From positions 4,774,001-4,838,000 of the forward strand of contig CP075494.1 in assembly GCA_021613535.1 (NCBI GenBank): a stretch of 64,000 nt of DNA, read 5' to 3'. The notes beneath the pieces are model-generated. The model worked only from the letters and a program-made list of their open reading frames with translations, made no database searches and was not told the origin of the DNA. Position numbers and translations under genes: made by a program. The first letter of the stretch is position 1. Each line of letters starts with the position of its first letter. Source of the stretch: Adineta vaga (lineage: Eukaryota; Animalia; Rotifera). This document shows, piece by piece, positions 1 to 64,000 of the stretch.

Positions 1-660
1 TAAATAAAACCATAGTAGAACAATAAATTCTACACAATCAAAAAAAGAAAGCATATTTGTAGGAATCCTTAGTGCGATTTCGAACGATATAAAATGAATG
101 TTAAAATTCCAAGACCAAATCTAAGTATTGCACATGTGACAGAACTTGCAAGATAGGATGAAATTATTTATGTCTGAATATGATTTTTGTTTCATCTGAA
201 TAAAATTATTTGATAACATATGTATGTTTTTGAAGGATAGTTAGATGGATGAAGAAAGAAAGTTTCTTTTAAAATGATGTTATTGCTCGATTCGATACGT
301 TACTGTGTGACTACTCATTTTACCTTATCAGATTTGCCATTGTATTATTCATCCGTTCTTATCAATCCTTTGTTTTTTCCCTTCACTTTTTCAGAGTTTA
401 ATTCCCTGTGTGTCACAGAATCTGCTTGCTGTCAAGCTTCTTTTTGTTAGTTCAATATTTATTAATCTTTATGAGTAAGCGTATCTGAACCATTTATTAA
501 GGAAAACATTTGAATTTACTTTTGCGGAAGATTTTGGACAGTGGTATCGTATAATATAAATGTTTATTCAAAACAAAAAGAATACATCTTATTTATTATC
601 AGATATAAAAGTAGATTACAATTCATAGGTTTAATAAATGAAAACCATATGTATCGTGTG

Positions 661-1644
661 TTATGCAGTTGTTGATGCTGCTGAATATGCTCGTCGATTT
701 CTATGATGACGGTAGTAATAAACACCGGTAATTCCTACGATAATGCTAATAATAATAAAACAAGATAGTCGAATTAAAATTTTCGCGGAAAAATTGTTTT
801 TTCTGATTGATAGGAGGTCTTTTGTCTTTGGTGGTTTTCCCATTGAACTATTTCGTGATGATCGATTTCGACGACGACGTAACCAGCTTACTATTGGTTT
901 AAAATAATCAAATAAAGTTGCCGTTTCATTCCAAACAAGCCGAAATGTTGATTCATCATTACAATTATCTCTCGTACAAATATATTGAACTGTTTTATAT
1001 TCAATCGATCGAAAATCGATACTTTCCATTTTCATCGATAAATCAATCGTATTCAAATCGAGATCATCTATACAACCTGCTCCAAGCACACTATAATTTC
1101 TCATTGCAGTATATTCAGCAATACATATTCCACTTGAACAATCCGTGGATTTTCCTGCTATATCACATCTACTCGAATGATTGCCAAATGTTAATAAATA
1201 GATCAAATTCATTTGTATAATTTCATGTTTTATCTTAGCTAACCAATGTATCCATTTTTCGATAAACATTCGATCACATAAATTATTTGTCGAACAAGTA
1301 AAATCAATCGTACTTGTAACTGGATTATGTTCTTTCGTTAACGGAAACCATGTTTCGAAACTAATGTAATTCTCGGTAAGGTTTGTTGTTTCACCAAAAT
1401 CAATCGTGATATTACTATTGGCAATATTATATTCAATATAGATAGTAACATGACATACACTATTCTTTTTATATGAGAAGATTGTTTTGTTGTAAAGTTG
1501 TTGAAATGTACTTGAATTGTGAGTTGATAAGAGTTCAGTTCGAGAAATTTCCAAGGAACTATTTGTAATACAAAGTAATGAACATATGTTTTGTAGAGAG
1601 ATGAGAATCAATAATAGAATGATGAAAATGTTAAAAATTAGCAT
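661..1644 (-). CDS. Type I single-pass membrane protein with Cys-rich ectodomain, function unknown (327 aa, intronless)
   Basis: N-terminal signal peptide (MLIFNIFIILLLILISLQNICS). Two Cys clusters ending CSTNNLCD and CTRDNCN. C-terminal TM (LSCFIIISIIVGITGVYYY) followed by a basic stop-transfer segment. Confidence 0.75.
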   Translation of the reverse strand: MLIFNIFIILLLILISLQNICSLLCITNSSLEISRTELLSTHNSSTFQQLYNKTIFSYKKNSVCHVTIYIEYNIANSNITIDFGETTNLTENYISFETWFPLTKEHNPVTSTIDFTCSTNNLCDRMFIEKWIHWLAKIKHEIIQMNLIYLLTFGNHSSRCDIAGKSTDCSSGICIAEYTAMRNYSVLGAGCIDDLDLNTIDLSMKMESIDFRSIEYKTVQYICTRDNCNDESTFRLVWNETATLFDYFKPIVSWLRRRRNRSSRNSSMGKPPKTKDLLSIRKNNFSAKILIRLSCFIIISIIVGITGVYYYRHHRNRRAYSAASTTA

Positions 1645-2009
1645 CTTTGTGGTTTATTTTTATTTTGAAAGAACTTTCTTTTTCTTCTTCTTCTTCTTCT
1701 TCTAACATATAAAGGAAGAAATTGAAGGTAAAAATGACATAATAGACAAGAGCATATACAAGAAAGAAAGAGAGATAAGAACAAAATATATAACAGAGAA
1801 TCAAAAGAATGAAGTGCAATTCAGAAGAACAAGCCTGTTTTACTATAACAGAAGAGAGATAAATAAATTATATAACTCTCTAGTCTTTTGTTGTTTTTTT
1901 TATTCAAATAAATGAACGATATATATTTAATGAGAAAAAAATTGACGAAATACTACAATTAATCACTGAACAAACTAAAAAGAAAGTGTTTTGATTTAGA
2001 ATAAAATTT

Positions 2010-3898
2010 TCAATTTCGATCGAGATGAAATTGTTGTATACGATGATTTCCACTATCAAGAACGTAGAGATTCTTTTCTTGGTCGAATAAGAAATCTTTA
2101 GGATATCGTAATTGATTTTTTCCATTTCCTTCATCATTACCACCGACAATAATATATCCTTGTTTGGCTTCTTTCGGCCAACAAACAATTCGATGATTAT
2201 CAGTATCAGCAACGTAGATATTTTCCGAATCATCAACAAATACTTTGCGAGGAGTATCTAATTGATTAAGATCAGATCCTTTTCCATTTCCACCAGCAAC
2301 AAGAATTCCTTCGGTTGCACCTTCGGGCCATTTCATAATTCGATGATTATTTGTATCTGATATATAAACCGAATGATTGACATCGACAAAGATAGATGTA
2401 GGATTATCTAATTGATCATGTCGTGAACCAGCTTCGTCTTTTCCAGCTATATAAAATCCAGAGGTATCATCAGGTTTCCACCGTGTTATTATACTATTTC
2501 GAGAATCCGATAGATAGAAGTAACCGTTTTTATCCATAGTTAATCGTTGCCAATTAAAATTTGAAAAAAGAATTTTTCCATGTTTTCCATTTTTTCGTGG
2601 CCATTGAACAATACGTCGATTGCCTGCATCACAAATGAATAAATGTTGACCTTCTGCATCTAAAATCACATCTGATGGACCATCCAATAGATGTACACTA
2701 CTTCCACTTTCTGCTCCACCAGCGACAACTTGCCCACTTGTTGCTCCACAATTCCATTCGACAATACGATTATTACAACTATCAGCAATATAAAATGTTC
2801 GATCGTTATCCATACAAAAACTTGTTGGAAGAAATAATTGATTTAAATCTTTACCAAGACCATTTCCTCCAGCAATCGTATCACCATCTTGTATCCATCG
2901 TTTGTTTTCCGATACATTTGTTTCTACTACAGAATCTAGAATAGAAAAAAAACTCTACACTCAATCAAAAAATACGGAAAATACATACTTGATTTTTCAA
3001 TTTGATTACTTTTCGTTTTATCAGATACTGATTTAGGGTCATCAACAATTACTATTGATGTTGTTTTTCCTATGAAATAAAATAAATATATATTTGTTCG
3101 ATATATTGTATTCTCAAAATGAAAATATTAATGAATCTGTTATTTCTATTTACCACCAAATAATTTTTCTAGAGATGATGGTATGGATATTTCTTCCAGT
3201 TCAATTACACAAAAATTATCACTTCGATGAAAAGAATTTTGACATTTGAATTGTGTACCGGGTAAAAGAAGTATTTCGTCATCTCCTTGAAAACTAGAAT
3301 GTTTTGTAATATTTCTTGCTGTTTTACATTTAATATTGAATAATAATCGTTTTTTTGTTAGATTTGAAAATACTACCGAATGTAAAATATTCATTATATT
3401 CGTACAAGATGAAAATCCCGACCATGTAACTCTTTGACCGATACTATAGCGTTCAGTTAGATCGAGTTTGACTGCACGATAAATATTGCCTTCGACAGGT
3501 GGAAGACGTGCGAGTGCAGTAAATAATAATTTCAAATAGAGAAACCATGGTTTAAGCTTTTCTCGATCTTTTGAACGTAATGCTTCGTTTAAACCAGAGT
3601 ATAAACATTCATTAATTGGTAACCAGCCTGTTGTATACAACATGATTGAAGTTGATTCATCGACAGTTAATCCATCGGGTGGTGGACGTGGACATTTTGT
3701 TTTCAGATATTTCGCGAAATTATAAATCAATGGTGACCATGAACGAAGTGGTTCAACAGCATTTTCAAGAGAAACAATTGGTATTTCTTCTAAATCATCC
3801 AATGGTGGAAGATCACATAGTGGTTCATCATTAATATCGAAAATACGATAAAAGTGATATCCCAAATGGACTTCTTCGCTTTCATTCATTTGAATCAT
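2010..3898 (-). CDS. ADP-ribosyltransferase (ARTC-like R-S-E) fused to an NHL-repeat beta-propeller; 3 exons (3898-3154, 3069-2989, 2935-2010), 583 aa
   Basis: ART motifs IYRAV / FSSCT / GDDEILLLPG. NHL repeats YIADSCNNRI, YISDTNNHRI, YVADTDNHRI. GT-AG introns 3153-3070 and 2988-2936 join the ORFs in frame (1752 nt = 584 codons). Confidence 0.85.
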
Positions 3899-4961
3899 GG
3901 TGAATGGTTTTTGAAATGAACCGTAAAGTGCTTGATGAAATTAAAAAAGATGAGACGATTAGACGATTCTTTTTCGTAAATGTACTGCTGTGTTCGAGTG
4001 AAGGATATAACTAGAAGATTCTTGCTTTACCTTGTTATCGTCGACGTATTTCGATGATGATTTAATGATCACACGTGATAAAAAGTAAGGTTTTATGTAT
4101 TGTTTTGCTATACCTTTTCTTTCGTTTTTAACTCGATACCATTTGTAGACGATATGCATCAAGCGAACACTGTAGTTAACGAACTGAGACGAAAACAATA
4201 ATTTTACGTCCGCCACTATTGATATGATAGTATTGATAAAAAAAAACCATCATTCTTACAAAACTTACTAAATTGAAGACATATAGCTTTGTTTCTTTTC
4301 GATTGCTATGATTTTAATTACTTTTGTCTTCGAACGGAAATATACAAATAGTATTCATTTGTTTCAAGATAAAATGTCTTATTAGTACAATTTTTTGATT
4401 CATCAATATAACATATGATCATTGAAATAAAGAAAGCAATTCCTTCTAATATGTCGTATTTATCTATCTTTTGTTTATTCATATAAATTATCAAAATATT
4501 CATCCTATACACAGGAGGCCTAGTAATGGAAAAAAAATTAATTAGTTATTTTTTCTTCGTAGAAGTATGAATTGAGAGAACTAATCGATTTTTTTAAAAG
4601 GTAATTTCCGTTGAAATATAAAACGTGATCCGTATCATGTGCATGTGTGATTTTTAAAGCCGACTGAATAATTGGTGCAAAACCTCGAAGATATATTTCA
4701 TATTTAATGAGAAAAATAAATTCTTCGAAGTCATAACTATTTCTTTGTTTTGTTCGTCAAGATGGTTCTGAGAAGGAAATACTCAACTGGTAGAAGTAAT
4801 GTGTTTCCTAAAATAAGAATAATGAAAGATAACTTCTCCTATTATTCATCACACATGTCGAAATCAGTTGTAATAGTAAAACAATAGAAGACAGCAATCT
4901 TGATTTTAGTGAGGATTTTTCTCAAGTATGTAAGTTAATTCATCTTTTAGATTGACTGATC

Positions 4962-7900
4962 ATGGCTGTGTATCAGTGCCTAGGATCAGTATGCAAAAAA
5001 ATCTATGAACAGTTACTCATATGGAATGTTTTTGATTCTCGATCATCCGATCCATCTGTTATTCGTCGCGAACTTTTGTCTACTCGTGTTTATCTTATAC
5101 TTTTGATCATTTCTATCACTATTCTAACAACATATACTTCATTTACACTACGCAACAACAATGAATCAGTCACATATCCAACTTATTCTGTTTATTATGA
5201 TTTGTACAAGAAATATTTTGATAGTTTACAATGTTCCTGTACAACACTTTCGATTCCCTACGGAAAATTTGTGAGAACAGTGGCATCATTTCATCAAGTG
5301 TGTTCAAGTGAGTTTGTATCGCAACGATGGATTGATTTTCTATTTACAGCTGATTTGCTATCGATTTGGCCAGTTGATGTTCGAACGAGTCTGAGTGCAA
5401 TGTGGCAAATGGTTCGATCATTCTGTCAAAATGCATATCAAACAATAATCGATATGCTCAATGAGTTCAATACTACATCATTGAATAGTGCAATATTATT
5501 GAATGAAAAATTGTTAGAAGCAAAAGTACAGAGTATTCTATCATCACTACGTGAAATAGCATCGACTAATCTTGTTCAGTCGATAACAATTGTTGATCGA
5601 ATGGCTCAAGCAAATCAACTAATAACAGCACTAGGAACAAATTATATTGCTGTTACAGACATATTTGGATTGTCACAAAAAAATGATTTATACCAAAACT
5701 TTAGTTCAAACAACGTATCTTTGTATACCGGAATATTTGAGAACAAATATATACAAAGAAACTCCACCATCCCGTGTTCATGTAAAAACAATGGTTCATG
5801 CCCTTTGCCTGGTAATCTTTATTTGTACAATATGGTAGAACAACATGGAATGTATGATCTGAACACAATTCAATCAAATGGAAGCTTATCTGGTGTGTTT
5901 GTTGATTGTTTACCACTACAAATGACAGTTATATCAACATTAGAATGCTTTTTTCAACAATCATGTTTGAATCTTCTTCTTTCATCTTATCAACGCCATA
6001 TCAACATATCCATTCTGAATAGTTCTCAAATCAGTCGTTTTCCTCCAACAACATCCATTCGATCACTTGTCGATGAACTTTTCATTACAGAGATTCTGAA
6101 TGAGACAAACTATGAGAAATATTATACAACATGTTTGCCAAATAGTTGCAGTTATTCTTTTATGCATCGATTTGATTGGATGTATGTATTAGCTACTTTT
6201 ATCTCGCTTTGTGGAGGAATATCAGTAGCATTAAGAATCATTGTTTCATATTTCATTCAATTTGTTTTATTTTTACACAAACGATGTTATTCAAAGGATC
6301 AACAGAAAGATAAAACAATCCCAAGTAAGATTTAAAAAAAGGAAATGAATATCTAACGAATGAATATTTTGATCATTTTAGATGAGAGTTTCGTCCATCG
6401 TTTGAAAACCATTTTTATAAAGATCAAAACAAAATTAATCAAATTTAACATATATAGTAAATATTCTCGTGATCCACTACGTATTTATCATGGTCGTTTA
6501 TCAACACGATTATATCTTATCTTACTAATAATATCAATAATAATTATTATTCTGTATTCATCTCTATTAGTTGAAACAACTACTGAACAAATTCTAAATC
6601 CATCTGAAAAGGAATATCAGATATTAGAAGAAAGATATTCATCAACATTATCATGTTCTTGTACTCGAATATCCGTTCTTTATGGAGATTTTATTAAAAT
6701 ACAAGTAAAATATCATCAGATTTGTTCAAGTGATTTTGTTCAATCATGGTGGTATCAGAGCATTCTTTCACCAAATACTTCAGATGTGAAGACACAGTTT
6801 ACCTTATTTGCTTCATCATATTTTCAAATACTTGCAGCATTTTGTGATTTAGCAAGTGAAACAGTTGAACATGAAATCAAACGGTATTCGTCAACTAATT
6901 TTGTTAATGGTTACGTTTTATCGACTGATTTATTCGATAAACAAATCAACGCATCCATAAATTCATTTATTGAATTAACAAAAACTGAGTTTATCTATCG
7001 AATGTCTTTGACAAAGACATTACTGCACATTAATCAGTATGTGAGTAATACGCTGCTAAATGCTCATCTTGGGACATTAATAAGTTCTCATACTGATAAT
7101 AGCTATTCTTTCAGAATAATTCTGCAATCTTTTTATAGAATCAAAGAAAACAATACAAAATGCTACTGTTCTCTTGATTCTACATGCAATTTAGACGATC
7201 TGATTTTCATGTACGATGCAAAGTATGAGTTTGGTTGGCAACTTGACGGAATTCATGGAAGGTGTTCCGTAGTGGATTCTGTATTGAAATCATCATTGAA
7301 ATGTTGGTTCACAAGTAATTGCACTAATCAGTTGAAAAATCTTTTGGAACAATCAGAAATTTCAGTACCTTTTTCGATTACTCCACTTAATCTAACGTTA
7401 TCTACTCGTTATTCTTCTACAACACCAACAGAATCAATTTTGAATGAGATGATGATTGAAGAGTGGAATATATCTCTTTCGTATTCAGATTATTATCAAC
7501 AATGTCATCCTTCATTGTGTTCATTCACTCATCAAAAGAAACCTAATATTGCATATATTTTCACTATCAACCTTAGTCTTATTGGTGGCATTAATATTAT
7601 CCTTCGACTGATCTCTCCACTCATTATCACGATCATCTGCAAATTGATCAAAAAACTAAAACATCATAGATCATCATCAATTGCAACTGTTACTGTACAA
7701 GAAGAAAATCATCGTAAGTTCTTATCGATATGAATTGATTTTTGGCAACGTGATTTGAAGAAAATAATGTTTCAGAGAGAAAGACATAATGAATATCATA
7801 TATGAACAATTTTTTCTTTCGATATTATTGTTTAGAAATTAACGGGAATTCAATGAAAGTAAAATTTATGATCCATCGATTTGTGAATCAGCTATTGGTT

Positions 7901-9127
7901 TTAAATGTCTTTGATAGCGAATCAAATGATTTTCGAACTGTTCATCGTGAAAGAGTAACTACAAGATTATATTTGATGATTTTATTGATATCATTATATA
8001 CGATAACTATATATTCGATGATAACAGATAGAACTGCTAGTTTATATTTTTATAATCCAAATGAAAGCGATTATAACAAGTTAATGACATGGTATTCCAA
8101 GTCACTTCAATGTTCATGTCAGAAAGCTTCTATTCAATATAAAAATTTCATCGCTATCACGACAACATTTCATCAAATTTGTTCAAGTGAGTTTGCGGGT
8201 ACAGCATGGCGTGATTATTTATTTCTTGATGAATATTGGCATAATTATGCACGAGCTGATATTCGTTCACGTGGTAGTTTGTATTTTGTCTTTCTTTCAA
8301 CTCTATGTCAATTATCTCAGACAACAGTGAAGAATGCTCTTGATCAATTTCTCAATAAAACATTTATCAATACTCAAATCTTATCAAGATCTGAATTTCG
8401 TCTTCAAATTGACAGCTTATTTTTACAATTTCAAACACAGACGACATCAAAATTTTCTCGAAGTTTAAATTTGTTACGGGATATAATGAATGACAATGCA
8501 CTAGTCTCTTCATGTAATTTGAATTGGAACTGGCAGAGAGATTCGAAACGAATTTATACAACAATCCCAACTCAGCCAGTGATAATGGAAGATGGATGCT
8601 CTTGTGCTACACGAAACGATTGCAGTGAGTCTGGTGGAATCTATTTTGATACAACAAATGCGCAAATATTTCCGATGTATGGTTGGAACGTTGGATGTTC
8701 TGTTGTTGAAACAGTCCTACGATCAACATTCGAATGTTTGTATGATCAATCATGTCTAGATTTTTTATTATTCTATGCAACAATAGTTCCGAATCAATAT
8801 CCTTACAAAATGAACATATCAGCTATGAATTTTTCAAGAACAAGTCGCTTCAGACGAGATGCATTTATTCAAACTATAATTGATGAACTATTTATTGAAG
8901 AATGGAAAATAAACAAATATTATTCATCGTTTTATAATGCATGTGCACCAATTTCCTGTTCATATATCATTCGTAAAGAAGATTATTATATGTATACTGT
9001 ATCGAGAATATTAGGTTTGTATGGAGGATTAACAATTGTCTTACGATTGATTGTTTCAGTTATGATAAAACTATCATTCGAAATTGTACATCGATGTCGA
9101 AGAAATAGAATTGTTTCATCGGAATAG
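4962..9127 (+). CDS. Single polypeptide of three tandem 2-TM / Cys-rich ectodomain repeats (1328 aa); exons 4962-6324, 6382-7713, 7836-9127
   Basis: Three homologous ORFs share TRxYLxLL (TM1), CSC, HQxCSSxF, CxPxxCSY/F and GG(I/L)xxxLRxI (TM2). Phase-1 introns 6325-6381 (GTAAGA..TTTTAG) and 7714-7835 (GTAAGT..TTTAG) join them in frame (3987 nt). Confidence 0.8.
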
Positions 9128-9306
9128 TTTGTCTGAAATCTGTTCATTTTTCTTGCGCGTCGAAGTAACTTTTAAACCATTCTCATGTACGCTCATCAAA
9201 AATTATTTGCTTTGCTATGCTTTTTTCTTTCAAATATAACAACGATTGATACAGTAAGATCGGTATGAGTGTGAATGCTGTTCACTTTCCTTATCCATAC
9301 CCTTCT

Positions 9307-9341
9307 CTTTCTTTTCTTTTCTTTTCTTTTCTTTTCTTTTC
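9307..9341. repeat. (CTTTT)n microsatellite
   Basis: Directly visible tandem ctttt run upstream of the proline iminopeptidase gene. Confidence 0.85.
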
Positions 9342-9543
9342 TGCTTGTTTCTCTTTCATATAAATATTTGTTGACATCATCCACGACACTATCGTTAACG
9401 TAGCTTTGACGATTTTATCTGAAAGAAATGGTTTTTATGTGCATCACGTAGTCGTTTATTTCATAAGAAAGAAAGTATAGATAGTGATAGTATCTTTAGC
9501 ATTCAATACGTTTCTTAATAATTGTTTCATTTATCAATAAAAC

Positions 9544-10470
9544 ATGGTCGATTCAAATGAAAAGATGATACCAATTGAAACTCCTATTGGAAAATTTAAT
9601 GTTTGGACAAAACGTATTGGAAATAATCCAACAATAAAACTTTTACTTCTACATGGTGGTCCAGGTGCTACATATGAATTATTTGAAACTTTCGAAAAAC
9701 ATCTTCCCAATGAAGGTATTGAATTTTATTATTATGATCAACTTGGATCATTTTCAAGTGATAAACCAACTGATATCAGTTTATGGGCAATCGAACGTTT
9801 TGTTGATGAAGTTGAACAAGTTAGGAAGGCTCTTGGTTTAAATCAAGATAATTTTTATTTACTCGGGCATAGTTGGGGTGGAATCTTAGCATTAGAATAT
9901 GCTTTAGTTTATCAAAAGAATTTGAAAGGTTTAATTATTAGTAATATGATGTGTAGTGCATCTGATTATGCTAAATATGCTAAAGATGTTTTAAGTAAAA
10001 GTATTGATTCACAAGTATTAAAAGAAATTAAAGAAATAGAAGCAAAGAACGATTATAACAATCCCAAATATATGGAATTATTGATACCAAACTTCTATAA
10101 AAAACACTTTTGTCGATTAGAAACATGGCCTGAAACTATGGAACGTGCTTTTTCACATTTAAATAGTGATATTTATATTTTAATGCAAGGTCCATCTGAA
10201 TTTGGTATTTCTGGTTTATTAGAAAAATGGAATCGAAAAGATGATATATCAAATATTGAGATTCCAACACTTATGATTGGTGCAACATTTGATACGATGG
10301 ATCCAGAACATATGAAATGGATGGCAAAACAAGTGAAACATGGTTCAGTTTTAATTTGTCCAAATGGTAGTCATTGTTCTATGTGGGATGATGAAGAACA
10401 CTATTTTCATGGACTTATTCGTTTTATTAAGAGCGTTGATCGAGGTGAAAAACCTAAGGACATCTATTAA
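9544..10470 (+). CDS. pip: Proline iminopeptidase-like alpha/beta hydrolase (peptidase S33), intronless, bacterial-type
   Basis: LLHGGPG, YYDQLG, nucleophile GHSWGG, GPSEF, and catalytic D (FDTM) and H (GSHCS). Confidence 0.9.
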   Translation: MVDSNEKMIPIETPIGKFNVWTKRIGNNPTIKLLLLHGGPGATYELFETFEKHLPNEGIEFYYYDQLGSFSSDKPTDISLWAIERFVDEVEQVRKALGLNQDNFYLLGHSWGGILALEYALVYQKNLKGLIISNMMCSASDYAKYAKDVLSKSIDSQVLKEIKEIEAKNDYNNPKYMELLIPNFYKKHFCRLETWPETMERAFSHLNSDIYILMQGPSEFGISGLLEKWNRKDDISNIEIPTLMIGATFDTMDPEHMKWMAKQVKHGSVLICPNGSHCSMWDDEEHYFHGLIRFIKSVDRGEKPKDIY

Positions 10471-10870
10471 TAATAAAAACTTACAAAGCTATAGTGATAT
10501 AAAATATGGAAATGTATAAGATCGTGATTTGTTCCACTATGGATTTTTGCACATTACTCAATACAATCTAATATAGAATGAAAATAAGATCTATCTGAAA
10601 AGTTCTTTAATAAGGTCAATGTTGTTATTATATAGTAGCTCGACTCAGCCATTTTCTCTATTTGTAGATGGAGATTAGTTTATTTCTGTTTCATATGAAT
10701 CAGAAAATTCTCTCGAGAATTCATCGTTTATGCAATAATTAATGTAGTTTTTATTTCAGAAAAATTTCCCACTTTTAAAATTCTCTTCATATGAACTGTG
10801 TCAGTCTTGTCATCACTAAAAGAAAAATGACAGCTAGATAATCAAGATAAATATATAAGCATACGAACGT

Positions 10871-12422
10871 TTAGTGGCATGAACTTTTGTCAATAGTAAA
10901 TTTTTGCACACGATGGTTTCCACTATCAACCACGTATAAATTACCATCATGATCGAATGCTAAGTCAGAGGGACTATAAAGATGAGTCGACGACGATCCT
11001 GAGCCAGAACCACCTGCAATTATAGGCCCTGTTGCTGCTCCATTTTTCCATCGTGTTACACGATGATTATTTCTTTCAACCACATAGATATCACCTGATT
11101 GGTCAGTAATAGCAGAATATGGATCAAAAGGTGGGTTCAAATAAACATCTTTAGATCCTTCCACAGCGACATAGAATTTTGATAGGTTTTGTTTTAGCTC
11201 ATATACATGTTTGTTGTTTATGTTAACAGAGTAAATAGATCCCTTTTGATCAGCAAATAAAGAAGTTGTTTCATACATACTCGTACCAATTGTTGTCCAA
11301 TTACCTTGTGCCTTTGTCTGTTTCAACAGAGTTGATCCTGTTGACATTGCATACAGGGATCCTTCATCATCTATTGCCACACCAATAGGACTAGATGCGT
11401 TCAAAATAGTATCCGCTCGATATGCATTTTTTACCCATCTTTGAATTCTTCCATTACTATAATCAGTGACATATACTGTTTCAGCTTTATCCACAATAAT
11501 ATCTCGAGGACTGTTTAAATGGGTTCTTTCTTTTCCTTTTCCATTGCCACCGGCCACTATTTCACCTGTGGTTACATTTGGTTTCCATTTAACAACTCGG
11601 TCATTAAGTGTATCTGCTATATATATATTTTGATTATCGTCTATAAAAATGCCATTGGGACGATTCAATCGATTCAATGTCGATCCGGAAGTTAAATTAC
11701 CAGCCACAGTGATACCAACTTTAGACCATGTTGCTGTTGCACAAATACCGTCCTTAGGTCTTAGTGAGGAAGTTGTCGCTGAATAGAAATATTCAAAGAA
11801 AATTTAAGAGTTTCGAATAAGTGCCTCTTAAACCTACTTGTTGTATCAACAGATGTAGTCATTATTGTACTAGTAGCAGTGATGCTCGTTGTTTCAATTG
11901 TAGAGGATGTGGTTGTTGTTGTTGTATTTATCACTATTTGAAAGAAAGAAAGTGAAAATGTAAATCTGATTACATTTTCTCTACTTACTGTTTGATGGTG
12001 GACAAATTTGTTGATTAATCATTAACAATGGATAACAGACGGGAGCACTATGACATCGAGGATGATGCACACATATATGTTCAGGTTTGTCACAAGTGTC
12101 ATCGAGAGCCTTGCATGGAGTCAAACGAGAACAGCTCACCCAAAGAAAACCGCAAACACCAAAATCATCCGCGGCTGTCATAGGAAAACATCCACAAGCA
12201 CTATTGCTTGAACATTGACCATATAGTGATGTTCCATGACATGTTTGACTGTACACTGGCACTATTCAAAAAATACTCATCGATCAACGAAAGAAATGCT
12301 GTAAAATAATCAAACCTGAGAAGCTAAAATAACATACGAATTATTTTAGAGAGATATTGCAGAAAAAGCAATTTTTCTTACCTACAAAAAATGAAGAAAA
12401 GACAATAGATCCGTGCTATCAT
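10871..12422 (-). CDS. Secreted protein: Cys-rich N-domain + Thr-rich linker + NHL propeller; exons 12422-12382, 12323-12316, 12261-11989, 11933-11838, 11778-10871 (441 aa)
   Basis: Signal MIARIYCLFFIFCSFSVPVYS built across an 8-nt microexon. Cys-rich domain (CSSNSACGC...CVHHPRC...CPP) and NHL repeats. Four GT-AG introns of 54-59 bp; total 1326 nt in frame. Confidence 0.8.
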
Positions 12423-13637
12423 TGTCGCTTGATTTTGAAGAATAAAGAATCAAATTGAAAGCGCAATATAAATATATATTCTTAATGCGACACAGATGGC
12501 ATTTTAAATCTTATTTTTCGCATCATTGTCATCTATTAATGAAAAAATGAGAAACTTTCATTTGACTCATTCTTAATCTTTAGGCAAGGAAAATATGCAA
12601 AAATACTCTTATAAATATTTTATTTTGCTATGGTGTGATCTATAGCCAGTTTCAATTGACTAAATATCTATATTTGGATAAATAAAAAAATCTTGAGGGT
12701 GGGATGTGAATGTGGGTGCATGTGAGGGCGTAAGTATCATAAGGATACGTAAGCAACGTCCTCAACCTCAACTATGAAATAGAACATTTGAAAAATCCCA
12801 GGTGATCTCGCAAAACTTTTTATCAGCCATCAAAATAGTGGAAGTCTGAAAAATAAACTCGTACACACATCACGTTCAATATTCAAAGCTATCTACCAAA
12901 AAACAACATTCATCGTAGTACTGAACTTAACTACGCATACACTGTCTCCTCTTACAACTAAAATATATGCACCGTTTCACTATCACTTTAGAATTCAGAA
13001 TAAAATAAAATAACTTATATAAATTAAAACGGAAATCTACATAACGTGCTGAAAGCGAAAATTGTATTTCTACCTTTCTTCTAATTCTAGCAGTTTTATA
13101 CTCTACGTCCCAACTATTTAATAAGTCTTGAGCAAAGTTGGAACGCGTCATGTTTGCTTGACTCACTCTCATCTTGTAAGCGAGAGGTGTGTGAGTATCA
13201 GATTGTTTCTTTCTAGCTTCATCCACATCATAGCCTATCCACATGCACACGCAATATGGTTTAATGTCCGTCACATTTCTTTTCCAATGTGGAGAATAGT
13301 AAAATTAATATTTGATACTTCTAAACCAAAAATGTATTTGTTTTCGTATTGAATTTAAAAAGTTCGAAAAAGATTAATTTATTTCATGTTTTAAATTGAT
13401 TGCAAATAAGCTTTTATAGAAGAAGATAGAAATTTCAAATTATCAATGAGCTACGAAAATGACCATATATCTAATTGAAATTTTTCTTTTTTGACTATTT
13501 TTAAATCAGGTTATTACGATGTTCTAAGTAATTATATTTGTTTATTAGAGATGATAGATATTTTTCTTAATTCTTCAATCGTGATTAATGTCAATAAAGT
13601 AGAACGGTAGAAAAAAAAAGTTCTTAATTAAAACAAT

Positions 13638-16600
13638 TTATTCATTGGTTTGTGTTCCGTTTGTTACCACTTTATTAACGTCTTTCTTTGATCTATTTTT
13701 ATTTAACCATTTGGCAAATATTGTTGCTATCATTGTTTTTCGAAATTCGTTTGTGAATACACTTGAAGGGAGAACATAGAGAAGAAAACCAAGTACTTGA
13801 GGAGTATAGGAAAGAAGATAGGCAATGAGAAGTGTGTGTCGTTTCCAATCACTCAATTGAGAGCAAGCTAAAGTAAATGAGAGAACGGTTTGTGGGAGTC
13901 CAGAAAATACAATTATGATTGGAGTTATGTAGAGTTCTTTCTGTGCAAAAAATTGTTTTTTCAATATTTGCGTAAATATTGCTTTTTCGTTTTTTGTTCT
14001 TGCTCGACTACGAGCGGCGAAAATGATAAGAAAAGTAATAGAAATAATTTGAATGCTGAAAGGCATCAAATAATGCAATAATGTATTGATTCGATTATAG
14101 TTAGCTATAATATTTTGATTGAAATTAGTTACGCACAAGACGATAAGTGAATTTGGACTGCGAACCGTTTGATAAAAGAGAATCTCATGAATATGCATAC
14201 TAAAAAGGATAAGTAGAGTACTTAGACTGATACAGATTGCTATTCGCGAACTCTTTAGCACAGTTGAAGTTGGAAACAGAATCATAAGAAGACGATTAAC
14301 TGCAATCCAGCTGGTTATCCAATATGTGGAGCGAGTGTAGACAGAAAGAAAATAACTTAGTGTTTTACATGACATATTATTGATTCGTCCCAATGATCCT
14401 AATAGAACGTGGATAAATTTGAATAAGAGACAAAATAAACCACATTGATTAAGAATTGTGACAACAAGCAGATAGTTTCCAACACCAAACTTTCGTGGTT
14501 CAGCTCGTTTAAATGTGAGAAAAGAGCAGAAATTAGTAAAAAGACCGAGAATGAATAGACCCAATACCAGACTTATATAAATAGACTGAACAGTTGTAGT
14601 GTAGGAGATTAACAGGGAATCGAGAGTAAAGCCGAATGCTTGTAGACTGAATTCGCAGCGATAGCCTTCGTGACAGGACGGACAAAGACAGATAAAGTCA
14701 TTTGAATTTTTTACATCACCTTTGATACATTTTCCACCTGATAAACATAGATCACAATGATCTATAAACGGATCATGTACGAAACAGTGTACTCCCTTGT
14801 GTTCGGGTTGACATAAACATAGGTAATTTGAATCATAAAAACATATACGAGCCGTATCGTTTCGGCAGATATGATGATACTCAAAAACAGTAGGTATGCG
14901 AGATCTTTCTTCTAAAAAATAAAGAAATAGCAGAATGGGTTTGTCTATTTTTTCAGTTATTCGTGGATATTTTACCTTGAGAGAATAAATTTGAAACATG
15001 CGGACATTTTTCAGGTGTTGAGGTGATATTGATGTTACTTGCATTTTGTCTAAGGTAAAGAATAGAATACGTAGGAGATGTTATTTTGTCATAAGTCTTT
15101 AGAATTGCGATAGGTGGTACAATATTCTCTCCGTGATTGTATCGAACTGTTTGAGGTAACCCGTATAGAACTTGTTGATAAACTAAATGTAATATCATTG
15201 TTGGTAATGTAAAATCATAGAACTGAATGACACTAGATACAATTGATATTGATGTCATATTAATTTCTATACGAATAGCTATCTTTTCAAATTGACATCG
15301 ATCACCATAAAATTGTTTTGCGCATATACAAACAAAGGGATCTTCTCCACTTGGATCATTGGTTAGATGACAAGTTGAATCTAATCCACATGGATTTGTA
15401 TAGCATGCTTCATTTCTTATATGACAGCGAGATCCAAGTCGACCAAACGGACAAATACATAGAGGATAGTCCGAACCGGCAATCAAACCACGTTGGTTTG
15501 GTCGACAAATAGAATCAGAACTACAGTATATTGAACATTCCGAATGAAATTCTGTACAATTATCGCCACTGTAACCAGATTTACAAGAGCAATAGAATGA
15601 ATTATTACGGTTTAAAATTGGTTTACATAAAGAATTTGAGTTACATGGATTCTGAGTGCATGGATTAAATGTAGAGTTCCAGAACCATGATGGACATTTT
15701 AAGATAGTAGCCAAACGAAAAACGGGAAGATAATCAAAGTATATTAGGTAATGAAACGAACCTAGTTCGTTTATATGTGTATCGTTTATTGAATACATGT
15801 CGAAATGAACGGAATAAGGGTGAGGATCATTGATGTCAGTTCGATTGAAATATCGCCGTTGTTTATATTTCAGAGAATAATTTGATCGAGAATAAAGTAG
15901 ATGAAACCGTTGTTTGATAATGTTTTTTTTTTCCAATGAAGGATTAACATGAAATAAATGATGATCGATAATAATGTTTTCAAAACGCAGAGTAACGACA
16001 ACTTTTAATAATTTTGTCAAAAATACATTTGGAAACGTAATTAAATCAAGATGAGTTATAATGGATAAGCGATCCGAGAAAAATTCACATTGAAATCCAT
16101 AATACGCTGGTGGACAAATGCAAAGAGAACCCTTAGCAACTGGATGAAAAATAGGAAAACCTCTATTGCATATGTGCGACAATGAACTTATTAATCGTTC
16201 TGTATCTTGTAAAAATGTCTTTTTCTGATATATTTGCTGCTTATTATTAAAAATATTTTTTGTAATTAAATTCGATGGAAATTTTTGTGCAAAATATTCT
16301 TTTTCTTCTATTTTAACCAACTGATCAGGCTGTTTAGGAAAAAGCAATAAAATTAATGTTTGCTTGCTCTTCTTTCTTTCTCCATGCTTAGAAGTCCGAT
16401 AAAGAATTTTCTCTAACAGAGAATCATGTGGAGAACACCAATGTTCATCTTCTCCATCTGGACACTGGCGCTTTCCATTGCAACGAGCATTTTCTCTACA
16501 CGTTCCATCCAGACAGACAACATCTTCTGTTTCGAAGCACCATGATGCATTCTTGCTTCTGTGAGAACAGAGAAGTGAATTTGTGCATTTATGACTGTTC

Positions 16601-19105
16601 GCACATGCAAATGAATATGTCGTACATTGATCAGCACATCGTAAAGTATATCCAAGCATATTTTCCGTACAATCTTTGAAGGTATTCTTTTCATCGATAC
16701 CGCCGTAGCAATCTTCGATGCCGTCGCCAAGCTGTGTGAGATTAATACATGGTCGATATGTATAGATATCTTTTGGATTCGAAACAGAAGATCGATAGCA
16801 AGGATACTCGTAAGTAAAGTTACACAAATCAGGGAATGGTAATGTCGCATATCTTTCTTGACACTTTTTATTCCGTTCACTATTATCAGACCAGTATTCA
16901 GAAAGACCAAATTCATCACTGGCATCTGAACAATCCCATTCTCCATCACACACCCAACTTGCTTCGATACACTGACCGGTTCGACATCGAAATTGATTAT
17001 CGTGACAAATCCATGTTTGACATGCCATAGGATGCTCATCTATATGTGTCTGTTGTTCATCCCAGAAAGTATCACAATAATAAGGGAAAGGTATTACTGT
17101 TGATTGATGGTTATCATTACTCTCATCTTGATGATCTAGATATGTTAAATTGTGAATAGATGAATTGCCAATATAAGTTCGAAGCAGATGACATTCATTG
17201 TTATCATCATTTGCCATGCAATTAATTTTATACAACACACGACCATTACCTTTTAGGAATTTATCATAATTATTTGCACAAGATCGATGTTGATTTGGAT
17301 ATTGATTAGCAAACATCATGACAGGAAAACATGTTCTTTGCTCTGAAGAACATTGAAAACGATGTTTTTGAATCTTTTGACAATAGTTCGTGGCTGAGAG
17401 TAGATCATAAACTTCGTCACTATTATTCACACAATCGATTACCCCGTCACCAATTCGATATTGAGAGAAACATCCTCCTAATACACTACAAATATCTTGA
17501 AAAGCGTAGGGTCGACTATTAAAAGTTGATGAGTCATGCCAGCATGTTGCTGAAAATTGATTTGGCGATTTTGTATCCCGATGTTCTATGGGTACGGCAG
17601 CACAAATACTCGATTCAATCAAGAATCTATCAATCAGTTCATAAGTATAAATGAATTGATGCATGTCAGCGAAAGTCTTGTTAACGCGAAATCCTCTACA
17701 CCGTATAGTTCCGACAAATAGAACAAAATTCGGCGATGGATTACTCCATCTTTGATTCCAGTCATACCCATGCGCGAGCCATGGTCGTATAATACCATTT
17801 CGCGGATATAAGTACATCTTATTAGGCAAACATACTTCGTGCATCAATGTGATACAGTTCGAGCCATTACAAGGACATCTAGCTTCTGCACCTTTTGACA
17901 AAGCACACCGAATCAAATACATACATATATTGGTATTAGAAGAAAAATCTATTGATCTATCTCGATAACCTTCCCATACACAAAGACCATCTGGTTTTGT
18001 CCACAATGCCATATCAGCAGCTGTTTCACATATGTAACTGTATTCTCGCATGGTGTAACAACCTGGCTCTTTTGAAGAAAACTTTTGATACACATGACGA
18101 GCGAACGTGTTGATACATTGCCCATCTCCACATGACCATAAACTAGATATACATTTATGATCATCACAATCAATGGTCAATGGATGAAAAGGACAAAAAT
18201 CACCCAATCCAGCATCCATTTCGTCGCTCCAGTCCATACAATCTCGTTGACCTATTTAAAAGCGTTTACTGAATGTTAAATCAACTTGATTGAAAAACAT
18301 GTTTATCTTAATTATCTCAACAATGAAATTAAATTTTACCGTATTAAGATTGCAATTTTTGCTTGAAATGTTTTAAACAATTCTCTCATTGAAAAAAAGT
18401 TTGTTATTAATCTGACTTACCATCAATCCAATACTCTTGCGGTATACACATTCCGTTAACACATCGGTATTCATCATCTTCACATTCATTAAATTCTAAT
18501 TTGTCACAATTCTCTTCGTCGATTCCATCAATACAATTCTGAGCTCCATCACAAATATTTCTCCAGTCGAGACATAATAAACCATAGTTACACTTGAGAG
18601 TTGTATAGCATACAATCTTGCCCCATGCTTGGTGATCTTTTCTATTATGTAACTCTCGAAATAAATGTTCTATAGACTCACTAACTGGTGAGATCTTGAA
18701 CACCATTTGATATTCGCAATTTTTGCCGAAAGATCCTGGTTTTGTACAACTACACAAAAATTCGTTTTCATCGTACTTGTTCGAACGGTTGTAAAATATG
18801 CGTGCATAATTATCTACTTTTTCTACACTTGAACTCCACGCGAGAATTTTCCAAGGTGAAATATTTTCAGCAAGTAGATCAGTAAATTTTCATTTCTCCC
18901 CATCTGAACAATTAATAGATTCTGAAGACATGGATATAACATCGCCTGGTCGTACACAGTATTTAATAGTTACATTTTGGGTGTAATAGATACAATCAAA
19001 TTCTTCTAATCCAATGCTGCTTTCAGTATTATAAAGAAGTACCATTGTATCTGTAGCACTAGCTATCATTGTGTATAATAGAAGATTGACAATTCGTTCA
19101 TACAT
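13638..19105 (-). CDS. Giant rhodopsin-like GPCR with LDL-receptor class A and EGF repeats; exons 19105-18421, 18251-14976, 14911-13638; one in-frame TGA at 18890-18892 (possible null allele)
   Basis: LDLa motifs (CDGAQNCIDGIDEENC, CDGEWDCSDASDE), EGF repeats and a 7TM C-terminus (WITSWIAVNRL, HYLMPF, LYVLPS). 5235 nt continuous in frame apart from TGA at codon 72. Confidence 0.85.
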
Positions 19106-19525
19106 CTTTGGTTAATCAATTGATATTATCGCCTGACTATTATTCTAATCGTGTAAAAAATATGTTTCATCTATTAAAGAATATTTGTTGAATGGTATTA
19201 AATAATTCTCACAAAGAACATCATTTGTGCACGTTCAAAGTCAATATTATCATTCGTGCTTTTTTTAAATGCTAGTTGAATTTGTCTTTATCTATCCGTT
19301 CTACCTGTCAAGGATGTTAATGAATTTCTGTGTACATCACATTTGAGTAATTTCAAAATCAATACTGTAGAAAATGAACAAATATCATTATTAGTCATTT
19401 TACATTAAATTGTAAAATTTGTTGTTTTGCATCTATTTTAATACAAATTGTTTATAAAGCCTTTTATTTTTTAAGAGTGTGAATGTGGAATGAAGAGGCC
19501 ACCTCCTACCTCATCCATCCTCAAG

Positions 19526-19675
19526 TAGGGTCGGGCGGGATTACCCCAATCCCTACTTTTGTCCCGAATTCCGCTCTCGATCTCGAAAGAATATTTAATA
19601 AAGATCGGGATCGGGATGGATTCTTTTTCGTAAGACCGGAACCTGGATAAAAAATGCTGATTCCGCCGGATCCTA
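19526..19675. mobile_element. 150-bp non-autonomous hAT-type MITE
   Basis: TIRs TAGGGTCGGGCGGGAT vs TAGGATCCGGCGGAAT (13/16). Flanked by 8-bp TSD TCCTCAAG (19518-25) / TCCACAAG (19676-83). GC-rich internal TCCCGA/TCGGGA motifs. Confidence 0.75.
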
Positions 19676-20450
19676 TCCACAAGATAGTATCAAAGCTAAC
19701 GTCAAGAAATCGTACTCTTGATAAATAATGAAATTAGACAAATTATTCTTCATCAACATTACGTACTATATAGTAATACTGAATAAACAACAAAATCATT
19801 TTATTTTCTACAAATTGGGAGGGAACTATTATGTTAAATCGCCAATGTTGCTTAGGCACATCTCCACTTCTGCAAGGTATATTCGTGAGTGTTCTTACAG
19901 ACGCTCATTAGTTGTGATCATCACTTTGTGACTAATAATCAATAACGACAACATCAATGCAGATGGTTGAACAGACAGTATCACTTTTTGGATATACCTC
20001 AATCGTGTCTGTTATTCTGATAGTAATAGCTCTTCTACTCTGAGTGCTATAAAAAAACTGATTGATTTCCTCCGAAAATCATATATCATTCTACTCAGGG
20101 TCAATTATTTCAGTAGCCATTATGGTAGTATGAGTAAGTGAAAGAAATACAACGTTTGTTTTTAGATTAAAGATACTTATTGATGTGTATGACGTCGTTT
20201 TTTTATGAATTATTATAGTACTTATCCAAAAACTCAATTAAATTCATTCTTGAATCGTCATTTCGATGATATTATATGACGTATTATAGTTTACAAGTTT
20301 GGTGCATCATAACTACTCATGGATGAAACAGAACATGAATATAAACGTCACTCTACATCTATACGTCATCGCTAAATACAGAATAGTAGTCATGCGTCAA
20401 TAACTTATTTTACGTATCTATCTGTGTGTCATGAGGGGACAAAACTTATG

Positions 20451-20458
20451 TATATAAG
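20451..20458 (+). promoter_or_regulatory. TATA box of the small Gly/Tyr-rich protein gene
   Basis: TATATAAG about 65 bp upstream of ATG 20518. Confidence 0.55.
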
Positions 20459-20517
20459 TGCCGATTAAAACTTGTTTTATTCATATATTGTAAGTAAACA
20501 TTTAATTCGATTCAAAC

Positions 20518-20804
20518 ATGTACGGTTTAAACGCTTATCGTAATCCAGCTGTTATCAATGAATTACTTTCGGATTTATGGATTGAACAGAATGTTCCTGG
20601 TGGATTAAGTAGTAAGTGAATACATTTAATCTATTGTATTCATCAATACATATATCTCATATTCTAGGTCCTCTTGGTCAAACCTTGGATAATATGATGG
20701 GTGGAAATCCTAATCCAACTCTTGGTCAACGATATGGGTCTATGACTGGTTATAGATATGGAACATATTATCGTCCGGTTTATGGCTATCAATACATTCG
20801 ATAA
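20518..20804 (+). CDS. Small Gly/Tyr-rich protein (76 aa); exons 20518-20611, 20668-20804
   Basis: MYGLNAYRNPAVINELLSDLWIEQNVPGGLSSPLGQTLDNMMGGNPNPTLGQRYGSMTGYRYGTYYRPVYGYQYIR. 56-bp GTAAGT..TAG intron in frame, TATA box upstream, AATAAA downstream. Confidence 0.8.
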
Positions 20805-22020
20805 ATTTGTATATAATAAATTTTTCTTGTAAATAATAAACTGATTGCATTCTGTATCATGATTCCATAATTATGTTTATTTATCTTTGTCTTATTGGTG
20901 GAGAGAAAATATGAGTATCGATTATTAATGATTTTATGAAAAAATGAAAATTCATTGATTGAAAGTTGATATAATTAGATTGTTCTACTACACAAACCAA
21001 AAGAGATGAATAAATACTACTATAGATAACGACTGAAATCATTCATGTATCTAAATAAAGCCTGCCACGGTAATCTAGTCTACTGTGTGATGTACGATAT
21101 TGAGTTATCCATAGATGAGAGATAAATGTCAAGGAAATTTCTTCTTGTAAGAAGCATCTTGCGGGTGTAAGTGTCGTTGCGAGTGGTATGGCTCTAAGTG
21201 ATAGGATACTAAAGAGTATGTGATATTAGGCCACACCTACACCATCTTAAAATCAAGTGAATAAATGTTACTTCAACTTATCATCGAAAATTTTATTGCT
21301 ATTTAATAGTTTTGATGCAAAACATTTTGCAATACACGAGATAATATCTATGAATATTCAACGATATTTGACAAAACTTCTATGATACTGATTATGTTTC
21401 ATTTTCAAATAAATGATTTTTCATCCAAATCAGTACCAAGCTTGATTTTGATTATTATCGATATATCAGTGTCGTAATATTCGTAAATATTAAAACTTTC
21501 TCTCTTTCATATTGTAGGATTAGCTACTAGCAACAGCAATAAACAAATATTGTGATAAGATTGAAAGATATGTAAAATAATCTTTCCGAAAAAAATGATG
21601 AGTCACCCATATCGATAACAAAGCAACTTGCCAATCAGCTTGAATAAAAATAAATTTCTATTTCTATAAACTCTCAAAAAGTACACTTTCATTATCTATA
21701 TTAAAAGATTTATTTTTGAGTGAATTTTTCAAAGATGTCGCCATACATATATGACTATAGAACAGAAAAACATTTTGTTAGATAATATATTTTAATACAA
21801 AAATGAAAGAAATTTGAGAAGCAAAGTTTTCAATATGTAATATAAGTACATATGTCAACTTACTGCTTCCTCGATTAGTAACTCAAATATTTAATTTTTA
21901 TCCATATAAAAAGATATCAATCATAGACTGCAGTATAGTCTGCTGTTGAAAAGTTCTTTTGTATAAATCATAAACATAGAAACAAATATTATATTGAGAT
22001 ATTGATATACAGTATTCATC

Positions 22021-24500
22021 ATGTATATTTTCTGTTCAATACATCTAATTATAATGATTGGTGTGATTGTTTTCGTTGAAATTCATGGATATCCAACTGA
22101 AAAAGTTCGTCTATTTCTTCGATAGAAACTCTTCAAAAAGTGAACATAAACTTTGTTTTTTGTTTTCGAAAAGGAAATGTTGAGAAAACCATACGAAAAT
22201 CGTAAGTTCAATATACCATTTCCTTGAAAACTAAGCTAATTAACTCTCCGTATTTTAGCTGATTTAATTGAAGGTGATATGCTTTTTCATCCTTCACCTG
22301 AATCAATGTCTGTAAGTGAATTTGTATGAATTCTTCAGAGAAGTATTTCTATATTTATTTTTCAACCATCAAGCGTGGAGTTGCACAACGAGGGAATGGA
22401 GTTGCTTGGACAAATGGAATCGTACCGTATGAGTTTCAATCAGAATATAGTAATTATATCTATATTATTCATTAACTCAAAAAACTACCATATCTATTTT
22501 AGCATCTGAACAACAAGCATTTATTGTTGCTGCAATGCGAAAATTAGAACATTTAGTCGCTATCAACAATGTCGTATGCATTCAATTCCGACCAAAACGT
22601 TCAACTGATCGATATTACATCTATATTGCCAAGACAAGTGGTTGTTCATCCTATGTAAATGTTTAATATTATATTATATTCAACTATGATATCATTTTAG
22701 GTTGGACAAAGTATTCATGGCATGTCACTTCATACAGTTTCATTAGAATATCCGGGATGCTTTTTTGACGGCATCGTTATGCATGAATTATTACATACAT
22801 TAGGTAACATATTGTACTGTTGTATTGGTGTCGAATTAACAATAATATCTACTTGGATATTTTTAGGCTTCTATCATGAACAATCACGACCTGATCGTGA
22901 TAATTATGTAAGAGTTCTGTATGAAAACATACCCATAGGTAAAATGAATTATTTTGTGATTTTTTCTAACAAAGAAATCATCTCTTTTTTTTTACAGATA
23001 ATCAGCATAATTTTGAAAAATACGACGATACATTCGTAGATACTTTAAATACATCCTATGATTACTCATCTATAATGCATTATAGAAAAGATGCTTTTTC
23101 TTCTAATGGTCTTCCAACTATCGAACCACTGCAATCCAATGTTACTATTGGTCAACGAGCTAATTTGAGTTCAATTGATATACACGAAGTACGATTTTTA
23201 TATAATTGTTCAGCAGTTGGTGTAACATTACCAGAAATTCATACTACAACAACACGTAAGTTTACTGATGATACATCTACAGGAATTTAACATTTCATTA
23301 CGATTGAATAGCAAATTTGTATCCAGTCAATACAACTATCTCATCAGCATGGACATCAAATAGTCAAAAATTTATTCGTCTTAACGGTTCGACATCCTAT
23401 AATTATTATGAAGCATATCGAGTTACTGTACCTATCAATGGTTCTTATATATTTACAAGCGAAAGTATGATTGATACATATGGTTACTTGTATTTGGATA
23501 GTTTCTTACCAAATTTCATCACACATAATTTAATTGCAAGCGATGACGATAGTGGTGATAACAGTGAATTTCAATTTACAATTTATCTTCACTCTAATGT
23601 GACATATATTTTGGTTGCAACGACATACAACGAACATACTACTGGAGAATTTAGTGTGATTATTTCTGGTTTGACAAAGGTAAATATTGCTCCGATTGAT
23701 AATACAACGGTAACATTGATGACCAATGTCACACCACCCAGTAAGTGAATATACATATTTTTATTATCGTTTTTTTAGGTATTAATTTTTCACTTTCTTC
23801 GTACTCGTAGGATTTACTACTACTACAACTCCAAATAGTGTTGAATCGTATTATCACAGTGCACTAACTGTTAATTCTTTAGTCTATAATCGAGAAGATA
23901 CCGTTCGTACATACTATTACGAAGCAATTCAAATAAATGTGCCTATTAGTGGTACATACAATTTTAACAGTGTTAGCAATATTGATACATATGGCTATCT
24001 ATACAGAAGTTATTTTGATCCGAAAAACACTGTAGCTAATCTTCTTACTAACGATGATGATAGTGGTGGCGACAGCCAATTCTTAATTTCATACACATTA
24101 TATCCTTTCATTAATTACATTTTAATCACTACTACATTCAATTCCAGTACAAAAGGAGCCTTTTCAATTAGAGGAACCGGTCCAGCTGCAGTTATTTTTC
24201 GTCGTATTAATACGATTGGAATAACTTCTACGACTAGTCGACCATTATCTACGACTAGTAAGTATCCTTAAGAAATAAGATATCTTAAATCGAGATAAGG
24301 AATATTTTCAGTAATTTCTAAATTTTCAATTTTGTTCAGTTATAACTTGATTTTGAAGAGTATATAAATCAACGAAATTCAATGATTTTATATTTTTATG
24401 TTTAGCATCTGCATCAAATCAATTGAATACGATTATGATATATTTTATCGGTCAGTGGTTGACTTTATATCTCATTCAATATGTTATCATCGTTGTGTAA
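22021..24500 (+). CDS. Astacin (M12A) zinc metalloprotease with two C-terminal beta-sandwich repeats and a hydrophobic (GPI-like) tail; about 11 exons
   Basis: Signal peptide, pro-domain [20 protein letters not shown]|[11 protein letters not shown] zinc motif split by an intron, Met-turn SIMHY. Two DTYGYLY...DDDSG repeats. Confidence 0.9.
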
Positions 24501-24697
24501 TAAATATGAATATATAAACTTCTCTGACATTTTCATTTTTATATCCTAACACATTGACTATGTTGAATAATAAAATTAAAAAAACCTATTCAGAATTCAT
24601 ACAAATATTTCAATTTTATTTTGTATTCCATCATGTGTATATCATATTGATATTAGAAGAATATTCCTTAGGTTACAACTGTAACTAAATATGATAA

Positions 24698-25194
24698 TTA
24701 TGGTTTATAACATTTTTCTAAATCCATTGGATAATCCAATTCATAATCAGGAACTTGACCTGTAATCCAATTCGTAAATCTTGTTACAGATGTTGATATT
24801 AATTTAATTGATTTCTGTTCAGAGTTTTTCACATATAATCGATTTACATATTGAGTTGCATGATGTGTTGTATTAAATTCATATTTCCATGTTAAGCAAG
24901 TTCCATCACAATCATTGTCAAATATCAATTCATCATAAATTTTCGTTTCGCCACCAAATGATTGAACTAAATCTGACCAATAATACGTTTCTCTATATAG
25001 ACCACCTCAATTAACAATACATCCTGGTGGTTTAGACATAAAATCAAACAAATAAGTACAACCATCATTACGAACATAAATATCTTGATTACCACCGAAT
25101 TTTTCATCACCCGTATTTGAATACCAAATACGACTTATTTGTCCTGTTTGATTATTAACAGCGAAACGTTCTTGAGCAACACCATCCCAGCAGT
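24698..25194 (-). pseudogene. 5'-truncated remnant of a Cys-containing protein gene of unknown family, with an in-frame TGA at 25007-25009
   Basis: Frame reads CWDGVAQERFAVNNQ...PPGCIVN*GGLYRETYYW...DCDGTCLTWKYEF...CYKP. No start or signal peptide; abuts the kinase relic. Confidence 0.6.
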
Positions 25195-26269
25195 GTCACA
25201 TACCCCGACGATACAACTATATTGACTGGATGTCAATAATTCCTGTATTTGATTGAACCAACATTCAAATTGTTCATTTGGTATCGACGCAGAACGATTC
25301 AATGTATTTCCCAATAAAACACGAACGTCCGGTGATAATTTACTTAGATATCGTTCGAATTCTTTGGCTTGTTCAATGGGATCAAATTGAACGACTGAAA
25401 ATTGATCTCTACGTATTTTCGATGCTAAAACACTAACACCATGAAGTTTGCCCATTCCAAAACAGGCCCCATGATCAATAAAATGTACTTTTAATTTCGC
25501 ATTTTCATTATTCATATCTGTTGTATTCGATGTTGTTATCAAAATATTATGTGCATTTCGATCTGCATTTTGTATGATAGAATCAGTCATTAAAATTTTC
25601 CTTATTTTTCTTGGTAATTCATCAGTTGAAATGATCTTTTCATTTTCTTCACAAACATCCGTATTTAAAGTCGCACGATTATTATGATAGATTGCAATTT
25701 GAACTATATTTATTGGTAAATCCATCTTTCGTCCTAAGACATATGTTAACCATTCACAAGCACAGTACATGTTGCAAGATCTTGTATTTTAACTAAAATT
25801 CTTTCATCTTGAGAATTACGCATCCAGTACGCTGTACAACTAAAACCTTCGTCAATATTTTCACCTTCACATTTCCAATCTGATGTTATTTTGATATAGA
25901 TGGATTTACTTAATTTATTTGTTGTTTGCTTTTGTACTTCTAATTTTCTCTTTACTATTTCGATTACAGATTCGCTAGCATATTTTGATCTTGCGAATAA
26001 TGCAGCAGTTAGAACTGTACCTTCAACCATTGTTTTAATAGGACCACGCATAAATGCAACAATATTATTAGAAAGATGAACTTTTTGATTCAGTTTTGAT
26101 GTTGTATTAGAACTAATAAATTCAACAATTATTTCTTCTTCAATTTCCTTGAACTATATTCAAAAAATGCTTGAAGTTTTTGTTGATAATTGTTCGAAGA
26201 ATGACTTGCAGGGCTGTTTTCTTCATATGCTGCTTCTTTATTGTCACCATCTGTCTCCGGATGAACCAT
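25195..26269 (-). pseudogene. HipA-like / PI3-PI4 kinase-like atypical kinase, frameshifted and apparently 3'-truncated
   Basis: ILVKIQ lysine, EWLTYVLG helix, NADRNAHNIL catalytic loop, FIDHGACFG. Frame breaks near 26155 and 25770. Confidence 0.7.
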
Positions 26270-26817
26270 TGTGTTTTTCGAAAAAGGTGAATTTTATGAA
26301 AATCTAAAATCAAGAAAAGGAAAGGAATACTTGAGTTTATTCGCAATAGAAAATACTCGATGTAACCAATTTTTATACAAAAAAAAAGTATAATCAATCC
26401 ACCTGTATACTCAATAAAACAAAATAATTAAGTTCGGCCTTATAGTATGAGGTCGATCATCCATCACCTCATGGTTTTTTTAAGTACACAAGTATACGAA
26501 TACACAAATTTTAAAAGTAAGATTGATTTCGAAGAAAGCAAAAAGTGGACTAGTTCTGAATATTCTTCATTTCTTTGTTAAAAGATAATCAAATTAGATC
26601 ACTATTAATGGAAATGTTGATGTTAAAATGCATCTGCCTTGTCCTTTCATCAGTACGCGTACCTTTAGCAAAACAAAAACCTTTCACTCACCTCTGTCTT
26701 TTGTTGAAATATATATATATATATATAGGCAATCATCGATACTATACTCGTGATTGTTCTTTGGCATATGTAACTAATTGTAGATACGATTTTTATTAAA
26801 TAAGTCAAAAGAAAAAT

Positions 26818-27681
26818 TTAGTCTACATAACATTTGATAATTGTCTGTTTATCGATTGTTTGAAAATGATTTGGACTTTGAAATTGTTTTTTTACATAAT
26901 CAATTAAATCATTCATTTGTTGATCATTCATATTTTCATGAGAAAACAATGTCCATACTCGATTTTCAATAAGATAAATCCAATCTTCTGCTTTGATACT
27001 ATTTGACGGATATTCAAATGTAAATGTTTCTTCTTCAATTCGTTTAAAACCTGCTTGTTTTAATTCATCAAATAATGTTACAAGATTATTTCCTTGTCGA
27101 AATAGATTTTCTGTTCGTTCATCAAATGGAAAGATTTTTTCATGAACTGGACCACGAATAATTAAAAGTCTTCCTTTTTTCGATACAAGTTGTTTATAAA
27201 AACCTTCGAAAGCAGTTAATCGTTGTTCTGATGTTAATAAATGAATCATTGATTTCAAAAATATTCGATCATACGACGAATATTCATTCGATTGACTAAA
27301 TTGAACTGCATCCTTACATACAGCTTCAATATTTGGATTAAAATTTGATTCTTTTTCAAATATATCCAACATACCTTGTGAAGGATCTACTCCTGGAAGT
27401 AGAAAGTATTAAATGAATCCTTCGATCAGATAAGATGACTTGCCTATTATTCGTATCCGATTTTTCATTTTATTCAATATGATTAACGATTCTGTACCTG
27501 GACCGCAACCCATATCAACTAAGATATGATCTGGTTGAAGTTCTAATGCATTGAAGATTATTGATGAAATCCATTCATTATATAATGGTGAATTGAACAG
27601 TGTATTAATATATTTCGACACAATTGTTGGTGTAAAATATTCTCTTTGTTGAGATTGCGATTCATTCTTACAAGAAGACAT
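26818..27681 (-). CDS. Class I SAM-dependent methyltransferase; exons 27681-27444, 27392-26818 (GC-AG intron)
   Basis: Motif I LVDMGCGPG. IIG|VDPSQGML restored by intron 27443-27393. Later motifs YDRIFLKSMIH and KGRLLII. Confidence 0.85.
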
Positions 27682-27892
27682 TGCATATGAAAATGAGACA
27701 AAAAAACATATATATATATATTGTTTATTTTTCTTTAGACGAACGAAATTCAAACTTATCATTATAACAGAACAAAGGAGAAATAAACATAAAGACTAAG
27801 TCAGCGTCATATCACGTCATCTATTGACTTTAACTATCAGAATCTTTTTGAAAACCTTTGTTTATATTCTAGGATGAACCCTTTACGGTTGT

Positions 27893-28416
27893 TTAAATAC
27901 ATTGATAAACAGTGACACCTGTCCAACAGCCAGTTAAAAGTTTACCATTAGAATAATGCCAAGTATGAAATTCTTTTCTTAGGACGAAAAATTGATTGAT
28001 CAAAATAGGATAAGTTTTAATATCGCTGATTTGAAACATTGTAACATTTGAATCACGAAGATAATTCACAGCATCAGTTGTCATAGCAGCTGGAACTGTA
28101 CCTTTATACACTGTTGTTCCAAGTGGAAAAGCTAAAAGAAACGAAAAAATATCGTCATATCAATAAACGCGAGTTTGTATTACCAGGATTATCAAATGGA
28201 CATTTGACTCCTTCACCCCAAGGTCCATTATAATCTTGAGAAGTTAATTTTGCATTGTAATCTAATTGAAACGCGAATATTCTATTTCAGTCAAGTGATT
28301 ATGATGATCATCTATATACCTTCGTTATCTCTAGGATATTCAGCTGATGTATCAATCAACAAAATGAAAGTTGATAAAACTAAACAATATAAAATTGTAT
28401 TCATCATCATCATCAT
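27893..28416 (-). CDS. Small secreted protein of unknown function (about 137 aa); exons 28416-28320, 28261-28184, 28131-27893
   Basis: Signal peptide MMMMMNTILYCLVLSTFILLIDTSA. GT-AG introns of 58 and 52 bp give 414 nt in frame; 3 Cys in the mature region. Confidence 0.75.
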
Positions 28417-29954
28417 TTGATGTTTTTTCTTGCTAAAAACAAAATTTCAAATAAAATTCGCTCTTCTATCTGAGAGAACAATGCAATGGGATATCGACCA
28501 GATGTTATTCGAAAAGAACGTTTTACTTCTAAAAAAATCATTCTGATATTTATTATTGTGTTTTTAGACTATTGTGTATGGCCCTCTCATAGAAAGAACA
28601 TCGAGTTGCACGATTTATTAAAAAAAAACATTATCGGTGATTTCCAGAAAAGAATGAAATTCGGATCGAGATATCATTTACTTGTATAATGATATAACTA
28701 ATAGCAATATTAAAAATGAAGAAAATTGACTTGTTGTTTTCTCGGCTCATTATTTATAGAATAGCGTCAACTTGACTAACTCAATAACTTTTGCTGTAAG
28801 CCATCAGAAAATACTGACGCAAAGTCCGTTTTGTCATATAAAAATAAATTTGTTAGTATTACTATTCTTTCATTAAAAATCTTAATGGTGTAGATGAGAG
28901 ATATAGGCGCATTAGTACCCATTCTAACTAGTTCATTCTTGCTCGAGAAGACTTCCAAATTGACATAAGAACGTCTCTCTTACATTGCGACACACATGCA
29001 TAGAAAAATTGGATGAATTATTCACCTAAAAAACAACCATTCAAAGATGATATCCTTATTGGAGAATCTTTAGACGTACAAGAATCTGATCGTTTGAATA
29101 AAACACAAAAAGAATTCAAACAATTACCCACTCTATTATTGCGTGATCTCCTTTATCAACGTATTTTGATGTTGTTTTTTATTTAATATTAATATGCAAA
29201 ATTGAAATAAAATACGTGTGACAAGCTATTGTTTTCATTTGAATAATGTCCGCTTCTGATGAATATCTATCAACTAAAAAGGTTGAGATTTATTAACAAG
29301 CAAGAAACAAATGCGGTATGGCAAGAATGAAAATCAGTTTTTCGTCCGTTTTCATTGTCTCGGGTTCGATCATTGGAAAAAATAAATGCTTGCATGAATG
29401 CATTCATCACCTCATCTATTAATATGTTATGTTTGTTGTGCAAACAAACAGATGACTGAGAAGCAAAAGATTTATAACTAATCATGTACAACAAAGAATT
29501 AATTAAAGAAATCATCATTGACAAATGCAAACGTTTCACTAGTTTTGTTTGCATGACATTTTTTTCTGTAAAAGCATTTACAAAAATCTATATTGGTGAT
29601 GCAGTTTCATCTATGATCGTACATATTTGGAGGAGTGAACGAAACGAAAGATAAATATTACCTAGATCATGAAAAATAGAATACTAACCAAACTTTCTAG
29701 CTGGAAAAGAAAGCATTCAGTAAAAGAAATGAATATATATGATTAATCGATCAAATTTCTTCCTTTGGATCTTTTTTCGTTCTGCATTTTTATTTTATTC
29801 GATCGAGGTAATTCACATCCAGGCTATTAATTGTTCTATGAATCTATGTCGAATCAACTTATCGTATTCATTCAACTAGATACTATTCGAACAAAGAACA
29901 AACAAAAAACATGATATCATTTCACTTATATCATCATCTTTCGATGCATATCCA

Positions 29955-29990
29955 GTCACGTGTGTCTTTTGTTCTCCACACACTATATAA
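29955..29990 (+). promoter_or_regulatory. E-box (GTCACGTG) plus TATA box of the diapausin-like gene, mirrored in the right arm
   Basis: GTCACGTG at 29955-62, TATATAA at 29984-90. Probable 5'UTR intron about 30028-30092. Confidence 0.55.
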
Positions 29991-30155
29991 GCCGATCATT
30001 TAGACTAAATTCAACATTCATTCGAAGGTATATTTCACTCTCTACTCGTCTTATTCATCGTTTACTGACCCATCTTTGCTTTTCTTTTTTAGTTAATCTA
30101 CAACATTCACATATTCTCTAACTCTCTCTTAATTAATTAATTAATTATTCAAATT

Positions 30156-30400
30156 ATGTTTCGTTTCTTGTATATGTTAGTTCTTTTGGCTATCAGTAAG
30201 TATATTCTTTTTCTTGAATCGAACGTTGCCAAATGAAGAAATGTATTGTTTGTATTTTAGTTGTCAGCCTTGGCTTTGCTGCAAAACGTTTTGCCGTCTG
30301 TGATCCACCATGTCAAACAAATGGTCATGTTCCAACATGTTGTAATTCGCATGGTTATAGTGATGGTTTTTGCAGAAGTGGATCAGCTTATTGCAACTGA
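30156..30400 (+). CDS. Diapausin-like secreted 6-Cys antimicrobial peptide, copy 1 (59 aa); exons 30156-30195, 30261-30400
   Basis: MFRFLYMLVLLAIIVSLGFA-AKRFAVCDPPCQTNGHVPTCCNSHGYSDGFCRSGSAYCN. 65-bp GTAAGT..TTTTAG phase-1 intron. CD-x2-C-x8-CC-x2-HG-x5-C-x2-G-x2-YCN pattern. Confidence 0.88.
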
Positions 30401-31249
30401 TCAATATTATCATGATTCATGAAGATATTCATTAATCTTTTTTTCTTTTTGTTCATGTGTAGTGTAATCAATACTTCGATTAATGTGTATAATTAGATGA
30501 TAGTCAAATATAAAACGTATTATTCAATATAATAAATCTATGATTAGAATCTAATTTCTTTTCTTCTCAAAATGACTTTTGAAATGATATGACGGAGATA
30601 GTAGAATATACAGAAGAACAGAGGACCTAAAGATAATATCTAAGCGTAATGTTGTATTGTACAGTTGTGAAGAATTAACTATATTTATCATTATTTACAC
30701 GATAAAAATAATTTTCAGAGGTTTGAGCATGGTCATTCGATGTTTATCGTATACAACATCAGACTGCAAGATCAACCAGTGAAGTGACAATAACTAGCAA
30801 AAGTACATTTGATAAGCCTTCATTTAAATTCATCTCGTGACTATAAACAATATAAATGTCTATATATCAGTCAGTTCTATCTGCATTTATATCAAATAAT
30901 TAAAATCTGCTGATGTGATGGTAGAATTAATTTCGGAAAATTAGAAAACATTATTCATAAAGACTTCATTCGATAAAAGTTGTTTCACATCGAATGTAGT
31001 AATTTTGTTCAATGGAACTCAACAATAACCTTAGTCTACAATTCAATCGTTTCTGAATCTAATTTCTTACGACAATAATGATCAAAAAATAAAAGTTTAT
31101 TTCTAATCATAGATTTATTATATTGAATAATACGTTTTATATTTGACTTTCATCTAATTATACACATTAATCGAAGTATTGATTACACTACACATTAACA
31201 AAAAGAAAAAAAGATTAATGAATGTCTTCATGGATCATGATAATATTGA

Positions 31250-31494
31250 TCAGTTGCAATAAGCTGATCCACTTCTGCAAAAACCATCACTATAACCATG
31301 CGAATTACAACATGTTGGAACATGACCATTTGTTTGACATGGTGGATCACAGACGGCAAAACGTTTTGCAGCAAAGCCAAGGCTGACAACTAAAATACAA
31401 ACAATACATTTCTTCATTTGGCAACGTTCGATTCAAGAAAAAGAATATACTTACTGATAGCCAAAAGAACTAACATATACAAGAAACGAAACAT
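31250..31494 (-). CDS. Diapausin-like peptide, copy 2 (identical CDS and intron)
   Basis: Exact reverse complement of 30156-30400. Confidence 0.88.
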
Positions 31495-32497
31495 AATTTG
31501 AATAATTAATTAATTAATTAAGAGAGAGTTAGAGAATATGTGAATGTTGTAGATTAACTAAAAAAGAAAAGCAAAGATGGGTCAGTAAACGATGAATAAG
31601 ACGAGTAGAGAGTGAAATATACCTTCGAATGAATGTTGAATTTAGTCTAAATGATCGGCTTATATAGTGTGTGGAGAACAAAAGACACACGTGACTGGAT
31701 ATGCATCGAAAGATGATGATATAAGTGAAATGATATCATGTTTTTTGTTTGTTCTTTGTTCGAATAGTATCTAGTTGATTCGACATAGATTCATAGAACA
31801 ATTAATAGCCTGGATGTGAATTACGTCGATCGAATCAGATGTTAAAAAAACAATATTTTGCTGTTGAACTCTATAATGCACTAATAGGTTGAAATATTTT
31901 CACATAATTATATTAATTTTAAAATTATTGAAATATGAAGAAAAAATTCATTTTTCTAGAAGATTAATGTATATTACGTGTTTTTCTATACTAAGATGTA
32001 ATTCATTATTATATCTGTGAATTGTATTAAATATATTCTAACAGCGTATTTGTTTTATTTCGAATATTTTGTAAAGAAGAAATCATACATTTTCTTAGCT
32101 TATGCTGTTCGAAAATAAGTAACGAAGAGATGTACTGTGAATTGAAAACAGATTTTTTTTCAGTCAAATGTTACGATAGAAGAAAAAAGAGAATTTGTTT
32201 TTGTCAACCGCAAAGTCTTTCTTCGATAACGAATGAAACTTTCTCTTATTCAAACAGTATGGATAAGACAAAAAAGTGCTTTTCATCCTTTCAGAACATA
32301 AAACTAATTGATTGAAGTATTCAGTGACGGTAGACAATAGTGAGACAGAGAAACTTTGTTTGTCGACGTTGAAATTAATTTCTCTTGAAGTTCGAATATT
32401 TATCCCCATTGTGACACTTTAGATGGAGTCAGTTTGTAGTTTTTTAGTATCCCTACCAGTTTCATGTTTAACTTTCAATAAGAATCTCTCTTTATAG

Positions 32498-34914
32498 ATG
32501 AAAAAACTTCAATCGAATTCTAAAAATAAACCATCATCGACTTCGACATCTCTTTCAAATACTTATACAACTGAACTCTATATTAATTCAGCTAAATCTA
32601 TATCTGAACAAATCCGAGATGATAAAAATGAATGTCGTTCGATTGTATCTGAATACGGTGTTGATCCAAATGAATTATTACATTTATTAGAACGATGGAC
32701 ACAACAATTGATTTTCGAATATAAACAACGTCGTGAACGTTTTAAACTTTTATTGAAAGAAAAATGGGAACGAGGAGAATTAAATAATATGAAATCGAAT
32801 GAAGAATCAAATCGTCGTCTTCTTCATGTTCATATACAAAAATTAAATGAATGGCAACAGATAGATCTTCCAAATATGAAACATCAATTCGATGATCTAA
32901 AACCAACAAGTAATATTAAAGACATAACAACGAAATCAATCGATAATTTATTAGAAATAATAGCCTCTATTGGTGTAATTCATCAGAATACGACAAATGT
33001 GACAACGATTAGTTCGTCATTAAATGAAACTATCGATCAATTAAAACGTATTAAAACAATCAATGAAAAAGAATATAATACAATATGTATAATTGGTCTT
33101 GAAAAAGCAGGAAAATCTTCATTTATAAATGCTCTTTTAGGATTTGAATTATTACCTTTTAGGTAAAAGTCTTTTTTTTCTCTTGACAATCAATATTTCT
33201 TTAAATCTCTAGAATTGAACGATGTACACAAATTCAAACCATTCTTAAACCACCATGCCGAGAAAATCCAACACTTTTCGCAACAATTGAATTTTATGAT
33301 TCGAATGAATTTTTATCATTGATTAATAAATTACCAAAGAAAAAAGATGAAACAAATAATGAATATGAAAAACGTGTAACATATATTCGACAAACTCAAC
33401 AAAATACTGTTACCAAAGATAAATTAAGAAAACATTATCAGACATCTGATGAAGCACAACGTCGAACGATTACCCGAGAATTACATGCATATATTGCTAA
33501 TGAAGTCTATCTTAATATCGTTAAACATGTGATTATTTATACAAATAAATTACCAGGTAAACAAATAAATCCTTTGTTTTTAAGAACTGAGATTCATAAA
33601 TGATGTTCGATTTAGGAGAGAATTATATTCTTCTTGATGTCCCAGGTTGTGATTCACCGATAGTCGAACATCGTACATCAGCGATCAATGCTGTACGAAA
33701 TTCTGATGCTTTCTTCTTTCTAACTGATGGTCAACGGCCAAGTTTAACAAATGATCAAATATATCTTCTCAACGAAATTCAAGATGGTCATTTCGATGGA
33801 ATGAAACGTGCATTTGGTATTATAACGAAACTTGATCTATGTCAAACACGTGCGAAATATCAGGAACATCGGACGAAAACACAAGCTGAACTTGAACAAA
33901 AAAATTTTCTTCATGAACATATCTTTACTGTTGCAGCAAATGTCAATTTACTTGAAGAAACAAAATCTGATTCGGCTCAATTAAGACAAATACAACAACA
34001 TATTGATCAATATGATTCATTATTAGATGGTTTTAATAAATGTAAACAAACACTAAGTAATTATATTGAATATGAATTACCACATACACGTTTTCGACAA
34101 GTTGTTGATATGGCTCAACAAAAGATTTCACGTTATGTACAAGATGCAATTAAAATTGGTCGTCAAATAATTCCATCTGATTCAGAAGAATCATTAGAGA
34201 ATTATATTAAAAGACTTAATATAGAAACATGGAATGACACTTTTGATAATGAACGTTATTTGCCTGTTCTTTCGAAAGCAGCCTGTTAGCAAAAAAGATA
34301 CATTAGCAATGAGAAGATATGATTGTACAAAAGATTTAGTTTTGTATTTTCAAGATCAATTTCAAATACGTACCGAAGAGATTATCAAAGAAAATCATTT
34401 AATCGAAAAAGATATGCTAGAACGACATGATATAGCTGTATTTCAAATGAATCCATATGATATTGAAGCACAAGAACGTGAGAAAATTGTCAAACATATG
34501 CTTCAAGTTGTGCAACATACATCTCAAGCATTAGCCAATTACATGTACGAGAAATATGTACAAGTATTAGAAAAAATTCTGAATGATATATGTCCAGAAC
34601 AAGGTGATCTTTTTCAGAGTAATCTAACTATTGAACAATGCGAAATTGAAGTAAGAACACTTGTATTACGTGTAACTCATTCTGTTATAATGGCGACAAT
34701 TCGTTGGCCACATATTTATAGAGACAATCGCATTGCAGCAGCTGAAGAGTTAGCACGAATTGCACCAACAATAGCCTATAACGTATATGAAAATAGTCAA
34801 CAAGAACCAAATAGCAACATAGACAATTTAGGAAAAACTATCGGAGTCATTTTTGAAACAATTATGGTAAACAATATATCAAATGGTATTTTAATGGCAC
34901 TTTTTCGACGTTAG
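32498..34914 (+). CDS. Dynamin-like large GTPase; introns 33163-33212 and 33557-33615; TAG plus frame change at 34287-34296 (pseudogene, or rescued by an intron)
   Basis: G1 GLEKAGKSSFINALLG, G2 ERCT, G3 DVPG, G4 TKLD, with helical N- and C-terminal regions. Confidence 0.75.
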
Positions 34915-35302
34915 ACACTTTTTTTTAAAAAGAAATACATTAGGTTATAGATCCGTGTGATTTATTTAGTATATTAGAAACCTTTTTTTTTCTCTCAGAA
35001 TATATTTATCAAAAAACTATGACGATAGTCCACGATGCCCTATTTAATAGTTTCTCTTATCTAAAAGAAAGACATTTGTTTCACAATAGATTTTGTATCT
35101 ATTAACATAATCGTATAGGTGGAAAAGCTTCAGTTCTTATCGTTAAGTGAATAATTTTATATTTAGTTGAATGCTTTTGTCGTTTCATGTTGTTTGTCAT
35201 TAGTTTTTACTGATATATGAAGTTCTGTTTTCTCATAAACGCGATAAGGTAATGATTTTCATCTAATTTCTATTTTTTCAAAAGAGTTTAAGTTGAAAGA
35301 CA

Positions 35303-37168
35303 ATGAATCGATTTGAAGTAATGGACCAGTTTGTCGACGTTCAAAGTGATTTAACAGATTTGATGTGTAATGAATATATGAAAAATCATCCACAACAATA
35401 GAATCAAAATGTTTATATTCAAACTGAACAGATGACAAATGATTGTCGAGATCTATTTAGAAGAATAGTAGAAAACGACTGTCAATTAAATTTCAATGAG
35501 AGGAGAATTGATCAAATAGAACATGAAGTTACTGCTGCTACTTCTACTACTACTGTATTCAACGATACAGTAGAAGTAAATCCTCGTGTCGTGGAAATCG
35601 ATCATTATGAACTACAAAAATTAACGAACATCAGTAGTATTGATTCCATTAAGATGAAAGTAAGTCCTATTGAAGGATATACTAATGAGCCGTTGTTGCC
35701 ATTGTCTAAAGCATGTGCTCCACTGAATAATATCCTTCATAATTTATCGTTCTATGTTCAGCAAGCAATGGATGAAACGTTGGAGCAACCTGCCGATGAA
35801 TTGACAGTGGATGAGAGTGCTGCAATTCGATTATATACATTGGAATGGGAACGACCGTATCGAAGTCTTTATTCAATGCTTAATTTTCATTTAAAAGAAA
35901 GTCACTATTCAGATCTCGAACCATATTTTAAATATTTAAAATTATTTTTAACTGCCCTTGTTAAATTATCATCTGTTCTATCAATGACTATCTGGCGAGG
36001 AGTAACGAAAAATTTAAGTGCAGATTTTCCATCTTGTACTCAAGTAACATGGTGGGCATTTTCCTCGTGTACAACGGAGATGACTGTTCTGGAGAATAAT
36101 ATGTTTTTGGGTAATACCGGTGATCGAACATTGTTTTCTGTCGAAGCTATCAATGGTCGAACTATAGTTGCTCATTCACATTTTGTTACTGAAGATGAAA
36201 TTCTTCTTTTACCTGGTACTCAAATGATAGTTCAATCTCAATTCAGTCCAGCACCCGATCTTCATATCATTCATTTGAGACAAGCGATACCAAATCAAGT
36301 ACTATTAGAACTTCCGTTCGAAGGTACTCCTATACTTTTCCATTCAATATATGCTACATTGTTCTTCTAAGTTTATTTAGGTGCACGCATCTGTATCCAA
36401 AAGTACAGTAAGTAAAATCTTCTTCTTTGAACTATATGTGTTTCGTTTAATTATATCAGACGTCAATGGTATCGTAAGAAAATATTCATTATTCCAATGT
36501 GCTTTTTCATCTTGTTACTCATTGGAGGTATCATAACAAGTTCTATTTTAGGGACAAGATCGAAAATGACTTCGAAAGGTAACATGCTTCACATGAAAAC
36601 ATATATATTATATCTGTTTTGGTGTCCGTGTGTAACAATCCGTTTAAAGCACCAACTTTCTATAAAGGCTGGGACAGATCCCAAATCAATAACAATCGGC
36701 CACTTTCGCAACAACAAACAATTAGATATTGTTGTGACAAACAGTTTGGATTACACTGTAGCGATGATTTTGAACACGGGAGACGGGACATTTCAGAATC
36801 CAGGAAGTATTCCCGTTGGCAGAGATCCATGTTTCGTCGTATCAAGTGATTTTAATAATGATAAAAATTTAGATCTAATAGTAACCAATAGCTTGGACAA
36901 TACTATCAGTTTATTTCTTGGAATTGGAAATGGTTTGTTTGAAACTCCGGTAGCGTATATAGTAGGTCGAGCTCCAGTTTATATAATATCTGATGATTTT
37001 AATAATGATAAAAATCTAGATTTAGTCGTGGCTAATCGAGATGACAGCACTATCAGTGTGCTTTTTGGTTATGGCAATGGGACCTTTCAAATTGGTTTAG
37101 AATATGGAACAGGATCATCTCCGTTCTATCTTACATCTGGCCATCTTGTAGCTTTTTCTCAACATTGA
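35303..37168 (+). pseudogene. Disrupted ART - transmembrane - FG-GAP/VCBS repeat gene
   Basis: ART motifs IWRGV / FSSCT / TEDEILLLPG, a TM (IFIIPMCFFILLLIGGII) and FG-GAP repeats DFNNDKNLDLIV. In-frame TAG 35399-35401, apparent lost AG acceptor near 36620, frameshift near 36665, repeat array ends abruptly. Confidence 0.75.
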
Positions 37169-37314
37169 CATACAGTAAAATTATCTTACATCAAATGCAA
37201 GAAAACAATCGAACAGTATAATACAAGCAGAAGATTTTAATCATAAAATAAAAAGTTATATAAATGAAGAAAAAAATAGAGTAACCACAAAATATTATAA
37301 CATTCATTAAAATG

Positions 37315-38202
37315 TTAATTTAAACTTTTTTTCAAAACATCAGTAATGGATACTTTGCCTTGAATTCGAACGAATTTGCTATCTTCTGTCCAACGAATTG
37401 TATTATCATCGAATCCGTTGACCATTTCAATCCAATTATCAACTGTAATTTTTGGCCATCCGAATTTACCACAAAGTTCTCGTATATTATCATCTGTCAT
37501 CGGAGCTGCTGGTACAGATTTTCCTAAAACATCACTAAGTGCCTTTGCAATATCATTTGGACTATATGGTTCAGGTCCTTCTAATTCAATGATAACCAAT
37601 TTATCAACGTTATCTTGTGGTTTCGTCATATATTCACTCACAACCCGACCAATATCATTTGTAGCAATATGTGGAATTTTTCGATCTAGTTTTTGTAACA
37701 TTGAACCAAGAACTGGTGAATGTCCTGCTTTGACTGCTGATGCAGCAGCTAACCAATTTTCAGTGAACCATGCACATCGAACAATGACGACTTGTGGTGC
37801 ACTTTCTCTTAATGCTTCTTCAAGTCTATGTGTTGTCAGAATACATCCTGTTTTCGTACTTCTTTCTGCACCAACTGAACTAAGTACAACAACACGTTCG
37901 ACTTTTGCCGCTTTGATAGCTGTAGCTAAAGTTTGACTAACATTTCCCGCTGCAACTTGCATATCAGGCTTATCATACGCTGGCGGATTCATTGCAAAAA
38001 CAGCTTTTGCTCCTTGAAATGCTTTCGTCAAGTTCTCAACATCGGTTAAATCAGCAATAGTCACTTGAATATGACGAGCTCGAAATGATTGTGCTTTATC
38101 TTCTGAACGTATTATCACATGAACAGAAACTGATTGTACAAGAAGATAATCAACAACATAAGAACCTACTTGACCAGTTGCACCAGTTACAACGTATGAC
38201 AT
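37315..38202 (-). CDS. NmrA-like atypical SDR NAD(P)H-binding protein, intronless, bacterial-type
   Basis: VTGATGQVG Rossmann motif, VVLSSVGA, WFTENW, IATNDIG, LEGPEPYSPNDIA. Confidence 0.9.
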   Translation of the reverse strand: MSYVVTGATGQVGSYVVDYLLVQSVSVHVIIRSEDKAQSFRARHIQVTIADLTDVENLTKAFQGAKAVFAMNPPAYDKPDMQVAAGNVSQTLATAIKAAKVERVVVLSSVGAERSTKTGCILTTHRLEEALRESAPQVVIVRCAWFTENWLAAASAVKAGHSPVLGSMLQKLDRKIPHIATNDIGRVVSEYMTKPQDNVDKLVIIELEGPEPYSPNDIAKALSDVLGKSVPAAPMTDDNIRELCGKFGWPKITVDNWIEMVNGFDDNTIRWTEDSKFVRIQGKVSITDVLKKSLN

Positions 38203-38588
38203 ATCGAGCTTGCTGTTTAACGCAACGTATTATTTGAGTAAGAGAGACATATGTTGCCTTTTTATAGTAAATCCATTTTTTTTCTTTTCCTTTCGTTGAT
38301 AAAATCACCTACACAGTTTTTTCATATTTGGTTAACTACATAAGCAAGTATATGTGTGTTGTGACAGAAATTGACATTTTTGAATTAAGAAAAATAATTG
38401 AAGATGAAAAAATACATGACGATGCATTTTAGTTTCTTTTTTTTCGCATCGTCATGTTATTTCTCAATCAATATTTATCTCTATTCTAGTATTTGAAATG
38501 TATCAGACACGTGAAATACAGATCTTATTTATTAAAGGTAAAATATGGCAAATAATACATGATGATTGTTATATTTTACTCTTTTGAT

Positions 38589-39975
38589 TTAATCCTCAGC
38601 ATCCGTATCTGGCTGAGATATAATTACAAGTTCATGTTTATGTCCTTTTTCTTTACACGCTAAACAGAGATCAAAATCAGAGCATATCTCACAGTGAAAT
38701 CGTTGACCAATCAATGGTAGCATTTCACAACCATCACATGCGATAGATGACCAGATAAATTCGTCTGGAACTCTAGGAATCTTTTCACCTTTGCACCAAG
38801 TTTGAATAGCTTGAATACCATTATTTTCAATATATTTACATCCTGACTTCGTCAGTAATTCTCCAGTCGGTTTAAGAACAATGAATGCTGGAATATTCTT
38901 AACAGAAAAATAATTTTTTAGTTGCAATTGAGTTATTTGATTTTCAAATGGCAATGCTCTCCAAGGCATTTTGCCATATAATTTATCAAATGATTTCTGA
39001 TTGTCATCAGCAGAAATCAAAATAATATCAAATGGTAGATTAAGTTTCAGCGCTCTTTGATACAATTCAATTAAAGTTGAAGTCAAACTTGAACACGATA
39101 TTATCCAATCAGCGGCAAAATAAAGGCCTATGCATTTGTTTTCTAACGATTCCATGGTTATTTGTTCATTATTCTTCCCAATTAATGTATTTTTACTGAA
39201 TATTTGTTCTACGGAATAAATTTTCTTTGGCGACCAAAATTCAATCAATTCATGTTGATGTGTATTTCCTTTTGAATAACAACTGTCACAAATATCATAA
39301 CCACATTCTCGATTGAAACAACCAAAACGTGAACCGATTAAAGGTTTCATATAACATTCATGACAATACGTGTATGTCCAAATATAATCTTCAGAACTTA
39401 TCGGTTCTTTGTTCCAATAAATCGTTTCTCCGTTTGTCCATTTTTCTAATGATTTCGCCAGTTGAAATTCTTCATCACCGTTAAACGTCAAGACTTCACC
39501 GTCAGATTTGAGAATAATTAAAGATGGAATATCTTGAATTCGATAATGATGATTTAATTTTTTTGCTCGATCACGATCTATTTCATACGAAAGGAATTAT
39601 TTAGTCATCGAAATTGAAACAAACCAGTTACCTTCATAAGGTAATGCTTTCCATGGCATATCTTGATAGTATTCAGCAAATGATTCTTCATCGCTATCAG
39701 CCGATATGAAGACAATGTCAAATAACAAATGACGATTTTCATTGAATGCATCTAGGTAAGTTTTAGATAATGTAGTTGTGAAATTTCGACACCGAGCGCA
39801 CCATTGGGCACTGATACAAATAATTACATTTTTATGTTACATTATAAAAACAAAGAAATTATACTTACGAAAAATATAAACCAATAGTTTTATTCTTTAA
39901 TTCATCAATATGAATATCAGTAGATTGAGTATTACTCAATAATCTGTTACCCAGAATCATGTTTAGTGTAGTCAT
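38589..39975 (-). CDS. Nucleoredoxin/tryparedoxin-like protein, Trx-ZZ-Trx-ZZ; exons 39975-39869, 39810-39632, 39577-38589
   Basis: GLYFS|AQWCARC, DIVFISAD, MPWKALPY. Second Trx GLYFAADWIISC. Two ZZ-type Cys/His fingers (CHEC...CDSC...HQH; CDGC...CEIC...CLAC...HKH). Confidence 0.88.
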
Positions 39976-40231
39976 GTTTGACACTTCAACGTTGTCAAAT
40001 CGAGTACGAGTAATTTTCTTTTTTTCCTATTCATTATTATTCATTATTGACATAAGCAGAAAAAGGTAAGCATGATATTTAAGAATTTTTATTCTAAAAC
40101 GGAAAAAAACAGCACAGAAAAGAAACTGTAAATGTGAGAGTAAGAGAACCGTATTTATTGACTAAACACTACTTATACTTCTATTATATTCTAGATAGAA
40201 CTATATCGACTATTTTATTCATCAGTTATCA

Positions 40232-43078
40232 ATGACCGCACATACAATAAAAATAATCTGGTACGACGTAGATCCTATCGACGAAAATGTTTACCATCAT
40301 TTAACAAATTCTATCTTTCATTATTATAATGATCAACTCAAATGTGTTGGATATATTTCATCATTGCTCAAAAGTGAAATTATATTTTTAATATCTTCTC
40401 CTTCGTCTATAGTTGAAATTTTACCAGAAATTCATGGATTAAGACAGTTAGATACTGTATTCATCTATTCGCGAGAACATGACTATCGAATAGAGAAAGA
40501 TTTCTTGGATAAATATTCGAAAATCATTGGAATATTCGATCGATTAGCCGATTTGTTTCAATCAATCGAGGAGAACTTTGATTTAGCAAAAAAACAAAGT
40601 GAATCATTTCGCTTCTATGAGCAACATCAGAAATCAACTCGTGATTTATCGAACGAATCAGGTTCATTTCTATGGTTACGTTTATTCAAAGATATGATTT
40701 TGAAATTACCTCATGATCAACAAGCAAAACAAGAAATGATCGATAAATTAAAAGAATTTTATCGTAATAATAATCATCAATTGAAATTAATTGAAAAATT
40801 TTCACAAAATTACAAATCAGAAGATGCTATTTCTTGTTATACAGGTCAACCATTTTTATATAAACAACTTAATCGTGCTTTACGAACTGAAGATATTGAA
40901 TTACTTTACAAATTTCGTTATTTTATCTCTGATCTTTCAAAAAATCTCTTTCAAGAACATCTATTATTAAAACAAACATTGGATGGCAAATTGAAATTTT
41001 ATCGCGGAGTGAAATTAGCAAATGATGAAGCAAAAAAGTTAAAAGATAATGTTGGACAGCTTATATCAACGAATGGTTATTTTTCTACAAGTTTTTTGAA
41101 AGAAATTGCTTTAGCATTTGCAGATAAATCAACAGAAAATGAAACAAGTACTTTGTTTGATATCGAATGTGACCTTGGATGTGTCGATTCGGTTATAATG
41201 GCTTCAATAGCTCATTTAAGTACAAATCAAACCGAAGAAGAGGTTCTGTTCGATTTGGATGCAGCATTTGAAATTCTATCCGTAACTAGAGATCTGTCAT
41301 CAAATATTTTAGTAGTAAAAATGAAAGCGACTGATGAAGGAGCAACACTTGCAAAGGAACATATTCGAGAACATGATAGACAATTACTAGGAATACACCC
41401 TGTTCTATTATTCGGGCGCCTTCTTGGTGATATTGGTCAATATGAGAAATTGAAAGAATATTTTCATCGTTTAGAAGCGAATCCAAACGGACAGGATCCT
41501 GCCTCTATTCATCACTATTTGGGCGATGGTTATTTCTACGAAGGAAACTATGAAAGAGCTCTAAAATATTATCAAGATGCGTATGATATGATGATCAATG
41601 CCAAACCATCACGTGATTTTGCTTCGACATTTCCATTAGCTCAAATAGGCGCAATTTTCAGTTTGAAAGGGGACCAAGACAAAGCTTTAGAATATCATAT
41701 ACGTGCGTTTGAAATTCGAAAAATTCATTTGGAGCATGCCTCTTTAACAAGATCAATGGAAACTATTGGATTAATTTATCATAGACAAGGTAAGTACGAT
41801 CAAGCATTGAAATATTTGAAATCATCACTTGAAATACGAGAAGCGTATCTTCCTAGTGAACATAAAGACATTGCTCGTTTACTGAGCAATATTGCTTCTG
41901 TCTATAATGCTATGGATCAATTAGATACTGCATTGGAATATAATGAACGAAGTTTGAAAATCAACAAAAAATGTTTGCCTGGGGGACACAATAATATTGC
42001 CTCAGATTTGAGCAGTATTGGATCAATTTTATCTGATCAAGGACGATATGATGAGGCTTTGGAATATCATCAAAAAGCTCTACAAATTCGTGAAAATATC
42101 TTTCTTAATGGACATTTGAACATTGCGTCAGATTTACGTTATATTGGATATATTTATTATCAAAAACAAAACTATTCACTTTCTCTTAGTTATTTCGAAA
42201 GAGCTTTGAATATCCGAGATGTTTCGTTTCCCGATGTGAAAGATTGGACTTTAGTACGTATTCTAAATCACTATGGACATGTTTATGTAAAATTACACGA
42301 ATATGAGAAAGCATTGACCTATCACTTACGTGCACTTAAAGTTACCGAAGAAATATTTCCTACCGGACACTCGAGTATTACAGATTGTTTGACTGATATT
42401 GGTATTGTTTATCGTCATATGAATAGTTATACGAAAGCATTTGAATATTATAAAAGAGCTATTCAAAATGAAGAACAAAATTGTGCAGAAACAAGTTGGA
42501 TCCGTATTGCTAGAAATTATGATAGTATGGGTATTTGTTTATTCAAGCAAGATGATGAAGAAAATGGAATTACATATCGATTATTGGCAGTAAGAATTCT
42601 CGATAAAGTTTATCCTCGTTTACAACATGCGAAAGTTGTTGATTCAATTGGAGATATATGTTTTGTTAAAGAAATGTACGATGATGCTTTAGAATGTTAT
42701 TGTATCAGTTTAAATATCAAATTAAAATATAAGAAGACGAAAAATGATATTGATTTAGCTGAAACTCTACAAAATATTGGAGATGTTTATTTCGAAAAAG
42801 AAACAGAAGAACATTGGAAAAGCAATGAACAACATCAAATTAAAGCGAGATTTTATTATGAAAAGGCACTGACTATTTATCTAACACAGAAACATGAAAA
42901 GGCCATTCATATTCTAAATCATATTGGATCAATTTATGAAAATATAAGTAAATACCATCTTGCACTTCAATATTACAGACAAGCAATAGCAATAGCAGAA
43001 AAGGATTTTCCTTCAGACGATGCTATTAAAGAAACAAGTATTGATAGTATTGCTCGAGTGAAATGGTTGTTACGCTAA
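40232..43078 (+). CDS. ART domain + TPR array protein (948 aa, intronless)
   Basis: FYRG / FSTS / EEEVLF catalytic signature, followed by more than 10 kinesin-light-chain-like TPRs (GxYDxALxYxxxxLxI). Confidence 0.9.
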   Translation: MTAHTIKIIWYDVDPIDENVYHHLTNSIFHYYNDQLKCVGYISSLLKSEIIFLISSPSSIVEILPEIHGLRQLDTVFIYSREHDYRIEKDFLDKYSKIIGIFDRLADLFQSIEENFDLAKKQSESFRFYEQHQKSTRDLSNESGSFLWLRLFKDMILKLPHDQQAKQEMIDKLKEFYRNNNHQLKLIEKFSQNYKSEDAISCYTGQPFLYKQLNRALRTEDIELLYKFRYFISDLSKNLFQEHLLLKQTLDGKLKFYRGVKLANDEAKKLKDNVGQLISTNGYFSTSFLKEIALAFADKSTENETSTLFDIECDLGCVDSVIMASIAHLSTNQTEEEVLFDLDAAFEILSVTRDLSSNILVVKMKATDEGATLAKEHIREHDRQLLGIHPVLLFGRLLGDIGQYEKLKEYFHRLEANPNGQDPASIHHYLGDGYFYEGNYERALKYYQDAYDMMINAKPSRDFASTFPLAQIGAIFSLKGDQDKALEYHIRAFEIRKIHLEHASLTRSMETIGLIYHRQGKYDQALKYLKSSLEIREAYLPSEHKDIARLLSNIASVYNAMDQLDTALEYNERSLKINKKCLPGGHNNIASDLSSIGSILSDQGRYDEALEYHQKALQIRENIFLNGHLNIASDLRYIGYIYYQKQNYSLSLSYFERALNIRDVSFPDVKDWTLVRILNHYGHVYVKLHEYEKALTYHLRALKVTEEIFPTGHSSITDCLTDIGIVYRHMNSYTKAFEYYKRAIQNEEQNCAETSWIRIARNYDSMGICLFKQDDEENGITYRLLAVRILDKVYPRLQHAKVVDSIGDICFVKEMYDDALECYCISLNIKLKYKKTKNDIDLAETLQNIGDVYFEKETEEHWKSNEQHQIKARFYYEKALTIYLTQKHEKAIHILNHIGSIYENISKYHLALQYYRQAIAIAEKDFPSDDAIKETSIDSIARVKWLLR

Positions 43079-43394
43079 TTTATCAACACACGTTTCTTTT
43101 TATTTAATAAAAGCTTCAAAAGAGTGCGTAATCTATTGACAACTATTTCTATTCTACATTATAGTCATACGCATAAATGAGTCATGTTAAAGCAATGAAT
43201 GACTCAACATCTGTTGATGTGATAAATAGAAAGAAAAAAGACATAATACATTCTTGCACAACATTCTTGGTCGTTATTGGTCAAAGTAACATAAACATAT
43301 AGTGATATAACTTCTTCATAAAAATACACTTTTTTTGAAATGAACAATACAGTATAAGAAAATATCTGAATTTCTTTTTCTCTCCTCATTGTAG

Positions 43395-46300
43395 ATGACT
43401 ACAAAAATAGATGTCTCTATCAATTCAAATATTCGACATTGTGTCAATTGTCGACATATATTTCGACACGGTGAACATTGGTTCAATTGTCCTACATGTA
43501 TTAATTACAATCTATGTCAAATATGTAAAGTAACAAATTTATCAACACATATTCATCATCTAGTTTGTAAATATGCGATTGATTATGGATTAGAAAAGAT
43601 ATGTACGAGAATCGATATGGCCAGTCGAATTTTAACTGCAATTGATTTCAATTGGCAAAAACCATGTTTAGGTATGAGAGACAAGTCTAGTACAGATTCA
43701 AATGAATATATCAATTCATATTCATGGCAAACGTTTACAACAGTTGGTGATAGAATCAAGCAATTTAGTTATGGATTGCAACGTTTAATTCAACCACGTG
43801 AATATTTAGGTATTTGTTCAGCAAATCGTCCAGAATGGGTTATTGCTGATTTTGCCTGTATTTTACAAGGTATTATTAGTGTACCGATCTATTGTCGATT
43901 AAGTAATCATGATTTTATTTTTATTCTAAACAATACACGTATCTCAATTATTGTTTGTGATCAAGAAATGTTATTAAGATTTATTCAAATTCATTCACAA
44001 TGTTCAACATTACGTCATCTCATCTGTATGGATCCTATTCCTAAAACTATTTCTGGTAAATTATATACTTTGTACAGATGCTCATACCAATCAAATAAAT
44101 ATTTATCATTCTATTTTTGTAGGAGTGAATGGTCTTTCTATTCATGATATGAATGATATTGAAAACAACAGTTCTAATCAATTACAGGAATATGTTATTC
44201 GTGAATCTGGTGATTGTGTAACGATTGTGTATACAAGTGGAAGTTCAGGATTTCCTAAAGGAGCTATACTCTCCGAAAAAGTCTATCGAGCAACTTATCC
44301 GATACGAACTATATCAGCCAATGAAGAACGTGTTCGATTTTGTTATCGTCCATTAGCATGGATAACTGATCGTAAAGGTATTTTGGCGACATTTTTGGAA
44401 GGAGGATCTACTGGATTTTCTACGAATAATGTCACTCGATTAATGGAAGAATTAACTTTGATTGCACCAACATTTTTCTCAGCACCACCAACATTTTGGA
44501 ATAAGATCTATTCAGAATTTCATCTTGCTCTCTCATTAACAGCGACTGAAAATGAAGAACATCTGTATGAACAATTTTCTAAATTAATTCCTGTACGATG
44601 TCGAGTGATTTCTATTGGTGGTGCAATGGTTAGTCCAACTGTATTGAAATTCATCGAACGATGTTTTCGACATTGTAAAATAGTCGAAGCGTATGGAACA
44701 ACAGAATGTGGAAGAATTACATTCAATTATAATTTTTTGAGAACAATGATTGATTATCGTCTTGAATCAATCAAAGAAATGGGATATACCGTTGATGATC
44801 AACCATATGCACGTGGTGAATTACTTGTTAAAACGACTCAACTATTTTCGGGATATATAAATAATGTTGAAGAAACACAAGCTGCATTAACTGACGATGG
44901 ATTTTTTCGTACAGGTGATATTGTTGAATTACGTGGTGAAACCAACGGTCAGCCTGATATACATATCATTGATCGAAAGAAAAATTTCTTTAAACTCGCT
45001 CAAGGACAATTTGTATCACCTGAATCTCTCGAATGTATCTATTTACAAAGTTTATTTATCGATCAAATCTATATCTATGGTAATGGTCTTGATAATTGTG
45101 TTAAAGCAGTTATCGTACCAAATAAAGAGTATACTCAGCGATTTCTTGATAAACATCATTTACCTGAGATTGATCCTCATCAGCCGTATGAATTATTTTA
45201 TGACGCAATTATGAATGATCTACATACCATTGCTATGAAAGAATCACTTCAAAAGTATGAAGTTCCATCGAAAATAATTCTTGAATTTCAACCATTCACA
45301 CCAGAAAATGGTCTATTAACACTGTCCATGAAACTTTGTCGTTATAAATTAGCAAGACATTATGCAGATCGATTGAAAGATGAGAAAACAATTGATGATC
45401 GATTAAAAGATATGATCAAACAAATAACTGGACAACAACTCACGATAGAGAAAAATGATCATATTTTTATGACAATGGGTGAAGATTCACTGACACGTTT
45501 ACGTCTCTCACATATGATTCGGAATGATTTAGGTGTATCCATACCACTTCATTTCCTATTTCAATCAGATATGACATTAGAACGATTAACTAACTTCATT
45601 AAAGATCCTTTGCCAATAAAAACATCTGCTACAGAATCTATCATACCGCAACTATTGAACGATGCTGAACTTGATTTGAATATTACAGTGAAAGAATGTC
45701 GAATTAAACCTCTATTTCCAACAAATGTTTTCCTTACAGGAGCAACTGGATATATCGGTGCTTTTCTTCTTGCTGAAATGATTCGAATATATCCTAAGAA
45801 TTGCAAGTTTACATGTTTAGTTCGATGTAAATCTTCAACAACGAATCCTTTAGATCGTATACAAGAAACGATGATCTTTCTTCAATTATGGAATGCAATT
45901 TATCAAGAACGAATTGTCGCTTTATGTGGTGATCTTGCTGAAGATAATTTTGGATTAGATACCAAAACATATACAGATCTTGCAGAACAAATGGATCTAA
46001 TCGTTCATTGTGGTGCAGTAGTTAACTTTGTCTTACCATACAATACACTCCGTCGTCCAAATGTATGTGGTACTCGTGAAGTTATTCGATTTGCATGTCA
46101 TGCTTCCACTTGTATTCCCATACAATATATATCAACAATGAGTATTTTACCTCATGGAATTGTAAACGAGATATCGATTGACAATATTTCTCCAGATCAT
46201 CTTAGAAATGGTTATGCACAGAGTAAATGGGTAGCAGAAAAGTTGATTGCAAAAGTTGAACATCTTGGTCTTCCAGTTGTTATTTATCGACTCGGATCTA

Positions 46301-46788
46301 TTGGCGCTCATACGCAAACAGGTGCTTGTAATCGACATGATTTGAATACATTGTTAGTCAGTACAATTATGAAGATGGGGTGCTATCCCGAAACATTAGT
46401 TAAAAGAAAACTAAAGGAATTACCAGTTGATATTGCTGTTCAAAATATTCTTTCACTAGATCATATTCGATCAGATAATTACGGAAAGATTTATCATGTA
46501 GGAAATATAAATAATGAAATCCTATTTTATAATGTTATAGAAACCATTCTTAGTTGTGGTATTAAACTTGATAAAATATCGGATGATGAATGGCTAATGA
46601 AATTAATATCAACATCAAATCAGAATGATTCAATGGAGATTATGAGAGAAATCTTTGTACATTACATATTCACACAGAAAGACACGGTATCATTTCAATC
46701 AAGTTTTCGACATTCCGATATTGAAAAATGGATATTATTCATACAGAATAATATTCTAACTTCATCTCATACCAACGATCTTTCGTAA
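43395..46788 (+). CDS. ZZ finger + adenylation + carrier (T) + thioester reductase: carboxylic-acid-reductase / NRPS-like enzyme; intron 44056-44122
   Basis: [29 protein letters not shown]; carrier GEDSL; reductase [21 protein letters not shown]-terminal CxxC-CxxC-CxxC-HxH. Confidence 0.9.
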
Positions 46789-46811
46789 TCTTTGATTCTT
46801 TTGTTTAAATT

Positions 46812-48673
46812 TTATTTATATTTTTGACCTCTTAAATAATCAGTCATTTGTTGTTGTTCTTGCTCATCAAGAGTCTCAGGAAAAAGTGGTGCACCATCTA
46901 TGGCTGATGAGTTTGTCTTGAGAAAATCGTTTCGATGATGAAAGAAATGAATAAGATTTGATGCAACATAGAGTACAATTTCCATTAGAATACAGATGAT
47001 AAACAATGTTGGAAAATGTTTTGGATTATGATCCATTATAAAACCTATAGTTATTAAACAATGCACGATAAATTCATCATTAAGTCAGATGTTTTCCTAC
47101 CAGCTAGTTTTTGAAATATGATTCCACCAAGTGCTGAACCAGAGTAAAGAAACGCAATGAGTGCAGGTGTAAATTTAAGTCGTTCATTAATGAAAGCAAG
47201 TGATAGTGGAAACATTGATGCCATTGCTAAACCAGTAGCAGCACCAAGAATGAGTAAACTCGTACTTGTCAAACCAATGTTCCATACAAAAATAAGCCAT
47301 GTAAATGCGAGACATAAACTGCCAAACCAAATGATATTCAATAGGAAGAAAGTGGAAAAGTAAACAGCAAGAATTGCAATGATTAATCGACCAATCTATA
47401 TCAGAAAAATATTCCTTTCTATCATTCATTGAATAAAAAACAAATCTCGAATATCTACCGAATCTGTTAACCAATACAAAACATTAGTCCAACTAGCAAA
47501 ACTATTCGATAGATTGAATTGATCGGATTTAAGATAGGAAAAGAGAAATGTTGGAAATGTTTGCTCATTTCCACCAATTAATAAGATGTAACAAAAAAAT
47601 ATTATACAAAGTATCAAACCATATTGAAAATGTCCATGACCAATTGTTCGAGGTGAATAGGGTGAAGATACTTCTTCAACTCTCGAAACTTCGCTATTTT
47701 CTTGATTGTCAGATAGTGTACCATAATTAAACTAAACAGTCTCTATGTATCAATATAAACATAAGTCGTTATAATATAATATTACCTTATGTATTTCTAG
47801 TTTTTCTTTTTTGTTTTTCAATTCTCGAATAGAGAAAAACAGATGGCCAATGGCCATCAAAGAGCATAAACTTCCTGTGGTTATATATGGAATACTGATA
47901 TAGAAGCTTGCATTTCTCGTTGAATTCATGACTTCATTACTCGTACTTCTAACTGATGACATATTCTGTGTGAGAAATGGACGAACAAGTAGATTCGCGG
48001 AGAGAGCGCCAATTCCATAGCCTATACGAACAGCATTTAGTGGTGCCACTGAATTAATACCCCACATTGTAAACAAAATATGAGTTCCACCTATATCGCA
48101 AGAAAAGAGTATGTTTTCACTCCATGATCGAATGAGACTTGAACAGTATGTACTGACCTAAATCGGTTAAACTTTGAGAGATTCCTTGAAAGAAAAATAA
48201 GGTACTCATTAATATCATTGATGTAACAAATGGAATAGCGAACGTTACTAAAAGAAAAAAAAAGATCATCAAAAGCAATTGTCTATTTTTTTGGAGTGTG
48301 TGAGAATTTCTTACCGATTGCTGGTAGGATAAATCCACAAATCAAGACAATATACGGATATTTGTCAACAATATCTTGTAGAATAATCCCAAGAATATTT
48401 GTAATAAGATAGCCGAAACTTCGCGTTGCAAGTACTGTACCCATTTCAGTATAGTTAACATTGATGTTTACTGCTAATGTTGGTAATGTTGGACCAATTA
48501 ATTCCAAATGCCAACTCTACATACAAATATAGATAAAAAAAATATTTGTCACTTTCTTAACTTACCATCACAAGCCATGTTAGAAATAGATATCCAGTTT
48601 GAATTAAATTCCAGGGATGAATTAAATAAAGTTTAAAGCCTAGCTGTCGTTGGTTCTGAGATTCGATTAACAT
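46812..48673 (-). CDS. MFS transporter (MFSD4/FucP-like), multi-exon, paralogue 1
   Basis: ELIGPTLPTLA, LTDLGGTH...WG...APLNAVRIGYGIGA, GGNEQTF. Hydrophobic exons separated by about 55-bp introns. Confidence 0.85.
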
Positions 48674-49129
48674 CTACCGCTTTTTTTTTATCGACATTAG
48701 TTATAAAGTAACTTGATAGTATAAAGCAAGGAAAGTACCACCTAACGTTACACCACGTGGTTTTGTAAAATACAGGAATAGACTCGATGCACAAAAAACA
48801 CATCAAATCATCGTTGAGGTATGCACAGAAGATTTTCTTTTTTTCCTCTTCATTACTTTGATTTACCTATACGTTACAAAAAGGTAGAAACTATCGATAT
48901 GCATCATTTCATGTGACAATGACAATACAATTTCGATTCTCTGTTCTATAAAGAGCGCTATATTATCGGTAGTGGAAGCTGTTGCGATGAGAGAAATTCT
49001 TTGTTGATGATAAAAATATATAATATTCGACACAACATAAAGAATTATTATGACATGAATACATATACCATAAGTATTGCAGGAAAGTATAGTTTATGCA
49101 TTATAATCCATAATAATGCCTAGAAAATG

Positions 49130-50515
49130 TTAGATATATAGAAGATATTCATCTCTCAATTCATAAGAATTTTACCAGCTATTTGTCTTAATACAATTCC
49201 TCCGAGTGCATTTTCACATCATAGCGAGCAAAGCAACAAGTACAGGTGTTACATTCAGTCGTTGATTAACAAAACCAATCGATAGAGGAAATGCAGGCGA
49301 AAATAATAGACCAGTTGCTGCGCCAAGTATGAATAGAGTTGTTTGACTCATACCAATTATCACTTCAAAAGTAAACCATGCAGTTGCAAGACTTAAACAA
49401 GCGAACCAAACAATATTCGGAAAAACATATGGTGATAAGCATATAGATAGGATCGCTGCAAAGAATCGACCGATCTATAGGAGAAAAGAAGTCATCCTCT
49501 ATTAGATCAAGGGATTATACATACTGTATTTGTTGACCAAAATAAAAGAGTAGCCCAACTTGCAGCACTATTGGATACATGAAATTGATCGGATTCGAGA
49601 TAAAAGAGAAAAATAATGCTGTAAATGTTTGATCATTTCCAACGACGAAAAGTATATAAAAGAAGAATATGATCGAAAGAATTAAACCATATCGAAAATG
49701 TCCATAACCAAATGTTCGCGGTGAAAATCGAGAAAATTCTTCTTCATTTTTCTGTGGTTGGATATTACCTCTCGACTTGTGAGTTTTTGTTGTTGATATC
49801 TCAGTTCTCGAATAGCGAAGTAGGCACGTCTAACAGCAGTGAGCAGACAGAAAGTTTCTGTGATTGAATACGGAGCAAGAATATTTTAATTTTTTTGTAC
49901 AGCATGATTTAGTACGAGTGTTGTGTTATAAGCATAGAGTTGTTAGTAAGGTTATTTTGTAATATCTCTCGTGAAAGAAATGGATGAACAAGTAAGTTAA
50001 CGAAAAGAACACCGAGAACATAGCCTACACAAGTTGCACTTATAGGTGTTGCTGAATGAACATCCCATATTGTCAATCAAATTTGAGTTCCACATATATC
50101 AGTAGAATCTGATTGAGAGATTCCTTGAAAAAAAACTAAGCCGTATATTAAGAGCAGTGATGTCGTAAATGGAATCACAAACATTGCTAAAGTAAATAAA
50201 TTATTATGAATATATTTTTAATCTCTATACATATTTCTATTTACCAATGGTAGCAAATATAAAGCCACATGCTAAAAGTCCATATGACAATTTTCGAACA
50301 ACTGTTTGTAACATGATATCAAGAATACTCGCAGTTGAATAACCAAAACCTCTTGATACCAGTGCCGAATCCATGCCACAGTAATGAACATGAACATTTG
50401 CAGCAAGATATGACATTGTTGGAGCAATTGCAATTCGATATGGAAAGGCTTAAACAGAAAATAATCGTTCATTTTATTTACTTATTCAATAAAAACATTT
50501 ACTCGATATCAGTAT
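49130..50515 (-). pseudogene. Decayed MFS transporter paralogue 2
   Basis: Collinear homology with both neighbours (GTQI*LTIWDVHSATP, GAATGLLFSPAFPLSIGFVNQRLNVTP) with stops and frameshifts. Ends approximate. Confidence 0.8.
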
Positions 50516-51654
50516 AATCTCATGCTAGACTGTCGTTTCATTTAGTTATTTTTTTCTGTTTTTAATTTGATTAAATAGTTCTAATTAGCGAAAAAGGTAT
50601 ACACATATATCAATGAATCCTTTGAGTGCGGAATGTGTACAACTGCGAAGATGCTCTTTTGATGAAAATTCCCTACGAAAGAGAAGAGTGAATTATTTGT
50701 ATAAAGTCAAATTCGCATCCTTCAAAACTAACTCACTACTTATGCTAAAAGATACGTCACTTTTGAGATTTTATGATGTTTTTAACCGACAGAATCGGCA
50801 TTACTTCACCGTCTAAATAACATTTAGCAAATTACTTTCCAAAATGATGAATTACCTATAGATCATGACAATGTAAAACTTTTCTGAGAAAAATTGTACA
50901 AATCAAACAATCGTTTATTGATATTGGGAATATATCAGGTAAATTCATTGGTTTGACATCGTTTGAACGAAAAAGTCTCTTGCGCCGTTCTGTCACCCTA
51001 CAAATTATTCACTATCAATTTTCTGAAGTCTTGTCCATAAATACAGCTAATTTATACATCAGCAGGACCTACCAGGATCATTCATGTTAAAACCAGATAA
51101 CCAGTTGCGATTAAATGCCCTGTATGACTGACTTGTCGGTATCATAAATCGAAGGAAAATATCGTCTCTATATTGATATATATGAATACGCATGATAAAA
51201 TGAAAAAGAAAAAAAAATAGAAGAGCTGTTCGTCACACATGAGCAAAATCATTGTACTATTTCAATCATTTCTGCATACTTGTATATACAATCAAACGAT
51301 AATGGAAGTCGATAAGCATGTTTGATAGAGAACACGTACTATTTGGATTTCTGCTTCATTCACATCACTCTTTTCCTATATATCTATATATTCATAACTG
51401 TAGGTTGTTTTTCATTAAATAAACTCATTTATCTTATTCAAGTTTCTCATAGATATTTTTTTAAGAGAAGAGTAACGCACTATTTTTGATAGACGGTCGT
51501 TCATTTGATAAACGTCTGTATGTAAACTTGATTTACGATATTGAGAAATGAAAATATATAACTATTCTTTTTCAATATAAAATATATGACAAAAGTATTT
51601 ATGCTCATCTTTATTGTTCAAATGTATTGATTGAATAATTGAAGAATCTGAATT

Positions 51655-53487
51655 TTATTTATTTTCTTGATTTCTTAGATAATCATTCAATTCTTGTTCT
51701 TCCTGATTGATAGGTTCACGAAAAGGTCCAGTATCATTTGTAACTGCCCCTCGGGTATTTGACGAAATTTTTTTTTCATGAATCAGATGTACGACATTTG
51801 ATGCAACATACATAATAATTGACATCAGTATACAAACAATTAATAATGTTGGAAAATGTTTGGAACTATGATCCATTACAAAACCTAGAATTATTCAACT
51901 TTACGCATTGTTTCTTCATTCAATAGAAAGAACTTTACCAGCTAGTTTTTGAAATGTGATCGCTCCAAGTGCTGAACCACACAAAAGTATGGGTAACAAA
52001 ACAGGTGTTACATTTAATCGTTGATTAATAAAACCAAATGATAAAGGAAAGATCGGTGCAAAAACCAGACCAGTAGCAGCACCGAGAATAAATAAACTTG
52101 TACTTGTCAAACCAATTGTCCATACAAAAACGAGCCAAGCAATTGCAAGACATACACCTGCAAACCAAACGATATTCAAACACTGACTAACTGATAAAAC
52201 AACCGAAAGAATCGCTCCAACTAATCGACCAATCTATATGTAAAGAAAATATTTTTTCAATAGTTCATTTATCAAAACATACAGAATACGAAAGCCAATA
52301 GAGAATAATACCCCAACTTGCAACACTATTAGAAATATTGAATTGTTCTGATCTGAGAAAAGTAAAGAAGAATTTCGAAAATGTTTGATCATTTCCACCG
52401 ATAAAAAATATATAAGCAATGTAAATAATCGAAGCGATTAAACCATATTGAAAATATCCTTGTCCACATGTTCGAGGTGAATATGGAGAAGATACTTCTT
52501 TTCCAACTGGAGCATTTCGATTATCTGGATTTGTACTAACGATAGCATAATCAACCTAAAACCAAATCACACATAACATTTTTTGTTTTTCATATTAAAT
52601 CAATACCTGTCGAGGATCAAGTTTTTGTCTTTGGAATTTCAATTCTCGAATATAAAAGAATAAATGTCCAGCGGCAATTAAACTACATAAAGCGCCAGTA
52701 ATAATATATGGAATGACAATATTCGAATATCTATGAACAAGATTCGTCGATAATGATGTTGAATTGATTATTTCATTTGATGCACCACTAACTACAGATA
52801 CATCTTGCGTAAGAAATGGACGAACAATTAAGTTCACAAAAACTGCTCCGATCCCATAACCTAAATGTGCTGTATTTAAAGGTGCTGCTGCGTGAACACC
52901 CCATGTAGTCAACAAAATATTCGTTCCACCTACACGAAAGACTAACATAATTTCATCGTGAAATAAAACATTGATATACCTAAATCAGTAAGGCCTTGAG
53001 CAGCCCCTTGAAAGAAAAATAAAATACACATTATTATCCACGATGTTACGAATGGAGTAGTAAACATCACTTAAAATAAGAAAAATTTTAGTAAAATAAT
53101 GACATATATGTGATTAATTTATACCCAGAGCAGAAACAACAAATGCAAAAACTAAAAGAACATAGGAATGTGTTTTGACAATCTTTTGTCCAGCAATTGC
53201 GAGAATATTAGCAGATAAATAACCTGCACCTCTCGCTGCTAAAACAGAACCCATTCCACTATAAGCAACATTAATATTTGCTGCAACTATTTGCATTGTT
53301 GGACCAATTATTTCAAGGTGAAAACCCTTTTATATCAAACAAATTCTTTCTTTTTATAGAAGATCAAAAAAAAACTTACTAAAATAATCCAAGTCAAAAC
53401 AAAAAATCCAGTTTTAATTAAACTCCATGGATGACTTAAATAAATCTTTATTCCAGATGAACTTTGTTCAGTCGATCCGCCTTCCAT
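51655..53487 (-). CDS. MFS transporter (MFSD4/FucP-like), multi-exon, paralogue 3
   Basis: Same exon layout as paralogue 1: HPWSLIKT, EIIGPTM, GGTNILLTTWG, AAPLNTAHLGYGIGA. Confidence 0.85.
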
Positions 53488-54238
53488 CTGATAAATGCTA
53501 TCACAAGTTAAATGTTGATTTAGTTATTAACGTATTCAATACGATTACTCTATAGAATGAAAAGATTTTTTTTTCTTATTCAGTCAGTAACTAAATATCA
53601 ATCGAACAAGAAACAAGTACGTGTTTGTACAAGCAAAAAAAGAATCAAGCATAAGAGAGAATAGGAAAGTAAAAAATCATACATCGCGTTACACGTAACT
53701 GTGCTCACTCAATTGAGGGACGATTCTTTTTCTCTTTCCATTTTTTCCTTGACAAAGAAAAAAAAACCAGTCAAGAAGAATAACTGTTCTTTACATATAC
53801 GTTTTTTTTGTTCTATTATTACATCCGTCAATGACAAACATCTGTTATTTAAAAAGGAAAATTCAAATGAGTTTCATCGACCATATTCTCTTACATTTAT
53901 ATGTGCGTGTCTTTTATATCAACACTTGTTCTTTCTAATTGTTAAAAAAAAAGAAGAAAACGATGAAAGAAATGTAATACACATGAACTTTAAGAGTACT
54001 TATATCGCGATGATATTTTATTCTGATCTATAATGATTCAATTCTGATTGAAAATATCTACTTGAAATTCGGAATTCTTTTACTATTGATAACATAGATT
54101 TTATGTTGCTCTTGCAAAACGACAATAGAATGAGTAATAGTATCTTATCATCAAGACATGTGATAAAGATTGCGCAAAAAGTTTTTGTCAATTGATATCA
54201 TTTACTAAAAGACAAGATTTTTTTCGTAGTTTTTAAAA

Positions 54239-55264
54239 ATGTCCATCCCTGATGAATATCTTTGTCCAATTACACGAGATATTATGATAAATCCTGTTAT
54301 ATTGATCGACGATGTACGTATGATATACTTTGTATGTAGAAGAAATTATTTTCATACTTTATAGGGATATTCTTATGAAGAATCTGTTCTGAAATCTTGG
54401 CTTGAAAATCATAACACATCTCCAATGACGAATAATATATTAAAAAATAAAACGTATACTCCCAATCGTGCTTTAAAATCATTAATATATGAATTTAATT
54501 CCCACCAAAGAATTTCTTCGCAAATTCTATCTCGAGAATTTCTCACTTTTAATATCTGTTCGGAATGGTTTGATCAGAATTGGAAGCAGAAACCAAGAAT
54601 TAAGATAATATTGTCTCCTTTAGGATCGATGGCAGTAGGTAAAACAATTCTCTGTCAATGTCTTCGATATGGTCACTGGCCAGAAAATATGATCAAACCT
54701 CCTTTCACTCTTGGAAAGGATATGATTTTTTATTATTTAGATAAATTATTTCGAGAAGAATATCCTGTAGTTATTCAAGTGAATGATCTTCCAGGACAAG
54801 AAAGATTTGAAGCAGTAACAAATCTTTATTTTCGACAATGTCATGGAGCTTTTTTAGTGACAGATACGACAGATTTAGAAAGTCTTGAACGATTAGAACA
54901 ATATTGGTATCCAAAACTAAAGGAATTATGTATGAATCATGTTCAAACTGTTCTCGTATGTACAAAAAGTGATTTATTCGAAAAACAAAGTTCAGAATAT
55001 CGTGAGATGTATCTTCAACGTATTGAACATTTTGCAACTACTCATCAAATTCCACTTATTCATGTTTCTGCTTATCGTGGTGATAATGTTACATATCTTT
55101 TTAAAAAATTAATCATTCAAATTCTAGAAAATGATGCATTGATCAATCTATTAATTGCTCAAGCGAATTCTTCACCTCAGAAAGCAATCAAACTAGAAGA
55201 AAATTCTATTAAGATTAACAATAATAAAAAATCGGACAAAAAGAGATCCACATGTTGCAATTGA
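54239..55264 (+). CDS. U-box E3 ligase fused to a Rab-like small GTPase; exons 54239-54313, 54365-55264 (324 aa)
   Basis: IPDEYLCPITRDIMINPVILIDD|GYSYEESVLKSWL...SPMTN...PNRALK U-box. G1 GSMAVGKT, G3 DLPGQERF, G4 TKSD, G5 SAY, C-terminal CCN. 51-bp intron. Confidence 0.9.
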
Positions 55265-55370
55265 GGAATTTATGAATTCAAGATATATCATTTTTTTAAT
55301 GAAATAAACCTACTGACAAATATAAAACTGGAATTTCTACATAAAACTATACTATTCGATTCATTGAATT

Positions 55371-56359
55371 CTATTTTCCACCGGTTGTACCCATTCCCAT
55401 GGCTGTTTTAAATGTATCATAAATCCACCATTGTAATGCAGCAATTGTTCCAATCATAATTATTCTTGGTCCTAAACCTTTCGTACATAAATTCCACGTA
55501 CCAAAATCTCGACTAATTTCTTTCACCGATTTCCCTTTATATTCAGGTTTGGCCATTAATGAAACAATCGAATCACCGGGATGAGAAACAATAGCACAAA
55601 TAATTCCTGCTAAATATCCAGCAGCAAAAGTAATACCTAATTGCGTTGTTTTTGAATAACTTGATTTTGGTTCGGTAAAAACATGCGTATAAAACATTTG
55701 AACTGTCTAAAACAAATATTTTGAGAAGACTAGAAACCTTTTTTTTACGAAAGAATAATAATTACTTTTTCGAAAAAATAAAATTTTGTTACAGTATATG
55801 GAATTTGTCTTGACCATAATGGAACAATTGATCCATATGGAAATCGTGTCACACTTCGATTTGTATTCATCGCAATTGTTGCAGGAATCAATGCAGTTGG
55901 AAATGTACCAGGTGTACTTGTTTGAACTTTAACTTTGACCATTTCCATCGGGCATAACGCCAAACAACCACAAAATTCTGCTGCAGCTGCTCCACTTAAC
56001 CAAATCCAATCCCGATATTTTTGTGCATAATCATAACCAACAAAATTACCTAATGCGTCTTTAAACACTTCATAGAGACCAAATTTTAAGGCACCCTGCG
56101 GTGAATAACCTAAAATAGTCGGTTCCCATCCTTTCCATATTGCTCGACTACCTTCTTCGTGAATAATCGTTCGAAGACTAGGTAATAAAGTTTTATATTT
56201 CCCTGGATTCACTTGCATATTACATTTTGTCACATCTAATGGTGTAATAACTAAATGTGTCGAACCACATGCTAATGCACCACCAATTAAACATTTACCA
56301 TAATAAATATTATCATGTGGAACAGGACCAGCTGTTCGAGCATTCCATGTTTTATTCAT
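55371..56359 (-). CDS. SLC25A3: Mitochondrial phosphate carrier (SLC25A3/Pic2-like); intron 55765-55707
   Basis: ACGSTH...TPLDVTKCNMQV, GALKFGLYEVFK, CPMEMVKVKVQ, PLWSRQIPYT, SHPGDSIVS, LQWWIYD. Confidence 0.9.
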
Positions 56360-57645
56360 AACTAATCTAAAAATGAAAAAAAAATCTACGATCGAAACTT
56401 GAACTCAATCTGTTTCAAATGAAAGAAAACGTATTATTATTATTATTGATCATGTCATGTAAAAGGCGCCACATTGTATAGAAGCAGTACAAAAGAAGAA
56501 GAAGAAGAAGAAGAAAAATACACACAACTGTTTTGATCAAACCTCTTGCTGGTAACTTAAAAAAAAACTTTTTCCAGAGAACAAACAAGAAAAAGAAATG
56601 TTTGATCGCTACCACAGCAAATGTTGTTTTGCTTTATGCTTCAAACCACGAGAAAGAAAAGAAAAACATTTTATCCACTTTAAGTTTCCGTTGCATAAAA
56701 TAGTGTTAATTAACTATCGTGTCTTGTTATTCTTATTCATTATAATTAAAAAAACTGACACCCAGAGAGTATTAGAATGATGAAAATAAATAATCGCTTC
56801 GAATTGACTTTCATTCATATAGTCACATATTGCTATGGCTGTTGTTCAACTAATTAAATCATCTTGTTTCATGATCACATTGTAAAACTGTCTATTTTAG
56901 CTAGTTCGACATTCTATCCATGCAGAGATTTTGTTGACAGTATAATGACTATAAAATATCTCGTTCACCAAGTGTGTGAGTTGATGTCAAATAGATGATG
57001 AACGGAAATTATAGGTAATGTTCTTTTTTTTATAATGAGATCATATTTCTTGCGGAAAAATACCAATAGTCACATTTTTAATGAAAAGTTTTGTAATAAA
57101 ATTTAGGTGGTATTTCAATGTTCATAAGGGAACAATTTGAATGGCATTCTTTCTTTATCTGTAAGTAAATGTCTGTCACATAATTACTTTTTTTCAAAAT
57201 CGAATAAACTACGATAAAAAAAGACAAGAGTATATATATATATATTCGAATAATGTTTCTATTTAAGCATTCCTTATGAAATTTGATCAATTGATTAATA
57301 ATTGTAAATATTTAACATTCCAAGGTTTCCTTTTTTTTTTTCTTTTGCATTTAATTCTTACCCGTACAAATACTTGATCATCTTATAAATGACAAATTAA
57401 TATTTGTAAAGATATATTCAATTGCAAAAAACTAGACTTCATGACTGCGTACCAAAAAGAAACTTTAAGACAGTTATCAACGTGAAATTTGATAACTAAA
57501 CTAACATAATTTATTCATCAACATAAACATATAAGAAAAAAAAATGAAACAAGATAATAATGAAATCGGATCTTTCATTTGTCCTTCATTTGAATGCAAA
57601 GAAGAAGAGAAAAAAAATATATAAACCGCATCGATCAAGATCAAT

Positions 57646-59636
57646 ATGAGTAGATTTAGTTTAAAAGAAGAAAGAATGTCTTTTGATTCGAACAGTAACA
57701 ATCATAAGAAAGAAAATACATCACTTGTTGTACATCGTCGAAATGCACATTTCGGATCAACTGTTCAATATACATCATCAATTGTAATCAATCTTCGACG
57801 ATTACAAAATAATCTACAAACTCAACATGAACATGAAAAACAAGCCTTGAATGAATTAAATCAACGTTTTAGTATTTTTGTCGATCGTGTGCAATCATTA
57901 GAATCACAAAATTCAAAATATCATTCTGAACTTGCCACTTTTCGACGATCATCAACTGATGATAGTGACATTGATTTACAATCGAATGAACGGTATCTTA
58001 CCTCTCGGTCGAGTCTAACAGCTTTACATCAAGCTAAACTTGATTGGGAATCCGATTTCGATTGGTATCAAACACAAATTGAAATCTATCGACAAATAAT
58101 TGATACAGAACAACAATGGAAAGATAAACGTTTGGGAAAATTAGAACAAGAACTGAAACAAGTTGCAGCTGAATTGAATACAATACGTATATCATATACA
58201 GATTTAGAGCGAATAAATTTAAATCAATATGTCGAACGTGATAATATATTCAAGCAATATTTTGCCTTATCTTATGATTTATGTAATGCGAGAAAACAAC
58301 GTAAAAATTCGGATCTTAGTTTAGAAACATTGAAAAGTTATATTGCATTCTATAGAAATATACGATCGTATTCAACACGGTTAGTTGATTTCGAAAGAGG
58401 AAGAGAGAGAGAGAAAATCTTATTTGAATTTTTTGTAGAAGTTATGAATCAACAGTAGTCAATGTGGAAAATCCAGCAGAATATTGGGCAGTTGAATTAG
58501 ACGAATCAATGAAGAAAATTCGTCGAGATTTTGAAATGTTCTATTCGACGATTTATCGTGAAATGACAACTTATTATGAAACAAAAAAGGAAGATTTAGA
58601 TAAAGAAGTCGAACAAGTTGCGAATCAACAACGAGTAGAATATGAAGAATTCATTGTCTTTCAACAAACACTACAAGTTGAATATGAAAAAGTACAGTAT
58701 AGTTTAACTTATGAAAAAGAAGCTTATGGAAAATTAGAATTAACCTATTGTAAGTGATGATATTCATTTTTTCCTTGAAAAAAAAGAGTATTTTCTTTCA
58801 ATTGAATAGCGAGATTAGAAGATGAATATAAATCATTGGATGTTCTATATGGCGATCAATTAGAATCACAAGAAAGAGAAGCGCAAAGTCTTCAAGAACG
58901 TATTGTAGACATGGCTTATGATATCAATGAAATGCAACGCAGGTTAGATGAAGCAAACAAGATCTATTAAAGATTTCTTTTTATTTCAGTAAAGTGAATT
59001 TAGAAGCAGAAATTATTATTTATCGATATCTATTGGACAGTTATGGATTTGGTGAACGTGTTACGGTTGTTCCTCAAAAACAAACTGTTGCAAGAGAAAT
59101 ACCCAATAAATTTAATACAAAGAGACAAAAGAAACGATCGATTGGTATAAGTAAGTATTCGAAAGGATATTTCAAGATGATTACTATTCATTTCTTTTTT
59201 GTCTGTAGAAGAATGTGTTCCGAATGGTAAATATATTAGTTTGCTAAATTATTCAGCAAGTACAGATGTGGATATATCACGATGGGTTATAAAACAACAT
59301 ATTAATTCTGCACCGGATATTCGATATACAATTCCGAATGATGTTCGACTTCAACAAGGCAAAGAATTACGAATCTATTCGAAACTTAATAGTGGCGAAA
59401 TATCATCCTACACAAGTGCGATATCTGCATTGGTTCAACAACAGCAACAGCCATTGGTGAATAATGACCTACTTTCATGGGGTATGGAAATATTTTTTAT
59501 CGGAAAAAAGACACGAATATGTATTTTGTTTGACTTAGGTATTGGTGATACAGTTGAAACGTTTTTGTATAATCAACATGGTGAAGAAGAGGCATCCTAT
59601 TTACAGTCGAATGAATTGACAAAAAGCAATATGTGA
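57646..59636 (+). CDS. Divergent cytoplasmic intermediate filament protein with lamin-tail domain; 6 exons
   Basis: Coil 1A EKQALNELNQRFSIFVDRVQSLE, rod end LEAEIIIYRYLLD, LTD (ECVPNGKYISLLN...W...LRIYS). No CaaX or NLS. Introns 58380-58438, 58751-58809, 58943-58989, 59152-59208, 59482-59538. Confidence 0.85.
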
Positions 59637-59877
59637 TTTATTATTAACAAAAAGAACTCAAGTGATTTCTATTCCAAACTATATCCTAATTTTCTATTTT
59701 GAAATTTGAAACTAATAGTTTTTTTATACCAAAAAACCTAACTAACAAAATAGCTCAGTTTTACTCACGTTATAGTATGATAAAGCTTTTTTTTCCTAAA
59801 GTTTGAACGCAGATTCAGTTATGAACGATGTTATATTTATTTTTCAAGAAAAAGAATATCAACAAAACAAAATATGT

Positions 59878-60977
59878 TCAAGTAGTGCATTCACAATACA
59901 TCATCGGGTTGCCACAAGTTGAAGCTGCTCCATAATCAGTCCATGATGTTGAAGTCGAATCTGTTGAGGTATAAACAGCACGATCAGGATTGACATAAGA
60001 AGTAACTGAACCTGGATAACCCGACCCACATGTCGTTGTTATACTAATGTAGGTTTTACTAAGTGCTTTACATATACCTGTACAAGTTGCTATTCCATTT
60101 GCATTACCACAACCAGCATGAAGTCCGTACCAAGCATTATTGACATAAGATCCACCAAATGTTGTTCCACTTAGATAAACTATTGGATAACCAATATTCA
60201 AAGAACTACCGGTATTTGTAATGGAATAATAACGAATCTTTTGAATGCCATGATAACCATTAGCAATTATTTCTGTCGCATAATTTTGAGTACCTGTCAC
60301 GAAAAAATAGTTACTGACTGTAGTTGATGTTGTTCGTGATGTTGACGACGATGAAGTTGTTGTGGATGTTGATGTTGTTGATGACGATGACGATGACGAT
60401 GAAGATGAAGTTGTTGAGGATGTTGATGTTGTTGATGACGATGACGATGAAGATGAAGTTGTTGAGGATGTTGATGTTGATGACGACGAAGTTGTTGAGG
60501 ATGTTGAAGTCGTAGTAGGTTCTGTGAAAGCAATAACAAAAGGTTATGATAAATGATCGCTCTTTAATTTTAGAATTTTAGAACTCTTTTGACGATTGTA
60601 AGTTAGGTTTTTCAATCGAATTATGTATCATACTTAAACTTACCAGGTGGTATTCGTGTTCCAGATATGACGAACATCGTTACTGCTTTTGCATCAGCCA
60701 CCATATTGTTCTGCTGATTTAAAATATTAGTAAATATCTGGCAACTAGAGATTGATCGATAAAAAGTAGCTGCTTGACATTGAATCTGAGCCAAACAAGT
60801 CGTTTGACAAAGCCGTATGTTTGATAGGTTCATCGTCATAAATGGTGGACAAGTTGTATTTGTACACTGGAATCGCCAATCATTACTTAAAGATATTTTA
60901 AATGATCGTCTATCTTCTTCCGTTGTTTTTGCTCTGCATAGCAACACAAGAAAGAGAGCAATTCTCATGATGATCAT
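59878..60977 (-). CDS. Secreted PAN/Apple-domain protein with Ser/Thr mucin-like linker and Cys-rich C-terminal domain; intron 60643-60522
   Basis: Signal MIIMRIALFLVLLCRA, PAN motif CQTTCLAQIQCQAATF...CQIF. Exon 2 reads EPTTTSTSSTT...VSNYFFVTGTQNY through to MYCECTT. Confidence 0.8.
60325..60512. repeat. Coding low-complexity tandem repeat (about 48-nt units with variable GATGAC copies) encoding the Ser/Thr linker
   Basis: gatgaagttgttgaggatgttgatgttg recurs about three times. Confidence 0.85.
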
Positions 60978-61797
60978 TAGTAAATAAATTTTCAACTAAC
61001 ACGATAAACACGTACCTACTTTCTCTTAGTTCACACATGATGTATTCTCTTTTTTCTCTATTCACTAATGCAATGAAATATAATTATACTTTTTCTTTTT
61101 CTTTTTCTAGTATTCTCTTGATATGTATATCCTAAATGAAATTTTAAAGATCTTCTACCGACAATCATGAACATATTTTCAGCATACAAGTGAAAGCATT
61201 TAGATTAAAAAAAGCATTGACGAAATTAATAATTATTTGTAAGAGAATAAGATGACAATTGCAATACTAAAGATAATGAAATTGCTTCTTTGCATACAGT
61301 CAAGTGACATTTCGATGGAAACAATCGAATAAGCACATAATTATTTTATTAAACGCATGCACTGTATCCCTGAAGCATGCAGAAACGAACAAATACGAGA
61401 TATGTTTTTTTCAAAACATATTTGACATTGTCAGATTAAAAAAGCGATTGTTCTCAAAATATATCTAATGCCTTTCTCGATCAAATTGTGACATTAAACT
61501 GTACACGATTAAATAATCAATGTTATTGCAAGTTCTACTTAAAAAACACTTCTCTTTTACTTAACAAATGATCATTAACTACGGTAAAGCTTAAAGAAGT
61601 TAGTAAGAACTTAAAGCGGACAGAATTATCGATCTAGTTTCAAACTTTATTTCAATTCAAAACTTCTAATCGAATTAAAAAAGAAATGGACATGCAATGT
61701 TACATAAAACTTCGTCGGTAACAGAAAAGTATAATTATAGAAAGTATTTCACAAACATAAAGGAAGTGTTTCTATTATACGATGTATATGTTACTTA

Positions 61798-64000: not shown

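Follow-up and report, generated by a model that had tools for sequence, protein, structure and literature searches.

What does it mean that a bdelloid rotifer carries the same gene twice, tail to tail, in the two arms of a DNA palindrome? We addressed this question at an inverted repeat on chromosome 5 of the six-chromosome assembly of Adineta vaga, in a window of 64 kb (the whole stretch of DNA that was analysed) lying at 4.8 Mb of 16.9 Mb. The initial annotation had read the structure as a doubled dose of an antimicrobial gene and as a built-in repair template, comparable to palindromes that undergo gene conversion in non-recombining DNA and are reported from asexual animals. The palindrome is best seen as a young gene duplication in inverted orientation, of an ordinary kind, and not as a proven self-repair device. 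It provides a small and clean gene-bearing inverted duplication in the chromosome-level genome of A. vaga, following the withdrawal of the large palindromes described earlier.

A rare inverted repeat with a unique spacer

The left arm spans 29797-30549 on the forward strand (753 bp) and contains a gene unit made up of an upstream region, a TATA box, a 5′UTR, a two-exon coding sequence (CDS), a 3′UTR and an AATAAA signal. The right arm (31101-31835, 735 bp, reverse strand) is an inverted copy of this unit, 18 bp shorter and with five substitutions. Between them lies a spacer of 551 bp (30550-31100) that is unique genome-wide and has neither a sizeable open reading frame (ORF) nor an Rfam match. 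The arm limits come from a repeat search, from aligning the arms with MAFFT and from searching the whole genome at the DNA level, and they exactly reproduce the arm and spacer lengths given in the initial annotation. The arms are the sole repeat of at least 150 bp and at least 85% identity in the window, and no repeat of this size and identity was present in twenty 10-kb samples (200 kb) from chromosomes 1-3. The palindrome is far above chance expectation, and comparable inverted structures are rare in A. vaga, judged from the 200 kb sampled. An Rfam scan of 28.5-33 kb returned one sub-threshold match to CRISPR-DR6, which we read as chance. The initial annotation placed the palindrome in a neighbourhood where many single-copy genes are decaying; one ORF there, resembling kinases, falls far short of the length of its paralogues.

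Each arm carries a predicted transcription unit

Each arm holds a complete and apparently functional transcription unit, with the two copies convergent. The TATA box lies at 29983-29993 (+), mirrored at 31657-31667 (-), and the start codon ATG at 30156 (+) and 31494 (-). Coding exon 1, which encodes the start of the signal peptide (30156-30195 on the forward strand, 31455-31494 on the reverse), is followed by a phase 1 GT..AG intron (30196-30260 and 31390-31454, respectively); splicing out the left copy of this intron yields the database protein P0002. Exon 2 encodes the end of the signal peptide, the six-cysteine mature peptide and the stop codon, and is identical in sequence between the left (30261-30400, +) and right (31250-31389, -) arms. 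The AATAAA signals (30531-30536, +, and 31114-31119, -) are placed 13 nt from the inner ends of the arms. A putative 5′UTR intron (30028-30092 on the forward strand, mirrored at 31558-31622) has good GT and polypyrimidine-AG signals. SL trans-splicing occurs in bdelloids, and the AG at 30092 could equally well be a trans-splice acceptor instead of the end of a cis-intron.

The two genes correspond to the annotated A. vaga genes I4U23_023307 and I4U23_023308, whose predicted proteins of 59 aa are identical. Since the two predicted proteins are identical, the doubled gene dose proposed for this locus is a fair reading, and the immediate effect of the structure would be that one defence peptide is made at twice the dose.

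The product resembles diapausins

The product is a secreted six-cysteine peptide with a signal peptide and a mature part of about 40 aa. Its cysteine pattern (C-x3-C-x8-CC-x9-C-x6-C), in which the motifs CC..HGY..G.C are conserved, matches the published diapausin motif (C1-x3-C2-x9-14-C3C4-x9-11-C5-x6-9-C6; PMC10051947) in its spacings, except that loop 2 is one residue shorter. Diapausins are antifungal peptides found in beetles, moths, springtails, some soil nematodes and an iridovirus (Pfam PF08036; PDB 2e2f). With members of PF08036 and with 2e2f the A. vaga peptide shares the signal peptide, the length of the mature part and the cysteine pattern, whereas it differs in the shortened loop and in scoring below the gathering threshold of the family (12.0-12.6 against 25 bits; E 0.15-0.23). 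PF08036 is the only Pfam family matched, and four of six A. vaga paralogues match this family and no other (best E 0.0084).

Profile searches supply the connection. A profile of the paralogues matches the protein P0017 with an E of 1.7e-4 among 1.84 billion proteins; P0017 itself exceeds the PF08036 cut-off (30.4 vs 25 bits) and matches PDB 2e2f 'Diapausin' (E 2e-6). Direct comparison of P0002 with P0017 gave 53% identity over 34 aa spanning all six cysteines in BLASTP, and a probability of 98.1% (E 8e-14) in hhalign. When the paralogue alignment was used as a profile against the PDB, 2e2f was not among the matches, and a word-index protein search returned only the two A. vaga proteins, or, with P0017 as the query, only its own neighbour. 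In an AF2 model of the product (pLDDT 76; helix 37-43, hairpin 49-58), the top structural matches are defensin-like peptides (Z 3-4.4), as are the weak Foldseek matches, and 2e2f, which aligns over 39 of its 41 residues, has a higher identity than any other structure listed (38%; Z 3.0, rmsd 2.4 Å). We regard the product as a divergent diapausin that falls below the Pfam cut-off and is linked to the family by profile searches; this agrees with the antimicrobial type of cargo suggested initially. The diapausin literature searched makes no mention of Rotifera as hosts, and, if the assignment is true, the phylum would gain its first described diapausin family. Rotifer members would extend the patchy range of diapausins, across soil and moss animals, that lies behind proposals of horizontal transfer, and would bear both on this debated spread and on rotifer resistance against fungal pathogens.

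Differences between the arms are uneven

The MAFFT alignment contains five substitutions in 735 aligned positions (0.68%; 99.3% identity) and one indel, an 18-bp segment found only in the left arm (29854-29871, +) and flanked by two TCAACT repeats. No substitution falls between promoter and stop codon; four, comprising all the inner differences, lie in the 3′UTR, at 30417, 30426, 30454 and 30501, and the remaining one lies at the outer edge. The arms therefore diverge by 2.7% in the 3′UTR and are identical from promoter to stop, with a substitution-free run of 610 bp (P 0.0014). This identity suggests that part of one arm has been converted by the other at least once, or else that the sequence is constrained. 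With only five substitutions to go by, much of the unevenness could stem from purifying selection on the promoter and CDS.

The DNA of the arms occurs in two copies only in the 100.8 Mb genome, and the paralogues show what the family looks like elsewhere. In a cluster of three genes on chromosome 1, identity is 98-100% across promoter, exon 1 and intron and only 50-75% in exon 2 and the 3′ parts, with a sharp transition between them, and a gene pair on chromosome 6 has a weaker form of this mosaic of conserved 5′ and diverged 3′ parts. The inverted pairs on these two chromosomes reach 84-99% identity, over parts only. The initial annotation had invoked conversion between the chromosome 5 arms, and both the uneven differences and the mosaics of the paralogue clusters fit conversion, whether between arms or between paralogues, but selection and small numbers may explain the chromosome 5 pattern; arm-to-arm conversion at this locus is plausible but unproven.

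A local duplication, probably recent, in the A. vaga lineage

The best explanation of the palindrome, and in our view a probable one, is a recent local inverted duplication of a diapausin-family gene, caused by an error of repair or replication, which left two intact convergent copies. The outer flanks are unequal, each is unique, and there are no runs of N. Given that only two copies exist, that the unique flanks differ and that transposon hallmarks are absent, a local duplication in inverted orientation accounts best for the structure. A foldback or TIR transposon was rejected on the two arms in 100.8 Mb, the unique spacer and the absence of a target-site duplication, and a retrocopy on the lack of an A-tail and on what the arms retain, namely the CDS intron and the promoter, with some 185 bp of sequence preceding the TATA box. 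Young inverted tandem duplicates in animals likewise consist of adjacent, near-identical whole genes in opposite orientation around a short unique spacer, with unique flanks and no mobile-element features, and nothing essential sets the A. vaga case apart from them. It is special by its bdelloid host, its defence-peptide cargo and the end of its duplicated unit about 13 nt past the poly(A) signal.

Clean microhomology is absent from the junctions, which bear short palindromes and a direct repeat of 14 bp. One copy of the direct repeat, GAATCTAATTTCTT, straddles the inner end of the left arm (30547-30560, +) and the second lies at 31055-31068, and a mini-palindrome, ATTAGA-A-TCTAAT, is centred on the same inner boundary. 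No direct repeat or target-site duplication common to the outer flanks was found. Most probably, an error of DNA repair or replication in the A. vaga lineage produced the tail-to-tail copy recently, with fold-back, or a switch of template where short motifs are self-complementary, as a candidate route. Judged from the junction sequences, neither fold-back priming nor insertion with target-site duplication accounts for all of their features.

Several comparisons bear on the age of the event. The divergence of the arms (0.68%) is below both the mean allelic (1.7%) and the homoeologous (about 13%) divergence of A. vaga (PMC8494291). No close counterpart of the gene or its neighbours was found on the homoeologous chromosome 2, so the duplication cannot be dated against the whole-genome duplication. 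In related assemblies, the CDPPCQT-type gene is single-copy (L014, L015) and other family members form direct repeats (L016, L017), and none of the four contains the inverted repeat. No convincing synteny of the palindrome locus was found with L014 or L015, so orthology of their single copies is a matter of peptide similarity. No contigs of other assemblies were found to encode P0001 or P0002, and an exact 30-mer over the junction between spacer and right arm had no match in JGI metagenomes. Since the related assemblies carry single or direct-tandem copies, the palindrome probably belongs to the A. vaga lineage alone.

Alternative explanations

A different view would be that the palindrome is old, owes its near-identity to recurrent arm-to-arm conversion and has been selected as a repair template that protects the gene. 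The restriction of arm differences to the 3′UTR and the outer edge would agree with this, the sharp transition among the chromosome 1 genes could hardly have come about unless conversion took place, the chromosome 6 pair repeats that pattern more weakly, and the sole unpaired A. vaga paralogue, on chromosome 4, is a pseudogene. However, in this last contrast a lone dead gene is compared with seven that are paired, at three loci, the mature-peptide exon diverges freely at the chromosome 1 and 6 loci, unprotected by any conversion, and an orthologous palindrome, which would have allowed concerted evolution to be compared, was found neither in the related assemblies nor in any other assembly searched. 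The rationale of non-recombining DNA, on which the initial annotation had drawn, is also inapplicable, as A. vaga has six homologous pairs that recombine with loss-of-heterozygosity tracts, and chromosome 5 thus has a recombining homologue (PMC8494291). We consider such an old, selected template unlikely; a standing function in repair is possible. The association of palindromes with asexual animals, likewise part of the initial annotation, is weakened: it draws mostly on the A. vaga assembly of 2013, whose palindromes the chromosome-level assembly lacks and which have been classed as artefacts of mis-scaffolded haplotypes (PMC8494291), and palindromes were unimportant in a survey of 26 parthenogens (PMC7953838). 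Those of 2013 were likewise inverted repeats on one chromosome of the same species, read as a consequence of asexuality, but they were multi-gene collinear blocks, whereas the chromosome 5 palindrome is a single gene in continuous sequence. The A. vaga arms measure 0.75 kb, hold one gene and have a recombining homologue, whereas the arms of Y palindromes range from some 10 kb to more than 1 Mb. Primate Y palindromes, which arm-to-arm gene conversion maintains (Rozen et al. 2003, cited in PMC7953838), share with the A. vaga arms an identity above 99%, a unique spacer, intact genes and uneven divergence compatible with conversion.

The withdrawal of the 2013 palindromes also raises the possibility that two alleles or a chimeric read were joined in inverted orientation here, and the arm divergence of 0.68% plus an indel is within the allelic range (1.7% mean; PMC8494291). 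Yet the short arms lie in continuous, N-free sequence with a unique 551-bp spacer and differing unique flanks, which a fold-back chimeric read would also have mirrored; a mis-scaffolded haplotig would not stop at the limits of one gene, and the diverged inverted pairs on chromosomes 1 and 6 cannot be allelic artefacts. An assembly artefact is therefore very improbable. Still harder to credit is that the locus serves chiefly to make double-stranded or hairpin RNA through convergent readthrough, for instance in small-RNA control of the gene family. The geometry would allow it, in that 551 bp separate the converging units and RNA read across both arms would form a 735-bp stem, but both arms have an AATAAA of their own at the end, both CDSs are intact and identical, as protein-coding use predicts, and the other family members are too diverged in DNA for targeting (no other DNA match in the genome search).

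Inverted pairs in the diapausin-like family

With local duplication as the preferred origin of the chromosome 5 palindrome, we tentatively propose, as a conjecture that may well prove wrong, that the diapausin-like genes of A. vaga evolve as inverted-pair cassettes, in which 5′ modules are converted within a locus while mature-peptide exons diversify. The converted modules would be the promoter, the signal exon and the intron, and the chromosome 5 palindrome may represent the youngest stage. Together with the clusters on chromosomes 1 and 6, the palindrome offers a small system in which ectopic gene conversion in a bdelloid could be measured. Adjacent gene pairs of the family are inverted in four cases out of four: one on chromosome 5, two on chromosome 1 and one on chromosome 6.

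Structure and origin of the inverted gene pair

Judged by its sequence, the palindrome represents a recent tandem duplication, in inverted orientation, of a gene for a diapausin-like defence peptide. A whole-genome DNA search located the window at C5:4774001-4838000 in the 100.8-Mb, six-contig A. vaga genome, and since the encoded proteins are the hypothetical proteins I4U23_023307 and I4U23_023308 [Adineta vaga] in NCBI, the DNA belongs to chromosome 5 in the chromosome-level assembly; window GC is ~30% from end to end. Repeat search, MAFFT and the whole-genome search all return the arm and spacer lengths of the initial annotation: a 753-bp left arm (29797-30549, +), a 551-bp spacer (30550-31100) and a 735-bp right arm (31101-31835, -). 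Between the arms there are five substitutions over 735 aligned positions (0.68%; 29807, 30417, 30426, 30454 and 30501) and a single 18-bp indel (29854-29871) flanked by two TCAACT repeats. The palindrome region contains no N runs, and the spacer has no second match anywhere in the genome by DNA search and no sizeable ORF or Rfam family by ORF and Rfam searches. Within the 64-kb window, the palindrome is the sole repeat of at least 150 bp and at least 85% identity; no such repeat occurred within any of twenty 10-kb pieces sampled on a grid across chromosomes 1-3, repeats being scored within each piece.

Each arm carries, in left-arm coordinates, a TATA box (29983-29993), an ATG (30156), a phase-1 GT..AG intron of 65 nt (30196-30260), a second coding exon that runs to 30400, and an AATAAA (30531-30536) 13 nt short of the arm's end. 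Spliced as read from the DNA, the left-arm gene yields the 59-aa database protein P0002, which served as the full-length product, with 30263-30397 (+) as the exon 2 search query. Public annotation is inconsistent: the left-arm gene (30156-30400, +) is annotated from the first Met (59 aa) and the right-arm gene (31250-31494, -) from the second (P0001, 53 aa), despite identical DNA. Upstream, 30028-30092, which has good splice signals, is a putative 5'UTR intron. Since bdelloids trans-splice, its AG at 30092 may instead serve as a trans-splice acceptor.

Arm divergence (0.68%) lies below the A. vaga mean allelic divergence of 1.7% and far below the homoeologue divergence of about 13% (PMC8494291), and the palindrome was not seen in any related assembly examined; the simplest account is therefore a recent local inverted duplication within the A. 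vaga lineage. A transposon was ruled out by the presence of only two copies and by outer flanks that are different unique sequences lacking a target-site duplication, and a retrocopy by the retained introns and promoter. Self-complementary TCGATCGA stands at the outer ends of the arms, the inner boundary is the exact centre of the mini-palindrome ATTAGA-A-TCTAAT, and a 14-bp direct repeat at the left arm's end recurs 32 bp short of the right arm. Such junctions suggest a template switch during repair or replication, or a fold-back, which would have created the inverted copy; no single origin model fitted all junctions, so the mechanism is one that we infer. The outcome is two intact, identical, convergent genes, by which gene dose would be doubled.

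A divergent diapausin-like product

The product appears to be a divergent diapausin, a class assignment made by sequence. Its N-terminus is hydrophobic, with a helix predicted at residues 2-18, and the mature part has the cysteine pattern C-x3-C-x8-CC-x9-C-x6-C, which matches all spacings of the published diapausin motif, C-x3-C-x9-14-CC-x9-11-C-x6-9-C (PMC10051947), apart from loop 2, which falls one residue below the range. Its sole Pfam match is PF08036 (diapausin), at 12-12.6 bits and thus far under the cut-off of 25, and four of six A. vaga paralogues also match this family. A paralogue profile searched against 1.84 billion representatives retrieved 16 proteins, including bdelloid ones (Rotaria magnacalcarata, R. 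socialis and Adineta steineri), several from ENA/Logan contigs, and P0017, which scores above the Pfam diapausin threshold (30.4 bits) and hits PDB 2e2f 'Diapausin' with E 2e-6. P0002 and P0017 share 53% identity spanning all six cysteines, and hhalign of the paralogue profile with P0017 gave 98% probability. Small defensin-like peptides match the AF2 model (pLDDT 76) at Z 3-4.4; 2e2f, at Z 3.0 over 39 residues, has the top identity listed (38%), a match to a predicted model that is consistent with a diapausin and not discriminating.

In the diapausin literature searched, the peptides are reported from beetles, moths, flies, springtails, some soil nematodes and an iridovirus, and horizontal transfer is discussed. 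No diapausin was tied to rotifers in the accessible text of the searched papers that mention bdelloids, which are by title nematode and springtail papers. The R. magnacalcarata protein P0003 (CAF1947581.1) has two tandem peptide-domain copies within one 96-aa gene model, which either fuses the two genes of a direct tandem pair or represents a genuine two-domain protein; two-domain proteins are reported among some nematode diapausins. A 904-bp contig (L018, ENA ERZ12298651, GC 31%) in a Sphagnum peat-moss metagenome (PMC9584203) carries a gene closely related to that on chromosome 5; its source is presumably a bdelloid living in moss.

Inverted pairs and mosaic genes across the family

All four adjacent pairs of family genes in A. 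vaga are inverted, with a chance of 1 in 16 by orientation alone. On chromosome 5, the tail-to-tail genes encode identical proteins. Chromosome 1 (L010:3870-6340; C1:17314869-17317339) carries three diapausin-like genes (+ - +) forming one tail-to-tail and one head-to-head pair; their identity is 98-100% from ~35 bp 5' of the TATA box through the end of the CDS intron, near which it drops abruptly to 50-75% in exon 2 and the 3' parts. This mosaic looks like segmental gene conversion or duplication of a 5' module. On chromosome 6 (L011:4176-5008; C6, about 1.599 Mb), two head-to-head genes share 85-90% identity in the 5'UTR, exon 1 and intron, and 50-65% in exon 2. In one of them the second cysteine is replaced, leaving five, and this copy may be degenerating or a variant. 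On chromosomes 1 and 6, it is the 5' module that is homogenised and not the exon that encodes the peptide. The single unpaired gene on chromosome 4 (L012:4900-5225; C4, about 4.959 Mb, minus strand) is of the CDPPC subtype, as on chromosome 5, with TATA box and signal exon intact; it is a pseudogene because a TAG and a frameshift fall where the CC pair belongs.

The two arms had been proposed to convert each other and so to act as repair templates. They are 100% identical from promoter to stop, introns included, and 2.7% diverged (4/149) in the 3'UTR part, and their longest stretch without a substitution covers 610 of 753 bp (simulation P = 0.0014). Taken with the chromosome 1 mosaic, such uneven divergence makes partial gene conversion between inverted copies plausible. 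Constraint on promoter and CDS could nevertheless account for much of the unevenness, as there are only five substitutions and a rough estimate with only about 230 bp under constraint gives P about 0.07.

The wider premise, that palindromes are a trait of asexual animals, is weakened by published work. The A. vaga palindromes of 2013 are missing from the chromosome-level assembly and were attributed to erroneous haplotype scaffolding, and the species has homologous chromosomes and has lost heterozygosity through recombination (PMC8494291); a comparison across 26 parthenogens concluded that palindromes have no major role (PMC7953838). The chromosome 5 palindrome differs from those of 2013 in scale, and haplotype-scaffolding error cannot, from its layout, yield such a structure. 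The inverted duplicate gene of the initial annotation is confirmed, with partial support for its interpretation, and the inverted-pair and mosaic pattern across the family, together with diapausin-like genes in bdelloids, offers more interesting leads than the palindrome alone.

In related assemblies, L014 and L015 each carry a single CDPPCQT-type gene, L016 two direct copies, one broken, and L017:8300-14500 (ENA ERZ26165376, a 1.4-Mb contig) a direct tandem array of five diapausin-like genes spaced about 1.4-1.6 kb; no inverted repeat surrounds the gene copies at these four loci. The L017 contig has a GC content of 48%, far above known Adineta or Rotaria genomes, and a bdelloid-like signal exon and intron layout. 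L039:6618-8189 (ENA ERZ25067493) holds two intronless, head-to-head genes passing the PF08036 cut-off, 1.2 kb apart and 94% identical in signal regions and 79% in mature parts.

Neighbouring genes

Elsewhere in the window lie an ADP-ribosyltransferase (ART) domain gene (35432-36370) and an ART plus TPR gene (40232-43078); with at least 128 matches over all six chromosomes, the ART ORF belongs to a very large expanded family. Three diverged direct repeats at 46938-52932 (63-78% identity, 2.0-2.8 kb spacing) are probably a tandem gene triplet. The one ORF that we checked for the earlier remark that the neighbourhood is decaying, a PI3/PI4-kinase-like frame of 211 aa (25138-25770, -), may be truncated and decaying, given that its four paralogues elsewhere lie within open frames of 473-629 aa.
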